Shown here piece by piece: positions 1 through 64,000 of a stretch of 64,000 nt of DNA. Each line of letters starts with the position of its first letter. Position 1 is the first letter of the stretch. The notes under the pieces are model-generated. The model was given only the letters and a program-made list of their open reading frames with translations. It did not search any database and was not told the origin of the DNA. This stretch comes from a virus, in IMG/VR virus record IMGVR_UViG_3300020419_001178, positions 32,001 through 96,000 of that record; one strand, written 5' to 3'. The position numbers were made by a program, and so were the translations under genes.

Positions 1-96
1 AGACTTTATAAAGAAGCAAAAAGTCTAAGAGAACAAGCTGAAGAGCTAGTTCCTACTACTAAGAAAAGCAAAGCCAGTGTCAAAGCGGCTTCCTGA
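1..96 (+). CDS. 3' end of a hypothetical protein (partial)
   Basis: Frame 1 is open from base 1 (RLYKEAKSLREQAEELVPTTKK...) to TGA at 94-96 and overlaps the next gene start. Confidence 0.6.
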   Translation, partial: RLYKEAKSLREQAEELVPTTKKSKASVKAAS

Positions 97-394
97 TGAT
101 GTAATTAAGCATTGGCCAGACGTTTTCAAAGATATTGATATACATACTATCCCCATAAACTATCTTAGTTCTATAAAGGTAGAATTTAAAAAAGGTAGAG
201 TGTGGGAGATAGATTGTAACGCAAAAAGAGAAACCGGTGCTGATCTAGACAAAAGCATATCAGATTTATTCAAAGAGTACGGAGAAGATATATTACACGT
301 TGATTTTAGGCTTAACACGCCTAAACTTAAGAGAGATATAGAAAAACGTACTAGAGCATTCTTAAAAAACCCCAGAAAAAAGAGAACACGATAA
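77..394 (+). CDS. hypothetical phage protein
   Basis: 105-aa ORF with GTG start, tightly packed; no motif recognised. Confidence 0.75.
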   Translation: MSKRLPDDVIKHWPDVFKDIDIHTIPINYLSSIKVEFKKGRVWEIDCNAKRETGADLDKSISDLFKEYGEDILHVDFRLNTPKLKRDIEKRTRAFLKNPRKKRTR

Positions 395-406
395 TTGATT
401 AATGTG

Positions 407-413
407 ATAAATA
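407..413 (+). promoter_or_regulatory. late-promoter-like motif ATAAATA
   Basis: Matches the T4 late core (TATAAATA); lies upstream of the AGGAG RBS and the ATG at 441. Confidence 0.6.
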
Positions 414-440
414 TATACAACAACGAATTAGGAGTATTAG

Positions 441-1538
441 ATGGGTACTTTAAGACTTAAAAGAGGGACTAAAGAAGCACTGCAAACCAACCCCGGTTTT
501 ACACCCGCGGAAGGTGAACTTGTTTATACAACAGACAGTAAAGAAGTATTTGTAGGTGATGGAGCCACACAAGGTGGTGTAGCAGTTTCAGTATCCACAC
601 AAAACCTAGAAGACTTAGGTAACGTTCAAGCACTAGCGGCGCAAAAAGACCAAATTTTAGTATATACAGGGTCTCAATGGGCGGCAACAAACAATCCAGC
701 AGTAGACATACGTGGTAACATATATGGTGATGATTCCACACTATTAGTTGATGCTATCAACGGAAAAATAGTAGGACCAGTAGAAACTTCAACAGTAGCG
801 GCAACTACACTAACAGGAAACCTTACAGGTGATACTAACGGATCACATACAGGCGGAGTGGTTGGTGATGTTGTAGGTAATGTAGTAGGAACTATCACTG
901 GCTCATTAACAGGTACTATGACAGGTTCAGTATTTGGTGATGACAGTTCAGGACTACTAGTTGACGGTATTAACAATCAAATTACTGGCTCCATTAATGC
1001 TATGAATGTTTCAACATTTGATAACACAATTAACATTGGTACTAAATCAGCCAATCCAGCTTTTAATTATAATACAACATCAACAAACGGTTCTTTTCCA
1101 CAGTCAACTATACAGATTAGAAATGTACACAATGATGTAACAGCAGACGAATTAGGTATTTTCAGATCCAGAGGAGTTTTAGGAGCAAGAACAACTGTAC
1201 AAGCAAATGATGTAATTGGTGGATTTGGTTGGTCAGCATATGACGGAGCATCAGTTTTAATTGGTGCGAACATGAATAGTGTTATTAATAGTGTTTCTAC
1301 AAATAACCTATCAGCAGATTTAATTATTAGAACAAGAAACGGTGCTATATCAACATATGGCGAAGCAATGAGAATTAAAGCAGATAAAGGTGTGACAACA
1401 GCAAGTTACGTCCAGTTTGGTAGTTTGACAACTACACAAAGAGATGCTTTGACTCCTGCTAATGGGATGGTAATTTACAATTCAAGTGATAATAAATTCC
1501 AAGGCTATGAAAACGGTGCTTGGGTTAATTTAATTTAA
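441..1538 (+). CDS. tail fibre / virion structural protein
   Basis: N-terminal LRLKRGT...GELVYTTDSKEVFVGDG phage fibre motif, GxxxG repeats, duplicated GDDS-LLVD-IN motif, C-terminal LTTTQRDAL..GMVIYN..W. Confidence 0.75.
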   Translation: MGTLRLKRGTKEALQTNPGFTPAEGELVYTTDSKEVFVGDGATQGGVAVSVSTQNLEDLGNVQALAAQKDQILVYTGSQWAATNNPAVDIRGNIYGDDSTLLVDAINGKIVGPVETSTVAATTLTGNLTGDTNGSHTGGVVGDVVGNVVGTITGSLTGTMTGSVFGDDSSGLLVDGINNQITGSINAMNVSTFDNTINIGTKSANPAFNYNTTSTNGSFPQSTIQIRNVHNDVTADELGIFRSRGVLGARTTVQANDVIGGFGWSAYDGASVLIGANMNSVINSVSTNNLSADLIIRTRNGAISTYGEAMRIKADKGVTTASYVQFGSLTTTQRDALTPANGMVIYNSSDNKFQGYENGAWVNLI

Positions 1539-2109
1539 ATAACTTACCCTTATCATACAATTCAACAATTTCGTTAAAAGGTATATCTGTACTAAATTGA
1601 CAGTGGAATCTATAGTCGTTTGTTTCATTTGTAGCATTATGATACTCTAACAAATTAAAGATTACAGCAGTATGATCTGTATAATTTATAGTTTCTTGTA
1701 ATTTAAATTTAGCATTATCGTAATCACTGTATTCTCCTTCTTCTAAGGTCCAAAACTTTGTTGGGCCAAAGCTACTTATAGTCAATGGGTATACAGGAAT
1801 GCTTATAACACTTACTCTTGGAACAAAAGGATTCTTTTGGTCAACATGTATCTTTCCTATAGTAAAAGGTGTTTGTCCTAGTATTTCATAATGTACATCA
1901 ACTAAAAATTTCTTGCCTATCTCATCCATTAGTTCTGTAGGAATAAGATCTCTAGGACAATACCAATTCCAGTCAGTCTTTCCATACTTGTCTGGCTTTG
2001 TGCCAGTGTAAGCGAAACTGTCTTTATGATTAAGTATATGATCTGCTAACTTAGATCTTGTTTCTTTACTAAAAGTTAACTCTTTAATGTGCTGAAAATA
2101 TGGTCTCAT
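1525..2109 (-). CDS. putative Fe(II)/2OG oxygenase-like (cupin) protein
   Basis: HVD...YH-x8-R facial-triad pattern. Confidence 0.55.
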   Translation of the reverse strand: MRPYFQHIKELTFSKETRSKLADHILNHKDSFAYTGTKPDKYGKTDWNWYCPRDLIPTELMDEIGKKFLVDVHYEILGQTPFTIGKIHVDQKNPFVPRVSVISIPVYPLTISSFGPTKFWTLEEGEYSDYDNAKFKLQETINYTDHTAVIFNLLEYHNATNETNDYRFHCQFSTDIPFNEIVELYDKGKLFKLN

Positions 2110-2684
2110 TTATTACTCCGTAGTGGATAATTATTTTTAATTTTTTCTTTTATTTCATCAAAAGTATTATGGGTAAACCGTAACTTAAATAATATCCTAT
2201 CTTGATCTTTTTGAACTGGAACACTATGATTGATACTTACATTTAACAATGCAACATCATAGTATTCATCAGCATGTCCCTCAAAATTTATAGGAGTTTG
2301 TTCTCCTTCTAGGATAAAATTTATAGCACATAAAGTGCCTACATCAGTATGTACAGGCACTTCAGAACCTTGTGTCTGCGTTAAAAAGTTTGCTTTGATT
2401 GTATCAGTTTCACAAATCTTTTTGAATAAAGATGTTAATCGTCTACTCTCTGAGAGATCAAATTCTGTGACTTTAGGTTCTCTTGAAGCATTCCACGACC
2501 TTTGCTCTGTCCACCATTTGTTATTTTTTTCAATAAATGACATATCGTCATTGTAATCCAATCCTTCATTATATATCCATGTCAAGGTATCTTTATTAAT
2601 TGGTTGGTACTGAAATACCTTAGACTCTTCTAACAGCTTTTTCTTATCATGATCTACTACAAATTTAAAAATACAATCTTCCAT
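2106..2684 (-). CDS. putative Fe(II)/2OG oxygenase-like (cupin) protein
   Basis: VPVHTD...CAINF...NHSV...DR pattern. Confidence 0.6.
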   Translation of the reverse strand: MEDCIFKFVVDHDKKKLLEESKVFQYQPINKDTLTWIYNEGLDYNDDMSFIEKNNKWWTEQRSWNASREPKVTEFDLSESRRLTSLFKKICETDTIKANFLTQTQGSEVPVHTDVGTLCAINFILEGEQTPINFEGHADEYYDVALLNVSINHSVPVQKDQDRILFKLRFTHNTFDEIKEKIKNNYPLRSNK

Positions 2685-2685
2685 T

Positions 2686-3387
2686 TTAATTTTTCCTACC
2701 TAAGTAATACATCCTATTACCCATATCTAAAGCTACTATATCTCCAGTCGCAAACCAGTCATCATATATACTTGTTGATCCTTTCACATGTAACTCATGA
2801 TCAATTATCTTCCAATCACAATAATATGTATCTCCTAAAATTGTATATCCTTCGAAACATCTTTCCTTTACATAGTTAACTTTATCTATACTATCAAATT
2901 CTATGTTAATTGTTATAGGACCTATTTCACTCATTCCCCAGTTAGGTTGTACAATAGCTCCTTTAGAAACAAAAGCTTCTATCATATCCCAAGATACAGG
3001 ATCACTGCCGCCTAATATTCTTTTACCTGTCAAATCACAATCTTTAAATCCTTTAGTATTCATTACTGCTGTCATTTGTGCTGGTGCTAAAAATGTATGG
3101 GTATAATTTTTAAAAATGTCTAAAAACTTAAATGGATTAAATTTCATTGCTGTCACTTCTGCGTTTACACTAAAAGCCGGTAAACTTTGTGCTAATAATC
3201 CGCCAGCATGGGTCATACGTGTCACTGTAAGTATCTTACTTGTTACTGATATCTTTTGGGCATCAACTGCTATACGATTTGCTTCTTTAAGGTTTTCTGG
3301 TGTTCTAAAAATGTCCTTGGACGGGCCTGTTGTCCCACTACTAGAAATGGTTACACCATTTTCTAATACGTGCTGAAAATCAACCAT
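2686..3387 (-). CDS. compact AMP-binding (ANL-family) adenylating enzyme
   Basis: SSGTTGPSK P-loop, WGMSE, TGD and LGR motifs. Start moved to ATG 3387, which has a GGAG RBS. Confidence 0.8.
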   Translation of the reverse strand: MVDFQHVLENGVTISSSGTTGPSKDIFRTPENLKEANRIAVDAQKISVTSKILTVTRMTHAGGLLAQSLPAFSVNAEVTAMKFNPFKFLDIFKNYTHTFLAPAQMTAVMNTKGFKDCDLTGKRILGGSDPVSWDMIEAFVSKGAIVQPNWGMSEIGPITINIEFDSIDKVNYVKERCFEGYTILGDTYYCDWKIIDHELHVKGSTSIYDDWFATGDIVALDMGNRMYYLGRKN

Positions 3388-4420
3388 TTTCGTATTTCTC
3401 CAAGCTATTATTAATTTGATTTTTGACTTTAATGAACGTACAAAGCTCATATAAGCGGTTTATATGCTCTGCGCCTACATACGTACAAGTACTCCGTAAA
3501 CCCCCTTGTAACTGCTTTAAAATGCGTTTAATAGGCCCTTTACAGGGTATTAATAGGTCTCTGCCTTCGTTAGGTTTGTAATCCATTTCGTCTGGATTTG
3601 TTCTGTCATACATTTTGGTACTTCCTAGCCCATACAAGTTTACAAACCGTTTTCCGTCAATTTCAATTACATTATCACACTCGTCACTTCCACTAACCAT
3701 GCCTGCTATCATAACTATTTTAGCTCCCGCTCCAATTGCTTTGGCTACGTCTCCTGGAGTTACACACCCTCCATCAGAAATAATATCTAACCCAAACTTT
3801 GTTGCTTCAGGATAACAATCCATAATAGCACTTAATTGTGGTACTCCTACTCCTACTTCAGATCTTGTCTTACAAGCGGCTCCACTACCTACACCTACTT
3901 TTATTAAATTTGCTCCTGCCATTGCTAATTTTTTAATTACTTCGGGCGTAGCTATGTTTCCCGCACAGATTTTAATGTGCGGAAATTTTTTTCTAAACTG
4001 TGTAATAGTTTCTAACATACCTTCTACATTAGCATACACATTAGCAATGTCAATATTGATTAGTCCAATGTCGGGAAACTGTGAAATAATTTCTATAGTC
4101 TTTTCCCTGTCTTTAAGACGAACACCACTTGTAATAGCAATGTATCTTCTATCACTTATTGATCGTAAGTGTTTTAGATGTTCTTCTAACTTATATTCTT
4201 TGTGTATGAAAGTAAAAAATCTCATCGGTGTAAGTATGTTTGCTATCTTATAGGTACCTGTGCTTGTCATATTAGCAACAGCTATAGGATGTACAGTGGT
4301 ATCCAACCAATCTATTTCTATTTGTATATCTTTTCTCGTAAGAGATTTTGTTGCTTCTTTAGGCTCTATTAAAACATCTTTAAAATCTAATTTTATTTCT
4401 TCTTTAACTTTAGTATTCAT
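3380..4420 (-). CDS. guaC: GMP reductase (IMPDH/GMPR family)
   Basis: LDFKDVLIEP, KVGVGSGAACKTR, GVGVPQLSAI, SDGGCVTPGDVAKAIGAGA, GGLRSTCTYVGA; no CBS domains. Confidence 0.85.
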   Translation of the reverse strand: MNTKVKEEIKLDFKDVLIEPKEATKSLTRKDIQIEIDWLDTTVHPIAVANMTSTGTYKIANILTPMRFFTFIHKEYKLEEHLKHLRSISDRRYIAITSGVRLKDREKTIEIISQFPDIGLINIDIANVYANVEGMLETITQFRKKFPHIKICAGNIATPEVIKKLAMAGANLIKVGVGSGAACKTRSEVGVGVPQLSAIMDCYPEATKFGLDIISDGGCVTPGDVAKAIGAGAKIVMIAGMVSGSDECDNVIEIDGKRFVNLYGLGSTKMYDRTNPDEMDYKPNEGRDLLIPCKGPIKRILKQLQGGLRSTCTYVGAEHINRLYELCTFIKVKNQINNSLEKYENG

Positions 4421-5342
4421 TTTCGTTTAATTTCACATGTTCGTAAAAAGGAGCTAACTTCCAATCTTTTGTAATTCTGCCTCTACGAATACTTCCAGGG
4501 TCAGGAATACCTACTTCATTATCTGTATCCCAATCTGTTATTTTTACCCATTGCCCTTTATATCTTTCTTTGTTAGTTGGATCTAAAGGAAATTCTATTG
4601 TTCCAGGTTCTACTACATTACTATATCTATGGGGCTTGCCGTAATGACTCCAAATGTAATCTTCTGTATGACCTAGTTGGTCAGCACATAGTTTGACCAT
4701 GTCAGCCATCTTTAAATTTTCATCTGCTTCTTTTTGATACCTTCCAAGTTGTCCTACATTCTTAAAACGCAAAGTTATATCAGGAACTTTTTCTCTAGTA
4801 ATTAACTCAAGAGCCGCCGCTGGTGCTTGTTCATTTATACCTTTAACTAAAATTATTCCTGCGTTCATGTTAAATTTATCTTTACAATTTTTAAATGCTT
4901 TAATTTTTTTTGTAGCACATCTCATTTCGTCTATTTGCTCGTACCAGTCATCATTTTCTATTCCGTTTAGACTCATATAAACATGCTTTAATCCAGTAGC
5001 TTCTATCTTGTTAACAAAGGATTCACTTGACATTCTAAGTCCATTTGTAATTAAAATACAGTTATGTCCGTGTTTGAATCCAATGTTTATAAAATCTATT
5101 AGTTGTGGATGGAGTGTTGGTTCGGCTCCTACTATACGTATCATAATTGGGTTAGGAAGTTTGGCAATAAATTCTTCATATGGTTTAATTTCCATATCTG
5201 GTATGAATCTGTTTGGAACGTAGCAGTTTTTACATTCCATATTACAGCGATGAGTGATATCGGCCACAACATCAAAAAAAGAATTATTCTCCGGCTCGAT
5301 CTCATAATAATTTAGGTTATCAAGATTTATCTGTTTTGTCAT
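4410..5342 (-). CDS. radical SAM protein, MoaA-like
   Basis: CNMECKNC cluster motif, GAEPTLHP, ITNGL, ILVKGIN; lacks the auxiliary-cluster cysteines. Confidence 0.85.
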   Translation of the reverse strand: MTKQINLDNLNYYEIEPENNSFFDVVADITHRCNMECKNCYVPNRFIPDMEIKPYEEFIAKLPNPIMIRIVGAEPTLHPQLIDFINIGFKHGHNCILITNGLRMSSESFVNKIEATGLKHVYMSLNGIENDDWYEQIDEMRCATKKIKAFKNCKDKFNMNAGIILVKGINEQAPAAALELITREKVPDITLRFKNVGQLGRYQKEADENLKMADMVKLCADQLGHTEDYIWSHYGKPHRYSNVVEPGTIEFPLDPTNKERYKGQWVKITDWDTDNEVGIPDPGSIRRGRITKDWKLAPFYEHVKLNENEY

Positions 5343-5362
5343 ATAGGCACTCTTTTACAAAG

Positions 5363-5381
5363 TATTTATAGGATATAAATA
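5363..5381. promoter_or_regulatory. back-to-back T4-type late promoters
   Basis: TATAAATA on the - strand (5363-5370) and on the + strand (5374-5381) between divergent genes. Confidence 0.8.
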
Positions 5382-5386
5382 TACGT

Positions 5387-6082
5387 ATGTATGATGTGAA
5401 CAAATGGCAAGAATTATATACTCCGCACACCGACTATCAAAAAAGTCAGCATAGTGTAGTCAGTTTACCTGACAAGTATGATATAGACTTGAAAGAAATA
5501 GATAAAGGAATTGATACTGTATTAAGTAATTATGAAATGGTTGCTTATACTGTAGACACACCGGTAGGAAAAATACAAGTTCCAGGATACTACGGACTTT
5601 GCTTTAAAACTAAACCTAAATCAAATGACCCTTTAGGTGAAGGATTGACAAGTAATATCCATTCTCACTCTAATATGAATCATCCAGTAGATATCGAATA
5701 TACTGAAAAAAGTCCAGCTTGGTTTCCCTATTTAGATGAAATAACAAAAAAGTTTAGAGGACAAGTTACGCAGATTAGACTTATAAAATTGGAAGCAGGA
5801 CATGACTTGTTAAGTAGAGAAAAAACTTCCCACATTGACTATCCATGGTATAGAGGTATAAGGATTCATATTTGTCTAACACCTGATGTTGATTATGTAT
5901 GGAGAGTTTTAGATAAAGATTATCATTTTCAAAGATCTAGCAAAATGAATTATTTAGATACAGGTAAACCTCACGGTGCCGTAAATAATCATAATGACAA
6001 AGATAGATATGTTTTAAATATAAATTTAGCACCAAAATTAGATTTACATATTGACGAGCAAATAGAAAAACAAATTATTTAA
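5387..6082 (+). CDS. Asp/Asn beta-hydroxylase-like Fe(II)/2OG oxygenase
   Basis: RLIKLEAG, HID, RIHI, DTGKPHGAVN...DR. Confidence 0.75.
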   Translation: MYDVNKWQELYTPHTDYQKSQHSVVSLPDKYDIDLKEIDKGIDTVLSNYEMVAYTVDTPVGKIQVPGYYGLCFKTKPKSNDPLGEGLTSNIHSHSNMNHPVDIEYTEKSPAWFPYLDEITKKFRGQVTQIRLIKLEAGHDLLSREKTSHIDYPWYRGIRIHICLTPDVDYVWRVLDKDYHFQRSSKMNYLDTGKPHGAVNNHNDKDRYVLNINLAPKLDLHIDEQIEKQII

Positions 6083-7583
6083 AAATATTTAATTTTCTTT
6101 GTTTATATTCTTCTATTCTATCTCTGTTTGTTTGACTATACTTCCTTTTTATATACATCTCGTCTAAACTTAAACTTAAAAGTTCATCAGTATCTTCAAA
6201 TTTTCCTATATATTCCGTGATATCAAAGTTAGAAATTTTTTGCTTGAAAAAATAATCTTTGTGATACATTTCTCCAAACTCTGAAGCCTCTTTAAAGTTG
6301 GTTATATCACTTTCCCAAATTAACGCCCTATTATCAAGTTTGTTATTAAGCCTACCCATAGGATCTGCTTTAAACGGAACGTTGTATCCTTTTTTTATTG
6401 ACCAATCAATTATCTCTTTATTTTTAGTCGGAAAGTATCCAAATTTTTGTGCGTCTACACTAAAGTCACTGTGTGTCTTTGTATCTGGGTCGTCACTAAT
6501 ATGTAAGCCCCAATAAAAGAAACTATCCCAATTTTTATCTAACCAGTCTAAGCTATCATACCAAGACTTAACAGGCTCATTAGGCAATCCAGCTATCATT
6601 CCAATTGTGCCTCTATATAAACCTAACCTAGCATTAAACTCATCTCTTATCCATAGTAAACCTTCTTTTATCTTATCGGGATGCATTCCTTTTCCTATAG
6701 CTTTTGCCGCTTCTGGATGAAATGTTTCTATTCCATAAAAATGCCCCCAACATCTTGCTCTCACTAATAATGCGATTTGTTGTGGTCTTGAAATCACTAA
6801 ATCTAATCTAATAAAACAAGTAAAGTTAGGCTCAAAGGGTAAACGTTCTACAGCTAAAGCTAGTTTTTCTATCTTACTATCTCTATCATTAAACGTATCG
6901 TCACTAATAATATAGTTGGTTGTTCCCCATTTCTCATAATTGTGCATCATTTCATTATACAAATCATCCTGTGTCCTACTATAGTCTTCTTTCACCCCTA
7001 AGAAGGCGTAATTACAATACTTACATTTGAATCTACATCCTCTACTTGTTTCTAATGTAAGAGCTTCATGGGGTTCTATGAAATCATTTGGATGGTACAC
7101 ACAATCATATTTGTCTATGTCTAATCCTTTATAATGATGATTAGCATCTATCAATAGACTATTAGGTGCCCAATCAGGATATTTTCCTATAGGTTTAGGT
7201 CCATTGTTAAACATCCATTCTAACACAGGAGTAATACTATGTTCGCTATAACCAAATACCATACAGTCTGCTCCATAATCCATTTGGTAAGGTTTAGGAC
7301 CTCCCATTAAGATTTTGGCCTTAGGGTATTCTTTTTTTAAAAAAGTAATTTTATCGTTGACCATTTCGTCCATCATCCATAAATTACCAAAGGCAAGTAA
7401 ATCAACTTCGTAAGGCAACGAGTCAATAAATTGTTTCACTTCTTTGTTTGACCATCTAGACAGCCAATCTATTACTTCGACAGTCCATCCTTGAGAACGC
7501 ATCATATCGGCAATTTTATACGCACCCATGGTACGTCTAATTATATCGTCACCACTTTCATTAAAAATTACTGCGTAATTCAT
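6075..7583 (-). CDS. B12-binding-type radical SAM protein
   Basis: ETSRGCRFKCKYC, DDTFN, GIETF, IAGLPNE and N-terminal MGGP domain. Start 7583 gives an ATGA overlap with the upstream gene. Confidence 0.85.
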   Translation of the reverse strand: MNYAVIFNESGDDIIRRTMGAYKIADMMRSQGWTVEVIDWLSRWSNKEVKQFIDSLPYEVDLLAFGNLWMMDEMVNDKITFLKKEYPKAKILMGGPKPYQMDYGADCMVFGYSEHSITPVLEWMFNNGPKPIGKYPDWAPNSLLIDANHHYKGLDIDKYDCVYHPNDFIEPHEALTLETSRGCRFKCKYCNYAFLGVKEDYSRTQDDLYNEMMHNYEKWGTTNYIISDDTFNDRDSKIEKLALAVERLPFEPNFTCFIRLDLVISRPQQIALLVRARCWGHFYGIETFHPEAAKAIGKGMHPDKIKEGLLWIRDEFNARLGLYRGTIGMIAGLPNEPVKSWYDSLDWLDKNWDSFFYWGLHISDDPDTKTHSDFSVDAQKFGYFPTKNKEIIDWSIKKGYNVPFKADPMGRLNNKLDNRALIWESDITNFKEASEFGEMYHKDYFFKQKISNFDITEYIGKFEDTDELLSLSLDEMYIKRKYSQTNRDRIEEYKQRKLNIFK

Positions 7584-8203
7584 TTTACCTTTGCTACCAT
7601 ATTCCAACATGGGTAAGCCCAATAATCGCTGAAAGATGGTAATGTTTCCTTTTCTAATAATACAATATTAAAATTTTTAAAAGTATTTAATAAATCTTGT
7701 TCTTCTAATTGCGGAGGAGTATATTCAACACTTCCTAATTTATTTTCTAATCTACCTGATTGATTACAGTAAACTCCGTTTTTCATTAAAACCTTTTGTA
7801 CTATATTTGCGTACTGTTCTCTATATTCGTGTGGTACAAAATGATATAATCCAAAATCTATTATTACATCATATTTGTTCTCTGTGTTTAATTCAAATAA
7901 ATCAATACATTGAAATACACAATCACTTTGTTTTTTCTTAGCATTATCTATTGCTTTGTCAGAAATATCAATTCCATGTACTTCATATCCCATTTTGCTT
8001 AAAGGTATGCTATTACGACCTTCTCCGCAACCTAAATCTAAAATTTTACTTTCCTTAGGAAAATAACTTATGAACTTTTCCAACACACTTGCTGGTGCTT
8101 TCCCCCATGCTGGATTTCCTGCTTCATAAATAGTGTTCCAAAAATTAGGTAACTTAATCTCATAGTCTTCGAGATGCTTGTTAACAGGATATTGTGTTGA
8201 CAT
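7580..8203 (-). CDS. class I SAM-dependent methyltransferase
   Basis: ILDLGCGEGRN, GIDIS, YDVIID motifs. Confidence 0.9.
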   Translation of the reverse strand: MSTQYPVNKHLEDYEIKLPNFWNTIYEAGNPAWGKAPASVLEKFISYFPKESKILDLGCGEGRNSIPLSKMGYEVHGIDISDKAIDNAKKKQSDCVFQCIDLFELNTENKYDVIIDFGLYHFVPHEYREQYANIVQKVLMKNGVYCNQSGRLENKLGSVEYTPPQLEEQDLLNTFKNFNIVLLEKETLPSFSDYWAYPCWNMVAKVK

Positions 8204-8772
8204 CAGGTAAGGTCCGCAACTGCCTCTGCGTATGGCGCTTCATATGCCCAACTAAAGATTACCCTCATTGAATCAGTAGTGTTTATTATTTGATGTGGCA
8301 TTTTAGTATTAATTAGAGTGGGCATTACAGTGACATGTTCACAGGCAAGTTCCGCATTTTCAACATAAGTTAACCATTCGTTAGATTGCCATATACCTTT
8401 TTTATCGCCAAATTGATCATAAATTGATTCTGCTATATCTCCGTTTTTAAAAAACTTTGTAATCTTTGAGCTGTCGCAGTTGTGAACAGGTATACTTATT
8501 GCTGAACTCCTGTGTGCGTCAATGTGTATAGGCCAAGAACCTTTACTACACTTCATTAGCTTTATAAAACTTTTTAATTTAGGATATTTTGCTCGTATTC
8601 CGCTCAGATATTCGTCTGCTTCAACATCAACAACTTTTACATCTGTGTATAATGCTAATGCTTCAACATCTGATAAGCTCTTCCATTCATCGGTAAGCAT
8701 GTCATCTGCTATACCTTTCATGTAATCTAAATCTACAAATCCGGGTAGCTCTGTTAAATATGGTTCTTTCAT
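8203..8772 (-). CDS. putative Fe(II)/2OG oxygenase-like protein
   Basis: PIHID...LINTKMPHQIIN...R. Confidence 0.6.
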   Translation of the reverse strand: MKEPYLTELPGFVDLDYMKGIADDMLTDEWKSLSDVEALALYTDVKVVDVEADEYLSGIRAKYPKLKSFIKLMKCSKGSWPIHIDAHRSSAISIPVHNCDSSKITKFFKNGDIAESIYDQFGDKKGIWQSNEWLTYVENAELACEHVTVMPTLINTKMPHQIINTTDSMRVIFSWAYEAPYAEAVADLT

Positions 8773-9296
8773 AATGTTTTACCTTTCAATTTTTTTTCAA
8801 ATATTTGGCAAACATCTTCGTACGTTTCTTCAAAGCACAACTGAAACACTATTCTTGTATCGTTGTTCTCTGTGAAGTAAACATTATGATAATGTCCCCC
8901 AGTATTTAATATTGCTCCGTACCCTTCATAATTGATACTGGCTACTTTATTTAGTGACTCGTCATAGAACCAAGTTTCACCACAATTTTCTGTTAAAGGA
9001 AAACTAATTACTGTCTGTCGGGGGATATATGTTCCTTCAAATTCATTATGTCTATTTTTATCTTTATGGATTTTACTTCCTGATTCATTTACTTTTAGTA
9101 GCTGACAAACACAATTTAATCCTGTTTTGTTGAACTTTTGTATTGTACTAGGAAATTTGAAGAAACTTATTTTGTAACTTATATCTACAAAAGCATCAGG
9201 CTTTAAAGCTATAGCTAATAATTCGTTTTTAGTCTGTTCACTAATAATGTTAGGAATAACTCTATAATACGGATCATAACTTTGTAGCATATTCAT
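8769..9296 (-). CDS. putative Fe(II)/2OG oxygenase-like protein
   Basis: IHKD...GETWFY...HYHNV...TR. Confidence 0.6.
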   Translation of the reverse strand: MNMLQSYDPYYRVIPNIISEQTKNELLAIALKPDAFVDISYKISFFKFPSTIQKFNKTGLNCVCQLLKVNESGSKIHKDKNRHNEFEGTYIPRQTVISFPLTENCGETWFYDESLNKVASINYEGYGAILNTGGHYHNVYFTENNDTRIVFQLCFEETYEDVCQIFEKKLKGKTL

Positions 9297-10113
9297 CTTT
9301 TTTAATTTCGTATTTGCTTATAAGTAAGTCAGTGACAGATCCTGTAATCGTTGTAGGAGTCACACCGCCACTTGAACTAGTAATAAAAACCTCATCTGCT
9401 GACAAAAATAGTTCTGTAGTTATAGGCATTCTTTGAAAATTTATATCTTGTTCATTTGCTATATCCTCAACTACACTCATTGTAATACCTTTTAGAACAT
9501 TTTTGTTAGAAGTCATTATGACTTTATCTTTTACAATACCTACATTGAACCCAGGGCCTTCAGTAACTAGTCCGTCAGTATCTACTAACACAGTCGTATC
9601 AAATCCGGTTGGACAATTCATTTGACTCATTGTTAATTCTATCCAAGCCATGTTCTTATATTGTTGTCCGTAGTAATCGTCGTTTACTCTGTGTGTTTTT
9701 TTATCCAAGTATAATTTAACCATCGGTGTTGATGCTATAGGATAACTAGGTTTAATATACATGGCAAAATTTATAGGACAATTTTCTAAATCTCTTGGAT
9801 TTCCACTAGAAGGATATCCACGCCAAATTATAAACCATACAAATGCATTCTCAATAGGATTACGTTTAGCAAGTTCTTTAATTACTTCTAAAGTATCTAC
9901 ATTTGGAATAGTTAGTCCGTAACGTTTAGCACTATTCTGAAATCTTTTTAAGTGCCTTTCATAACAAAATGCTTTTCCTTTATACACAGGCATTACATCA
10001 TAAGTAGCATCACAATGGATAAAACCAAAATCTAATATGCTAGGTCCTATATCTTTTAACGGCAGGAATTCACCGTTTTTATATGCTATTAAGTCTAATA
10101 CATTATTCATCAA
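9274..10113 (-). CDS. PLP-dependent class IV aminotransferase (BCAT/D-amino acid/R-amine family)
   Basis: HCDATYDV, RHLKRF, YKN, EGPGFNV, LKGIT, ADEVFITSSSGG. Confidence 0.9.
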   Translation of the reverse strand: MMNNVLDLIAYKNGEFLPLKDIGPSILDFGFIHCDATYDVMPVYKGKAFCYERHLKRFQNSAKRYGLTIPNVDTLEVIKELAKRNPIENAFVWFIIWRGYPSSGNPRDLENCPINFAMYIKPSYPIASTPMVKLYLDKKTHRVNDDYYGQQYKNMAWIELTMSQMNCPTGFDTTVLVDTDGLVTEGPGFNVGIVKDKVIMTSNKNVLKGITMSVVEDIANEQDINFQRMPITTELFLSADEVFITSSSGGVTPTTITGSVTDLLISKYEIKKDEYATKL

Positions 10114-10360
10114 AATTTACCTTTTTAAGTTGCGGATCGTCAGGCAATTTTTTCTTAAGTTCCTTTAATCTATTAATTCGCCATTCTAATAATTTAAAAT
10201 CAAGAACCCAAGGAAAAATAGCGTGAATAAGACTACCGATTGTTACTCCAAGTAGAAAAAAGAATTCAGCTATGGCTAATTTAAAGTGCCACCAATACCC
10301 TGCATCTTCTCTACCTGCTTTTGCTTTTGCTTCTTGTAAGTGTTTAGGATTGTACCACAT
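10103..10360 (-). CDS. small hydrophobic protein (DUF6356-like)
   Basis: HL...YWWHF...LIHAIFP pattern with one hydrophobic segment. Confidence 0.55.
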   Translation of the reverse strand: MWYNPKHLQEAKAKAGREDAGYWWHFKLAIAEFFFLLGVTIGSLIHAIFPWVLDFKLLEWRINRLKELKKKLPDDPQLKKVNFDE

Positions 10361-10904
10361 AATTTCCTTTCAACAAACTTCTACGTCTATTATACTCATT
10401 TATATTTAAATGCCAAATTGTTTGCTCACAGTTATATAATTCCATATCGCAATGTTTATCAAGTATTCCTTGCCTTGCTAATAGACCCATTAATCTATGA
10501 TTGCGGGCCGCTTTACCGTTTGAATGTTCTCGGTAAATGTTTGTAGTAATATATAGCTTGTCTGTAGGACAATAATCTATAAAGCGAGGAATAAATTCTC
10601 TTTGAGTAACGCTGTTCCAATCACCCTTTCCTAATCCTTTGAAGTTACTATCATGAGGTAGTTCACAACCTCTAAATAAAATTCTCCAAGCATCTTCGCC
10701 TACTTCCGGCAACGGATGACATCCGGCTACTGCTATTATATTTCCATTTTTTAAAGCACAAAAATATTCTCCCCATTCTTTTGTTTTTTCAAATCTCATT
10801 TCTTTCAGACTACTGTTATTAACATAGCCTAATTCTTTTGCTTTTTCACAAAAGGTTTCTAACTTAGAGATGAGATCATCAGTGATTATTTTTACTTCAA
10901 TCAT
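10344..10904 (-). CDS. putative GNAT-fold acyltransferase
   Basis: IIAVAGCH strand, RILFRG, KGLG motif. Confidence 0.45.
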   Translation of the reverse strand: MIEVKIITDDLISKLETFCEKAKELGYVNNSSLKEMRFEKTKEWGEYFCALKNGNIIAVAGCHPLPEVGEDAWRILFRGCELPHDSNFKGLGKGDWNSVTQREFIPRFIDYCPTDKLYITTNIYREHSNGKAARNHRLMGLLARQGILDKHCDMELYNCEQTIWHLNINEYNRRRSLLKGNYVVQS

Positions 10905-11530
10905 AGTGGCATTAAATTTGTTACTATTTCTTCTGCTGTTTTTTTATTAAGTTCAAGATTAACAACTAACCAATAACTATCTTCATTTGTACTATTAAAT
11001 AATTGATGTACCTTTGCTGTATTTAAAAAGTACAAATGACCTAAACGCCAATTTAAAATTTTATCTTCTAGTATAAATGTACAAGGATTTTTCATTGGAC
11101 ATATTAATCTACAACTATCTAAATTAAGATGCCTAAAATCTCTATGGGTAGGAAAATATCCGCCAGGGGCTAATTTTAAAATATGTGTCCTAAAAAAATT
11201 ACCTTCAAATGGTTTTAAAAAATCTTTTATACTGTTACTTTTCGTATACGCATCTGTATACACATTAAAATCTTGCTCTTCATAATTTGTATTATTTTCT
11301 TGATTGTATTCGTGTAAACTATCTAGATCTGGTATTCCAGATAACCCGCCGTCTAAACTGGTTAGGCTTAATCCGTATCTAGCAATAGGTTTTCTAGGAT
11401 TGTATTTGACATAGTCAAAGTTTTCTTCTGTCCATTTTATGTATGCTCTGCTATCAAAATTGAAACCTAGCCTAATAAAATCACCATATTGTGTTATTGT
11501 TTGATACAAGCCAGACAAGATATCCTCCAA
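10901..11530 (-). CDS. Asp/Asn beta-hydroxylase-like Fe(II)/2OG oxygenase
   Basis: LKLAPGGYFPTHRD, YFLNTAKVHQLFN; TTG start. Confidence 0.75.
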   Translation of the reverse strand: MEDILSGLYQTITQYGDFIRLGFNFDSRAYIKWTEENFDYVKYNPRKPIARYGLSLTSLDGGLSGIPDLDSLHEYNQENNTNYEEQDFNVYTDAYTKSNSIKDFLKPFEGNFFRTHILKLAPGGYFPTHRDFRHLNLDSCRLICPMKNPCTFILEDKILNWRLGHLYFLNTAKVHQLFNSTNEDSYWLVVNLELNKKTAEEIVTNLMPL

Positions 11531-11540
11531 ATTCTATTCA

Positions 11541-11554
11541 TATAAATATTTATT
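11541..11554. promoter_or_regulatory. overlapping divergent late promoters
   Basis: TATAAATA (+, 11541-11548) overlaps ATAAATA (-, 11547-11553), forming the palindrome ATAAATATTTAT. Confidence 0.75.
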
Positions 11555-11580
11555 GAACGTATGTAAAGGTTTTAGTCAAT

Positions 11581-12459
11581 ATGAATAGACAAACTCAGCT
11601 AGAAAATCAAATAAAATTTATGAATTATGACCGTAGTAAAAACATGGACGTAATTCGTAACATGCAAAAATGTCAAAGGAATTGGGACTACTCTAAAAAA
11701 ATATGGGACGAAATAGTCGAATATTTACTATGGATTGCAGAAAATAGTCCTTCCAAACAATGGGAAGCCTATTACGATGTGTATTGGAGTGCTGACAGGA
11801 AAGTAGTACAAGAAATATCCAGGTATACCTGGGGGTGTACACATAGCAGAAATCCTCCTAGCACATGGAGAAATGCTCAAGCTAATGCTAATATGTATAT
11901 GTTATTTGTTGCCAAAGAGCCTGAAACGCAAGAGAATTGTAACCCCGACGGAACTTTAAAATCTAACACTAAAAATTCTAGATGGGAAAATGCTTATGTC
12001 AGTATAGGTATAGCAATGGGGCTTGTTATGCATGCCGCTCATAAATTAGATATGGTTACAGGTTGTAATAAGAGTCACGGTGATATAAATGGCGACATGT
12101 TCTGGGAAAAAAGGCTTGGAATCTTGGATGATGTAAAAGCAGGCAGGAAAAAGATTGCTTATGGCATAGGCATAGGATATCCACAAGCAGACAAAGAAAG
12201 ATGGCAAACAGATGAGACAGAATTAGCAATAGGTGCTGGCAACGGAGATACATTAACAACTTTAAATGAAAAAGATCCTAATTGGGTAGATAAACATATT
12301 GATACAGGAAAAACCGTCAGGAAAATTAAGATAGTAAACATAAAAGAAAACTCAGAAGCAGTTGACCCTTATGGCAATTTACATCCACTACCTCTTACAA
12401 GTGATATTAAAATTAACACACAAAAAATACGCAAAATTAATGTGACGGAGATTAAATGA
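11581..12459 (+). CDS. nitroreductase-fold flavoprotein
   Basis: QRNWD...SPSKQ N-terminal FMN motif, SIGIAMGLVMHAAHKLDMVTG, GIGIGYP. Confidence 0.7.
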   Translation: MNRQTQLENQIKFMNYDRSKNMDVIRNMQKCQRNWDYSKKIWDEIVEYLLWIAENSPSKQWEAYYDVYWSADRKVVQEISRYTWGCTHSRNPPSTWRNAQANANMYMLFVAKEPETQENCNPDGTLKSNTKNSRWENAYVSIGIAMGLVMHAAHKLDMVTGCNKSHGDINGDMFWEKRLGILDDVKAGRKKIAYGIGIGYPQADKERWQTDETELAIGAGNGDTLTTLNEKDPNWVDKHIDTGKTVRKIKIVNIKENSEAVDPYGNLHPLPLTSDIKINTQKIRKINVTEIK

Positions 12460-13340
12460 TAAACATAGTTGTTACAAGCAAACCTTGTGATGGTTTGTTT
12501 TACTATAGTTACGAATACAAATCAGCTTTAAAAAGTATAGGTATGCCTGTACAAGTTATAGTAATTACACATAGAAAATTTAAGGAACAAGATTATTTAG
12601 ACAGCATAAATGAAAAATATATTCATTGTGAAGATTTATTTTTCAACGATTTTAATCCTGAAGAAAATGACACAACTTTAATCATGGGTAGAAGCATGAT
12701 GACATTAGGTTATCAGGATTTCAAAGAATATACGGAATCTCAACAGGAAACTTTGAAAAAAGTTTTTAGTAAAAATCTAATAGCTGTATATTCCGAAAAT
12801 CATCCTACTAGATATCATCAAGCTATCGGATTTTTTAATCCTGCGAAAATAATAGATTTATGCGACACTGATGTGTATCCAGAAGGGCCTACAGAATTAC
12901 ATTTTGAGAAACATATTAATTTTACAATTCACAAAGATATAATAGATGATATTAAGTTTGATCATTTGTTTTTAGGAACTAACGACAAATACTATGCTAC
13001 TATAAATTCAATAATTAAAGACTATCCTGATCATGGAATTATTACATACGATGAAGATTATATAAATGAAAACAATAATAATGTTTTTGCTCCAGTCAAA
13101 AATATTATGGGAATGTTTAAAACTTATGTATATACTAAGGATACTTTTGATCCAGCACCAAGAATATTTCAAGAATGTAGATATTTTGGTAAGGAAGTAA
13201 TTTATCAAAGAGATAAAAGTATAAAAGATGGAGGTAGTGTGTATTGGGATAGAGGCTTGAAAGATCCTGATATATCTAATATAGCAACAGCAATACAGCA
13301 ATTTGCGGGTCAACGAAATGTGCCTGTAAAGAAGGGATAG
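12456..13340 (+). CDS. hypothetical protein (possibly glycosyltransferase-like)
   Basis: 294-aa ORF, operonic; the DPAPRIFQEC segment only weakly resembles GT-B C-termini. Confidence 0.6.
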   Translation: MINIVVTSKPCDGLFYYSYEYKSALKSIGMPVQVIVITHRKFKEQDYLDSINEKYIHCEDLFFNDFNPEENDTTLIMGRSMMTLGYQDFKEYTESQQETLKKVFSKNLIAVYSENHPTRYHQAIGFFNPAKIIDLCDTDVYPEGPTELHFEKHINFTIHKDIIDDIKFDHLFLGTNDKYYATINSIIKDYPDHGIITYDEDYINENNNNVFAPVKNIMGMFKTYVYTKDTFDPAPRIFQECRYFGKEVIYQRDKSIKDGGSVYWDRGLKDPDISNIATAIQQFAGQRNVPVKKG

Positions 13341-13342
13341 TA

Positions 13343-14416
13343 ATGATATCATACGACGGATGGGATAGAGAGTACCAAAAAAATAGATCAGCGTACCTAG
13401 ACATATTTGAAAGTTTTATGTCGCAACTTAATTATGAGAACGCAGAAGATTTCGAAAAACAAATAGCAGAATACGTAGGTAGGAAACATGTCGTATCCGT
13501 AGCTTGTGCTACTGATGCCTTAGGCTTTTCTTTAATGAGTCACGGTATAGGTCCAGGTGACGAAGTTTTGGTAACAGACTTCAGCTGGATTTCGACATCT
13601 TCATGTATAAGTATGACCGGTGCCACTCCTGTTTTCTGTGATATAGATTTAGATTCGTATCATATGAGTTTTGAAAGTATAAAACGCATGGTAAGTCCTA
13701 AGACAAAAGCAATAGTATATACACATCTATTTGGAAACATGGTTGATGTCACTGAAATAATAGAATTTTGTACGGAGAAAAAAATATTCTTTATTGAAGA
13801 TGCCGCACAATCGTTAGGTTCTAGTTACAATAAAGTAAAAGCAGGTAGCATAGGACATTGTAGTTCCTTTAGTTTTAACACAAATAAAGTGATCGCAGGC
13901 ATAAACGGTGGTGGTGTGTTTATGACTGATAATGAAGATATAGCTAATATTGTTAGAAAACTAAGAAGACACGGAAAAGACAAGGATTTTGAAATGATTG
14001 GTTACAATTCTAGATTGTATGTTTTCAATTCTATGATTATAAAACAAAGAATGAAAAATATTGTTGAAACGCAAAAAACGAGACAAGAAATAGCCCAAAG
14101 ATATAATGATGCTTTTAAAGACTTACCTGTAATTACACAAAAGCCTAGTGGCATATTAGATCATAATTTTCACAAATATACTGTAAGATTTGAAAATAAA
14201 GAAATTAGAAAAAAAGTTAAAAAGGAACTGAGTTTATCCATACACTACGAACGTCCTTTATCAGAAAACTCTATGTATGAACATTTAAAATATAGAAAAG
14301 ACGATTGTAAAAATGCTAAATTAGTAGCAGATACTATTGTATCACTTCCAATACATGCTTGGTTAAAAGAAGAAGAAATAAATCAAATTATAGATAAAGT
14401 AAAATCAAGTTTCTAG
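13343..14416 (+). CDS. DegT/DnrJ/EryC1/StrS sugar aminotransferase
   Basis: GIGPGDEV, GATPVFCDID, IEDAAQSLG, SFNTNK (PLP lysine), SLPIH. Confidence 0.92.
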   Translation: MISYDGWDREYQKNRSAYLDIFESFMSQLNYENAEDFEKQIAEYVGRKHVVSVACATDALGFSLMSHGIGPGDEVLVTDFSWISTSSCISMTGATPVFCDIDLDSYHMSFESIKRMVSPKTKAIVYTHLFGNMVDVTEIIEFCTEKKIFFIEDAAQSLGSSYNKVKAGSIGHCSSFSFNTNKVIAGINGGGVFMTDNEDIANIVRKLRRHGKDKDFEMIGYNSRLYVFNSMIIKQRMKNIVETQKTRQEIAQRYNDAFKDLPVITQKPSGILDHNFHKYTVRFENKEIRKKVKKELSLSIHYERPLSENSMYEHLKYRKDDCKNAKLVADTIVSLPIHAWLKEEEINQIIDKVKSSF

Positions 14417-15103
14417 TTTAATAAATGATAAGATATCTCTTGCGGCTACCATGTGAGATCCACGTCCTGGATGTAGGTTGTCTAACGCTATGTCAATAAA
14501 AAAAGATTTGTTTTTCAGCCTCATTAAATTTACATTATTCCAAGAATAATCTAAATCTTTGTAATTGTTTTCGCACGTCACATGATAATTTTTTATTCCG
14601 ATTCTATCTAAATGATATTTTGCCATATTCATTCTTACAATAGAATCATAAGCAGTATCTACATCTGTATGAAATTTTTCATAGTATAATAATGTATCTT
14701 CTAGGTTGGTTCCATTTGGCGCTCTTCTGCTTGTTCCTATTTTTTCAACGTCCATTGGCATAAATCTTTGAATTGCTCCGCCTCTCCAATCCTGTCTTTC
14801 TTTTTCTAAAAATACACAGTACCGATCAAAGTAACTCCACATTACTACAACTATATCACCTTTTACATATTTTGTATGTAGAATGATGTCTAATATATGT
14901 TTATTAGATGCTCCTGGCACAGCAAAATTTACACATTTTCGTCCTAAATCATCTGACACTAGTCTAGGCCAAGCGTATTTACTAGGTTTTTGTCCGTGTG
15001 ATCCTTTTTGCTTCATGGTAGGTTGTCCATTTTTGTCTACCCAACAATCAGTAAGTCCTTCACCATACGTGTTACTACAACCAAATGCTACTAATCTGTT
15101 CAT
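14405..15103 (-). CDS. SGNH/GDSL hydrolase-fold protein
   Basis: AFGCSNTYG block I, PGASN, DNLHPG block V. Confidence 0.7.
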   Translation of the reverse strand: MNRLVAFGCSNTYGEGLTDCWVDKNGQPTMKQKGSHGQKPSKYAWPRLVSDDLGRKCVNFAVPGASNKHILDIILHTKYVKGDIVVVMWSYFDRYCVFLEKERQDWRGGAIQRFMPMDVEKIGTSRRAPNGTNLEDTLLYYEKFHTDVDTAYDSIVRMNMAKYHLDRIGIKNYHVTCENNYKDLDYSWNNVNLMRLKNKSFFIDIALDNLHPGRGSHMVAARDILSFIKLET

Positions 15104-15108
15104 GCTTA

Positions 15109-15156
15109 TATTTACCTGCCAGGCTTTAATGTATTTTATTTTGCGAATAATAAATA
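15109..15156. promoter_or_regulatory. divergent late promoter motifs
   Basis: TAAATA on - (15109-15114) and ATAAATA on + (15150-15156). Confidence 0.6.
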
Positions 15157-15173
15157 TTCAAGTAAGAGTGTAA

Positions 15174-16019
15174 ATGAGAAAACCTATATCATTAAAAGAA
15201 CTTAAAGGTTCACAATACAGAACAGTGGATTTTTATCTTTCAAAATCCTGTAATAAATCGTGCCACTACTGTACTGCTTGGACTCTTGAAATGAGATACC
15301 TACACACAAATATGGATTTGGTGCGTACTATCCTAAAAGGATTATCTCCTTACAAAACAAGAATATGTTTACTTGGAGGAGAACCAGGGCTTATAAAAAA
15401 TCTTGACGAAATAATAGCAGAGATAAAGAAACATGACAATTTGATACCACAGGTATTATCAAATAGTCTAGTTAGAAAATTTTATCCACACATACTTGAA
15501 GACCCTGAAATCATTTATATAGAACATTTAGTATTAGACTTTTATGAAGATAAAATAGAAAAACTAGGCAACTGGCCGTTTTTGCCAAGAAATGATAAAA
15601 ACAATTATAATTTAATAATAGAAACTCCTGGTTATTTCAAATACAGAGATAGATTTGATCTTACAGAAATAGATCACGAAAATACAGAATTTAAAGAATA
15701 TAATTCTAGATCACCTGACTTCCATAGTGATCACGATATAATACAAGCACCAGAGATAGAACGGAGAATATGTGCTAAATTTCCGCAGGTTCCTGTTTTT
15801 GATTTTGAAATACAAAAGATCAGGCACTGCAGTAGGAAAGCAATTGACGGTTCTAGAGAATTTGATATAACTGTAGAAAATATACAAAAAATGATGGAAT
15901 ATAAATTATTTGACTTTGAAAAATATTGTACTACTTGTATGGATATTATTCCTCCTAGACCAGAGGCTAGGAGATTAGAAATACTAGAAAAATTAGCATT
16001 GGAAAAAACACCAGCATGA
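15174..16019 (+). CDS. radical SAM protein with C-terminal Cys cluster (twitch/SPASM-like)
   Basis: CNKSCHYC, LLGGEPGL, C-terminal C...HC...CTTC. Confidence 0.85.
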   Translation: MRKPISLKELKGSQYRTVDFYLSKSCNKSCHYCTAWTLEMRYLHTNMDLVRTILKGLSPYKTRICLLGGEPGLIKNLDEIIAEIKKHDNLIPQVLSNSLVRKFYPHILEDPEIIYIEHLVLDFYEDKIEKLGNWPFLPRNDKNNYNLIIETPGYFKYRDRFDLTEIDHENTEFKEYNSRSPDFHSDHDIIQAPEIERRICAKFPQVPVFDFEIQKIRHCSRKAIDGSREFDITVENIQKMMEYKLFDFEKYCTTCMDIIPPRPEARRLEILEKLALEKTPA

Positions 16020-17530
16020 ACATATATTCAGTAGCTTTAAATATTCATGACCATAATACATACGACGGAACATTTCACAACCAAGTTGAGAGACATAACA
16101 GGATTAAACATAATCTAAATTATGAATGGTCACATGACCCTAGTCCTAGTAAAAAATTTTTTAATGAACATGTATTAGACAAATTTAAAAGTAGAGACGA
16201 AAATAATATATTTGCATTCACAGTATCTAACTTAGGCCAAGAATTTGTAACAGATTTAATTGATGAAAACTTTCCAAATAAAGACTTTTTAAAATTTAAA
16301 CCCAAAAGTTTATGGGAACCATTTCATAACGAGTTTGTTTACTACATTGACCATCATCAATCACATGCTACCTATGCCTTTCTTACTTCGGGATATCCAG
16401 AATCTGATATACTTGCTATAGATGGAAGAGGTTGGCAATTTAATTGTATTTTTATAGGAAAAGATGGTATTATAAAAGACCTATCAAAAAAGATTCCTAT
16501 TGGAGGACTATGGAATAGATTAGCTCAAGACATAGGGTTTAAGTATCTTGACGCAGGCAAAGTAATGGGATTAGCAGGATACGGAAAGTATAATTATCAG
16601 ACAGATGCTATGATTGAAACTTATTTAATGAATCCTAATCATACACTACCTAGTTTTGCTACTGAAGTAATTAAAAATAATAAAAGAGAAGATATAGCTT
16701 ATACATTACAGTTTAAAACTATAGAACTTATAAAAAAGTACGTGTATCCACTTAAGACTTGTGATAATATTTGTGTAGCGGGCGGAGTAGCATACAATGG
16801 TTACATGAACGAAGAACTGACAAAGCACTATAAAAATGTACACATTCCTCCAGCTATAGGAGATGAAGGTCAGGCCTTAGGCACTTATATGCATGCCGAC
16901 TATTATCTAAATGATAATATACATAAGCCTAGTGTGTTTTCTGGCAAGGAACATGTTATAGATACAAATCTGTTTACAGGAATGAGCTTTGAAAAATGGC
17001 CATTTGAAAAATTAGTAAGTATGGTAGCAGAAGAAATTGCTAACGGTAAAATAGTAGGATGGTATCAAGGAAAATCTGAAAGTGGAAATAGAGCTTTAGG
17101 TAATAGAAGCATACTAGCCGATCCACGCAATCCTAATATAAAAGATATCATAAACAGTAAAATTAAGAAACGCGAAGACTTTAGACCATTTGCTCCTAGT
17201 GTTTTAGAAGAACATTATCAAGAATATTTTGACACCAGTCAACCTAGTCCATACATGTCTAGAATTATGCCAGTCAAAGTAGATACAGTACCTGGAATTA
17301 CACATGTAGATGGTACTGCTAGAATACAAACAGTGAATAGATCATTCAATAAACGATATTATGACTTAATTACTGCTTTTTATAAACATACAGGAATACC
17401 TATGCTTTTGAACACCAGTTTTAATTGCCAGGAACCTATAGTAGAAACACCAGCAGATGCTTTACGTACTTTTAAAAATTGTGGTTTAGACTTATTAGTA
17501 TTAGGAGATTATTTAATATGGAAGTTATAA
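16016..17530 (+). CDS. carbamoyltransferase (NodU/CmcH/TobZ family)
   Basis: HHQSHA, IDGRG, GKVMGLAGYG, GGVAYN, RALGNRSILADP, FRPFAP, HVDGTARIQTV, LNTSFN. Confidence 0.95.
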   Translation: MNIYSVALNIHDHNTYDGTFHNQVERHNRIKHNLNYEWSHDPSPSKKFFNEHVLDKFKSRDENNIFAFTVSNLGQEFVTDLIDENFPNKDFLKFKPKSLWEPFHNEFVYYIDHHQSHATYAFLTSGYPESDILAIDGRGWQFNCIFIGKDGIIKDLSKKIPIGGLWNRLAQDIGFKYLDAGKVMGLAGYGKYNYQTDAMIETYLMNPNHTLPSFATEVIKNNKREDIAYTLQFKTIELIKKYVYPLKTCDNICVAGGVAYNGYMNEELTKHYKNVHIPPAIGDEGQALGTYMHADYYLNDNIHKPSVFSGKEHVIDTNLFTGMSFEKWPFEKLVSMVAEEIANGKIVGWYQGKSESGNRALGNRSILADPRNPNIKDIINSKIKKREDFRPFAPSVLEEHYQEYFDTSQPSPYMSRIMPVKVDTVPGITHVDGTARIQTVNRSFNKRYYDLITAFYKHTGIPMLLNTSFNCQEPIVETPADALRTFKNCGLDLLVLGDYLIWKL

Positions 17531-18162
17531 ATGAAAACTATTGGAAAGTATGGTGGGAAGCTATACAACACAGTCATGAGATAAAAGATATACTTTACAG
17601 CGTTGGTCCTGATCAAATGGATTCAAAAGTTCATCTTGTTGATAGTATTCCGTTAGATGAAATGAAAAAGTTTAACGATTTAAAAATACACTTATATGGT
17701 GGTTGGTATGGATATCCTCTAATTAATCTTTTACTTAATAAATTTTTAAATATAGAACATATAACAAATATAGACTTAGACGAAAAAGCATTAGATCTAT
17801 CAAGAAAATACACCCACGCTATGAGCTTAGAGAACAAAGTCTTTTTTAAACACAGAGATGTTAAAGATAAAATAGAAACATCTTACTATAAAGACAAAGA
17901 TGTAAGATTAGTTATTAATACATCAAGCGAACACATGGCAGATCTGCCTGATTTAATAGCAAATAAAGATTACACTCCTAATTGTGTATTTGCTTTACAA
18001 AGTAATAATATGTTTCATGTAAAAGATCAACATATAAACTGTTCAAATAATTTAGATGAATTCGTAAGTAAAACTGGGCTTACTAAGATATGGTTTGCTG
18101 ACACTTACAAAATGTCAAACGGATATGAAAGATATACTGTTATTGGCAATCATCGAACTTAG
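17518..18162 (+). CDS. putative SAM-dependent methyltransferase-fold protein
   Basis: YGGWYG, NIDLD, VINTSSEHM, LQSNN; ATG 17518 has a GGAG RBS. Confidence 0.6.
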   Translation: MEVINENYWKVWWEAIQHSHEIKDILYSVGPDQMDSKVHLVDSIPLDEMKKFNDLKIHLYGGWYGYPLINLLLNKFLNIEHITNIDLDEKALDLSRKYTHAMSLENKVFFKHRDVKDKIETSYYKDKDVRLVINTSSEHMADLPDLIANKDYTPNCVFALQSNNMFHVKDQHINCSNNLDEFVSKTGLTKIWFADTYKMSNGYERYTVIGNHRT

Positions 18163-18829
18163 ATTTTAACCAATCAAAATCATTTATTAACCGAAGATCA
18201 GACCCCCTAGAAAAGCCAAACTCCATACCAGCATTAGCACCTCGAATCGCATCTTCACGAAATCTTCCATTACCTGTTGTGGTCCATACTTTAAGTCTTT
18301 CATTAGTTTCTCCTTCTTGTTGTCTATCTATCACTTTACTACTTAATTTAGCACATTCTCTAAAAGCACTTTTCCATGTATTAAATGAATCAGTATCGAA
18401 AGCTGTTATGTTACTTACTTGATCAAATACAATGAAGTTGTCTGAAATGCTTGTTGTCATATCATAACTGTTTACATCCATATTCTTTGTTAAGTTTGTT
18501 GGAAGTAACTTGACTCCACCGTAACCATAAGTAAGATTGTTTACAGGATTCATACTTTTGTATACATGAACAATATTTTCAATTTTTGAAGTTACAAAAT
18601 AATTAAACATAAAGTCTTCTGTAATTACTGCGTCACCATCTACTACAAAAAAATATCTTGTATTAGCTTTTTTAGCCGCTTCTATATGAGCTTTGTGTAT
18701 TCCTTTAACCCCGTCTATCCTTTTAACTCTATCTCCAAAAACTCCTGACGTATTAAATCTATTATACAAATCATTATAATTTTTATCTGCGTGAGGCTCG
18801 TTATAACTTATAAAAACTATATCATGCAT
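18140..18829 (-). CDS. GT-A-fold glycosyltransferase-like protein
   Basis: DIVFISYNEP, VVDGD (DxD), YGYGGVK, WKSAFRE; paralogue of 20183-21082. Confidence 0.65.
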   Translation of the reverse strand: MHDIVFISYNEPHADKNYNDLYNRFNTSGVFGDRVKRIDGVKGIHKAHIEAAKKANTRYFFVVDGDAVITEDFMFNYFVTSKIENIVHVYKSMNPVNNLTYGYGGVKLLPTNLTKNMDVNSYDMTTSISDNFIVFDQVSNITAFDTDSFNTWKSAFRECAKLSSKVIDRQQEGETNERLKVWTTTGNGRFREDAIRGANAGMEFGFSRGSDLRLINDFDWLKSKFDDCQ

Positions 18830-20186
18830 TTTTTATTTCCTTGTAAAATTCTTTGTATTCTGGAAATGTTTTTACAAAATTTAGATCTCTTCTTTTGTCA
18901 TATTCATTAACAAATTTGTAAAACAACTTTTGTGATTGTCTTTGCTCTTCTTTAAATTCTTTGTTTTTAAATCTATACAAAACGTCAGCTATAATTCTTT
19001 TTAGCTTGGCTGTTTCTATATCTCCAAAGCCACCAAGATTAGTATTTTCAATCATAAAATCTACTGCTGGAATTAAATGTGTTTTAACCAATTCTTCACT
19101 TGCTACTTTTACATCTAAAAATCCAGGATTACGCACATACGGAATATCAACCTTTATTCTATGATCTTCTCGGTGTTTCCTATAATATGTAGTTTTAAGA
19201 TGTAATATCCAGATTAAAAAATTTTTAAATGTTGGTAAACTTAAAATATTAAAGGCACTCATAAAGCTGATTCTACTGTTTGTATTCCTAGCAAAATATT
19301 CAATATTATCCTTAAACAAATACCAATCCATACCATAACGACTATATTCTGCTTGAGCTCCACTGCTTTCCGCACTTGTAAATAACGTAAACTGTTTAAT
19401 ACTTTTTTTATTTTCTAATTCATTAATACTTTTAGTAAATTTTTTCCATAAATCTTTTGGAGGACATCCATTAGAATTAATAGCAAAATCCAAATGCGGT
19501 TGTGGATTTTCAATCAAATAATTAATAACCTTTTGTGTATGCTTACTCAACAATGGTTCACCACCTGTGATCCTAAAAACTTTCATATGTTTTACTGCTT
19601 CAGGAAACCATTTCCAAAATGCTTCTATATAAGGATTGTGTTCTCTTTCGAGTATTTGTACTTCTTCAGGATCTATAGCATTATATTTCCATATTCCTAA
19701 ATCGTAATGTCCTTCTTGTTTTACTTCTTCTGCCCATTTACTGCTAAAGGCAGGCCCACAGTAAGAACATTTAAAATTACATACATTGCTAAAACTTATT
19801 TCAACATATCTAGGATAAAAGTCTTCATGACCTGTTGAGTTAGAGATACTATCAAAATCATCCCAACTAAAGTGATCAGCACTTTTGTATATTCTATCAC
19901 TAAATTTATCGGTGTTATCTTCAATTCTCCAACAGTAATCACATTCCTCAGGACGTTCATTATTGAGCATTCTACGTCTTGTATTTTTTTTAAACTCTGT
20001 ATTATGTAAAACGTTTGGATTATTTTTTAAATCATCTAAAGGAATCTTGTGAGCTTTGACATGATGACAACTATGGTTTATTCCTGACCCTAAGTGTATG
20101 GTTACCTGTGTCCATTTTGCTAAACAAAATCCACAACCTACTTCATTAAGTTTATCTTTTACTTCAGCCGGATTAGCTCTTATCAT
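18822..20186 (-). CDS. radical SAM protein with N-terminal twitch-like Cys domain
   Basis: CLAKW...SCHH...CDYCW followed by CNFKCSYC, ITGGEPLL, NSNG. Confidence 0.88.
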   Translation of the reverse strand: MIRANPAEVKDKLNEVGCGFCLAKWTQVTIHLGSGINHSCHHVKAHKIPLDDLKNNPNVLHNTEFKKNTRRRMLNNERPEECDYCWRIEDNTDKFSDRIYKSADHFSWDDFDSISNSTGHEDFYPRYVEISFSNVCNFKCSYCGPAFSSKWAEEVKQEGHYDLGIWKYNAIDPEEVQILEREHNPYIEAFWKWFPEAVKHMKVFRITGGEPLLSKHTQKVINYLIENPQPHLDFAINSNGCPPKDLWKKFTKSINELENKKSIKQFTLFTSAESSGAQAEYSRYGMDWYLFKDNIEYFARNTNSRISFMSAFNILSLPTFKNFLIWILHLKTTYYRKHREDHRIKVDIPYVRNPGFLDVKVASEELVKTHLIPAVDFMIENTNLGGFGDIETAKLKRIIADVLYRFKNKEFKEEQRQSQKLFYKFVNEYDKRRDLNFVKTFPEYKEFYKEIKNA

Positions 20187-21082
20187 GATATAAATGATCT
20201 ACCATAATTTTGATTGACAGTTTTAAAAAATGTGCTTTGTTCTTCGTTTAACTGTAATACAGAAATAGGTAGCTGTAGTTGATTTATCAATTCAGTTCCT
20301 AAATTCCATATTTCGTTGTGTAGAATATCACCAGGTAACTCATCTCGGTTACCCCAAATTTCTTCTAAATGGTCGAAGTCTCTTACATTTATATAATCCC
20401 AGTCTGTGAGTAATGTCATTTGTAAGCCTTCTCTTGCTCCGTATATTGCCCAATCTCCGTTTTCAACATCACTACCAACCATAGTCCAGATGTAAAGCAT
20501 GTTTAAGTTCTTTGGATGACCTTGTAAAAATTGTTCATGTGTAGGTCTTACTCCTCTATCTGTAGCTAATTTTACTCCTTCTCTAAATCCTGCTCTCCAT
20601 GCTTGTTTAGGAGTAGTGTTGTTATGTGTCAAACTAAAACAGCTATTCTGTTGGATATATCGTGCGTCCCAACAAAAATCTACCTTAGCATGGATATTAT
20701 CAGGATCAGCATTTTCATGTGTTTTCATGTTTAGAACATATTCTTTAGGCCAGCACTTTAGACCTCCGTTTCCATACATCAGTCCATTAATAACATTTTT
20801 GCCACACCAGCTTATAACACTATTAGACAAGTTTTCATTCTCTTCAAGGTCTATTACTTGATCTAAAAATTCTTGCTTTATAGTATTATCGCCATCTACA
20901 GTTATAAATCTATCAGTTTCACTTAATTTAGCACAGGCTTTATGTGCCGCATCGGACCCTTTTATCCCATGTACACGTTTGGCCCAAGGAACCTTGGTCA
21001 ATAAGTCTGCGTAATTTTTTTCAGCATTTGGTTCATCATAACTTAAAAAAATTATATCTAGTTCTGCTATTTTAATTTTCAT
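20183..21082 (-). CDS. GT-A-fold glycosyltransferase-like protein
   Basis: DIIFLSYDEP, TVDGDN, YGNGGLK, WRAGFREG. Confidence 0.65.
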   Translation of the reverse strand: MKIKIAELDIIFLSYDEPNAEKNYADLLTKVPWAKRVHGIKGSDAAHKACAKLSETDRFITVDGDNTIKQEFLDQVIDLEENENLSNSVISWCGKNVINGLMYGNGGLKCWPKEYVLNMKTHENADPDNIHAKVDFCWDARYIQQNSCFSLTHNNTTPKQAWRAGFREGVKLATDRGVRPTHEQFLQGHPKNLNMLYIWTMVGSDVENGDWAIYGAREGLQMTLLTDWDYINVRDFDHLEEIWGNRDELPGDILHNEIWNLGTELINQLQLPISVLQLNEEQSTFFKTVNQNYGRSFIS

Positions 21083-21249
21083 AAATCACCTCTTATCACA
21101 CTATCTCCAAACATTAAATATATTAACGTTTCGTATTTTTCGTCTATTTCAACCCATAATTCTCCTACGAATTCATTTGTAAAAGCTCTACAAGGAAATG
21201 CTTTTTGAATTCCGTAATATGGTCCAAGATGTTTACAAATAATTTTCAT
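21079..21249 (-). CDS. small hypothetical protein (56 aa; not in ORF track)
   Basis: Translated by hand as MKIICKHLGPYYGIQKAFPC...VIRGDL*; it fills the gap and has an ATGA overlap with the next gene. Confidence 0.65.
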   Translation of the reverse strand: MKIICKHLGPYYGIQKAFPCRAFTNEFVGELWVEIDEKYETLIYLMFGDSVIRGDL

Positions 21250-21760
21250 TAGTTTCTCTGGTTACACAATCAGCGAATACATTTTTTGTATATACGCTGT
21301 AAGTTTCAATGTTATTGAAAGGAAACATTTCTTTTGATCCTATCTTAAAAGTAAAAGTATTTAACAAGTAATGTGGGTCTCCTTTTTTTGTAACATAAAA
21401 AGTTATTTCATTTAAGTTCTTTGGTGTGTCTAATGTTTTAACATAACACTTGTTCCTACTTCTATCAACAACAAATTCTATGTCATGGAATTCATCTTTG
21501 GGTTTATATAATTCATTAAGCAAAAAAGTCTGTTGTTCTTGATCAACATTTTTCTTTAATTCAAAGGATTTATTTCTTTTATTATACTGGACTGCCCAAT
21601 TTATAAAATTCTCTTTAAGCGTTTGAAATGGTTTAGCTTGATCATCAGTAATTTCAATATGTTCATAATTAGAATTAATATTAGGACCTATACTAAAAAT
21701 TTCTCCGCTTTCCTTATTGAAGCAAACGTATTGTTGTGTTTTCACTTTGATATCAGCCAT
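21233..21760 (-). CDS. hypothetical protein
   Basis: 175-aa operonic ORF. Confidence 0.7.
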   Translation of the reverse strand: MADIKVKTQQYVCFNKESGEIFSIGPNINSNYEHIEITDDQAKPFQTLKENFINWAVQYNKRNKSFELKKNVDQEQQTFLLNELYKPKDEFHDIEFVVDRSRNKCYVKTLDTPKNLNEITFYVTKKGDPHYLLNTFTFKIGSKEMFPFNNIETYSVYTKNVFADCVTRETNENYL

Positions 21761-22553
21761 ATGCTTTTTCTAACCTTTCACAAAAGCTATTTTCAGTATA
21801 ATGTAATATTCCATGTTGTAAATAGTTACCTATCTTAAGTTGCTTATCATTGTTAAAATAATAGGGTATAGATTCAGTCCAATCTTGTTGTGCTACTTGC
21901 CAATCCTGTACTTGCGACTTCATATGAACAAAACTTGCGGGAGCAAATATATAATTTTCTATATTCTCGTCTAATAAAGTAATGGCATGATTAAGATCCA
22001 TACTGCTAACCTTAGGAGTTAGTTTCGGAGTATATATTTTGTAATAATCTTTATAATTTCTACAAACATGTTCTAGTTTTAAGTAATATTTCAAAGCTAC
22101 ATCATTTTGTTGGAAGTAATGAAAAGCACAGTATACATTAGGAATATTATTTTCAACAAATGTTTTCCTATAATAGTTGTTTGTTACTAATTTGTTTTTA
22201 TATGTTCTAACATTACTTGTAAAACATACGTCATAATTACTCAAATAATTCCACCAATGGCTAATATCGCTTAAGAATAGCATGTCCGTATCTAGTAATA
22301 CTGTTTCTTTGTAAGGTGTACTGTGAAAAGCCTTCCATCTAATATCTGTTCTATAAAAATCAACTTTATTTCTATCCGAAATTGGAATATCTATAATTTT
22401 ATCAAATACATCCGTATATTCATCTGGAACCTTATCTCCAGTTAGTAGAGAAACATTGTTAATTGTTTGGGTATGTTTAATACTTTTAGCACAAAGGTAA
22501 GCCTGTTTTATATATTCAGTACCTGTCGCTATAATTATATAACCTTTAGACAT
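21753..22553 (-). CDS. glycosyltransferase-like (GT-A, GT8-like) protein
   Basis: GYIIIA, VFDKII, TPYKETVLLDTDMLF (DxD), FVHMK. Confidence 0.7.
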   Translation of the reverse strand: MSKGYIIIATGTEYIKQAYLCAKSIKHTQTINNVSLLTGDKVPDEYTDVFDKIIDIPISDRNKVDFYRTDIRWKAFHSTPYKETVLLDTDMLFLSDISHWWNYLSNYDVCFTSNVRTYKNKLVTNNYYRKTFVENNIPNVYCAFHYFQQNDVALKYYLKLEHVCRNYKDYYKIYTPKLTPKVSSMDLNHAITLLDENIENYIFAPASFVHMKSQVQDWQVAQQDWTESIPYYFNNDKQLKIGNYLQHGILHYTENSFCERLEKAYG

Positions 22554-23376
22554 TCAAATGTCTTTCCAAACTAAACTTATTCATCACATGAATATTCATA
22601 TCTTTGACAGTAGATAGTATGTACTCATTTGTTATATTTTGTTTTTGCGTCAAAAATGTTAAAGTGTCATCTTTAATCTTATGTAATACATCTCTATCTA
22701 ATGTGTAATACATTTTTCCAGGTAGTGACTTTGTCCAGGAACCTTCTTCAAATCCATTCATAATGTGTATACCTATACTAAAAAGATGATCATTTCTAAA
22801 ATTGCGACTTCCTAAATCGTACACATCACTATAGTATTTCCAATTATCGTAAAGATGTTTTAACAGATCAAAAAATATCTTGTTTTCTTTACTCTTAGTA
22901 AAATAAAAACAAGTAGCCCAATAGAAAGGAATTCCTTTATCGTTTATATAATCAAATTCACTGTAGTTTCTCCATTGGCATAAGTCTACTCCGTGTTTGT
23001 AAATCTGAAAATCATAATCTAAGTCAAAAGCATGTTTAAAATTATCATTACAAATTATATAATCTGTATCTAATACTAATGTTTTGTCATATGGGCTTAG
23101 ATAATACGCATTATGTCTTTCGTTATTTTTAAAATGTAGGCTTTGAGAATAACCAAACCCGTCATTATATCGTTTTTGATTATCCTGTGCGTCATTTATT
23201 GTTATAATTTTATCAAAGACATCGTGATACTGTAAATCTATTTTATCAAATGTAGATGTTACTAAAGACACAGGTAAATTTAAATGCCTTTTTGAACGAT
23301 AGGCAAGTTCTATTGCTTGTTTTATATAATCAATAGAACCATTATTGTTAGCAAAACAGATAATTCCATTAGACAT
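22546..23376 (-). CDS. glycosyltransferase-like (GT-A, GT8-like) protein
   Basis: GIICFA, VFDKII, SPYDKTLVLDTDY (DxD), FRND; paralogue of the neighbouring gene. Confidence 0.7.
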   Translation of the reverse strand: MSNGIICFANNNGSIDYIKQAIELAYRSKRHLNLPVSLVTSTFDKIDLQYHDVFDKIITINDAQDNQKRYNDGFGYSQSLHFKNNERHNAYYLSPYDKTLVLDTDYIICNDNFKHAFDLDYDFQIYKHGVDLCQWRNYSEFDYINDKGIPFYWATCFYFTKSKENKIFFDLLKHLYDNWKYYSDVYDLGSRNFRNDHLFSIGIHIMNGFEEGSWTKSLPGKMYYTLDRDVLHKIKDDTLTFLTQKQNITNEYILSTVKDMNIHVMNKFSLERHLNV

Positions 23377-23713
23377 CTACTAAACCTTTTACACTACGTC
23401 TAGTACTAAGAATCTTATAATCTTCGTTATACTGATTTGTTGCTTCAGTGTATTTCTGAATCAATGCCTCAGTAAAATCATTAAGGTCATTAATCTCAAT
23501 AGGAGTTTGGTTATCATCAACTATAATAGTTTTAGTAGTTTTATTTAAAAGCATAGAACAGAAGTTTAACATCTCTCTGTTTGCTGTAAACGTTCCACCA
23601 AGATAGTAAATAATTAGGTTTTCTTGATACTTTTCGGACAGAATTCTCTTTTGATTATTCAGTGTTACAGAATAATTCGAAAACTCTAACGCTTTTTCAA
23701 GAGATTCTTCCAT
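23369..23713 (-). CDS. hypothetical protein
   Basis: 114-aa ORF with a GGAG RBS and TAAATA at 23740-23745. Confidence 0.75.
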   Translation of the reverse strand: MEESLEKALEFSNYSVTLNNQKRILSEKYQENLIIYYLGGTFTANREMLNFCSMLLNKTTKTIIVDDNQTPIEINDLNDFTEALIQKYTEATNQYNEDYKILSTRRSVKGLVDV

Positions 23714-23748
23714 AATTATACTCCTAGTTAATGTATAACTATTTAATC

Positions 23749-24663
23749 TTACAGAGCGTTGGTGGTATTGAAAGTTGGCGCCGGTATATTGACGCTGTTA
23801 ATGTTATTTGGTCTGTTTTGTTGTGCTGTGCTTGACGTTGTTGCTGTTACTGCCTCATCAAAATTTGGATTTGGACCTTTATCTTCATTAAATGTAACTT
23901 TGAAATATAAAACAGCCGAACTTTTGTATGCCTCTATTAAATAATCATTGGCACTATACGCACTTGCTGTTTTATTAAAAATGGTTACATAAGATCCTGG
24001 CAAATTGTTATAACCATAACTAGTTCCAACCGAACCGTTACTTGTAGAACTCCTACCAAAAACCACTGTACCAACTGATGACATCAAACTTCGCCAGTCA
24101 TTGTTAATTGGAGTATTTCCCGATCCAATTACACCACTTAAATTAATAGTTCCGCCAGCATTAAAAAATATTCGCATATGATCAATACCACTAATCGTAG
24201 TTTGACTTCCATCTCCGTTAGTAACAGAGTATCCACCGAATGTAACAGTAAAATAATGATCAATATCAGTTGACCAAGATGCTGATCTTGAACTTGTTAC
24301 TCCTGATTCTAATCCTAATTGGCTTGCCGCAACACTTAATCTAGATGCCTGTGCTGTAATACTTAATGATTCGTACTGAGCATATCCTTCTTTTGATGTT
24401 GCGTTAGAATCTTCAACTGTATCGCCTACTGAAGGAGGAGCAACCTCGCTTGGTAAACTTCCTGTTTGGTGAATTCTAATTTTTGTCAGGTCTGTGTCTA
24501 GGTTGACCATATCTTGAGCTGTAACTGTGTTACCTACTACAACAGTTTGACTGGTTACTGCTTGTCCGTATCCTTCGTCTCCTGCTCCTAATCCTAAAAC
24601 TGCCGCTACTCTTGCTCTAATATTGTTATATCGTGCCGCGGTAATTGTATCGCCTACTGCCAT
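23749..24663 (-). CDS. virion structural protein (tail-associated)
   Basis: S/T/G-rich, MAVGDTITAARYN start, FFNAGG motif, tail-module context. Confidence 0.7.
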   Translation of the reverse strand: MAVGDTITAARYNNIRARVAAVLGLGAGDEGYGQAVTSQTVVVGNTVTAQDMVNLDTDLTKIRIHQTGSLPSEVAPPSVGDTVEDSNATSKEGYAQYESLSITAQASRLSVAASQLGLESGVTSSRSASWSTDIDHYFTVTFGGYSVTNGDGSQTTISGIDHMRIFFNAGGTINLSGVIGSGNTPINNDWRSLMSSVGTVVFGRSSTSNGSVGTSYGYNNLPGSYVTIFNKTASAYSANDYLIEAYKSSAVLYFKVTFNEDKGPNPNFDEAVTATTSSTAQQNRPNNINSVNIPAPTFNTTNAL

Positions 24664-24679
24664 TTTACTTCCTTATATT

Positions 24680-26158
24680 TTATAACTTCAAAATACATTC
24701 TACTAAAGTTTCTTCGTGTCTGTCATTGCTTTCTAAAGCAATACCTATCATGTCGCCGTTTCCGTCAACACTAGCTGTACCGTTATTAGCAATATATACA
24801 GACTCCCCTTTATTTACCGGACCTGTTATTCTTACAGGTACTCTTCCGACTAAGGCTACTGCTTGTCCTTCAGCTTCTGAATTCATTAAATATGCTGGTT
24901 TCATACTGATCACTCCAATACAAATTGCGTCATCACCTTCACATGCTGTAGCTTCTTTTTCTCCGCCAATCGTAATAAGCGTTCCTACAGGGTAATTTTG
25001 ATCAGTTTCGTATTTTTCAGCCAAGTCAGCATATCTAGCTTGTGTTGAAATACCATTGAAAACGTTTGCGGCTATATTACCACTTGAATCTCTTACTGCT
25101 ACAGTATTATTAGTAGCACTTGTATCACCTGTTCTAAAATTACTACCTACCTGTAAGTTTGTTGCGTTTGTTGCCAATCCAATAAATGAAGTAGCATACA
25201 TTGATCTAAATTTGTAATTGGTATCACCTATGTCATAAGTGGTTGTTGCTGTAGGAATAAGTCCTGCCGCTTGTACATGGAATGGTTCAGTAGTAACACC
25301 ACCACTTGATTTGACTTTAAATCTAATTTTTTGTCCAACTGTGTTATCAATTACTGCTTCGTCACCACTTCCTGATGTATCAATCTTAATTGCTAAATCG
25401 TTAGCATCACCAACTGTTAAACCTGCGTCTGTAAATCTTACAATACTGTTAAAATTTGCCGCACCTGATAAAGCATAATCACTAGCTGGTAAACCGTTTA
25501 ACTTATCTGCGTTAGTTGCTGTGCCGTAAAATCTAAATGTTCCACTTGTTACTCCATCAGTTCCTGATGTAGTATTTCTAAGTGTTAATCCCTGTCTTAC
25601 AACATCAAATCCTGTAATAACATTTTGCGGATCTGTAGCATCTATTGTAAATTCTGAATTACTAATAATAAAGACAACTCCGTCTTCTACAGTACCTTTA
25701 ATAATTGTTCTATTGTTTTGACTAGAGTCTCTAACTTGCCCTGTAACCATAGCAGAAACTGTAGCACCAATACTTTGAGGACCAATTAAAACAAATCCTC
25801 CAGCGGCATTTTGTGCGTATAATTGATTATTTCCACTATCCCACCAAAAATCACCAGTGGTTAATCCTACAGGTTGTGTTCCACTTACTTCTGCTCCACC
25901 TGTAGATCTAAATTTTGTACCATCGTAAAACTTCAGTTTGCTTCCTGAACTATCAAACCAAATCTGTCCTGTTAAGGGTGATGCTGGTTGATTAGCACTT
26001 GAAAAGTTTTCAAGTAAGTGTACAAAGTTTTCGTTTTGTATTTCCCCGTAGCCAGCATAGTTTTTACCAACTAGCTTTAGAGATGTGCTTTGATCAATAG
26101 TACCATCTTCAACAGTTGCTAACTGCGATCCGTTTGTTAAGTTTATTACGTATGCCAT
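24680..26158 (-). CDS. tail fibre-like protein with C-terminal autoproteolytic chaperone-like domain
   Basis: N-terminus shared with neighbours (GKNYAGYGE..NENFVHLLENF); C-terminal YADLAEKY...PAYLMN...VALVGRVPV. Confidence 0.75.
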   Translation of the reverse strand: MAYVINLTNGSQLATVEDGTIDQSTSLKLVGKNYAGYGEIQNENFVHLLENFSSANQPASPLTGQIWFDSSGSKLKFYDGTKFRSTGGAEVSGTQPVGLTTGDFWWDSGNNQLYAQNAAGGFVLIGPQSIGATVSAMVTGQVRDSSQNNRTIIKGTVEDGVVFIISNSEFTIDATDPQNVITGFDVVRQGLTLRNTTSGTDGVTSGTFRFYGTATNADKLNGLPASDYALSGAANFNSIVRFTDAGLTVGDANDLAIKIDTSGSGDEAVIDNTVGQKIRFKVKSSGGVTTEPFHVQAAGLIPTATTTYDIGDTNYKFRSMYATSFIGLATNATNLQVGSNFRTGDTSATNNTVAVRDSSGNIAANVFNGISTQARYADLAEKYETDQNYPVGTLITIGGEKEATACEGDDAICIGVISMKPAYLMNSEAEGQAVALVGRVPVRITGPVNKGESVYIANNGTASVDGNGDMIGIALESNDRHEETLVECILKL

Positions 26159-26183
26159 CTATAACCCCTAATCATGTTATATG

Positions 26184-26191
26184 TATTTATA
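26184..26191 (-). promoter_or_regulatory. late promoter TATAAATA
   Basis: Exact T4 late consensus 25 nt upstream of ATG 26158. Confidence 0.75.
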
Positions 26192-28022
26192 TTAAATTGC
26201 CCGGAGTTAGGTCTTGTACATAACCCCAGCTACCCCCATTTATCCTAAATAATTTTAAAGATCTTTGTACTGTAGATGTAATAGCACCTGTCACATCGTT
26301 AAATGTAGCATCTCCTATTACAGATACACTACCGCTATCACTTCCACCACCATCTAATTGTTGTACAACCACTAAACTTTTGTTGAAACTTGCGTTTAAG
26401 TTTGCCGCTGAAAGCGTTGCTGTAGCGCCAGTAGTGGCTGTACAGTGAACTCTAGCTTCACAACCTTCTACTTTTCCTCCTGCTGGAGCAATATCCTGTA
26501 TAATAGTTGCTATATTAGTATTTAGATTAGCGCCTGAACCTAATCCTGTTATATCTAAAGCCAAAGCAATCACTTCTGTGCCTATAGCTGTATCAACATA
26601 ATTTTTCGTTGTAACGTCAGTTGTTCCTGTAGGGTCTGATACTCCAGTAATTTTTCTTGGAGTAACAAAATTCATATTACCTGCTAGTGTTAAATTTAAA
26701 CCATTTCCACTACCGTCTACAACACCTGTGCTAACTCCTATACCGCCTGTAAAGCTGATGTTTCCAATGTTAGCTGTAGTTAAGTTACCAATAGATGTAA
26801 TACCTGGAGCCTGTGTTCCGTCTATAACATCTACACCGTTATATTTTAATTTACCTGTACCAGTAAAGTTTATACTATTACCTGTAGTCCAAGCGTTTGT
26901 AGATTGTCTCCACAACCATTCTTTATCTCCACCAGATGATTTAACAATAATACCTGCTGAATCTATCTGTGTATCGTTTAACAATGTACTGTCTGAACCT
27001 AATCCTAATTCTATGTTCTTATCTTCAACTCTTAATGTAGCTGAATCTATAGTTGTAGTTGATCCTGCCACTGTTAAATTACCAGAAACTTTTACATCTC
27101 CTGTGACATCTAATGTAGCACTAGGACTTGAATTGTAAATACCAACTTTACTATCTGTAGAATTAATTGTTATAGCATCTCGCTTACCTAAACTAGTAGT
27201 CATTCTAATAATGTAGTTTTCACCACTAACATTATTCTCTGATACAACACCAAGATTAGTTACTTTTAAAACATTGTTATCAGTCAATCCAACTGTAAGT
27301 CCGTTATTGTTTCTTATACTTAAAGCGCCACTTGTAGAATCGTCTGAGTCACTAGCTAAAAACTGTGCCGCTGTTCTAACAACACCCTGTGAATCAACAA
27401 GTGATGATGTTCTAGATGCCGTTCCAGCATACACAAAGTCTGAGTCTACAACGTTAAAACCTTTAACAACGTTTCCTGTGAAACTAGGAATTGTATCAAT
27501 GTTCTGAGGTGTAAAAGCAATTTTACTCCATAGTCCAACAAGTGTTCCTCCAACCCAATACTTTACAATAGTTCTACTTGTACCTGTGTTATCAAGAACA
27601 GTTACAACTTGTGGACCTGATCGTCCTTGGAACGCATTATATATAGGTCCTGCTAGTTCTAAGTCTGTACCATCAAAAAAGTAAAGTTGGTTAGCTTCGT
27701 TGTTTATCCATAAATCTCCAGCAACCATACTAGGCTGTGTTGATTGTACAAGAGGTCCGCCGCCTGTTGTCCAAGCAGTTCCGGTATATACTTTTAATCT
27801 AGATGTAGATGTATCCCACCAAATCTGTCCTGCTAAAGGTGTGCTAGGAGCAGATGAATTAGCAAAGTTTTCTAACAAGTGAACAAAGTTTTCATTTATA
27901 GATTCGCCAAACCCTGCGTAATTTTTTCCAATAAGTGAAATATCAGTTGTTGTAGTATCTATCTGTCCGTCTGCTAGATTAACAAGTAACGTTCCACTAG
28001 TTTTATTAATTTGATATGCCAT
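26187..28022 (-). CDS. tail fibre / baseplate structural protein
   Basis: Paralogous N-terminus, VEDKNIEL and TKNYVD fibre motifs. Confidence 0.75.
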   Translation of the reverse strand: MAYQINKTSGTLLVNLADGQIDTTTTDISLIGKNYAGFGESINENFVHLLENFANSSAPSTPLAGQIWWDTSTSRLKVYTGTAWTTGGGPLVQSTQPSMVAGDLWINNEANQLYFFDGTDLELAGPIYNAFQGRSGPQVVTVLDNTGTSRTIVKYWVGGTLVGLWSKIAFTPQNIDTIPSFTGNVVKGFNVVDSDFVYAGTASRTSSLVDSQGVVRTAAQFLASDSDDSTSGALSIRNNNGLTVGLTDNNVLKVTNLGVVSENNVSGENYIIRMTTSLGKRDAITINSTDSKVGIYNSSPSATLDVTGDVKVSGNLTVAGSTTTIDSATLRVEDKNIELGLGSDSTLLNDTQIDSAGIIVKSSGGDKEWLWRQSTNAWTTGNSINFTGTGKLKYNGVDVIDGTQAPGITSIGNLTTANIGNISFTGGIGVSTGVVDGSGNGLNLTLAGNMNFVTPRKITGVSDPTGTTDVTTKNYVDTAIGTEVIALALDITGLGSGANLNTNIATIIQDIAPAGGKVEGCEARVHCTATTGATATLSAANLNASFNKSLVVVQQLDGGGSDSGSVSVIGDATFNDVTGAITSTVQRSLKLFRINGGSWGYVQDLTPGNLI

Positions 28023-30112
28023 TAGCCGCCAACTCCTGAGTAAATTATATATTTGACTGTCAAGAAAGGATTCAGTACATTAAACGGTGTACCTAATTCT
28101 GTAATATCAAATGTTTCAAATTGTTCCAATCCAGTATTTTGATTGTATGTTATATTTCTTCTATTCAACAATCCTCCTGAAGAAGTTCTAGCTTGACCTG
28201 CCTGGTTACCAGTTGGCGCATCATATATAATTGTATCCGCATCCTGTGGTGTACCACTGTCATCTAGTATGACATAAAATTGTGCGCCTTTAGGCGATCT
28301 TAAATCGTGTTCGTGTTCAGGTAAGTTTTTAACATCAATGGATCTACTTTCAACTCCAGATGCTAATCCAACTGTATCAGCATTTACGTCTGTAACTCTA
28401 TTAGCACTTGTTCCTCCAAGGTTGTCAGCACCTAATGGAAATCTACCTCTAAAGTCTGGTAATCCAAAAAATCCAGAAGCAACTTGGCTTTGATCTTTAA
28501 ATTGAAATTGTACAGCGTTGTATAATGATAGATAATCTGCTATTCTTTTTTCACTTCCATCACATAGTAACCAACCTGCTGGAAGATTAACTCCTCCAAA
28601 CGGCACTATTGTTCCTACAGGAATAACTGGAACACTACTTACTAAAGCACTTTGTGATATCTTAAATACTCCTGTGCTATCCCCAGACACTCTGTTTATT
28701 ATTACTTCATCATCTTGTCTAGGTGCTGTAGCTAAAGTTTTGTTTGCTATAAATGTATTACTAATAGCTGTTGTAAATACTTTAGTTGTTCCGCCAGTAC
28801 TACCGTCAAATGTAATTTGATTTGAACTAACATCTCCAGATAATTGGAAAGTTGATGCTGTAGTTAATTTATTAGCGTTTGCTGATCCACCTGTAACTGT
28901 ACCTGTTACGTTACCAACAATATCTCCTCTAAATTGAACAGCATGTACTGTTTGCCATCTTTTGTCTGATGCTCCTAAATTATATGTTTGCGTAGCACTA
29001 GGTTCTATTGTTCCTGCTGTAGTTGTTCCTGCTATATTAACATTATTTCCTACCCAAAGTTTTTTAGCAATTCCTACGCCACCTGAAATTTTTACTGACC
29101 CTGTTCCAATACTTGTACTATCAGTAGTACCCTGAATGATTAAATTATTACTAGCTTGTATAGAACCACTAACATCTAATGCTTCTGCTGGAGTAATTGT
29201 GTTAATACCTACTTTTTCAGTTGAGTCTATTCTTAATACGTTTTTCTGTAGACCGTCATCGTTTTTAATTTTAAAATCTAATGGAGCACCCTGTGTTTGG
29301 TTTACCATCTGTCCTGTACCGTTACTTACAGCTATATCGATAGTATTAGTTACTCCGATTCTTAAACCTTTATCATTACTAATTATTAATTGTTCATTAG
29401 TAGTACTTGTTACATCACTTCTTAAAAATTTACTTGCCGCAACAGGTAGTTCATTAGCAGATACAACTAAATTTTCTGCTTTTTCACTTGTACCGTAAAA
29501 CTTGCCTATTCCTGCTCCTGATATATTAGCAGTTGATAAATTTAATCCAGGTTGAATAATTGAAAATCCTACAATAGTACTTTTAGGAGAAAATGATCTA
29601 GTTGAATAAATTGCTATAGGATTACCTTGAACTTCAATTTGTAGAACAGTATAATTAACTTCGTCTTTACCAGTAACAGTCGTAGGCTTTGCTCCTGTTA
29701 GCAAACCGTCACTATACTCTGGTCCTACTAGTGTCCAAGCACTTCCTGTAAAAATATATAATTGATTGTTATCTGTGTCAGCCCATAAGTCTCCTGTAAG
29801 TGATGTAGATACAGATGGAGAATTATTACCTTTTTTAAGTCCGCCGGCGTTCACCCATGATGTTCCGTCATAAAGTTTTAACGAATTGACGCCTGTTGTC
29901 GTATCGTACCAAAGTTGACCTTGTATAGGATTTCTTGGTGCTGTTGTATTAGAAAAGTTTTCAAGTATCTTTAAAAAACTTTCGGCGATGACTGAACCGT
30001 AACTTGTTGTATTTCTACCGGGAATGTCCAAACTAGTCGTTTGGTTGATTGTACTATCCTCGATAGATATAGTACCTTTGTTAGTGTCCGAATAATTAAT
30101 TGAGTATGCCAT
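28022..30112 (-). CDS. short tail fibre-like protein with tail-collar domain
   Basis: IPVGTIVPFGG...PAGWLLCDG...LPDFRGRFPLG collar motif; NLPEHEH. Confidence 0.85.
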   Translation of the reverse strand: MAYSINYSDTNKGTISIEDSTINQTTSLDIPGRNTTSYGSVIAESFLKILENFSNTTAPRNPIQGQLWYDTTTGVNSLKLYDGTSWVNAGGLKKGNNSPSVSTSLTGDLWADTDNNQLYIFTGSAWTLVGPEYSDGLLTGAKPTTVTGKDEVNYTVLQIEVQGNPIAIYSTRSFSPKSTIVGFSIIQPGLNLSTANISGAGIGKFYGTSEKAENLVVSANELPVAASKFLRSDVTSTTNEQLIISNDKGLRIGVTNTIDIAVSNGTGQMVNQTQGAPLDFKIKNDDGLQKNVLRIDSTEKVGINTITPAEALDVSGSIQASNNLIIQGTTDSTSIGTGSVKISGGVGIAKKLWVGNNVNIAGTTTAGTIEPSATQTYNLGASDKRWQTVHAVQFRGDIVGNVTGTVTGGSANANKLTTASTFQLSGDVSSNQITFDGSTGGTTKVFTTAISNTFIANKTLATAPRQDDEVIINRVSGDSTGVFKISQSALVSSVPVIPVGTIVPFGGVNLPAGWLLCDGSEKRIADYLSLYNAVQFQFKDQSQVASGFFGLPDFRGRFPLGADNLGGTSANRVTDVNADTVGLASGVESRSIDVKNLPEHEHDLRSPKGAQFYVILDDSGTPQDADTIIYDAPTGNQAGQARTSSGGLLNRRNITYNQNTGLEQFETFDITELGTPFNVLNPFLTVKYIIYSGVGG

Positions 30113-30723
30113 TATTCATTAAATCCTGTCAAGCTCTGTACTCTGACTGTGTAGTCAATTTGTACTAATCTATTTAAACTTTTTTGTACTGGGTGGAAGA
30201 CCACATGCGTAAGTAATCTACCTGTTCCTGATGCGTTGTAACTGACCAGTCCTAGTTCGTCAAATACATACAAACTATTACTATTCGTAGCATTATCAAC
30301 AGCATCTTGTCCTGTTGGTTCACCATAGTCAAGTAAACATGTAACTAATATGTCTGTGTAGTTTGTTCCGCTAACATGTCTTGATTCTATCTTGTTTCTA
30401 GCAGGATCAGTGTTATTAACACTTCTATCATCTACTACTTTAACAAAAGTTTGATTATAAAGACTAGCATTTGTACCTGTGGAATTTGGTGTAAGGTATG
30501 TAATTATACCTGTTGGGTCAATGCTTGTACCACCATTTCCAAATGCCATCTGATATATGAACCCTTCGCCTGCGTTTCCTAAACTTTCAGCTAATGAAAT
30601 ACTCATATTCTCATAATGGATAGCATTACGCTTATCAACAATAATCTCACCATTTGTTGGGTCAAATATCTTGATATGCCCTTGTAAAAGCACCCCGTTA
30701 TTTTCTTTAAAATTGTCTATCAT
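30112..30723 (-). CDS. virion structural protein (baseplate-associated)
   Basis: MAFGNGG, FDELGL, HVVFHPVQKS motifs; ATAAATA at 30742-30748. Confidence 0.7.
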   Translation of the reverse strand: MIDNFKENNGVLLQGHIKIFDPTNGEIIVDKRNAIHYENMSISLAESLGNAGEGFIYQMAFGNGGTSIDPTGIITYLTPNSTGTNASLYNQTFVKVVDDRSVNNTDPARNKIESRHVSGTNYTDILVTCLLDYGEPTGQDAVDNATNSNSLYVFDELGLVSYNASGTGRLLTHVVFHPVQKSLNRLVQIDYTVRVQSLTGFNE

Positions 30724-30744
30724 ATCACTTTCCTACAACTGTAT

Positions 30745-33700
30745 TTATTTTGGTAGCTCCACCTTTTCCGCCTTAAAGAAACGTGCTACCAAACTTTCCG
30801 CATCATTTAAGGATTGTCCGCTTTCTGTCCATAGTGTACCTGTACGCCTAATGACTTGTATTTTAGCTAAATTTGCCGGTGTAGTGGTCAAAGTAAGCTG
30901 ATTTGTAGTGCCATCAACACTAAATTGAGCAGGTGATGTTATATCTGCTTCAGGTGAATCCTGATTTAGTGTAACATCGAACATCTGTATACTATTTTTT
31001 CTTAATCTTTTTCCAGCAACAAAAACTTCAAACTCATTTACTGAGCTAGGAATAAAGGATAATTCAAAAATACTTGTAGAACCGTCACCTACATAGTCTT
31101 CAGTCAATGTAGTATCTGCATATGGTGCTGTTTGCTGTAATCCTTGATTATATACGTCACTACCTGTAAGGTGTACCTCTGGCGCACCTGTTCCAAGTGT
31201 TGCTCTTTGAATTTGTTTCAATACATTACCTTGTTTAATTAAGAATGTTATTCTTTCTCCGTTAATGAATAAGATACCTGGTATTCCGCTATTTTTATCC
31301 GGAGCACTAATTGTAGTAGCATCAACTAGCAAGATTTGTTTATCTGTGACTTTTAAATCTTCAGCAAGTTTCAACGGAGCAACATCACCTAATCTTTTAT
31401 AGATATTTCTATTTAATATATCCTTAAATTGACTAAAGCCAAATTTAGGTGCTATAGGTCCATCTGAACTGTATTGTATTACTTCTACTACATCGTTGTC
31501 TGATAAAATACCTTCATACTTAACAAAGTTTTTATCATCTGTCAAGTAGTAGTCAACACTAGGAGTTTGTAGTTCTCCGTTAACAATAAACCAAATATAT
31601 TGAGCATCAATAGCAGGCTTACGTAATTGTACTAATCCTGCCTTTAAGTGATTGTATTGTATATGGTCTTCGCTTCCAACACTTAAGGTTGATCTTGCTA
31701 TGACATCAAAGTTTTGTCTTTCAAAATCCTGAATATCGTGTTTGCTATATGTAGTGATTTTTACTGTTTCTCCAATAGTAGGCGCAACATCTAGTTTCAG
31801 CACACCTGGTGTTTCTACCCAAGTATTTTGATTGTTAATTACTTCAACTGCTCCAAAAGCATATTCACCATCTGTTCTAATATACACTTCTAAAATATCG
31901 CCTGGTTGTCCTATTCCAGGTTCAAGTATAATACTACTATTAGCTGGACGTATATTAAATTCTGTAGCAATTTTTAATTCAGTTCCGTTTAATGTTGCTA
32001 ATACATTTGAGTTATCAAAACTTCCAATTGGTGTCTGCCAAATTTCTAAGAAATATTCTGACACACCAGTTTGTACTGTGTATTGCTGATTGTATCCAGC
32101 GTTAAGTATTTTATTACCTACTTGAACTACAACATTATGCGTATGAGGAATAGAAGAGTAAGGTGTTTTTTCTAATGTAAAGTTAACCGTACTTCCGTCT
32201 CCTGTAAATTCTTGTGTTTCTATTTTACTGTAGCTTTGTACCTTATCATATACAGCAAAATTAATAACGCTTCCGTCTCTAGGCGCTTGACCAAATACTA
32301 TCACTGCTTTTGTATCTTGTACTGAACTATCTTCACTTGCTACTAATACAGAATCTACTTCTTTTCCATTCACAGTAGCAATGTAATCTAATTTCGTAGT
32401 CCAATGAGCTTTTGTTCTAAACTGTGTTGTACATCCATCACCTATAAATTCATCGAACTCAACTACGCTTTCACCATTACCGCTTACACTAATTAAATTT
32501 ACAGCAGTACCGTTACTAGGAGCAGTGGTAAATCTTACTTTCTTATTTTTATAATCTACAGTATATGAAGTAGGAGATTGAATTACTTTATTCAATCTAA
32601 TATATAATCCATTTTCACTTTGTGGCTGTATTCCAAATCCAAATTCTGTCTGTATACCATCTGCGTTGTAACAATTACTACTTAATAAACTACCACCTTT
32701 ATCTGGTCTATGAAATACTTTGATGTCCACAGTATCAAGTACCTGTCCAGGAACTTGTTCTTCAGGTCCTTTTGAAGTTGTAGGAGTAACAAAACCGTCA
32801 CCATCAATTATTATTTCTTCCGGATTTATTCCTTTAGCTGTACTAAACTGTAAATCACCACCACTTAAAATTGTATCATAAGATCTAGGATCAGGTAAGA
32901 AAGATCCATCTGATGTTGTTTTTCTAAATACTACAACATCGTTAGCAACAAATTTTTGTATATCATTTGTAATTGTAATTGTTGTTTGTGTTCCGTCACC
33001 TGTGATACTCTGTAAAACAGCATTTACATTATTTTGTGACGCTGTGCCAAAATTAGGATCATCTATTCTTTTTCCATTTAGGTAAACATTATATACTGCT
33101 CCGTTTTCTAAAGGTTTACTTAAAGTAAATACCTCAGTGCTACCATCCATTTGAAATATCTCGTCATCAAATGTAGTATCAAATGTGTCATAGGTTGTTG
33201 TAAACCATCCATCTGAATCCCAACCTGTACCTGTTCCAAAACTATAACTGCTTACTTCTACTCCACCGTAGTCTACACCGTCTAAGATTTGCCCTAAATC
33301 ATTTCCATACATACCTGTTACAGGATTATAGTAAAAATTAATTCTATCTTGTGCTTGTAATAATTCTGCTGACTTGTTATATTTTATTACAACACTTTTA
33401 CTTGCTGTTTGAGGTTCAGTAAAGAATATTCTTCCATACTTTCTCAAATAACCTTTTGTACTATCTGATTTATTTTCAAATGTATATTCGCTTCTCAAAG
33501 CTTCTAGCCCATCAACTGTAACAATTATTTGTGTGTTTTTAAGTTGCATTGGCCATTTCAAATCAAATATCTGCTGATTAGATCCAGTTGTAAATGTTTC
33601 AGTAGTAGATAGTTGTGTAAACAAATATGTTCCTGTAACTCTATCAAATTTACATCTTAAATGAGTAGATCTAGCTTTACCTCCACCTAGTACAGGACTT

Positions 33701-36700
33701 AATCTAGCTACAGTCCCGCCATCTTGTAAAGATCCTTCTAAAGTAATTGTTGGTTGTGAAAGATACCCTGATCCAGTATTTGTTACTTTTACAGCATTAA
33801 TTTTTCCATCACCGCCTAAAAATGCTACAGCTTTAGCTCCACTTCCTCCGCCGCCGGTAATTTTGATTATAGGAGCATCTAAGTATCCTGATCCTGTATC
33901 TGCTATGTTAAGACTTTGTAATTCAAATCCTACATTTTCTGCCCAATGCTTACTAGGATACTTTGTAATTTCTGAAAATCCAGAAACAATCTCATCATTT
34001 ACTACCTGTACGGATTGAGGAGTAATCTTTCCATCAGCTTCGTTATAAACAGTTGGTAGATCAAAGTCTGTGACCACAGTTGAAGTCGGATCTGTTTTTT
34101 CATATGAACTTAAATATTCTCTTACTTTGGTTCTATAAGGCTTCACTTCATTTATATAAGATTCGTAACTTGGAAGACTATCATTTTTAAAAGTAATACG
34201 TTGCTCTAATTCTCCAACGTTGTGTTTTGCTTTTATAAAGCTAGTTTTAAAAGCCCAGTCTACTGCTGGTTGTTCAGCAAATACATAACGTAAAGAAGCA
34301 AAGAAACATTCATTCCAATTTTTTAATAAATCTGCTACGAATATTTTATTTTCTAGTATGCCAATTATTAATCGCATCTCAGCAACAGGTTCTGTGTCGT
34401 AAAATATTTTGTCAAAACCGCTTCCGTCATAAGCAATATTTTCATTTGACACATCGTACAATGAATTTTTAAATTCTATGGTTCCGTTTTGCCTACCTAT
34501 AGTTTTGTAGTTTACTGTATAATCTTCTGTATCTTGATCATCTTCTTTTTCTAGTAATAACCATCCACCGGTTCCTACATTGTTAATTTTTACAACATCA
34601 CCTATTTTATCTTCAAGTCCATATAATTGGTAACTACTTGAAATAGTATAATTTATAGGTGTAAAAATATTGTAATTAGTTTCGTACCAATCTATATACT
34701 GCCAATAAGCATTTACATCATATGCTTGTGTAAGTGTTCTTAACCATTCTGTTCCGTCCCAAGCAAATACAGCCCATTTACCGCCTACAGTTTCATCTGT
34801 CTTAACTAATACGCTAAACTTTCTTACTTCGATAGTAGGTGCTACGTAGTTTGTTCCTCCGTTAATAATGTTTACAGAAGCAATACTACCATCAGCTCCT
34901 AGAACAAAACGTAACTCTGCTCCTGTTCCTGTAGTATCTGTTACTTTATATGTTGGAGGATTTATGTACCCTTTTCCAGCATCATTTATAAGAACATTTA
35001 TAATAGTTCCGTTTTCAATTTCTAATGTAAGATTAGCTTGTTTGACGTTAGCAACACTAATAAAACCTAATTCCGCAAAAGTATCAGATGTAGTGTCGTA
35101 AGTTCCTGAAACATTAGATGGTCTTGGATCAATTTGTGTAAGTCCTGATAGATCTTTGTTATCAACGATAAGTTGTGATTTGAGTATTTTGTTTACTCTT
35201 TCAATGAACTGTTTTCTAGCTTCTGTTCTGTTTACAAACCAACTTTGTCTTGGATCGTTTAAGTTTCCATATCTCTGTCTAATAGGCAAATCAACATCTG
35301 GAACTGGTCTATCGTTAACGTCAAATCCGACCAAACTGTCAATCCATTTTTGTTTAATAGTGTTGTTAGGAATACTAGTTTCTAATCCATCGGAAATAAT
35401 TTGATATTCATTATGAACGTTTTGTTCTTGGTTATCAATTGTCCACCAATTAAATGTTATTCCTACATCTTTATCTTTTATAAGACTAGCACAATTATAT
35501 AAAGAAAATCTATTATTTCCTAAAGGTGCTACAAATCTCACACCCTGTTGTGCCGGACTAGATATTAATCTAGCAACATCGAATGCCGAAGCTTTTCTTG
35601 TTGTATCAGTTGGCAATGTTGCTTTGTCTTTTACCCAATAATAATATTTGTTAGAAAATGTTTGTGAAGCACTATCATATAACCTTCTAGAACTATATGC
35701 TGTATCTCCGTATTTTGTAGTGCCACTTATTCCATCTGTGAGTCCTGCTTCTGTACCTGTCTGTGCGTCCCATTCGCTTGGTAATAATGTGCTTTCTACC
35801 CATTCATATACGTCTACAGTAGTACCTGAGAATAGTGTGTTGAAATTAGCAGTAGATTCTAATATGTCTCCTTGATGATGATTGATAAATCTAGCACTTC
35901 CGATATCCCACCAAATTTTTCCAACCCATTTTTCTGCTGTATAATCCAACGTATCAAGCGAAGTTCCTGTTGCTGTGCTAACACTATATTTCGCAGGATC
36001 ATAAGAAACTTTGAAAGTAATTTCCTGTTCAGCTGTTCCGGCTATTTTTCCTTGTAATGGATCTATGTAATCTAAATAAGTTACTAAACTATTAGTTGTT
36101 TTGTCAAAAAGATTAATACCTTTGAGTTTGCTTACATCAATTGGAATAATTGGTTGTCTACCAACTGACCAAGAAGTAGCATTGACCGGTTTTCTATATT
36201 CAGCAACAAGTCCTTTATCAATAGTATTATTAGAAAGTATTTGTTGTTTAGGTAAACCTAAATATACATGATTATCCTTGACCACCATAATACTTCCAAA
36301 GTCTTGTGTATCTTTATCGTAAGCAAAATCCTGTCCATATAATAATGTATCGTTTACTGTTTCATAAATGCTTACTAATCCGCTGTCGTTATCAATAACT
36401 TTAAATGGTGTGTTGCCATTATCAAAAATTGTTGTGTCTTTATCTAACGTAGTAACTCTTTCAAGGTCCCCACCTCTTGAAGCTATAGCTAGTGTATTAC
36501 CATCAAAGTCAAGTTTGCTTCCAAATCTTGTGTTAGAAGTTCTATCAATAGGTCTTAGTGTTTGATTTAAAGCAAAGTTACCGTCTGTACCTTGAATGTA
36601 AATATAAACTGCTCCGCCTCTAATATCTCTTGTGCTATTTTCAGGAGCACCTACAGCAATCTTCTTTCCATCATTTGAAATTGCTATTGATTGTCCCCAA

Positions 36701-39700
36701 TTTTCAGTTATATCTTGTGTTTCTATAATTTGTGAATATTGATAATGGTCGCCGCTCTTTCTATACACAACAATTTTTCTGTTAGGAACACTACTATCAT
36801 CTGCGTTTAAATATCTTGCTGTTGATATTAATACATTTCCGTCGGTACTAACATCAAAGTCACGTCCAAATTCTTCTAAGAATTTTTGTTCTAGCGTACT
36901 TTCAGTTATACTAAAGTTTGTATCATTTGGAACGTATCCTAGTAAATCAACTCCACTATTAATTGTTTCCCATAAATTAAGATTAAATGCTCCAGGAACA
37001 GTATTAGTTTTAGCTTTGTAAATTGTTTCGCCTACTCTTACTAAATCGTTTGTAAAGTATGTAGAAGCTGTACTAAAAGTTCCTCTATAATCATTATCAT
37101 TGGATAAGACAAAATCATCTGTGGCGGACTTATCAAATATATAAATTCTACCTTCATTCAGTTCTGTTTTATCACCTGCGGCTGAAACAAATAATTTGTA
37201 TGTATCAGTGCCTGTTTTTGTAAATCTTATTTTGCTTCCAAGCCTTCTGTTTGGTGCTGAATTTGGAACAGTATAGTAACCCTTTAAAGAAAACGTTAAT
37301 TCTTTTCTTTCATATATAGCAAACGTTCCTTCGTTATCAAACGTTGAACTATATCCAGAAGTGCTTAATGGTATATTATAAACTCTATTCCAATCTAAGT
37401 TTAATGGTCCTGGAGGATTAGCAGAATCCTCAACTCCGTTCACTACTTTTGTATTATAGATCCAATATTCTCTATCCTGTAAAAATATAGCAGTTCCTAC
37501 TTGTATGTTTTCTGACTTGTCTACAACTAACATTACTCCAGCTGTAGTATTTTCTAAATGCGAACTACTAATAGGACCTATTGTTCTAACAGTACTATCA
37601 TTCTCAACAAAAGTCATGTTAGAAGATTCATTAAAATCTACACCTTTACTGAAAGTTCCGTTTCTATTTTTTAAATATATTCTTATTGTCGCAAATTCTC
37701 TTTGAATATATGCAACCTCAGCTGTACTTCCTGTTGTTGAGCAAGTTACAGTATCGCCTATTTGTGGTAAGAAAGGATCACCATTAAGATCAAAGTTAGT
37801 AAGTCTTACGATACAGAAACCATTCCATATATCAGACACAGTATGTTCAGTATTATTTAGGTAACTAAAACTTAAATTTAAAACTGGTTCAGGATCTTGC
37901 CTAGTTCCACTATTATATAAAGTGTTAGCCCACATTCTAAATTTGTCCCCAACTTGGTAAGTGGATCCATGTTGTAATTCTGTTCTCACAAACCATCTTG
38001 TGTCAATTACATTTGATGATGTTGCGCCATTATAATAACTCAAAATACCATAAAAAGAATTCCTAGCAGGCTCTGTAGTTAATTGCTGTGTGCTAATATC
38101 AAGTATATTTGTAAAAGGACTAGGTGTACTTGGAGCACCTTCTTCTGCTAAAGTTAAATCTTGTATTACTAAATTAGGATTGGTTTCTATAAGATTCGTT
38201 GTGCTAAAATTACTACCAACTGCTATTTGCCACCAACCTGTATGATAATCATCTCCGATATGATTTACAGTTGTAAATGAACCAACAGTTACATTGTTTC
38301 TAGTGACTGTTCCTGAAGTTTGTAATTCTCCGTTTACATTATTTAAATACAGAATCATCTTATTATCAGAATCTATAAATCTATATGCTACTGTTGCTCT
38401 AGCTGTTTCTGTTGTAATTTCATCTCCTACATCAGGCACATCAAGGGCACTAATAACTTCTATAACCATCTTAACCTTGTTTACAATGACATGATTTCCA
38501 TTTATAAATGTTTCGTTTATTACATTGTCATTGTTAAATGGACCTATACCAGCTAATGCTCCAGTTTTGTATCTATTCCATTTTAAAGTTAATATATCTC
38601 CAGGTTTCGAAGCTTCCCATTGTTGTGTTTCTGCTCTTACTAAAATATGGTCTGTACTAGCATCAGGCATACTATGGTTACCACGCATCATGTAAACCAC
38701 TGTTGGATATCCTTGTGTGTTTACATCGTAATCATTCTCAGCGGCCTGAGCATTAGAAGCATGACTTATACAACTTTGTATTGCCTGTGATTCTATTACT
38801 CTATCTGCTTGCCAAAGCTGTTCCTTGTATAGTACAACATCACCTTTAATGTAAGCAGTTTGATTATTGTAATCACCTTTCAATAAACTTTTAGTGTTAG
38901 ACGCTTCTGGTGAACCAACAGCTAACCATTTACCGTCTGGACTTAATGCGGCACTGGTTCCAAATCCGCCGTTTTGATCAAAGTAAAAGGCATCTTCATC
39001 TATCTGTTGTAAAAGATTATAATCAGTAGCTTCACTTGGTCTATTGTAAATGTATACACTTCCGTTTAGATCTTTAGGAGCTGTTATAGACATTAAATTA
39101 TTTTGATCATTTACGCTTATACTTGATCCAAAGTCTTTTTGGGTACTATCTAATAATCCTGCTGTGGTGTTAACAATATTAGGTTTTAATTCATAAACTT
39201 GTTTATAATTTAAGACAAGCCAGTTACCGTTATCATCGTCGTCTATCCATATTCTATCAGTATTAAGATTTTCACTACCTATTGAAAATGATCTTGAACC
39301 TTCACCTTTGATATTATTGTTAGCCTCACTTAATTTACTTAACCTAACGTTTTTAAATCTAGTAACAAATCCGTTTGCTGAAGCTGTAGCTGTTATATTC
39401 TTAGTAGATGGATGTTCTAAAGTAATTACGTTTAAAGATGTTGATTTTACTTTGTAATATCCGTCAGTATCTGTATCTATATCGTTTACAGCAATTATAT
39501 CTCCTGCTTCAAAATCAGTAGCTACGTTTAGAGTAATAGTAAAACTATTATCAGTAGTATCAGTTGTGCTTTTAATTTTATAATCTGTAGGAATGTATTT
39601 GTATACTCCCCAAGTTTTTTGTGACTTGTCTATCGCTGTCCAAACATAATCGCCACCTTTTAAATTTCCTAAAGTCTGTGTGCTTAGGTCTGTGTAATTT

Positions 39701-42700
39701 AATATTTGTAAATTAACATCTAATGGATTAACATATCCTGCGGATTTAACAAACATAGTTTCGTCTGAATAATATTTTGTAGGAAACGGCTTATGATCAT
39801 AATTTTTTGATTTAGCGTATACACCATTTCTGTTTAATCTATAAACTAAACTAGTGTCTTTTGGATTTACTTCATCAACCAATTCTACAGGTTGGGGTTC
39901 TAATCTATATTTCTCTTCATCAAAAAGTAATTCAAATTGATCGTTACCTTCTGTTGCTCCATAACGCCCAGTCCTGATTGCCCATTCTTCGTAATACTCA
40001 ATACTATCTTTGTTAGCACTACCTAATTTATCAAACAGTTTGTTAAGAACATTTCTGGTACCTTTGTCCTGTACCATTCCTTGATAGAATTTGTATTGAC
40101 TCACGTCATCTGGAATAATATTTTCTAAATATTTCCTCTTTTGATAACCAATCATATGTTGAGCAAGACGCTGTTGTTCAGAGTCAAAATTATCACTATC
40201 TAAATCGTAAAAATCTGCAAACTGTCTAGCTTTGTAATCAAGATTAGGAAGTAAAGTTTGTTCAGGTTTTTCATCTAACAAAACAAAATCTTTAGCATTA
40301 AACGTTTGTGTGCCTGACACATTAGACTTTGCTACATAATAAAATTCTTTGTGTTGTATTATGTCTCCTATCTTATAATCTTGATAGGAAGTCCATACAT
40401 TAACAAAAGCATCATCAAAAACAAATCCAGGAACATTTAACGATCCATTCCATTCATCTGATCGATAACCTTTTACTTTTAATCTTTCTTGTCTATATCC
40501 TTGTGGTCGGTTATAAATTACATCATTAAATACTGTAGAATTATCCAAAACTAATGCATGTTCTGTTTGAACTACAGGAACCTTTAGATGATATATTCCT
40601 TGGTCTGTGTTTTTGACATATATACCAAACTCATTTGTGTTATCTCTTTCTGTTGTTGCAAAGTCAGCAAGTAGTCTTTTGCCGTCTGCTTGTAACAAAC
40701 TGTAATCATAAAAGTTGTCATATATGTCATCTACTACTGTATAAGGTTTTTCAAAGTATACTTGTCTAGCCGAAGGACTTATAGTTAATACAGCACCATC
40801 TTCCCAATTTTGTGTTGACCAAAACATAAATTCTTTAGCACTTAACGCCCAGTTTTCTATTTCTTCTAAATCTTTGTTAAAAGTGTTAAACTTAAATCCA
40901 ACTGACATTAAATACTTTTCGTATCCTAGTATTAAATCTACTACGCCTTGGATGTCAGAATACACAGCACCATAATTAATTTTTTCTAGTGTTGTGTTAA
41001 AGGTTTTTGAGAAAAAGGCATCTGCTCCTCCTTCCGCAGGAAGTTTTTCTAATCTAGTAAAAAAGTCTAAATCAATTGCTCCGCCGGAAGTGTGACCAGT
41101 CTTAGTTCTAAAAAACACTCCAGCATTTTCTACAATTTGTCCGATACTATAAGTTTGTCCTGTATCAAATGTTACAAACTCTTCACTTATGCCTCCAACG
41201 TTTACTAAATTATCATTTTGTTTTCTAATTACTGGAAAAGTATTAAAGTAGGGTCTATCTTTATCATATCCCTTTACAATAAATCCTGATGGTATTTTTT
41301 CTATGACAATACCACTGTAAGAATATACCTCTAATGGTATACTTTTTGTAAGCACAAGATTATAGTTTTCTTCAGGAACAAATATATTTCCTTCATTATT
41401 CGGATTTCTACTATCAAGTATAAGTCTGAACTTATCTTTTTGTGTAAATCCTCCTATCTTGTGACCTAATTTATTTTCTAAATTAGCTAACCTACTTTTG
41501 TATGTTTTAAATGTAATATCTTCGTTACCTATCAAATAACCTTGCATATAGTTAACAAGTCCTGATGTAAACACTCTCGTTGTATCACTAGGTATGTTTG
41601 GAAATTTGATATCTGCTAAACTTATTCGTTTACTAGTTTCGGTATAAACTAATTGTCCTGCTAAATTTCTTGCTATTCTACTTCTATCAAACGCAACACC
41701 AAAAAGCTGTGCTGGTTGTCTTAGCATCCAAGCTCTTATAAATGCAAATGGATAGTGAGCACTTCTTCTCCACGCAGTTTCTACGGGACCTTCGTCACCG
41801 AACTTAAAATTGTCATCGTAATTACTAGCTATACCACCTCGTAAATATCCCGAAGATACAGGATCTAAAAGATTTCCTTGGCTGTCTACAGGAATATATT
41901 TTGTTAAATCTTGTATCTTAAATTTTCGTCTATATTCAATTTTTTTATTTGGTTCTCTTACTATACCTTTTTCTAAATCCTGCCAAAGTGAAAGGTTGTT
42001 ACTTGTATAAGGAGCAGGACCATATGTACTATCAAACCAAGCTGGCTTAATCTTTAAACCTAAACATTCCCAAGGATGTGTATGTGGTCTATCAGTATTA
42101 AGATAATCTTTATAAATTGCTCTCCAACTACCTGGCACAGTAATGTTATTAGGATCACCATGTTTGTAAAAATTAATACTAAAATTATTTCCTACTTTGT
42201 AGTAACTATTTGTAGTGTAATCTGGATTACCAACAGTTTCTAACCAACGGTTAAAATCAGCTATCATTACATCAGCTGTTTTAAATCTATCAAATGCTGT
42301 AGGTTGTGATTTGGTATTTAAAAAATCTTGTATATTGATTATTGATTCATCATACTCTATCTTAATATTATTGAAGATTCTTTTTTCAAGATCTAATAAA
42401 AGTTCGTCTCTATAATCTCCATAACAACGCCAAATTGATCCATCGTGTCCTTGTATTACAGGCTGTGCTGAAGGCCATTCTTCAAATTCATTTGGATCGT
42501 TAGTAGCATGGTTCATTGAATTTGACGGCATAAACCAAATTTTGTTGTCTCCAGCAAAGATATGTGTATGAGCTAACCCTGTTCCGCCATTAGCTTTATC
42601 ATATGCTTGGGCGGATACTTCGTCAGTAAATAAAGGAAAAAACCATCCTACTTTATTTTTATAAGACTTAGTTGTTGTTTCGTCTCTTCCATAAATTTTC

Positions 42701-45700
42701 CAAGGTCCTGTTGAATCAGGAATAGTAGAAACATAGGTTGTATCTAATGTTATTTCAGGAACATATTTTGGATATAAACCTAACTTGGTAGGTGTTGGTG
42801 ATATCCAACAACCATCTGTTGTTTCGTATTCGTAAATTTTTAAAACTTGATCAGCAACAACGGCAATTTTTAATTCTACAAAAGATTCAGTACTAATAGT
42901 ATAATCAATATCTTTAATTAATTGTTTATCATCCAGATATACTAAAATAGCCTTTTCATTCAAAGTACTAAAACTTACTGGTCTTGTAATTGGAAATATA
43001 GTTTGTGATGAATCTTCTATTTTAAATTCAGCTAAAGTATCTCCACCGAAGGGGACCATATCACTAAAATAGAAAGGATCTTGCTTTGTATTTGTTTCAA
43101 AAATTTTATCTAAAATTTTATCAACATGTATTTTTGTTTCCCCATTAAATCCTAATTCATTAGCGACTTTTAAAAACTCTCTTTTAAATTTTATGTATTC
43201 TAAACCAGCATAATTAACAGCTCTACTCATGTCATACTCTTTAGCAGTAAGATTAAACATAGGAAGATTAATAGGTCCTGAGTGTTGGACAAATTTCAAA
43301 CCATATTGTGATTGAGGTCCAAGGTCACGTAAGTTTCCTACTCCTGGATAAACTCCTGCGAAGTCGTTTACGTTGCTTACAATACTATCTACATGGTCAA
43401 TTACTTCTCCTAATGTAAATGTCACAACATTTTCGTTCATAGGATTTTTTTCTAAATTAATAGGAAATTTATAATGTCCTCTTTGATTCTTAGGAGCACT
43501 AGAATTTGCTTCTATAACTACTTTTTTATTATCGGCTAAATTTGTATAAAATCTTACATAGGCATAATTGTTTATTCTATCAATTGTATAGGTAATATTT
43601 TCTTTTTGTAAGGCATTATCAACAAAAACTTTAATTTTTAAATCATTAAGATTTCCACTGTTATCAAATACATCAACAATAAAATTATTGTTCCTAGGCC
43701 CTGTTGTATATTGTTTTACAACAGGTTGAGTTGAAAGAGCTTTTGCCTTTATCCAACCTGTTACATTAGTATATGCATCTATAGCTGAATACTTTCGTAA
43801 TATACCTGTATCTGTACTTGCTGTTATTACATCAGCTACCTGATCATAGTTGTAAGTATCACTTAATAAATTAAAGTCAAATGTAATATCGCCACTATTT
43901 TCTATTGTTCTGTATGATAAAGGAAATCCTAACTCTGTATCGTTTGTACCAGTACCTTGTTTATAGGAAAATAATTTGTTACCTCTAAATGTACTTCCTT
44001 CAAGTGTGCTTAATGCTGTACCTGTATCGTTATAAAGATCAAATAACGGAGTTTGATTAATTTCTGTTTTATTTTGTCCTAGTTTCCAAGTCGTCCCATT
44101 ATAATAATAAATTTTACCTTTGTTTTTGTCTCCTGACTTGACTAAAACTGTTTCATTTGTTATTGGAGCTGTGTCTGTAGTTTCAACCAAAGTAATCTGA
44201 TTATTTGAATTCTGACTAATAAACTTTACTTCATAAATTTTGCCGCTTACAAAACTATCTGGATCAGCTGTAAACAATACACGCATACCTTGAACAAGTT
44301 CTGTTCCATCAACAAAATAACCAGGACTTCCTTCTATATTTGAGAATACATCTATACTTACTGTATCAATTAAGTCAACTGATTTTTTAGCAAACGTTCC
44401 AAAATCATATAATTTTAATCCTGCGTCAAATTCAATAATAGGTCTAGTTGCTCTAAAGTTTTGATCCAGTGTAGTAGCTACTTCATTTATTTTAGCTGTA
44501 ATATCAATTACATCTTTGTGAGTCCACTTGTTGTACCGTGACCATTGATTCCTATCTTTTGATGCTCTATTGATTACGATATAATCTTTTTTGTCCGCAT
44601 ATGATACAGCATCATCAAAAGGAAAATCATCAAAGCCGCCTTCATCAAATTGTATATCTTGATCTTGTAGATATCCTGCTGTAATTAATATATCTGATTC
44701 TGATATAAGTTGAATGGAATCTCCAACTCCTTCTACGTACCAATAACCTTCTGCGTATTTTGACGGTGTAAGGTTACCATAAAATTTTAATTTCATTCCA
44801 TTTGACAAAGGATTACCGTTTGTCATTGTATATGTTTTTTTACCTACAATATCGTTATCTACATCTAAGAAAGTATTATCAATTATGTCTTTTATAATTA
44901 TTAGTCCGGATGCTTCTATATTATTAGAATCAACATAGTATAATATAGGAGGTGATTCTAAGTCTATCTTTAATTCTAAGACTCCGTCTTCTACTTTTTG
45001 TCCAGTAATGCCTTTTGTATATAAATTTGAATCAGAAGTAATATCCACTGACGTCCTAATTGAAAATGGCATATCGATAGTATCAACTTCAAATCTATAT
45101 GTTTGTCCTTTGTAAAGTGTTAGTGTAGGATTTCCTGTAGGATTATCTTGATTGAATACATAAGCATCGTTATCAAGGTTAACTTGTTTTGTAACTTTAT
45201 ATGTGCTTTGAACGTCTCTAAAAGACCCGTACACGGGAATAGCATCAGGACCACTTGGCAACCAATAGTATTCTCTAAAGTTTGTAAACTTGTCCCAATT
45301 TATATGCGGATTCCAAGCATAGTATTCTTGTGAAAACATTGAATCGTGATTGGAAGTATCCACACCACGTATTTTTATGCTATTATATAAATCTCTATAA
45401 TCTCTGTAAAATATATTATTTCCAGCTGAATCATTTATAACAGATACAGGTTCTAATTGATACTGATCTCTATCTAAACTTATTTCTGAAACATAGTTAT
45501 CACTGGCTTTAAATGCTTTGGCATCTTTCCTTCCAATGAATCCGTCAACTTTTTCTACAGAACCTGGTTGTACTAACTGATCAAGTGTGCTTGATAAAAA
45601 CTTTTTATTAGCAACTGTTCGATAATAACGAGGTAATAAATCGGAAGAATTTCTTTTATTCTTATCCGCATCATTTACTGGAATAGCATTTTCATCTTGA

Positions 45701-45705
45701 GCCAT
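30745..45705 (-). CDS. giant (4986 aa) baseplate wedge / receptor-binding structural protein
   Basis: Uninterrupted ORF directly downstream of the gp6-like gene; FG-GAP-like repeats, YxxGDxV repeats, GxGY and GDGSTxxF repeats. Confidence 0.8.
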   Translation of the reverse strand: MAQDENAIPVNDADKNKRNSSDLLPRYYRTVANKKFLSSTLDQLVQPGSVEKVDGFIGRKDAKAFKASDNYVSEISLDRDQYQLEPVSVINDSAGNNIFYRDYRDLYNSIKIRGVDTSNHDSMFSQEYYAWNPHINWDKFTNFREYYWLPSGPDAIPVYGSFRDVQSTYKVTKQVNLDNDAYVFNQDNPTGNPTLTLYKGQTYRFEVDTIDMPFSIRTSVDITSDSNLYTKGITGQKVEDGVLELKIDLESPPILYYVDSNNIEASGLIIIKDIIDNTFLDVDNDIVGKKTYTMTNGNPLSNGMKLKFYGNLTPSKYAEGYWYVEGVGDSIQLISESDILITAGYLQDQDIQFDEGGFDDFPFDDAVSYADKKDYIVINRASKDRNQWSRYNKWTHKDVIDITAKINEVATTLDQNFRATRPIIEFDAGLKLYDFGTFAKKSVDLIDTVSIDVFSNIEGSPGYFVDGTELVQGMRVLFTADPDSFVSGKIYEVKFISQNSNNQITLVETTDTAPITNETVLVKSGDKNKGKIYYYNGTTWKLGQNKTEINQTPLFDLYNDTGTALSTLEGSTFRGNKLFSYKQGTGTNDTELGFPLSYRTIENSGDITFDFNLLSDTYNYDQVADVITASTDTGILRKYSAIDAYTNVTGWIKAKALSTQPVVKQYTTGPRNNNFIVDVFDNSGNLNDLKIKVFVDNALQKENITYTIDRINNYAYVRFYTNLADNKKVVIEANSSAPKNQRGHYKFPINLEKNPMNENVVTFTLGEVIDHVDSIVSNVNDFAGVYPGVGNLRDLGPQSQYGLKFVQHSGPINLPMFNLTAKEYDMSRAVNYAGLEYIKFKREFLKVANELGFNGETKIHVDKILDKIFETNTKQDPFYFSDMVPFGGDTLAEFKIEDSSQTIFPITRPVSFSTLNEKAILVYLDDKQLIKDIDYTISTESFVELKIAVVADQVLKIYEYETTDGCWISPTPTKLGLYPKYVPEITLDTTYVSTIPDSTGPWKIYGRDETTTKSYKNKVGWFFPLFTDEVSAQAYDKANGGTGLAHTHIFAGDNKIWFMPSNSMNHATNDPNEFEEWPSAQPVIQGHDGSIWRCYGDYRDELLLDLEKRIFNNIKIEYDESIINIQDFLNTKSQPTAFDRFKTADVMIADFNRWLETVGNPDYTTNSYYKVGNNFSINFYKHGDPNNITVPGSWRAIYKDYLNTDRPHTHPWECLGLKIKPAWFDSTYGPAPYTSNNLSLWQDLEKGIVREPNKKIEYRRKFKIQDLTKYIPVDSQGNLLDPVSSGYLRGGIASNYDDNFKFGDEGPVETAWRRSAHYPFAFIRAWMLRQPAQLFGVAFDRSRIARNLAGQLVYTETSKRISLADIKFPNIPSDTTRVFTSGLVNYMQGYLIGNEDITFKTYKSRLANLENKLGHKIGGFTQKDKFRLILDSRNPNNEGNIFVPEENYNLVLTKSIPLEVYSYSGIVIEKIPSGFIVKGYDKDRPYFNTFPVIRKQNDNLVNVGGISEEFVTFDTGQTYSIGQIVENAGVFFRTKTGHTSGGAIDLDFFTRLEKLPAEGGADAFFSKTFNTTLEKINYGAVYSDIQGVVDLILGYEKYLMSVGFKFNTFNKDLEEIENWALSAKEFMFWSTQNWEDGAVLTISPSARQVYFEKPYTVVDDIYDNFYDYSLLQADGKRLLADFATTERDNTNEFGIYVKNTDQGIYHLKVPVVQTEHALVLDNSTVFNDVIYNRPQGYRQERLKVKGYRSDEWNGSLNVPGFVFDDAFVNVWTSYQDYKIGDIIQHKEFYYVAKSNVSGTQTFNAKDFVLLDEKPEQTLLPNLDYKARQFADFYDLDSDNFDSEQQRLAQHMIGYQKRKYLENIIPDDVSQYKFYQGMVQDKGTRNVLNKLFDKLGSANKDSIEYYEEWAIRTGRYGATEGNDQFELLFDEEKYRLEPQPVELVDEVNPKDTSLVYRLNRNGVYAKSKNYDHKPFPTKYYSDETMFVKSAGYVNPLDVNLQILNYTDLSTQTLGNLKGGDYVWTAIDKSQKTWGVYKYIPTDYKIKSTTDTTDNSFTITLNVATDFEAGDIIAVNDIDTDTDGYYKVKSTSLNVITLEHPSTKNITATASANGFVTRFKNVRLSKLSEANNNIKGEGSRSFSIGSENLNTDRIWIDDDDNGNWLVLNYKQVYELKPNIVNTTAGLLDSTQKDFGSSISVNDQNNLMSITAPKDLNGSVYIYNRPSEATDYNLLQQIDEDAFYFDQNGGFGTSAALSPDGKWLAVGSPEASNTKSLLKGDYNNQTAYIKGDVVLYKEQLWQADRVIESQAIQSCISHASNAQAAENDYDVNTQGYPTVVYMMRGNHSMPDASTDHILVRAETQQWEASKPGDILTLKWNRYKTGALAGIGPFNNDNVINETFINGNHVIVNKVKMVIEVISALDVPDVGDEITTETARATVAYRFIDSDNKMILYLNNVNGELQTSGTVTRNNVTVGSFTTVNHIGDDYHTGWWQIAVGSNFSTTNLIETNPNLVIQDLTLAEEGAPSTPSPFTNILDISTQQLTTEPARNSFYGILSYYNGATSSNVIDTRWFVRTELQHGSTYQVGDKFRMWANTLYNSGTRQDPEPVLNLSFSYLNNTEHTVSDIWNGFCIVRLTNFDLNGDPFLPQIGDTVTCSTTGSTAEVAYIQREFATIRIYLKNRNGTFSKGVDFNESSNMTFVENDSTVRTIGPISSSHLENTTAGVMLVVDKSENIQVGTAIFLQDREYWIYNTKVVNGVEDSANPPGPLNLDWNRVYNIPLSTSGYSSTFDNEGTFAIYERKELTFSLKGYYTVPNSAPNRRLGSKIRFTKTGTDTYKLFVSAAGDKTELNEGRIYIFDKSATDDFVLSNDNDYRGTFSTASTYFTNDLVRVGETIYKAKTNTVPGAFNLNLWETINSGVDLLGYVPNDTNFSITESTLEQKFLEEFGRDFDVSTDGNVLISTARYLNADDSSVPNRKIVVYRKSGDHYQYSQIIETQDITENWGQSIAISNDGKKIAVGAPENSTRDIRGGAVYIYIQGTDGNFALNQTLRPIDRTSNTRFGSKLDFDGNTLAIASRGGDLERVTTLDKDTTIFDNGNTPFKVIDNDSGLVSIYETVNDTLLYGQDFAYDKDTQDFGSIMVVKDNHVYLGLPKQQILSNNTIDKGLVAEYRKPVNATSWSVGRQPIIPIDVSKLKGINLFDKTTNSLVTYLDYIDPLQGKIAGTAEQEITFKVSYDPAKYSVSTATGTSLDTLDYTAEKWVGKIWWDIGSARFINHHQGDILESTANFNTLFSGTTVDVYEWVESTLLPSEWDAQTGTEAGLTDGISGTTKYGDTAYSSRRLYDSASQTFSNKYYYWVKDKATLPTDTTRKASAFDVARLISSPAQQGVRFVAPLGNNRFSLYNCASLIKDKDVGITFNWWTIDNQEQNVHNEYQIISDGLETSIPNNTIKQKWIDSLVGFDVNDRPVPDVDLPIRQRYGNLNDPRQSWFVNRTEARKQFIERVNKILKSQLIVDNKDLSGLTQIDPRPSNVSGTYDTTSDTFAELGFISVANVKQANLTLEIENGTIINVLINDAGKGYINPPTYKVTDTTGTGAELRFVLGADGSIASVNIINGGTNYVAPTIEVRKFSVLVKTDETVGGKWAVFAWDGTEWLRTLTQAYDVNAYWQYIDWYETNYNIFTPINYTISSSYQLYGLEDKIGDVVKINNVGTGGWLLLEKEDDQDTEDYTVNYKTIGRQNGTIEFKNSLYDVSNENIAYDGSGFDKIFYDTEPVAEMRLIIGILENKIFVADLLKNWNECFFASLRYVFAEQPAVDWAFKTSFIKAKHNVGELEQRITFKNDSLPSYESYINEVKPYRTKVREYLSSYEKTDPTSTVVTDFDLPTVYNEADGKITPQSVQVVNDEIVSGFSEITKYPSKHWAENVGFELQSLNIADTGSGYLDAPIIKITGGGGSGAKAVAFLGGDGKINAVKVTNTGSGYLSQPTITLEGSLQDGGTVARLSPVLGGGKARSTHLRCKFDRVTGTYLFTQLSTTETFTTGSNQQIFDLKWPMQLKNTQIIVTVDGLEALRSEYTFENKSDSTKGYLRKYGRIFFTEPQTASKSVVIKYNKSAELLQAQDRINFYYNPVTGMYGNDLGQILDGVDYGGVEVSSYSFGTGTGWDSDGWFTTTYDTFDTTFDDEIFQMDGSTEVFTLSKPLENGAVYNVYLNGKRIDDPNFGTASQNNVNAVLQSITGDGTQTTITITNDIQKFVANDVVVFRKTTSDGSFLPDPRSYDTILSGGDLQFSTAKGINPEEIIIDGDGFVTPTTSKGPEEQVPGQVLDTVDIKVFHRPDKGGSLLSSNCYNADGIQTEFGFGIQPQSENGLYIRLNKVIQSPTSYTVDYKNKKVRFTTAPSNGTAVNLISVSGNGESVVEFDEFIGDGCTTQFRTKAHWTTKLDYIATVNGKEVDSVLVASEDSSVQDTKAVIVFGQAPRDGSVINFAVYDKVQSYSKIETQEFTGDGSTVNFTLEKTPYSSIPHTHNVVVQVGNKILNAGYNQQYTVQTGVSEYFLEIWQTPIGSFDNSNVLATLNGTELKIATEFNIRPANSSIILEPGIGQPGDILEVYIRTDGEYAFGAVEVINNQNTWVETPGVLKLDVAPTIGETVKITTYSKHDIQDFERQNFDVIARSTLSVGSEDHIQYNHLKAGLVQLRKPAIDAQYIWFIVNGELQTPSVDYYLTDDKNFVKYEGILSDNDVVEVIQYSSDGPIAPKFGFSQFKDILNRNIYKRLGDVAPLKLAEDLKVTDKQILLVDATTISAPDKNSGIPGILFINGERITFLIKQGNVLKQIQRATLGTGAPEVHLTGSDVYNQGLQQTAPYADTTLTEDYVGDGSTSIFELSFIPSSVNEFEVFVAGKRLRKNSIQMFDVTLNQDSPEADITSPAQFSVDGTTNQLTLTTTPANLAKIQVIRRTGTLWTESGQSLNDAESLVARFFKAEKVELPK

Positions 45706-48700
45706 TAGTATCCATAGCCTCCACCGCCGCCGGAGCTCCCGCCTCCGCCGCTTGAACCAGAACCGCTTGAGCTACTTGAGCTACTTGAGCTACTTGAGCT
45801 ACTACTTGTGGTTCCTGAACTTGCTGTTGTTGTCGTTGCTGTGCTTGTGGTGGTGCTAGTCAAAGCTGTACTTTGTATACCAGCATTAGTTGTACTGGTG
45901 CTTGTAGTTACTTTGCCTGACGCTTGAATTCTAGAAGCTGTGATAGAATCTATTATTTCAACGTCTTGAACAGTAGCATCACTTACAAATATTTCATCGT
46001 TTTCGCTTTTTATCTCAATCAGACTACCAAAAGCAAGTGTTCCTAATTTAGGTACAATTATTAAGTTGACCACGTCTGGTGCTAATTGGTTCATCACGTA
46101 AGTAGCTAACTCAGTAAAATGAAAAGTTTCTCCGAAGTCCCAATTTTGTAAAGAAAAATATCTATTAATTGCTGATATAATTCTAACTTTTACATCGTTA
46201 TCATTAATCACTGCTTCTGGATTTTTTACAACTTTGAAAATCGATTGTAGATTATCAACTGCTTTTGACCCAAATAGTATTTTATATTTTACTGGATGAT
46301 AAATGATTTCATCACTTATTGCTTTTACTTTATTAATATTAGTGCCATACTGTTGAAATAGCTCATCACTACTTGGCGGTAAAGGCATTGAACTTGTGTT
46401 ACCTGCTAGATATGATCTGAATTGTGTATCATAAGATCTTGTCAAAAGGTATATGTCTATGATATTTGAAGCACTAGGATCAATTCTATTACTATCGTTA
46501 GCACTATGTATGTAATGAAACTTAAGATCACTTCTACCTACGTATGCTTGGTAATCGCTTGATAGTGTTAACACATTATTATTAAGAACTTTAAAGTTTT
46601 TTTGATCAACTATGTAAAATACCTTACCGTCTGTATATTGAGAATAAGCACCTATTGCTGTTTCTGTAGCAACAATAGAAATGCTACTTCCTAAGGCATA
46701 ATAATTAAATTTACTAAACCCTTGATCGCTACTTGCTTTCTTTAAAAACACGTACTTGGTTGTTGGATTAACCAACGGATCTACAATCACATCAAAAATA
46801 TCAGGATCGTCTATAGACCCATCGTCATTAAGATCAAAAAATCCTACTTGTACTTTTTTATTATTTACATATCCGTCTTGGTTCCTGTAGTCTCCTACAA
46901 TTTCCCAATTGATGTCGTTGTTAAATTGTGTTAACGCATCAGGTTTAGTGTTAAAATTCATTACGGAAATTTTATCTTTTACTAATTGCCCTGTAGCAGA
47001 ATCATATATTTTATTTTGTCCATCATAATAGAAACTTAATTCTGTATCACTTTCGAAAATATATTTTAAGCCTCTATTTGTAACGGTATATTTTTCGCCA
47101 TCTGTTTCAAATAATACAAACCAACTACTGTCTAGTTGGTTACCGGTAACATCTCCAGTTTTACCATTACTAAATCCGTCACTTACATTTAAATTTTCCG
47201 CTATAATTACACGCCAAATTCTGTTTACTTGGTCATATCTCAAACCAAAAGTTTTGTAAGCAAAAACTTGATCTATAATTTGTGATCTTACATCAGCTGT
47301 GATATCTTTTACTAATTTAGGCTTTACTTCTTGTATTATACTATTAGCTGGTAATACAGCATTAACAGTAATTGGACCATCGCCGGTTGTAGTATCTTCT
47401 GCTGTACCTGATCCTGTTACACTTATTACTTTGACCCATTTGTAAGCCGTAGCACCTTTTTTTGTACTATCACTTGTTAGGTCTCCGTTACCTATAAAAT
47501 AAAACCCAGTAGGTGGAACAAATTTTAACAATGCGCCAGGTTCAACATATCTTAAAAATCCAGTAGTAAAAGATCCTACTTGGAAAGGTACGAGATTAAT
47601 ATTTTCTAATAATCCTGTTGAACTGTTAGACGCTTTAGTAGACTGTTTCCATGTAGCATTAAGATCACTTACAATAATTTTAGCAAAATTTCCTAGGTAA
47701 AAATTAGTTGTACTTCTTTTTTGTAAAATAGGAACAATTAAATTTTCAATATTTCCTTCTATATCTGTCTGATTATTAAAAGTGAATGATTGCTTTTCCT
47801 CAAATTGTTCTTTGTAAATTATTCCGTCGCTACCGTAAAGATTTGTGCTGGAATATTTTCCTGTCACATCCTTTAAATCAAAATATCTACTAATTCCGCT
47901 TGAAACTCTATTGGTTGATTTTACTTTAACTATTTCTTGATTAGTTGAAGAAGGATAAACGTTATAATCTTCTCCGGTAATCATTCTATTCTGCGTATAA
48001 TATGTTTGTGGAGCGTTTACTCTTATACTTGCGTCAGTCTCAGTAGGACTAGCATTTGTTACAGGTGTTTTTAATTCTAAACCTATAGTAAGAGTTTCTG
48101 TTGTACCTGATTTGCTCGTGTAATCTAAAGCTATTTGGACATCGGTAATCTCTTCTGGTCTTATTCTTAAACTTCTATTCACACTTGTTCTATAAAATAC
48201 TTGGAACTGTCCACTTGGTGCGTTTCCAAAAGTTCCATCAGCAAATACTAGACTAACTTGATCTTCTGCTCTAGTTTGTACTACATAAAAATCTCTGACT
48301 GCTTTGTTTATACTATTGTAGATAGCATTGTTTCCTTCTGTAGAATCAACTTTTGTCCAAATTTTATCAAGTGCTCCTGATGATGAAAGTTTTGTAAGCC
48401 AAACATCTGTGTCATTAATATTATCTGCTTCAATAGTGATTCTTTGGTTTGCTACAACATTAGCAATATCAAATACGCTGTTGTTTAAAGTACCTTGTCT
48501 AAAATGACAAAAGTATCCTGTATTAGAACTATTATTACCCCTACCATCTTCTCTATACATAAACTGTAAAGCATTTCCTGCTATAGGAGTTTCTTCAACT
48601 AAAGTTAAACTTGACTCGTCTATATCAGTAGAAACTATTTCAAATTGTGCCGGAATACCATTTACTGTTTTTGTAAATCCATACACAGGAACATTAGTAG

Positions 48701-49277
48701 TATTTTGATTTAATCTATATGCTTGGGTTAATACACCGTTTATTGTTTTTGTTTTTCTAGGTTTGCCTACTGTATTGTTGTTAGGTAAAGCAGAATTAAG
48801 CACTCTTCTAAACTGTTCAGCCCAGTTAGAGTTACTAGGATCGTTCCAAATAATAGTTTGATTTTGTAAGTTTGCTCCGTTGCTATCTACTACTGATTCA
48901 GTTGTGGAAATTGTATCAAATTTTAGTAAACCATTAGCGGCTCTGTTTCTTCTTGGATTATAAGAAAGTAATCTGGCTAGTCTTAATACAGATTCTCTTC
49001 TCTCAGCTAGTTCTAAAAAGTTTTCTCTTGCGTTAAGATCAACTCTGTAAGAAATATTTTGTCCTAAAAATGCTATAATATCAATTAAAGCTAAAAATTC
49101 TGAAGTTTCTATGTAATCATTAAAGTCCTCAGGATAATTATTTCTGAGGTATGTAATCATGACTCTTCTTAGAGAGTCAAAATCATAACTTTTAAATTCT
49201 GCGTTGCGAAAACTTTGGTAGACTTTGGTCCAATCTTCAGCAAGTAACAGTCTATTTTGTCTATCTGTAGACGACAT
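45705..49277 (-). CDS. baseplate wedge protein, T4 gp6-like
   Basis: DFDSLR...FNDY, SVLRLARLLSYNP, FADGTFG, NRMITGEDY; ATAAATA at 49304-49310. Confidence 0.8.
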   Translation of the reverse strand: MSSTDRQNRLLLAEDWTKVYQSFRNAEFKSYDFDSLRRVMITYLRNNYPEDFNDYIETSEFLALIDIIAFLGQNISYRVDLNARENFLELAERRESVLRLARLLSYNPRRNRAANGLLKFDTISTTESVVDSNGANLQNQTIIWNDPSNSNWAEQFRRVLNSALPNNNTVGKPRKTKTINGVLTQAYRLNQNTTNVPVYGFTKTVNGIPAQFEIVSTDIDESSLTLVEETPIAGNALQFMYREDGRGNNSSNTGYFCHFRQGTLNNSVFDIANVVANQRITIEADNINDTDVWLTKLSSSGALDKIWTKVDSTEGNNAIYNSINKAVRDFYVVQTRAEDQVSLVFADGTFGNAPSGQFQVFYRTSVNRSLRIRPEEITDVQIALDYTSKSGTTETLTIGLELKTPVTNASPTETDASIRVNAPQTYYTQNRMITGEDYNVYPSSTNQEIVKVKSTNRVSSGISRYFDLKDVTGKYSSTNLYGSDGIIYKEQFEEKQSFTFNNQTDIEGNIENLIVPILQKRSTTNFYLGNFAKIIVSDLNATWKQSTKASNSSTGLLENINLVPFQVGSFTTGFLRYVEPGALLKFVPPTGFYFIGNGDLTSDSTKKGATAYKWVKVISVTGSGTAEDTTTGDGPITVNAVLPANSIIQEVKPKLVKDITADVRSQIIDQVFAYKTFGLRYDQVNRIWRVIIAENLNVSDGFSNGKTGDVTGNQLDSSWFVLFETDGEKYTVTNRGLKYIFESDTELSFYYDGQNKIYDSATGQLVKDKISVMNFNTKPDALTQFNNDINWEIVGDYRNQDGYVNNKKVQVGFFDLNDDGSIDDPDIFDVIVDPLVNPTTKYVFLKKASSDQGFSKFNYYALGSSISIVATETAIGAYSQYTDGKVFYIVDQKNFKVLNNNVLTLSSDYQAYVGRSDLKFHYIHSANDSNRIDPSASNIIDIYLLTRSYDTQFRSYLAGNTSSMPLPPSSDELFQQYGTNINKVKAISDEIIYHPVKYKILFGSKAVDNLQSIFKVVKNPEAVINDNDVKVRIISAINRYFSLQNWDFGETFHFTELATYVMNQLAPDVVNLIIVPKLGTLAFGSLIEIKSENDEIFVSDATVQDVEIIDSITASRIQASGKVTTSTSTTNAGIQSTALTSTTTSTATTTTASSGTTSSSSSSSSSSSSSSGSGSSGGGGSSGGGGGYGY
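45766..45801. repeat. tandem repeat (CTTGAGCTA)x4 encoding poly-Ser
   Basis: Read directly from the sequence. Confidence 0.9.
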
Positions 49278-49339
49278 TTGGTTTCCTTTAATCCTTATAA
49301 ATGTATTTATTATATAGAATTAACCGACCACTTAATTCT

Positions 49340-49774
49340 CTAACTAGTAAGGCCGTTTAGCTTGTCAAATTGTAACCGAAGCTGTTCACTGATACTATAT
49401 GTGAGATATGTAAGAGTACATTCTATCTGTAATCCACTCTCAAATTCTGTCACTTGTACACCACTAGCACTAACTCTTGGATCATAATTAACTATATTTG
49501 TTACATTTTTTGTTATTGCGTCTTTCAATTCAATTGTAAGAGGTTCGTATAAGGCATCCCATATAATACATCCAAATGTTGGATCTGATATTTTTTCGCC
49601 CTGTCTTATATTGAAATGATTCAACAAATCTTGTTTAATTAAACTTAGATCATATTGCTGAAAACTTGTATTTTCTGGATTGACCGTACTAAATCCCCTA
49701 TAGGCTTTTTGCCTAACAGGTAATTTGGGTGCTTTTGCTGTTTTTATCTTTATTTCTTTATATAAGTCTGCCAT
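49340..49774 (-). CDS. gp25: baseplate wedge subunit, gp25-like
   Basis: LIKQDLLNHFNIRQGEK..PTFGC...YDPRV. Confidence 0.85.
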   Translation of the reverse strand: MADLYKEIKIKTAKAPKLPVRQKAYRGFSTVNPENTSFQQYDLSLIKQDLLNHFNIRQGEKISDPTFGCIIWDALYEPLTIELKDAITKNVTNIVNYDPRVSASGVQVTEFESGLQIECTLTYLTYSISEQLRLQFDKLNGLTS

Positions 49775-49782
49775 AATAATAT

Positions 49783-50094
49783 TTATTCGTTTGCGTATAC
49801 CGTGGTTTGCGTTGTACTTTTAATCTCAGCACTACAATCATAGGTATCCCCTATTCTGCCAACTTCTAAATCTTCAGCAAAAACATTTGGACTATGTGTT
49901 ACTAAAGGTGTGCCGTAAACAGGTGGACAATGTGTGTGTGGTTCATTGAGATCTGTCTTTCTATGTATACCGTGACCAGCAACAAATACTGTCGCACTAC
50001 CCGTGTCTGTAAGTATGTCTCCAGGCGCAACACAGATTGGGTGTACTGTGTTTACTATATCTCCTGATCCTACTTTTCTAGCTATCAATGGCAT
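49783..50094 (-). CDS. PAAR-like spike tip protein (gp5.4-like)
   Basis: PLIARK, HTHCPP, GRIGD..DC; follows the gp5-like gene. Confidence 0.8.
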   Translation of the reverse strand: MPLIARKVGSGDIVNTVHPICVAPGDILTDTGSATVFVAGHGIHRKTDLNEPHTHCPPVYGTPLVTHSPNVFAEDLEVGRIGDTYDCSAEIKSTTQTTVYANE

Positions 50095-52844
50095 TATTGT
50101 ACCTGCATCACTCCTCCGCCATGTGCTATCGGTGTTGGCGGTGTTACGGAAGCTAACGGAGTCAACTCCCCTTTCTTAATACTTAACCAATAGCTTTGTC
50201 CTGATTCAATTCTTACTTGAGTTTTAGTCTTACCTTTATCTCTTCCTTCTTTTATTGTTGAATTGACATATCCAATAGCATTTAAAAATTGATTACCTAA
50301 TGAAGTAAAATTAGTAGTCGTCCAAGTAATGAATCCGGCCTTTTCTCCTTTTGTCAAATACGCTACTGCTAACTTACAAGCAACAGCTGGATCATTTGCC
50401 AATTCAGGATTGTTGTAAATGTCCACCCCTATCATTCCACCGTATGCTTTATAGTTGTCTGTGCCTGTCAATTGTATCAAACCTCTTCCTCGATATGTCC
50501 AACCATCGCCCGTTTCCGGACCACCGTTACCCATTCTATTTCCATATACCACACTTGCTATTTGAACAGGTTTTCTAGATAACTGTTGTGCTAATGCTGT
50601 TCCTCCTGGCTTTTTAAACATTTTAAATGTGTCAATTAATCCTTGAGCATTATAGTTCATGTTTTCACTCTTAGGTATAAAACTGCTTTCAGCAAATATA
50701 TTAGCACAGGCCATTGCTATGGCTTCGCCGGCTCCTCCAGGAGTAGCTCCACTATTAAGTGCTTTGGCTGGATCAAGTCCTAATCCTTTAATAAGTTCAC
50801 TTATAAAAAATCTTGTACTCTCTTCATAGTTGACAGGATCGTTTGGTTGTGTACCCTTGGTTCCATCATTATTATTTTGGAATATTTTTCCAGTATCTAT
50901 ACTTTCAGGTTCAGCATCTCCTGCCCTGAATACTCCTGATGTACTGTTTCGTTCTGGCATATCAGATTCTTTTGTTAATGGAGAATTTTGTGTTCGTACT
51001 TCAGGTGCTGGTGAATTTATACTGTCTGTTTCTCCTGGTGTATGAGCAGAAGGATTAAAACTTTCATGTGAGTTCCACGGCTCATGTTGCGGAGTTCTTC
51101 TTGGTAGTAATGCTATAGCGGCGTCTGATGCTCTTGAAGCATCTGCTGTAACCCTTAAAGGGCTTCCAGAAGAGTCATTTATAATAACTCCGTCTTTATC
51201 TAAAACTTGATCATCATCGTCAACTACTTGATTTGTAGCAGGTTTAGTAAATGTATCACCTATAGAGTCTGATGTATCTGAAGGATCTGGAACTTGTGCC
51301 GGACTGTTCATGTGTATTTGTAAAGCCTGCTCTCGGTGTACATCAACTGATAAAATTTGCGTTTTACCTCCAGCGTCTAATTTATTATCAGTAGCACTTT
51401 TAATTTGTGTATTAGCGCCACTTGTAAATTTATTATCGCCTACAGTATTTAAATTAAACGCCCCATTGACCGTCTGTCTGTAATCGCCAACAACCTTTGA
51501 ATGGAAGTTTTGATTAATTGCTATATGTCCATCTAATGTAACCTGTAGATTATAGTCGCCCGTAATTGTAGTCCTATGTGTTCCTTCTATTTGGACATCT
51601 TCATCAATACCAATTGCTTTTGCTCTATTACCACCAATTTTTAAATCTTGATCAATAGCAACATATTTTGTATCATTTTGTAAAATTCTCACATCATTGT
51701 TCTGTGCTACCTTAACTTTTTTATCACGCAAAGCTGTAAGGTTAAAATCTCTTCCAGCAAGTATATTGATATCTCTGTCAGCAGTAATGTTTAAGTCTGT
51801 TTCTGTTCTTATGTTTATACTATCACTTGCGTAGATATCAATTTTTCCATTAGAGGTCATTTCTAACCAAGCACTACCTGTTGCGTTTCCTATATAGATT
51901 ATGTCTTCAGAATTATGTAAAAGTATCTGATGGCCTGTTCTAGTTCTCAAACGCACATGGTCATTAAACGGTATAGTCTGATCACCCTTTGACACATTCT
52001 CTGGAATTGCTTCTATGTCATAGTATTTTGCTCCTGTATTTCCTGCTTGACCTGCTCTAATTATTGAAGGATCTCCGTCGTCCATAACAAAACTAGAACC
52101 ACCTAGTCTACTTCTAAAAAATTCAATAGACTGACCTTTTTCTCCGTAACTTCCTTTAGGTGCTCCGTCCCTCTTATCTAATGGTCCTGGAGTATTCCAA
52201 CCGTATACAGTATTAGGAGTATCTCGTCTAGCACTAGAAGTAGTTTGACCTCTAATTGGATCTTTTAACAAACCTTGTGTAGAAAGAGCTCCTGCGAATA
52301 ACGGATTATGGGGTCTTTTAAAACGATCAGGATCATAACCTTTATGTGTTTGTTTTTTATTATATTCGCCTGTAGGAAGTCTTCTACCTTTTAAATCATT
52401 TGTTAGGCCGTCCTGGTAAATTAAATCCGCAGACGACGTTGGATTACTCCCCGGAACCATGCTATTCATATATTGGTCTTGAACACATCCTATCCAAAAA
52501 CATTGATTAGGTTTGTTTTCAACAAACATAACCAAAACCTTAGTACCCGGATCAGGTGGTACTGCCCAGAAGCCATAACTTTGTTGTGTGCCAGCATATT
52601 GTTCATTACGTGTATTTGACTGTGCGTCATTTACTCCGTAAAAAGGCATACAATAATGTGCTGTAAATTGTTGTCCTGCGGGAAACTGTTCTTGCCCACT
52701 TGGATTAGCAAATGATAAAAGTTCAACTCTCAGTGATCCCATTCGGTGTGAATCAAGATGATTCACAACTCTTGCTAGAAAGGGCCCACTTGTAAAATTC
52801 TTTTCGGGTTTTGCTCCCTCACTTCTTTTTATTTCCCCTGCCAT
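50094..52844 (-). CDS. gp5/VgrG-like baseplate spike with C-terminal GH19 lysozyme/chitinase domain
   Basis: OB-fold PPDPGTKVLVMF, RTRTGHQI, beta-helix repeats, GH19 motifs ENMNY and GDGWTYRGRGLIQLTG. Confidence 0.85.
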   Translation of the reverse strand: MAGEIKRSEGAKPEKNFTSGPFLARVVNHLDSHRMGSLRVELLSFANPSGQEQFPAGQQFTAHYCMPFYGVNDAQSNTRNEQYAGTQQSYGFWAVPPDPGTKVLVMFVENKPNQCFWIGCVQDQYMNSMVPGSNPTSSADLIYQDGLTNDLKGRRLPTGEYNKKQTHKGYDPDRFKRPHNPLFAGALSTQGLLKDPIRGQTTSSARRDTPNTVYGWNTPGPLDKRDGAPKGSYGEKGQSIEFFRSRLGGSSFVMDDGDPSIIRAGQAGNTGAKYYDIEAIPENVSKGDQTIPFNDHVRLRTRTGHQILLHNSEDIIYIGNATGSAWLEMTSNGKIDIYASDSINIRTETDLNITADRDINILAGRDFNLTALRDKKVKVAQNNDVRILQNDTKYVAIDQDLKIGGNRAKAIGIDEDVQIEGTHRTTITGDYNLQVTLDGHIAINQNFHSKVVGDYRQTVNGAFNLNTVGDNKFTSGANTQIKSATDNKLDAGGKTQILSVDVHREQALQIHMNSPAQVPDPSDTSDSIGDTFTKPATNQVVDDDDQVLDKDGVIINDSSGSPLRVTADASRASDAAIALLPRRTPQHEPWNSHESFNPSAHTPGETDSINSPAPEVRTQNSPLTKESDMPERNSTSGVFRAGDAEPESIDTGKIFQNNNDGTKGTQPNDPVNYEESTRFFISELIKGLGLDPAKALNSGATPGGAGEAIAMACANIFAESSFIPKSENMNYNAQGLIDTFKMFKKPGGTALAQQLSRKPVQIASVVYGNRMGNGGPETGDGWTYRGRGLIQLTGTDNYKAYGGMIGVDIYNNPELANDPAVACKLAVAYLTKGEKAGFITWTTTNFTSLGNQFLNAIGYVNSTIKEGRDKGKTKTQVRIESGQSYWLSIKKGELTPLASVTPPTPIAHGGGVMQVQ

Positions 52845-55636
52845 TACAATCCGCCTCGTATTCTACCAGCTTGATCAACATCATCTAATTTTTTCTTTAC
52901 TGCGTAATCTGCCTTACGCATTTCAAATTGGGCAAGATCAGCTTTTGTATTTTGTAGATACTTTTCATAAGCCTGCGTTTCTGTACCAGCATTCAATTTA
53001 CCATCTTCGTTAAAATCAGCTAATGCTCTTGCTAATTCATCAGCATTTCCTGACGCTATGGCAGTATCAATTCTGGCTTGTCTTGCGTCTCTTTGGTTGA
53101 ATATTTGCTCTTTTATTTTCTCAGCATTGTCGTATGATTCTTTAGCATATTGATTAAGTCTTCTTACAAGAGTCAATTCGTTGGTATATGTATTTCCTCT
53201 GAAACTGTTAGTGACAGTAATCACTTTGTATAAACCACTAAATTGAGCAACATCCTCTAATCCTTTTGCTGTTGGACTACCTTCACCTATGTCAACTGGT
53301 GTCTTAAAGTTAATTATTATATCAACCTCTCCGTTTTGGTGATTCATGGTTCCGTCAGCATTTATGTTTATAAAAGGTGTGGGTGCTGAAAAATAGTTTC
53401 CTAGTCCGCTGTCCGACATGAAATACAGATCTCCAAGGATAGTCAAATCCGCTGATATAAGATCAGCAGGACTGTTTATTAAAGAATCTTGGAAAGCTCT
53501 AGCTACTCTCACAGAAGGTGTCTCAGCTACAGCACCATTTGTCTGTTCATCTTGTTGGGTTTCATTTAATGAAGCAACGATATCTGCTGTTTTTAAAATA
53601 TTATTGTTTCTTGTTCCTGATGCCGCTTTCATATCTGTAGCTGGGTCTTGGTTGTCACGACCACTACTGGATAAATCATTGCTTGTGGAACTATTCATAA
53701 AATCTTTAGCAATAGCTGTAAAAAATGCTGTTCGGAAATTAATATCAAAGCTAAGAACATCCGTATTTTTTCCAGTATAGATATAATTGTAATGTTTTAC
53801 TGCTTGTTGTTTAAGAAATCCATAACCTACAGGAGGATCATTTGGCATCATGAATACTGAACAATGTACCTTAGCTGGCACTACGTTGTATACAAAAATT
53901 TTAGGAAACTTATTAAACTTTCCTTTATTTACAGGAGCATCAAGCACATAGGTTTGTACTTCAATTCTAAACCAATCAACGAATCCTGTATTTGAGTCAG
54001 TTACCAGTTGTCCTTTCTTTAAAAGTCCTTTTCCCCAATCACTAATTAAAACCAATTCTTCTATAATTCTTTGAATTTTTGTGCCTTGTTTAAATTGAAT
54101 ATTTTTACTGGTTGGATTAATTGTTGTTCCGTTCCTATGAACTACTTTAGCCTTTGGATCGTAAACAAAATTTGGATATCCAAAATTACTTGAGCCAGGA
54201 TCTAAACTTCCATCTGTAAACATTTGTGTAGAACCAATTTTATTAGTAAAATTACTAGCAGTGAATTCGTTTTTAATTTTTTCACTTAGATTGTTTCTTT
54301 TAATACTGTATCCTAGTTTATTATCAACAAAAGTTTTTACCTGACTTTCTATCGAACCTCCAAATTGAGGTCTTGGATCTATAAAGTCTACACCAACAGC
54401 AGATCCTAGCACTTCCTCTTGATCATATTCTCTTTTATCTTTTGTAAAATCACCAAATAATGCTGTGTTGTCTACATCAGCAAGTGTATCTTTCATTATA
54501 TTCTGTGCCATGTCTGTAGGAAATAAGATTATTATTTCATCCGGCTCATGTGGTTGTTTTCCTTTTGTAGCTGTTGTAAGTTTGCTACTATTCACTGCGG
54601 TAGCTAAACTATTCACTCCTGTTTGTAAAATTTCCTGTATTGTTCTACCACTTATAGATACGTTATCAGGTATGCTTTGATTTTGGTCTGTCAACGCATT
54701 TTCATTGAACGGGGTTGCTTTTACTGTATATCTAGATCCTCCGCCGTTAACGTCAAATTCAACACTGAAAATCTTGACACACATTTGTCGTTTAGGTTCT
54801 CTAGCAGGGAAAAGTTTATGTAAGTCTCCCTCGACGTCTTTGTATCCTACAACATCTAATTGAAGTAGATATGGGCATTCTAGATAATTAGAATATCCAG
54901 CTTTCATCGCACATAATTGTAAATGTTGTAAAAACTGTCCCATACTATAAGGTTCAGTGACTTCAAATTCTATAGCAAAAGCCGTGGTCACTCTAGTTTT
55001 TTTGTTAGGAGCAACTACAGATTTAATGGAAACATTATCTATATAATATTCTGTGTTAGGTATTTTTTGTTTCTTTTCTAGCTCAGTCATAGGTCTAGCA
55101 GGCATTGGGCCTGCCGCTGAAACTGATCCCGGAAAGCCACCCATCTTAATTACAGTCTGCTGAGCCTTTGGACCTTTCAATCTATAAGTCTTATGGGGGA
55201 AATTACACTCATCGTTACTTAAAGCGGCTAATGTCCAAAGATAATTCTTGCTGGCATACGCATCTAAGCTGTTTGGTTTTCTTGCTGATCCAAAATGGAA
55301 ATTCCTAAAAGTATCCATTGTGTCTTGACTAATAGCTGATCTTTCGGCGGCCATTTCTTCTTCTTCAGATATTTCACCTAAATCCGTGCTATATCCATTA
55401 GCTACAAATTTAGGAGCATTAGGATCAGCATCTCCTACTGTAGCAGATTCTGATTTTGCTCCTGAAGTATCTTTCTTAATATTATTATTGTCAGGTTTTA
55501 CTTTATTTTCTTTTTTTCTTTCAGCTACTTCAAGGTCTTCATCGGTTTGTTCGCCTACAAGTTTTTCACCTTCGGGTGTAAAAAACTTTTTTTTACCTAC
55601 TACTATATCAGCGTAGGTATAAGGTTGTTCAGCCAT
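52844..55636 (-). CDS. baseplate hub protein (gp27-like, putative)
   Basis: LTILGD and FSGLYKVITVTNSF C-terminal hub motifs; position upstream of the spike gene. Confidence 0.6.
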   Translation of the reverse strand: MAEQPYTYADIVVGKKKFFTPEGEKLVGEQTDEDLEVAERKKENKVKPDNNNIKKDTSGAKSESATVGDADPNAPKFVANGYSTDLGEISEEEEMAAERSAISQDTMDTFRNFHFGSARKPNSLDAYASKNYLWTLAALSNDECNFPHKTYRLKGPKAQQTVIKMGGFPGSVSAAGPMPARPMTELEKKQKIPNTEYYIDNVSIKSVVAPNKKTRVTTAFAIEFEVTEPYSMGQFLQHLQLCAMKAGYSNYLECPYLLQLDVVGYKDVEGDLHKLFPAREPKRQMCVKIFSVEFDVNGGGSRYTVKATPFNENALTDQNQSIPDNVSISGRTIQEILQTGVNSLATAVNSSKLTTATKGKQPHEPDEIIILFPTDMAQNIMKDTLADVDNTALFGDFTKDKREYDQEEVLGSAVGVDFIDPRPQFGGSIESQVKTFVDNKLGYSIKRNNLSEKIKNEFTASNFTNKIGSTQMFTDGSLDPGSSNFGYPNFVYDPKAKVVHRNGTTINPTSKNIQFKQGTKIQRIIEELVLISDWGKGLLKKGQLVTDSNTGFVDWFRIEVQTYVLDAPVNKGKFNKFPKIFVYNVVPAKVHCSVFMMPNDPPVGYGFLKQQAVKHYNYIYTGKNTDVLSFDINFRTAFFTAIAKDFMNSSTSNDLSSSGRDNQDPATDMKAASGTRNNNILKTADIVASLNETQQDEQTNGAVAETPSVRVARAFQDSLINSPADLISADLTILGDLYFMSDSGLGNYFSAPTPFININADGTMNHQNGEVDIIINFKTPVDIGEGSPTAKGLEDVAQFSGLYKVITVTNSFRGNTYTNELTLVRRLNQYAKESYDNAEKIKEQIFNQRDARQARIDTAIASGNADELARALADFNEDGKLNAGTETQAYEKYLQNTKADLAQFEMRKADYAVKKKLDDVDQAGRIRGGL

Positions 55637-55639
55637 GTA

Positions 55640-55924
55640 TTACTCCAATGCGTCACGAACCCTAGTAGGGTTTGGTAAAAAGATAGAAGTACCTGTAGTG
55701 ATATCATATACAAAATCTTCTATTACATCTAAATTTCTTTGACCAAATATCCACCATAGATCCTTATTACCATAATAATCATATGCTAGTAAATCGGGTC
55801 TATGATTGTACTGTGGTTCTATTGTATACAATTTGTCATCAGTGAAAGAAGGAATAGGTCGTATTGTCAAAAGATCTAACGTTCCGTTTCCTTTTAAATC
55901 TGTATTTTTATATGGACTACTCAT
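55640..55924 (-). CDS. LysM-like baseplate protein (gp53-like)
   Basis: RPDLLAYDYYGNKDLWW. Confidence 0.8.
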   Translation of the reverse strand: MSSPYKNTDLKGNGTLDLLTIRPIPSFTDDKLYTIEPQYNHRPDLLAYDYYGNKDLWWIFGQRNLDVIEDFVYDITTGTSIFLPNPTRVRDALE

Positions 55925-56859
55925 TAAATGTATCCTTTGCCTATATTATCTCCATTAACAAAGTCACTGTAACTAAATTTAGATACTTTAGCTCTGCTGT
56001 AGATCGGTTGTACTGTTACTGTAAATTGTGATTCCGCAGGTGCCCACGCAACTGACATTCTATCAGCTTGAGATTTTATAGAACCTCCAAAGTCTGAAAA
56101 ATCAATAGGATCAAAACCTGTGGCTATGTAATCAACTTCATTAGGCATGTCAACAGTAAAGTTAACAATTACACAAGGTACGTTGTTAAAAACATAATCA
56201 CCGTAACCATTTAAATTAATTACGGGAGGTGGATTACCTCTTCCGGTGTCGTCAACGCCATGTTGCATTTTTGTTACTGTTCTTAAATAATGTAAACATC
56301 CTATCCAATATTTTGCTTCAAGACCATTTTGATTATAAAACTGTCCTGTAATAACTAGTTGATCCACTTGTGAATTCTGATACGCAAAGAACGGATAATT
56401 ATTATGTATAGGAGCCACTTGGTTATAATTTGCTGAGTGACTTAATATAATAGTAGGAGTATAAGGAAACATCATTCCTCCTGTGTTAACCAAAGGCGAA
56501 ATAATCGGTGAATTTTCAAAATTTGTTGGCAAGCTCAATTTGACTCTCCAATCTCTATCTTCGACTGTAGACTGTCCCCAATATGCTTGTGACTTGGTAG
56601 TTCCTAGTTCAGAATCTCCACCTTTCAAACCTTTGGATCGCATGTTGCTTGCAAAGTTTTCAGCACCACCTGAAACACCATCATATATATCTTGTGCGGT
56701 ATTTTTCATTCCTTGGTACATTGGTGATTCTGTCAACCAACTTGGAGCATTGCCTCCCGCTGTGTTTTGTCCTTCACTAGCAAAAGCTGTTTTAGATTTA
56801 TCTACTGCTTGGCTTACGCCGTTTTTGCTAATTACGCCGTTTTTGAAATATGATGTCAT
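55924..56859 (-). CDS. tail tube initiator / baseplate protein (putative)
   Basis: FPYTP and GNPPPVINLNGYG..VFNNVPCVI motifs. Confidence 0.6.
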   Translation of the reverse strand: MTSYFKNGVISKNGVSQAVDKSKTAFASEGQNTAGGNAPSWLTESPMYQGMKNTAQDIYDGVSGGAENFASNMRSKGLKGGDSELGTTKSQAYWGQSTVEDRDWRVKLSLPTNFENSPIISPLVNTGGMMFPYTPTIILSHSANYNQVAPIHNNYPFFAYQNSQVDQLVITGQFYNQNGLEAKYWIGCLHYLRTVTKMQHGVDDTGRGNPPPVINLNGYGDYVFNNVPCVIVNFTVDMPNEVDYIATGFDPIDFSDFGGSIKSQADRMSVAWAPAESQFTVTVQPIYSRAKVSKFSYSDFVNGDNIGKGYI

Positions 56860-56885
56860 TTGGTAAACTCCTTACTATTATTTAG

Positions 56886-56914
56886 TTGACAAAATTAACA
56901 GAGTATATTATAAT
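56886..56914 (+). promoter_or_regulatory. perfect sigma70 promoter
   Basis: TTGACA (56886-56891), 17 bp, TATAAT (56909-56914). It abuts a divergent late motif TAAATA at 56879-56884 (-). Confidence 0.9.
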
Positions 56915-56937
56915 GTGGTATAAACCTTGGAGAAAAG

Positions 56938-57777
56938 ATGAAAAGAATCAATTATTTAAACAACAAAGACATACTATCAGAGATACACAAGTCTAAGTCG
57001 TCGTTTTGTAGCTTTACAGACAATGATTTTGCTGACTTTGATATAATCTTACCTAGTATAGCTAAAATAAATGTCCGAACAGTGGCAGAAGCAAAAAGGA
57101 ACAAGGCAAAAAAATTACAGCAAAGAGCATTCGAAAAGGCAAAAGAAAGTGGAAAGAGAGTTAAATTAGCAGAATTTGCTATTGATTACAGAAAAATTGA
57201 GAAAACAGACGTAATATTTAGAATTATGATGTATGATCATATTCCTGAGGAACCTGGCAGGAAAAAGAATCCAAAGACTATAGCAGACACAAAAACAAAA
57301 GTAAATTTTCCTCCATTCCAACACTTTAAATACAATGACCAAGGTGATCTAATTATTGTAGGGAAAAGTCATTGGGAAGGCGGTATGGAAAATGGTAATT
57401 TTACCAAAGAAGGCGGTAAGGTAACAAACAAACTGGCTTTAATGTGGATGAAACTTTGTGATAGATATGCTACTAGAGGTAATGTTAGAGGCTACACATA
57501 TAATGACGAAATGCGTGGACAAGCTATATTACAGTTATCACAAATTGGATTACAGTTTGACGAGTCAAAATCTAATAATCCGTTTGCTTATTATACTGCG
57601 GCAGTAACCAATTCATTTGTAAGAGTAATTAACATAGAAAAACGTAATCAAAACATACGTGATGATATTTTAGAAATGAATCACATGAACCCTAGTTACA
57701 CAAGACAAGCTAAAGGTGAATGGGAAAGACAACAGCGTGATCATGTGGCTAGCCAAAAAACCACAAAAAGTGATTGA
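56938..57777 (+). CDS. gp55: late-transcription sigma factor, T4 gp55-like
   Basis: NYLNNKD, RGYTYNDEM, FDESKSNNPFAYYT; upstream of gp47/gp46. Confidence 0.85.
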   Translation: MKRINYLNNKDILSEIHKSKSSFCSFTDNDFADFDIILPSIAKINVRTVAEAKRNKAKKLQQRAFEKAKESGKRVKLAEFAIDYRKIEKTDVIFRIMMYDHIPEEPGRKKNPKTIADTKTKVNFPPFQHFKYNDQGDLIIVGKSHWEGGMENGNFTKEGGKVTNKLALMWMKLCDRYATRGNVRGYTYNDEMRGQAILQLSQIGLQFDESKSNNPFAYYTAAVTNSFVRVINIEKRNQNIRDDILEMNHMNPSYTRQAKGEWERQQRDHVASQKTTKSD

Positions 57778-57802
57778 CAAACTGTAGATTTTCTATTATA
57801 AT
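57774..57802 (+). promoter_or_regulatory. perfect sigma70 promoter
   Basis: TTGACA (57774-57779), 17 bp, TATAAT (57797-57802). Confidence 0.9.
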
Positions 57803-57822
57803 ACTAGAGGAAGGATTGTAAT

Positions 57823-58833
57823 TTGTTTAAAAAAGCGGCTGTCTTTACTGATATCCACCTTGGATTAAAGTCTAACAGTAAAGTACACTTACAAGATTGC
57901 GAAGAGTTCGTAGATTGGTTTATTGAACAGGCAAAAGCCAACGGTTGTGAAACCGGAATCTTCTGCGGTGACTGGCATCATAATCGAAATACTATCAACG
58001 TACAAACATTAGACACAACAACAAGATGTTTAGAAAAATTAGGTGCGGCATTTGAAAAGTTTTATTTCTTTGCTGGTAACCACGACTTATACTACAAAGA
58101 TAAACGTGATGTGTATAGTGTTGAATTTGGTAAGCATATCCCTGGTATCACTTATGTTGACGATATACTAGTTGAAGATGATGTAGCACTAATTCCTTGG
58201 TTGGTTGGAGAGGAATGGAAAAAGATTTCTAGTATAAAGACAAAGTATATGTTTGGTCATTTTGAACTTCCAAACTTTTACATGAATGCTATGGTACAGA
58301 TGCCTGACACTGGTGAACTTAAAGCTGAACATTTTAAACATCAAGAATATGTTTTTTCAGGACACTTTCATAAAAGACAGATTCAAGGAAGAATACATTA
58401 CTTAGGAAATGCTTTTCCACACAACTACGCAGACGCATGGGACGACAAGCGTGGTATGATGATACTTGACAAAGAAAATAACAAAGAACCACATTACATT
58501 GACTGGGACGATTGTCCAAAATATAGAACAGTTAAACTTTCACAACTGTTGGACGAAAAAGACAAATTATTAAAAAGTAAAATGTACTTAAGAGTAACAC
58601 TTGACTTACCTATTTCATACGAAGAAGCAAGTTTTATTAAAGAAACATTTGTAAACGATTATGACTGTAGAGAAATAACACTTATTCCAAGTCAAAAAGA
58701 TGAAGAAATTCATACAGATATAGATATCAGTACCTTTGAAAGTGTAGATCAAATTGTTACTAAAGAGATTACTGCTATTGATACTGAACAGTACGATAAA
58801 AATACATTGTTAAGGATATATGACGAACTATGA
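57823..58833 (+). CDS. gp47: recombination endonuclease subunit (Mre11/SbcD-like)
   Basis: DIHLG, GDWHH, GNHD, GHFE, SGHFH metallophosphoesterase motifs. Confidence 0.92.
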   Translation: MFKKAAVFTDIHLGLKSNSKVHLQDCEEFVDWFIEQAKANGCETGIFCGDWHHNRNTINVQTLDTTTRCLEKLGAAFEKFYFFAGNHDLYYKDKRDVYSVEFGKHIPGITYVDDILVEDDVALIPWLVGEEWKKISSIKTKYMFGHFELPNFYMNAMVQMPDTGELKAEHFKHQEYVFSGHFHKRQIQGRIHYLGNAFPHNYADAWDDKRGMMILDKENNKEPHYIDWDDCPKYRTVKLSQLLDEKDKLLKSKMYLRVTLDLPISYEEASFIKETFVNDYDCREITLIPSQKDEEIHTDIDISTFESVDQIVTKEITAIDTEQYDKNTLLRIYDEL

Positions 58834-60608
58834 TTAAGATAAAAAGCCTTACAGTAAAAAACTTTATGAGTGTGGGTAATCAAACCCAAGCAGTTGACTT
58901 TGATAAACAACAATTAACACTAGTTCTAGGAGAGAATCTTGATCAGGGTGGTGATGACATGGGATCAAGGAACGGCACTGGTAAGACAACTATTATAAAT
59001 GCCTTAAGCTATGCTCTATACGGACTAGCACTCACTAATATAAGAAGAAACAATCTAATCAATAAGACTAATAATAAAGGAATGTTGGTTACATTAACTT
59101 TTGAGAAAGATGGCACTAGCTATAAAGTAGAAAGAGGACGTGGTCCTAACTTATTGAAGTTTTTTATCAATGACCAAGAACAAGAATTAGTAGATGAAAG
59201 CCAAGGTGACAGTAGAAAAACACAAGAAACAATAAATGAATTGTTAGGCATGAGTCATAATATGTTTAAGCACATACTTGCTTTAAACACATATACAGAG
59301 CCTTTTTTAAGTATGAAGGTAAATGATCAAAAAGATATAATTGAACAACTTCTTGGTATTACTATTCTATCTGAAAAAGCAGAAACACTGAAAGAGAAAA
59401 TAAAACAAACAAGAGATTCGATTACTGAAGAAAACGCAAATATAAATGCTAGACAACAAAGCAATGACAGAATAAAAGAAACCATCGACAGTCTTAAAAT
59501 AAAACAAAGTGCCTGGGAGAGTAATAAAAAGACAAATCTTAAAAAACTTGAAAAAGGTATATCTGAATTAGAACATCTTGATGTAGATAGCGAACTTGAT
59601 AAACATGAAAAATTACAATCGTGGGAAGAATTAAATACAAAAATTACTACATTGAGAAAAGAAACAGCAACTCTTGATTCGACACTCTTAAGGGCAAATA
59701 AGTCTGTAGACAAAGTTAAAAAGGATATAGAAGAACTTGACAATGCTGTTTGTTATGCGTGTGGTCAGGAGCTACAGGAAGATAAAGTCAAAGAGATTGA
59801 AAACAAAAAAGCCAAAGAGCTTGAAGATGCTGAGACATATCAAAAAGAAATAAATGATAAACTAATTGAAGTTAATACAGAGTTGACAAATATCGGAGAT
59901 ATAAACGGTAGGCCGGATACGTTTTATGAAACGATAAAAGAAGTATATGATCACAAACAAAATGTAGCACAATTAAAACAGGCATTAGAAAATAGTAATA
60001 ACGAAACTGATCCTTATCAGGAACAAATAGAAGATCTAACTAAAACTGGAATCCAAGAAGTTGATTGGACTACAATCAACGCACTCAATGATCTAAAAGA
60101 ACATCAAGAGTTCTTACTAAAACTGTTAACAAACAAAGATAGTTTTATACGTAAAAAGATCATAGATCAAAACTTGGCATACTTGAACAACAGGCTCACT
60201 CATTATCTTGATAAGCTAGGACTTCCACATCAGGTTGTATTTCAAAATGACTTGAATGTTGAAATTACACAGCTTGGACAAGATCTTGATTTCGACAATC
60301 TTTCCAGAGGCGAGCGTAATAGATTAATACTTGGTATGAGTTTTGCTTTCAGAGATGTCTGGGAGAGCTTGTATCAAAATATTAACCTACTGTTCATCGA
60401 CGAGCTTGTTGATTCAGGTATGGATACTAGTGGTGTAGAGAATAGTTTAGCAATACTTAAAAAGATGGGTAGAGAACGTCATAAAAACGTTTATCTAATA
60501 TCGCACAAAGACGAACTTGTTGGTAGAGTTACACACGTATTAAAAGTAATTAAGGAAAACGGCTTTACATCATATGAAAATGACGTGGAAATATTTAATG
60601 AAAGATGA
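58830..60608 (+). CDS. gp46: recombination ATPase subunit (Rad50/SbcC-like)
   Basis: NGTGKTT Walker A, CYACGQ zinc hook, LSRGE signature, FIDE Walker B, ISH. Confidence 0.93.
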   Translation: MIKIKSLTVKNFMSVGNQTQAVDFDKQQLTLVLGENLDQGGDDMGSRNGTGKTTIINALSYALYGLALTNIRRNNLINKTNNKGMLVTLTFEKDGTSYKVERGRGPNLLKFFINDQEQELVDESQGDSRKTQETINELLGMSHNMFKHILALNTYTEPFLSMKVNDQKDIIEQLLGITILSEKAETLKEKIKQTRDSITEENANINARQQSNDRIKETIDSLKIKQSAWESNKKTNLKKLEKGISELEHLDVDSELDKHEKLQSWEELNTKITTLRKETATLDSTLLRANKSVDKVKKDIEELDNAVCYACGQELQEDKVKEIENKKAKELEDAETYQKEINDKLIEVNTELTNIGDINGRPDTFYETIKEVYDHKQNVAQLKQALENSNNETDPYQEQIEDLTKTGIQEVDWTTINALNDLKEHQEFLLKLLTNKDSFIRKKIIDQNLAYLNNRLTHYLDKLGLPHQVVFQNDLNVEITQLGQDLDFDNLSRGERNRLILGMSFAFRDVWESLYQNINLLFIDELVDSGMDTSGVENSLAILKKMGRERHKNVYLISHKDELVGRVTHVLKVIKENGFTSYENDVEIFNER

Positions 60609-61009
60609 TATTAGACAAGATTAAAAATCGTGGTGAAGAAATGGCTCCATTAGAAGGGCATGATAGATTACAGTATCTTATTGATATTGCTAGAGAAGTT
60701 CCTCCTTTAGGAGATGAAGATAAAATAGATGAAAATAAAATCAGAGGTTGTGCTAGTAATCTTTGGGTGCTAGGTAAAGTTAATAAAGATGGAACAATGT
60801 CATACAAACATGACGCAGATTCGTGGATAACAAAAGGAACTGCTAAAGTTTTAGTTGATTTGCTAGACGGTGAACATCGTAACGAAATAGCACAATTGAC
60901 TTTACAAAGTTTTGAAGGGTTAGGAATTAGAAATCTTTTAACAATGCAGAGACAAGTTGGTTTTGGCAGTTTAGTAGAACGTATGATAGGAATAGCAAAG
61001 AATGAATGA
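60605..61009 (+). CDS. sufE: SufE-family Fe-S sulfur acceptor
   Basis: DRLQYLID, KIRGCASNLW (catalytic Cys), DADSWITKG, LTMQRQVG. Confidence 0.88.
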   Translation: MILDKIKNRGEEMAPLEGHDRLQYLIDIAREVPPLGDEDKIDENKIRGCASNLWVLGKVNKDGTMSYKHDADSWITKGTAKVLVDLLDGEHRNEIAQLTLQSFEGLGIRNLLTMQRQVGFGSLVERMIGIAKNE

Positions 61010-61202
61010 TGACATACATGACAAGCTAACCAAGGCCTATATGGCGTATTTTAAGGCTAATGAGGCATTTGAAGCAAGAAATTCAGTACGTACCCATAGA
61101 GAAACTAGAAAGTGGCTCCGTGAGATTCGATCTTTAGCAAAACAACGTATGGATGAAGTACATTATAAGCATAATTCCAAGAACGAGACACCAGAAGAAT
61201 AG
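61002..61202 (+). CDS. small hypothetical protein
   Basis: 66-aa helical ORF overlapping the sufE stop. Confidence 0.7.
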   Translation: MNDDIHDKLTKAYMAYFKANEAFEARNSVRTHRETRKWLREIRSLAKQRMDEVHYKHNSKNETPEE

Positions 61203-61220
61203 GCCAGGGTAAGTATCCAT

Positions 61221-61652
61221 ATGCTGTGGACTTATCAAGGTAAAGAAATTACAAAACTGCCAGAAGATATAGAAGGATTTGTATATCTAATTACAAATAA
61301 GACTAACAACAAAAAATATATAGGCAAAAAACTAGCCAAATTTAAGAAAACACGCCCACCACTCAAAGGCAAGAAGAACAAAAGACGAAGCAAAGTTGAA
61401 AGCGATTGGAAAGATTACTGGGGTTCCTCAGATCATCTTATCGCAGACGTACAACAACTAGGTGAAGAAAATTTTACTAGAGAAATATTATATCTATGTC
61501 AAACAAGAGGCTTAATGAGCTATTTAGAGGCTAAGGAACAATTTGACCGCAAAGTTCTGGAAACAGACGAATACTATAATGGTATTATCAATGTGCGGGT
61601 AGGTGGTTCAAAAATTCTTAAAGAACATTTATCAAAACTTAAGGCAATATAA
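61221..61652 (+). CDS. GIY-YIG endonuclease, catalytic domain only
   Basis: GFVYLITN...KKYIGKK, YWGSS, REIL, LE, YYNG; TAAGTA 5 nt upstream of the ATG. Confidence 0.88.
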   Translation: MLWTYQGKEITKLPEDIEGFVYLITNKTNNKKYIGKKLAKFKKTRPPLKGKKNKRRSKVESDWKDYWGSSDHLIADVQQLGEENFTREILYLCQTRGLMSYLEAKEQFDRKVLETDEYYNGIINVRVGGSKILKEHLSKLKAI

Positions 61653-62056
61653 GGACGCTGTTTGATCGGGAAAGCTCGATCCGCTTTGAGGACATGGACA
61701 CCCATGTTCAGAATCTAGCGAGTCCACTAAACTGTTGCTCCAGAAAACTCCACGCAAAGGAACGAAGCGGGAGATAGCGGAGAATCCGCGAAGCGGTTGC
61801 GTTAGCAAAACCGGTTACGCAGATTTTACGTGATGTCGACGTAGGTTGGGAAAGGTCAGAGCCCATGGAGCAAGTCAAATACCTACTTCCGATCTCGGCT
61901 GTGCGAACTCACATGAAGCTTGGGATGATGGGACCTCGTGTAAGGTTCCGTCTGACTGAAACAATCTACATGAAACGTAAGTGCTTCGCACTTAATTCAA
62001 GTAAAATAACAGGTGTTTGAGCGAAAGCGATAACACGAATGATCGTTAGATCATTC
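61653..62056 (+). ncRNA. putative structured non-coding RNA of unknown family
   Basis: No ORF, visibly GC-richer than its flanks; at least eight stems whose G-U pairs all favour the + strand; two long-range pairings. Confidence 0.7.
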
Positions 62057-62106
62057 CAATCCAATGAGTACAATCATCACAGGGATCGTCACAAATGCCA
62101 AGACTG

Positions 62107-62292
62107 TTAATGAAGGTCAGGATCACGGCCAAATCCAGGTTTCACGCTACTAACTTCTACGGGAATGACTTTGAATTCAAAATGTGGTTCTGTATCACGT
62201 TTTGTGTTTATGTAGTAGTTGACTTCTTCCTGTGAATTAAGTTCCTCAATAACGTTACCCGCAGGGTCAACTATCTGATATCTAGTAATCAT
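62107..62292 (-). CDS. small hypothetical protein
   Basis: 61-aa ORF with TAAATA at 62299-62304, 6 nt upstream of the ATG. Confidence 0.7.
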   Translation of the reverse strand: MITRYQIVDPAGNVIEELNSQEEVNYYINTKRDTEPHFEFKVIPVEVSSVKPGFGRDPDLH

Positions 62293-62327
62293 ATAGATTA
62301 TTTAATAAGTAATTATGTCTTCAAATG

Positions 62328-62335
62328 TATAAATA
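62328..62335 (+). promoter_or_regulatory. late promoter TATAAATA
   Basis: Exact consensus upstream of the AGGAG RBS. Confidence 0.75.
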
Positions 62336-62355
62336 TAATGGAATAGGAGTTATTG

Positions 62356-63054
62356 ATGAAGGTTTTAGACGTTTTAACAGAGTCCAAAAAAGTTAATGAA
62401 GGACCATTACGGTTCTTAAAGCGTACATTGGGTAAAAACACAGCTATGGGCAAGTCCGCACAGCTGGATGTAGAAATTGACAAAGAAGTAAAAAACATAT
62501 ACAAGGACTATGTCGCAGTAAGTAAACAAGATCCTAAGAAACAAGGAATGACTGTTGACAGTTTAAGTAGGTTTTTAGCGGCCAAAGGTTTTGTAAATAG
62601 TCCTAAAGAAGTAGTTGCCTTTATCAAACAAGACACAAGCCTAGCTAAAAAATTAGGCAGAGGTGCTGTAGCAGGCGGTAAAAAAACTATTGATGCTACC
62701 AAGAAAGGCGCAACTGCAGTAATAGATGCTGGTAAGAAAATCAAGCAGAAGATGGCTAGCAAGTCTACAGGGCTAACACCTGATCAACCTAATCTTCCAG
62801 GCATTGAATCCATGAGTGAATCAGTGTTGTTGGAACAGTCCATGTCAGGCTCGGAAGTAAAGAAAGTTATCAAACGTTTCGTACAGCAAGGCTTTCAAAA
62901 GCAACTGGGCGGAAGAGTACGTAAGAGTGCCTACGCAACTGACACGGGTGATAACATGATGCCAACTGATGACATCCAAACTGCTCTTGATACTTTGAGA
63001 AACGCTGGCTTTACAATAGACGACGAAAAGAAAAAGATCAAAGCCCCAGCTTAG
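62356..63054 (+). CDS. hypothetical basic late protein (possible internal head protein)
   Basis: Lys-rich; LTE/VNE/LLE motifs resemble prohead-protease cleavage sites; late promoter. Confidence 0.65.
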   Translation: MKVLDVLTESKKVNEGPLRFLKRTLGKNTAMGKSAQLDVEIDKEVKNIYKDYVAVSKQDPKKQGMTVDSLSRFLAAKGFVNSPKEVVAFIKQDTSLAKKLGRGAVAGGKKTIDATKKGATAVIDAGKKIKQKMASKSTGLTPDQPNLPGIESMSESVLLEQSMSGSEVKKVIKRFVQQGFQKQLGGRVRKSAYATDTGDNMMPTDDIQTALDTLRNAGFTIDDEKKKIKAPA

Positions 63055-63281
63055 AAAAAAGGCTGTCCGGATTTTTTAGCAGTTTCTATATTTTCTTTAA
63101 TTAAATCATTTAACAGTTCTATGTCTTCTTTTGATAAGTCATAACTGTCTTCTACAGACAAGGATCCTCTCATCCACCAACACAGTCTATATAGACTGGC
63201 TTTAATTTGCTTTACCTCGCCTTCGAGGACCTTAACCTCGTTTTGGATTTTATCGAGTGACCATGTTAAGATCCGGAGCCG
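63051..63281 (-). CDS. gp51-like extension reached by a -1 frameshift from the gp26-like gene
   Basis: Open frame RLRILTWSLDKIQNEV...WWMRGSLS...KSGQPFF* with no start codon until its middle. Confidence 0.7.
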   Translation of the reverse strand, partial: RLRILTWSLDKIQNEVKVLEGEVKQIKASLYRLCWWMRGSLSVEDSYDLSKEDIELLNDLIKENIETAKKSGQPFF

Positions 63282-63287
63282 AAAAAA
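63227..63287 (-). other. -1 programmed ribosomal frameshift signal
   Basis: Slippery T TTT TTC (63287-63281), 6-nt spacer, 10-bp stem GGAUCUUAAC/GUUAAGGUCC. Confidence 0.75.
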
Positions 63288-64000
63288 TTGCTCTGATCAA
63301 ATGTAATCGGAACTTCGAAAGTTTCTGGAGCACCTGCTTTTATTTCATCTTCATCTGCCTGTATTGTTACAGGTTTAATATCAAAATTTGTTTTTTGTGC
63401 TTTGATACGATCAGATATTTGATTGAAAACAACTGCTTCACAGTTTTCCAAGAAGTCTTTCAAGTATGCTGGATTTGTTACAGCTTCGGTTTCACCATCG
63501 GGTTGTATAGATACAACGCTGTCAATTAAAACATTGATATTGATCTCAGTCAATTTTGTAAATGCTTTTTGGAATCTTGCTAACTTTACTCCTTGATCTA
63601 TATCATCGTTGTCTATTATCGAAAACACTCTCTGTTCTTCAAATGCTTTTACAGCTTGTTCAGTCTGTGTCTTGTAACTGATAGGTTTAATACCTACTGT
63701 GAAACCATCTATCTTATGTGAAGTTTCAAAATGTGCTGATTGAAGATGATCGTATATAGTTTGTAAACTATAAGCAAAATCTCTTACAATCTTTGTATTC
63801 GGAACAGTTGCTGAAATTTCAATAGTCTCGCCATATGTTGCCATTCTGATAGCAACTAGTAAAGTATCAAGATCAATTGAAGGACATTGCCAAGCATTTT
63901 TTATGTTTGGGACACAACTTTGTATTACATCAACTGTAGCTTGTCCATTCAATAACGCATCAGGTGTCTTGAACGTAATTTCATCCCTGGCTGTCATCGC
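63266..64000 (-). CDS. gp26: baseplate hub assembly protein, gp26-like (5'-truncated by window edge)
   Basis: MTARDEI..KTPDALLNG...DLDTLLVAIRMATYGE. Confidence 0.75.
   Translation of the reverse strand, partial: AMTARDEITFKTPDALLNGQATVDVIQSCVPNIKNAWQCPSIDLDTLLVAIRMATYGETIEISATVPNTKIVRDFAYSLQTIYDHLQSAHFETSHKIDGFTVGIKPISYKTQTEQAVKAFEEQRVFSIIDNDDIDQGVKLARFQKAFTKLTEININVLIDSVVSIQPDGETEAVTNPAYLKDFLENCEAVVFNQISDRIKAQKTNFDIKPVTIQADEDEIKAGAPETFEVPITFDQSNFFGSGS

What the first reader, a model, noticed from the sequence alone, without database searches (positions are those of the whole stretch)
61653..62056. ~400-nt non-coding element with nested stems and two putative pseudoknots
Seen on the + strand: GGAC-GCUG/UAGC-GUCC (61653-61725) encloses hairpins 61664-61681 and 61690-61709. 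A domain closed by GAGAU..CGGA/UCCG-AUCUC (61771-61896) contains a long hairpin (~61783-61825) and GUAGGU/ACCUAC (61841-61886). Long-range UUGCUCCA (61735-61742) pairs with UGGAGCAA (61866-61873), and loop GGUCAGA (61854-61860) pairs with UCUGACU (61951-61957). Further hairpins lie at 61927-61952, 61978-61994, 62013-62036 (GAAA loop) and 62037-62056 (GUUA loop). The mismatches in the main hairpins are G-U on this strand, and ACAUGAA occurs twice. It is the only large gap in a gene-dense window. Inference: a folded functional RNA, possibly a ribozyme, that I cannot assign to a known family.
Basis: partly seen in the sequence, partly recalled or inferred. Interest (0 to 1): 0.85.

Follow-up and report, generated by a model that had tools for sequence, protein, structure and literature searches.

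The report
Twin-box pseudoknotted RNA of marine phages
The 400-base gene-free stretch encodes a real, intricately knotted non-coding RNA shared by hundreds of uncultured marine T4-like phages; it carries one 7-letter word twice, the two copies always change together, and its job is still unknown.

Summary
Window 61653-62058 (+) is the largest ORF-free gap in the window. It is G+C-rich (45-51% against 30-38% in the flanks) and folds better than shuffles (z -4.75).

Homologues occur in well over 100 IMG/VR contigs. On 92 of them my model is 90.5% paired (34-41% when slid), and 34 of 65 pairs change on both sides. One pseudoknot (61735-42 with 61866-73) covaries strongly. The second (61854-60 with 61951-57) is invariant apart from two compatible one-sided changes.

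No Rfam family matches the window. In a divergent relative the 5' third is the orphan motif Polynucleobacter-1 (RF01718).

The word ACAUGAA occurs twice (61911-17, 61968-74). It changed at least 21 times across 134 loci, yet the two copies are identical in 131. I found no complementary partner.

The RNA usually follows a catalytic-only GIY-YIG gene, but each occurs without the other, so it is probably not the nuclease's guide.

My best reading, which is inference, is a trans-acting scaffold that shows two identical recognition words to one partner. The function is unknown. This scan found the same family earlier on other DNA.

The parts
61221..61652 (+). Upstream neighbour: a 143-aa GIY-YIG-only protein (SegE type). 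It is usual company for the RNA, not an obligate partner.
   Evidence: Pfam PF19835 at E 2.9e-36. It lies directly upstream of the RNA in nearly all loci found by an RNA motif alone. Homologues without the RNA: Melnitz, S-SRM01, phiM12, C48C1 and BUCT-ZZ01.
61653..62058 (+). The whole twin-box RNA, about 405 nt. The ends are inferred from conservation, not mapped.
   Evidence: nhmmer and blastn homologues start at the stop codon of the GIY-YIG gene and end after the last hairpin. On A3, 90.5% of cells are paired against 34-41% when slid.
61653..61725 (+). 5' three-way junction. P1 is 61653-56 with 61722-25. UGUUU (61659-63) is a conserved single strand. P2 is the hairpin 61664-81. P3 is 61682-85 with 61717-20. 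P3a is the hairpin 61690-709.
   Evidence: Compensatory variants: P1 GGAC/GUCC, GAAC/GUUC, GCAAC/GUUGC. P2 GAUCGAG/CUCGAUC, AAUCAAG/CUUGAUU, GGUCGGA/UUCGACU. P3 CGCU/AGCG, CACC/GGUG, CGUA/UACG, CACG/CGUG, CUCCA/UGGAG.
61735..61742 (+). Pseudoknot A, 5' strand (UUGCUCCA).
   Evidence: Pairs with 61866-73. Matched duplexes average -11.1 kcal/mol against -6.8 for mismatched partners. Four of the five core pairs show 3 pair types each.
61748..61773 (+). P5 hairpin CUCC...GGAG, with the near-invariant loop AAAGGAACGAA.
   Evidence: Paired in 98 of 98 sequences at all four outer positions, with 3-4 pair types at three of them.
61777..61831 (+). P6, a long hairpin of variable length. In some relatives it is reduced to a GNRA mini-hairpin.
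   Evidence: Length varies from about 10 to about 90 nt. The base pairs covary: GU/GC/AU/UA and CG/UA/AU.
61841..61886 (+). P8 is GUAGGU (61841-46) with ACCUAC (61881-86). It encloses the P9 hairpin 61847-65 and the 3' strand of pseudoknot A (61866-73).
   Evidence: P8 is invariant in 92 sequences apart from one G-C to G-U change. The closing pair of P9 covaries, U-A to G-C.
61854..61860 (+). Pseudoknot B, 5' strand (GGUCAGA), in the P9 loop.
   Evidence: Pairs with 61951-57 and is 100% pairable. The only changes are G-U to G-C (12 sequences) and C-G to U-G (5 sequences), both compatible. There are no two-sided changes.
61892..61926 (+). Candidate P10: AUCUCGG (61892-98) with CUUGGGAU (61919-26). 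Its loop would carry box 1.
   Evidence: Compensatory C-G to U-A to A-U at one position. Two other pairings of 61892-99 remain possible.
61911..61917 (+). Twin box 1 (ACAUGAA).
   Evidence: Identical to box 2 in 131 of 134 loci despite at least 21 changes on the tree. No complementary partner was found.
61930..61949 (+). P11 hairpin GGGACC...GGUUCC. The 3' strand is invariant.
   Evidence: 100% paired, with A-U to G-U changes on the 5' strand only. A covarying hairpin occupies the same place in other classes.
61951..61957 (+). Pseudoknot B, 3' strand (UCUGACU).
   Evidence: See the 5' strand.
61968..61974 (+). Twin box 2 (ACAUGAA).
61979..61993 (+). P12 hairpin.
   Evidence: All five pairs change on both sides; 97.7% paired.
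62013..62036 (+). P13: GUGUU/AACAC with an inner GC-GAAA-GC and flanking GA/GA. This is the most conserved module across classes.
   Evidence: Covariation: GC/UA/AU, AU/UA, and inner CG to UA. The motif alone retrieved 119 or more IMG/VR stretches.
62039..62054 (+). P14, the 3'-terminal hairpin, facing the end of a convergent 61-aa gene.
   Evidence: All six pairs change on both sides. No U-run follows, so it is not a textbook intrinsic terminator.

Best explanation
**What is shown.** Window 61653-62058 (+) is a gene for a structured non-coding RNA of about 405 nt. It belongs to an uncatalogued family that earlier runs of this scan called the 'twin-box RNA'. The family is carried by uncultured aquatic T4-like, probably jumbo, phages. 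The gene sits at the end of the gp47-gp46-(small ORFs)-GIY-YIG transcription unit.

The fold consists of:
- a 5' three-way junction;
- a central domain tied by two long-range pseudoknots;
- a tail with two identical 7-nt words, each apparently unpaired;
- three hairpins.

**What is inferred.** The conserved knotted core is a rigid scaffold that could be catalytic. The two words are recognition sites for one trans-acting partner. That partner could be two copies of a complementary nucleic-acid sequence or a two-fold symmetric binder. The word sets a lineage-specific specificity, so whenever it changes, both copies must change.

The RNA works independently of the neighbouring GIY-YIG nuclease. 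The nuclease is a habitual neighbour rather than a subunit. What the RNA does for the phage is not known.
For: **Real RNA.**
- 92-sequence alignment: 90.5% of cells paired against 34-41% when slid. Covariation score 0.308 against 0.04-0.07 slid and 0.129 shuffled, with 0 of 500 shuffles as high. 34 of 65 pairs change on both sides.
- Pseudoknot A: matched against mismatched partner energies of -11.1 against -6.8 kcal/mol.
- P5 is paired in 98 of 98 sequences.
- One-base indels inside invariant blocks.
- G-U pairs are specific to the + strand.

**Twin words.**
- Identical in their first 6 nt in 139 of 141 loci.
- At least 21 changes in each box on the tree of the neighbouring gene, yet identical in 131 of 134 loci.
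- 17 word variants seen.
- The best mutual-information partner of each box column is the same column of the other box.
- No complement inside the RNA or at a fixed nearby place.

**Independence from the nuclease.**
- GIY-YIG homologues at up to 76% identity have only 28-148 nt of non-coding sequence after the annotated gene in four of the five records; the fifth, BUCT-ZZ01, has no annotated GIY-YIG gene.
- All five whole genomes give no significant match to the twin-box model (best E 0.05, 19.5 bits, against 78 bits in the window's own genome).
- Locus L154 has the RNA behind a terminator-like hairpin and an A+T-rich spacer, with no GIY-YIG gene in 8.6 kb.
- Words differ between loci whose nucleases are 92-96% identical.
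Against: - No partner for the words was found. The word and its complement are not enriched in the 145.7-kb record: 16 against 19 expected, and 16 against 13 expected.
- The record has no tRNA or tmRNA genes.
- Transcription, RNA ends and strand are inferred only.
- No own promoter and no canonical terminator are seen in the window, so the RNA could be just a 3' UTR here.
- That the boxes are unpaired rests on the absence of a detected partner, not on probing.
- Near-constant adjacency to the nuclease gene could still reflect a functional link that is dispensable in other lineages.
Confidence: 0.5

Rival explanations
1. The RNA is the cofactor or guide of the adjacent catalytic-only GIY-YIG nuclease. 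This would be an RNA-protein nuclease, analogous to OMEGA/IscB with its HEARO RNA. The two words would position two nuclease monomers on a target.
For: - The nuclease has only the catalytic domain plus a basic insert and no DNA-binding domain.
- The RNA starts at or within about 170 nt of its stop codon in most loci that were found by an RNA motif alone.
- The words are short, variable and exposed, as a guide would be.
Against: - Close homologues of the nuclease (76% identity in Melnitz, and others) have no such RNA anywhere in their genomes.
- L154 has the RNA without the nuclease.
- In about a dozen loci, 200-400 nt separate gene and RNA.
- A guide identical to its own gene would target the phage's own DNA.
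- 7 nt is too short for specificity, and the complement is not enriched or placed anywhere telling.
Confidence: 0.1
2. The RNA is a decoy or inhibitor aimed at a host factor, such as a sequence-specific defence endoribonuclease or an RNA-binding protein. The two identical words would mimic that factor's recognition site. Phage pseudo-ToxI RNAs inhibit ToxN in this way. The fast change of the word would then be an arms race.
For: - The words change fast and always together.
- The RNA is confined to phages. A scan of 185,579 species genomes found only 3 MAG contigs, which are probably phage contigs.
- RNA mimicry of a type III antitoxin by phages is established knowledge (Blower et al. 2012, recalled from memory, not checked here).
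Against: - No tandem array of full repeats and no toxin gene nearby. Pfam found none on 8 neighbouring ORFs.
- A 400-nt invariant knotted core is far more than a decoy needs.
- Hosts are unknown, so no target can be named.
Confidence: 0.15
3. The RNA is a self-processing or trans-acting ribozyme. The knotted core would be the catalytic centre and the twin words the sites of cleavage or ligation, for example releasing or circularising the 57-nt piece between them.
For: - Size, pseudoknots and blocks of invariant unpaired nucleotides (GGAACGAAG, GUCGACGUAGGU, GGGAAAGGUCAGAGCCC, GGUUCCGUCUGAC) resemble large ribozymes.
- Two identical sites flank one unit.
Against: - No internal guide complementary to the words.
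- No Rfam ribozyme match even at E up to 10.
- The piece between the boxes is tied to the core by P10 and pseudoknot B, so it would not be released freely.
Confidence: 0.12
4. The stretch is a cis-acting element of the operon, or a DNA-level signal. Options are a 3' UTR that stabilises or terminates the gp47-gp46-GIY message, or an origin or R-loop primer, as two earlier agents guessed.
For: - It lies at the end of a transcription unit, facing a convergent gene, with no promoter of its own detected in the window.
- T4 origins oriF and oriG use persistent transcripts (established knowledge).
Against: - Compensatory changes including G-U pairs show selection on an RNA fold far beyond what a terminator or an R-loop needs.
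- No GC-skew turn at the site.
- In L154 it stands as its own unit behind a terminator.
- Neither reading explains the twin words.
Confidence: 0.08

Closest known systems
Polynucleobacter-1 RNA motif (Rfam RF01718; Weinberg et al. 2010, PMC2864571)
   Same: In a divergent member of the same superfamily, L111:2942-3088, the first third of the RNA matches RF01718 at 64.1 bits against a gathering score of 37. The tail of that RNA is homologous to the window's tail: twin boxes, P12 and P13, with nhmmer E 1.5e-15. The first hairpin of the longer 5' domain seen in many class-1 relatives, GGCGG...CCGCU, resembles the first hairpin of the motif by eye.
   Different: The window itself has no RF01718 match, even at E up to 10. 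It carries a different, shorter 5' three-way junction. RF01718 covers 141 nt only, is listed as a possible cis-regulatory element of Burkholderiales and fresh water, and lacks the knotted core and the twin boxes.
GOLLD and ROOL large ornate RNAs (Rfam RF01998, RF03087)
   Same: Both are large, elaborately folded, pseudoknotted orphan RNAs often carried by phages, with no protein partner known. That description of GOLLD and ROOL is established knowledge and was not tested here.
   Different: No sequence or structure match to either. This RNA is smaller, is not next to tRNA genes (none in the record), and has the twin-word feature.
HEARO/omega RNA of IscB and TnpB (OMEGA systems)
   Same: A structured RNA of 200-400 nt encoded next to a small nuclease gene.
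   Different: Here the RNA and the nuclease each occur without the other. The nuclease is GIY-YIG rather than RuvC/HNH. There is no transposon end, and the variable words are internal and duplicated rather than forming one terminal guide.
T4 free-standing seg homing endonucleases next to stable-RNA genes (SegB in the tRNA cluster)
   Same: A GIY-YIG seg-type gene sits beside a conserved RNA gene in a T4-like genome. That placement in T4 is established knowledge.
   Different: The nuclease here lacks the DNA-binding half, is 70-88% conserved across hundreds of contigs, and is present in almost every RNA locus. It therefore does not behave like a sporadic selfish insert.

Membership tests
Rfam RF01718 Polynucleobacter-1 | Covariance-model score at or above the gathering score of 37 bits. 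| tested here: not met
   No match in window 60400-62600 at E up to 10, nor at gathering score over the whole window. It is met by the relative L111:2942-3088 at 64.1 bits. It is not met by six other class-1 relatives searched whole.
Twin-box RNA (provisional family of this scan, uncatalogued) | Two copies of one 7-nt word, 50-65 nt apart, flanking a covarying hairpin. | tested here: met
   ACAUGAA at 61911-17 and 61968-74. Model R1, built from 44 sequences of all classes, scores the window's copy at 78.1 bits, E 5e-14, as the only match in the 145.7-kb record.
Twin-box RNA (provisional family of this scan, uncatalogued) | A 3' module UUGAGCG-NN-AGCGAAAAC hairpin followed by a terminal hairpin. 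| tested here: met
   62013-62036 and 62039-62054. Both covary and are shared with class 2.
tmRNA (one-piece or permuted) | tRNA-like domain with T-arm and acceptor stem, plus a conserved tag reading frame. | tested here: not met
   ARAGORN finds none in the window or the whole record. No Rfam tmRNA family matches at E up to 10. Indels after the GCA are not in threes, so no tag frame is conserved. The two-piece tmRNA of phage Melnitz lies elsewhere in its genome.
Group I intron | P3-P9 core recognised by the Rfam model, with flanking exons of an interrupted gene. | tested here: not met
   No Intron_gpI match at E up to 10. The element is followed by a convergent gene, not a 3' exon. The order of helices does not fit P3/P7/P8 (my reading).
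Guide RNA of an RNA-guided nuclease (OMEGA-like) | Obligate co-occurrence of RNA and nuclease. | tested here: not met
   The nuclease occurs without the RNA in five isolate genomes. The RNA occurs without the nuclease in L154.
Guide RNA of an RNA-guided nuclease (OMEGA-like) | RNA-dependent, guide-complementary cleavage. | not testable with these tools
   This needs biochemistry.
Type III toxin-antitoxin RNA (ToxI-like) | Tandem array of full-length repeats of about 36 nt next to a ToxN/AbiQ-type endoribonuclease gene. | tested here: not met
   Only two 7-nt words lie inside imperfect 23-26-nt repeats. Pfam finds no such toxin on eight neighbouring ORFs.

The most novel reading that the evidence does not exclude
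The twin-box RNA would be a new class of programmable phage RNA. Its two identical, freely evolvable heptamers would base-pair with two copies of a target sequence in host or rival-phage nucleic acid. The invariant knotted core would either act on that target as a ribozyme or recruit a protein to it, possibly the neighbouring GIY-YIG nuclease in the lineages that keep the pair together. That would make it a compact RNA-guided system unrelated to CRISPR or OMEGA.
Probability: 0.12. Interest if true: 0.95.

Novelty: new variant of a known kind. Interest (0 to 1): 0.78.

Why it matters
Large RNAs with several pseudoknots and blocks of invariant unpaired nucleotides have nearly always turned out to be ribozymes, ribonucleoprotein scaffolds or multimeric RNA machines. 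This one is abundant in uncultured ocean and freshwater jumbo T4-like phages. It is absent from Rfam in its full form and has no paper in the held library beyond a one-line 2010 table entry for a fragment.

The rule that two separated copies of a 7-nt word mutate in step is a clean, experimentally addressable signature of recognition by one partner. It held through at least 21 changes. I know of no parallel in catalogued bacterial or phage RNAs. Finding that partner would reveal a new phage strategy and possibly a small programmable RNA module.

Tried and rejected
**Database and literature searches that found nothing**
- Rfam at gathering score and at E up to 10. Only chance hits appeared: DdR8 snoRNA at 20 bits on the wrong strand, and a lncRNA fragment.
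- ARAGORN on the window and on the whole record.
- blastn at distant sensitivity of three classes of the RNA against 50,697 phage records: no match. No cultured phage in that collection matches at blastn sensitivity.
- Literature searches for an RNA-guided GIY-YIG system, for phage structured-RNA surveys and for Polynucleobacter-1: nothing beyond the 2010 table.

**Readings rejected**
- Coding. The 51-codon frame 61865-62020 is broken by one-base indels in relatives.
- tmRNA. I checked the Melnitz paper; its tmRNA is at a different locus.

**Searches for a partner of the twin words: none found**
- Perfect 6-nt complements inside the RNA.
- Same-sense or complementary copies within about 3 kb, across word variants.
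- Mutual information against all alignment columns.
- Genome-wide enrichment.
- Self-pairing of the two boxes, rejected by eye because words such as AGAUGA and ACAUAA are not palindromic.
- A 'start codon', 'stop codon' or 'codon plus A' reading of the word, rejected by the variants ACAGGAA and UCAUCAA.

**Other leads dropped**
- The 233-aa downstream protein as a dedicated partner. It has no homologue in cultured phages, but it is absent near L154 and from a third of loci.
- A sigma-70 promoter or intrinsic terminator bounding the RNA: none convincing.
- GC-skew turn: none.

Full report
**Setting**

The window is part of a 145.7-kb IMG/VR virus record, estimated to be 41% complete. Around the finding lie these genes:

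| Coordinates | Strand | Gene |
|---|---|---|
| 57823-58833 | + | gp47-like phosphoesterase |
| 58830-60608 | + | gp46-like ATPase |
| 60605-61009 | + | SufE |
| 61002-61202 | + | 66-aa ORF |
| 61221-61652 | + | 143-aa GIY-YIG-only protein (Pfam PF19835, E 2.9e-36) |
| 62107-62292 | - | convergent 61-aa ORF |
| 62353-63054 | + | 233-aa ORF |
| from 63266 | - | T4-type baseplate gene |

The closest gp46 relatives are jumbo Pseudomonas phages of the PA5oct type, at 50% identity. The closest GIY-YIG relative in a cultured phage is in the OM43 myophage Melnitz, at 76%.

- 61653-62106 is the largest stretch of the window not covered by any ORF of 60 aa or more: 454 nt, against 202 nt for the next.
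- Its G+C content is 45-51% in a 30-38% background.
- The + strand folds to -147.9 kcal/mol, z -4.75, and none of 100 shuffles does as well. The - strand gives z -3.54.

blastn and nhmmer then found homologues of the element in about 90 distinct sequences of the window's own class.

The alignments show the classic signature of a structured RNA. Long invariant unpaired blocks alternate with hairpins of variable length and compensating sequence. One-base indels sit inside invariant blocks and exclude coding.

**The fold**

Numbering is in window coordinates.

*5' three-way junction*
- P1: 61653-56 with 61722-25.
- Conserved single strand UGUUU.
- P2: hairpin 61664-81.
- P3: 61682-85 with 61717-20.
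- P3a: hairpin 61690-709.
- Each helix has several compensatory variants, including in a second class of the RNA.

*Central domain*
- Pseudoknot A: 61735-42 with 61866-73.
- P5: 61748-73, with the near-invariant loop AAAGGAACGAA.
- P6: 61777-831, of variable length.
- P8: 61841-46 with 61881-86.
- P9: 61847-65.
- Pseudoknot B: 61854-60 with 61951-57.

*Tail*
- Candidate P10 around box 1.
- P11: 61930-49.
- P12: 61979-93.
- P13: 62013-36.
- P14: 62039-54.

*Support on 92 sequences*

| Measure | Model | Partners slid by 1-3 columns | Column shuffles |
|---|---|---|---|
| Cells paired | 90.5% | 34-41% | not compared here |
| Covariation score | 0.308 | 0.04-0.07 | 0.129 (0 of 500 as high) |

34 of 65 pairs change on both sides.

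- Pseudoknot A is independently supported. Each sequence's own two strands pair at -11.1 kcal/mol on average, against -6.8 for strands taken from different subtypes.
- P5 is paired in 98 of 98 sequences, with 3-4 pair types at three of its four outer positions.
- P8 and pseudoknot B are almost invariant. They are always pairable, and the few changes are compatible (G-U to G-C, C-G to U-G), but there is no two-sided covariation.
- Abundant G-U pairs would be C-A on the other strand, which fixes the RNA on the + strand.

- GCUG/UAGC is replaced by P3.
- CGGA/UCCG is 56% paired.
- GAGAU/AUCUC has its first G covarying within P5 instead.
- Segment 61892-99 has three competing partners that I could not separate.

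**What family?**

No Rfam family matches the window, either at gathering score or at E up to 10. ARAGORN finds no tRNA or tmRNA.

Earlier agents of this scan, working on other genomes, reported that the first third of related RNAs is the orphan motif Polynucleobacter-1. I tested this.
- L111, a divergent relative whose tail is homologous to the window's, matches RF01718 at 64.1 bits over positions 1-141.
- The window and six other class-1 relatives do not match.
- The window carries a different, shorter 5' junction. That junction is shared with a second class (A2) whose central domain is different again.

The superfamily is therefore modular. The 5' domain comes in at least three forms and the central domain in at least two, while the tail stays constant. 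The only literature on any part of it in the held library is one line of a 2010 table: 'Burkholderiales, fresh water/estuary', possibly cis-regulatory.

The RNA is confined to phage-like DNA.
- A scan of one genome from each of 185,579 species found the core motif on only three MAG contigs of 73-335 kb. These look like phage contigs binned by mistake.
- blastn against 50,697 phage records found nothing.

**The twin boxes**

ACAUGAA occurs at 61911-17 and 61968-74.
- Across all classes the two copies are identical in their first six letters in 139 of 141 loci.
- I saw 17 different words, including very different ones such as UCAUCAA and ACAGGAA. Only position 6, an A, is constant.
- On a tree of the adjoining GIY-YIG gene (134 loci), the word changes at least 21 times in each box, yet the copies are identical in 131 loci.
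- Words differ between loci whose nucleases are 92-96% identical.
- In the alignment, the best mutual-information partner of each variable box column is the same column of the other box. MI is 0.46 and 0.81, against at most 0.39 and 0.51 for any other column.

I found no complementary partner in four places:
- inside the RNA;
- at any fixed place within about 3 kb;
- as an enrichment in the 145.7-kb record, with 16 occurrences against 19 expected for the word and 16 against 13 for its complement;
- among tRNA genes, since the record has none.

The boxes lie inside longer imperfect direct repeats, GGCUGUGACGAACUC-box and GUCUGACUGAAACAAUCU-box, with a matching pattern in class 2. The module therefore looks like an old internal duplication.

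Same-direction co-variation is what one expects if both copies are read by one partner. Because the word can be almost anything, base pairing with a nucleic acid seems more likely to me than protein recognition. That is inference.

**Relation to the nuclease**

In loci found by RNA motif alone, a GIY-YIG ORF lies upstream on the same strand wherever the contig extends far enough, with one exception. Synteny is conserved: gp47-gp46-small ORFs-GIY-RNA-small minus-strand ORFs-233-aa ORF-baseplate. The two are nevertheless separable.
- Melnitz, S-SRM01, phiM12 and C48C1 have the nuclease homologue in other contexts, with only 28-148 nt of non-coding sequence after the annotated gene. In BUCT-ZZ01 the homologue is a tblastn match with no annotated gene.
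- A covariance model of the twin-box module (R1) finds nothing significant anywhere in those five genomes. The best hit is E 0.05 at 19.5 bits. The same model scores the window's copy at 78 bits, as the only hit in its record.
- L154 has a divergent but clear copy of the RNA, with twin word UCAUCAA. It lies behind a terminator-like hairpin and about 330 nt of A+T-rich spacer, with no GIY-YIG gene in 8.6 kb.
- In about a dozen loci, 200-400 nt separate the gene and the RNA.

I therefore rate the guide or cofactor reading at about 0.1. This agrees with the earlier agents' conclusion, which I re-derived on my own data.

**Mechanism**

*Shown:* a conserved, knotted RNA fold on the + strand, and two identical words under joint constraint.

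*Inferred:* the RNA acts in trans as a scaffold that presents the two words to one partner. The core may be catalytic or may bind protein.

*Rivals:*
- nuclease cofactor;
- decoy for a host defence RNase or binding protein, which would explain the fast word turnover;
- self-processing ribozyme;
- cis element or origin primer.

None is excluded. The origin or R-loop idea of two earlier agents explains neither the covariation nor the twin words, and there is no skew turn at the site.

**What I could not do**

I ran no R-scape statistics and no structure probing. The RNA ends are taken from conservation only.

Noticed in passing
L154:6700-7200 (IMGVR_UViG_3300025671_010108): A divergent copy of the RNA with a very different twin word (UCAUCAA, within GCGA(A)UCAUCAAGU twice). 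It stands behind a terminator-like hairpin and an A+T-rich spacer, with no GIY-YIG gene in the 8.6-kb locus. It appears to be an independent transcription unit.
   Followed up: partly
window 61930-61949 and 61759-61763: The 3' strand of P11 (GGUUCC) is invariant in 92 of 92 sequences, while its 5' partner varies. GUUCC is also complementary to the invariant GGAAC in the P5 loop. This could be an alternative pairing or a switch.
   Followed up: no
window 61897-61918 and 61950-61975: The two boxes sit inside longer imperfect direct repeats (GGCUGUGCGAACUC-box and GUCUGACUGAAACAAUCU-box). The same pattern appears in class 2 (AUGGUACGCUGAUCUU-box and AUGGCUCAACUAUCU-box), suggesting an ancient internal duplication.
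   Followed up: partly
window 62353-63054 (+): A 233-aa lysine-rich protein with no Pfam family and no tblastn match in 50,697 phage records. It is present downstream of the RNA in 79 of 120 loci and is specific to this lineage, like the RNA.
   Followed up: partly
window 60605-61009 (+): A phage-encoded SufE (Pfam PF02657, E 1.4e-28) overlapping the end of the gp46-like gene, inside the recombination-nuclease operon.
   Followed up: no
L238, L239, L240 (JBDNIA010000124.1, PBPT01000016.1, PBPT01000082.1): The only 'bacterial' genomes carrying the RNA core motif are MAG contigs of 73, 335 and 153 kb, labelled Crocinitomicaceae and Neomarinimicrobiota. They are probably jumbo-phage contigs binned into MAGs by mistake.
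   Followed up: no
window 62107-62292 (-): The 61-aa convergent ORF has a C-terminus (GFGRDPDLH) conserved at protein level in many relatives, so it is a real small gene that ends about 50 nt from the RNA's last hairpin.
   Followed up: no
window 63051-63296 (-): First-stage notes propose a programmed -1 frameshift (T TTT TTC) in the gp26-like baseplate gene. I did not examine this.
   Followed up: no
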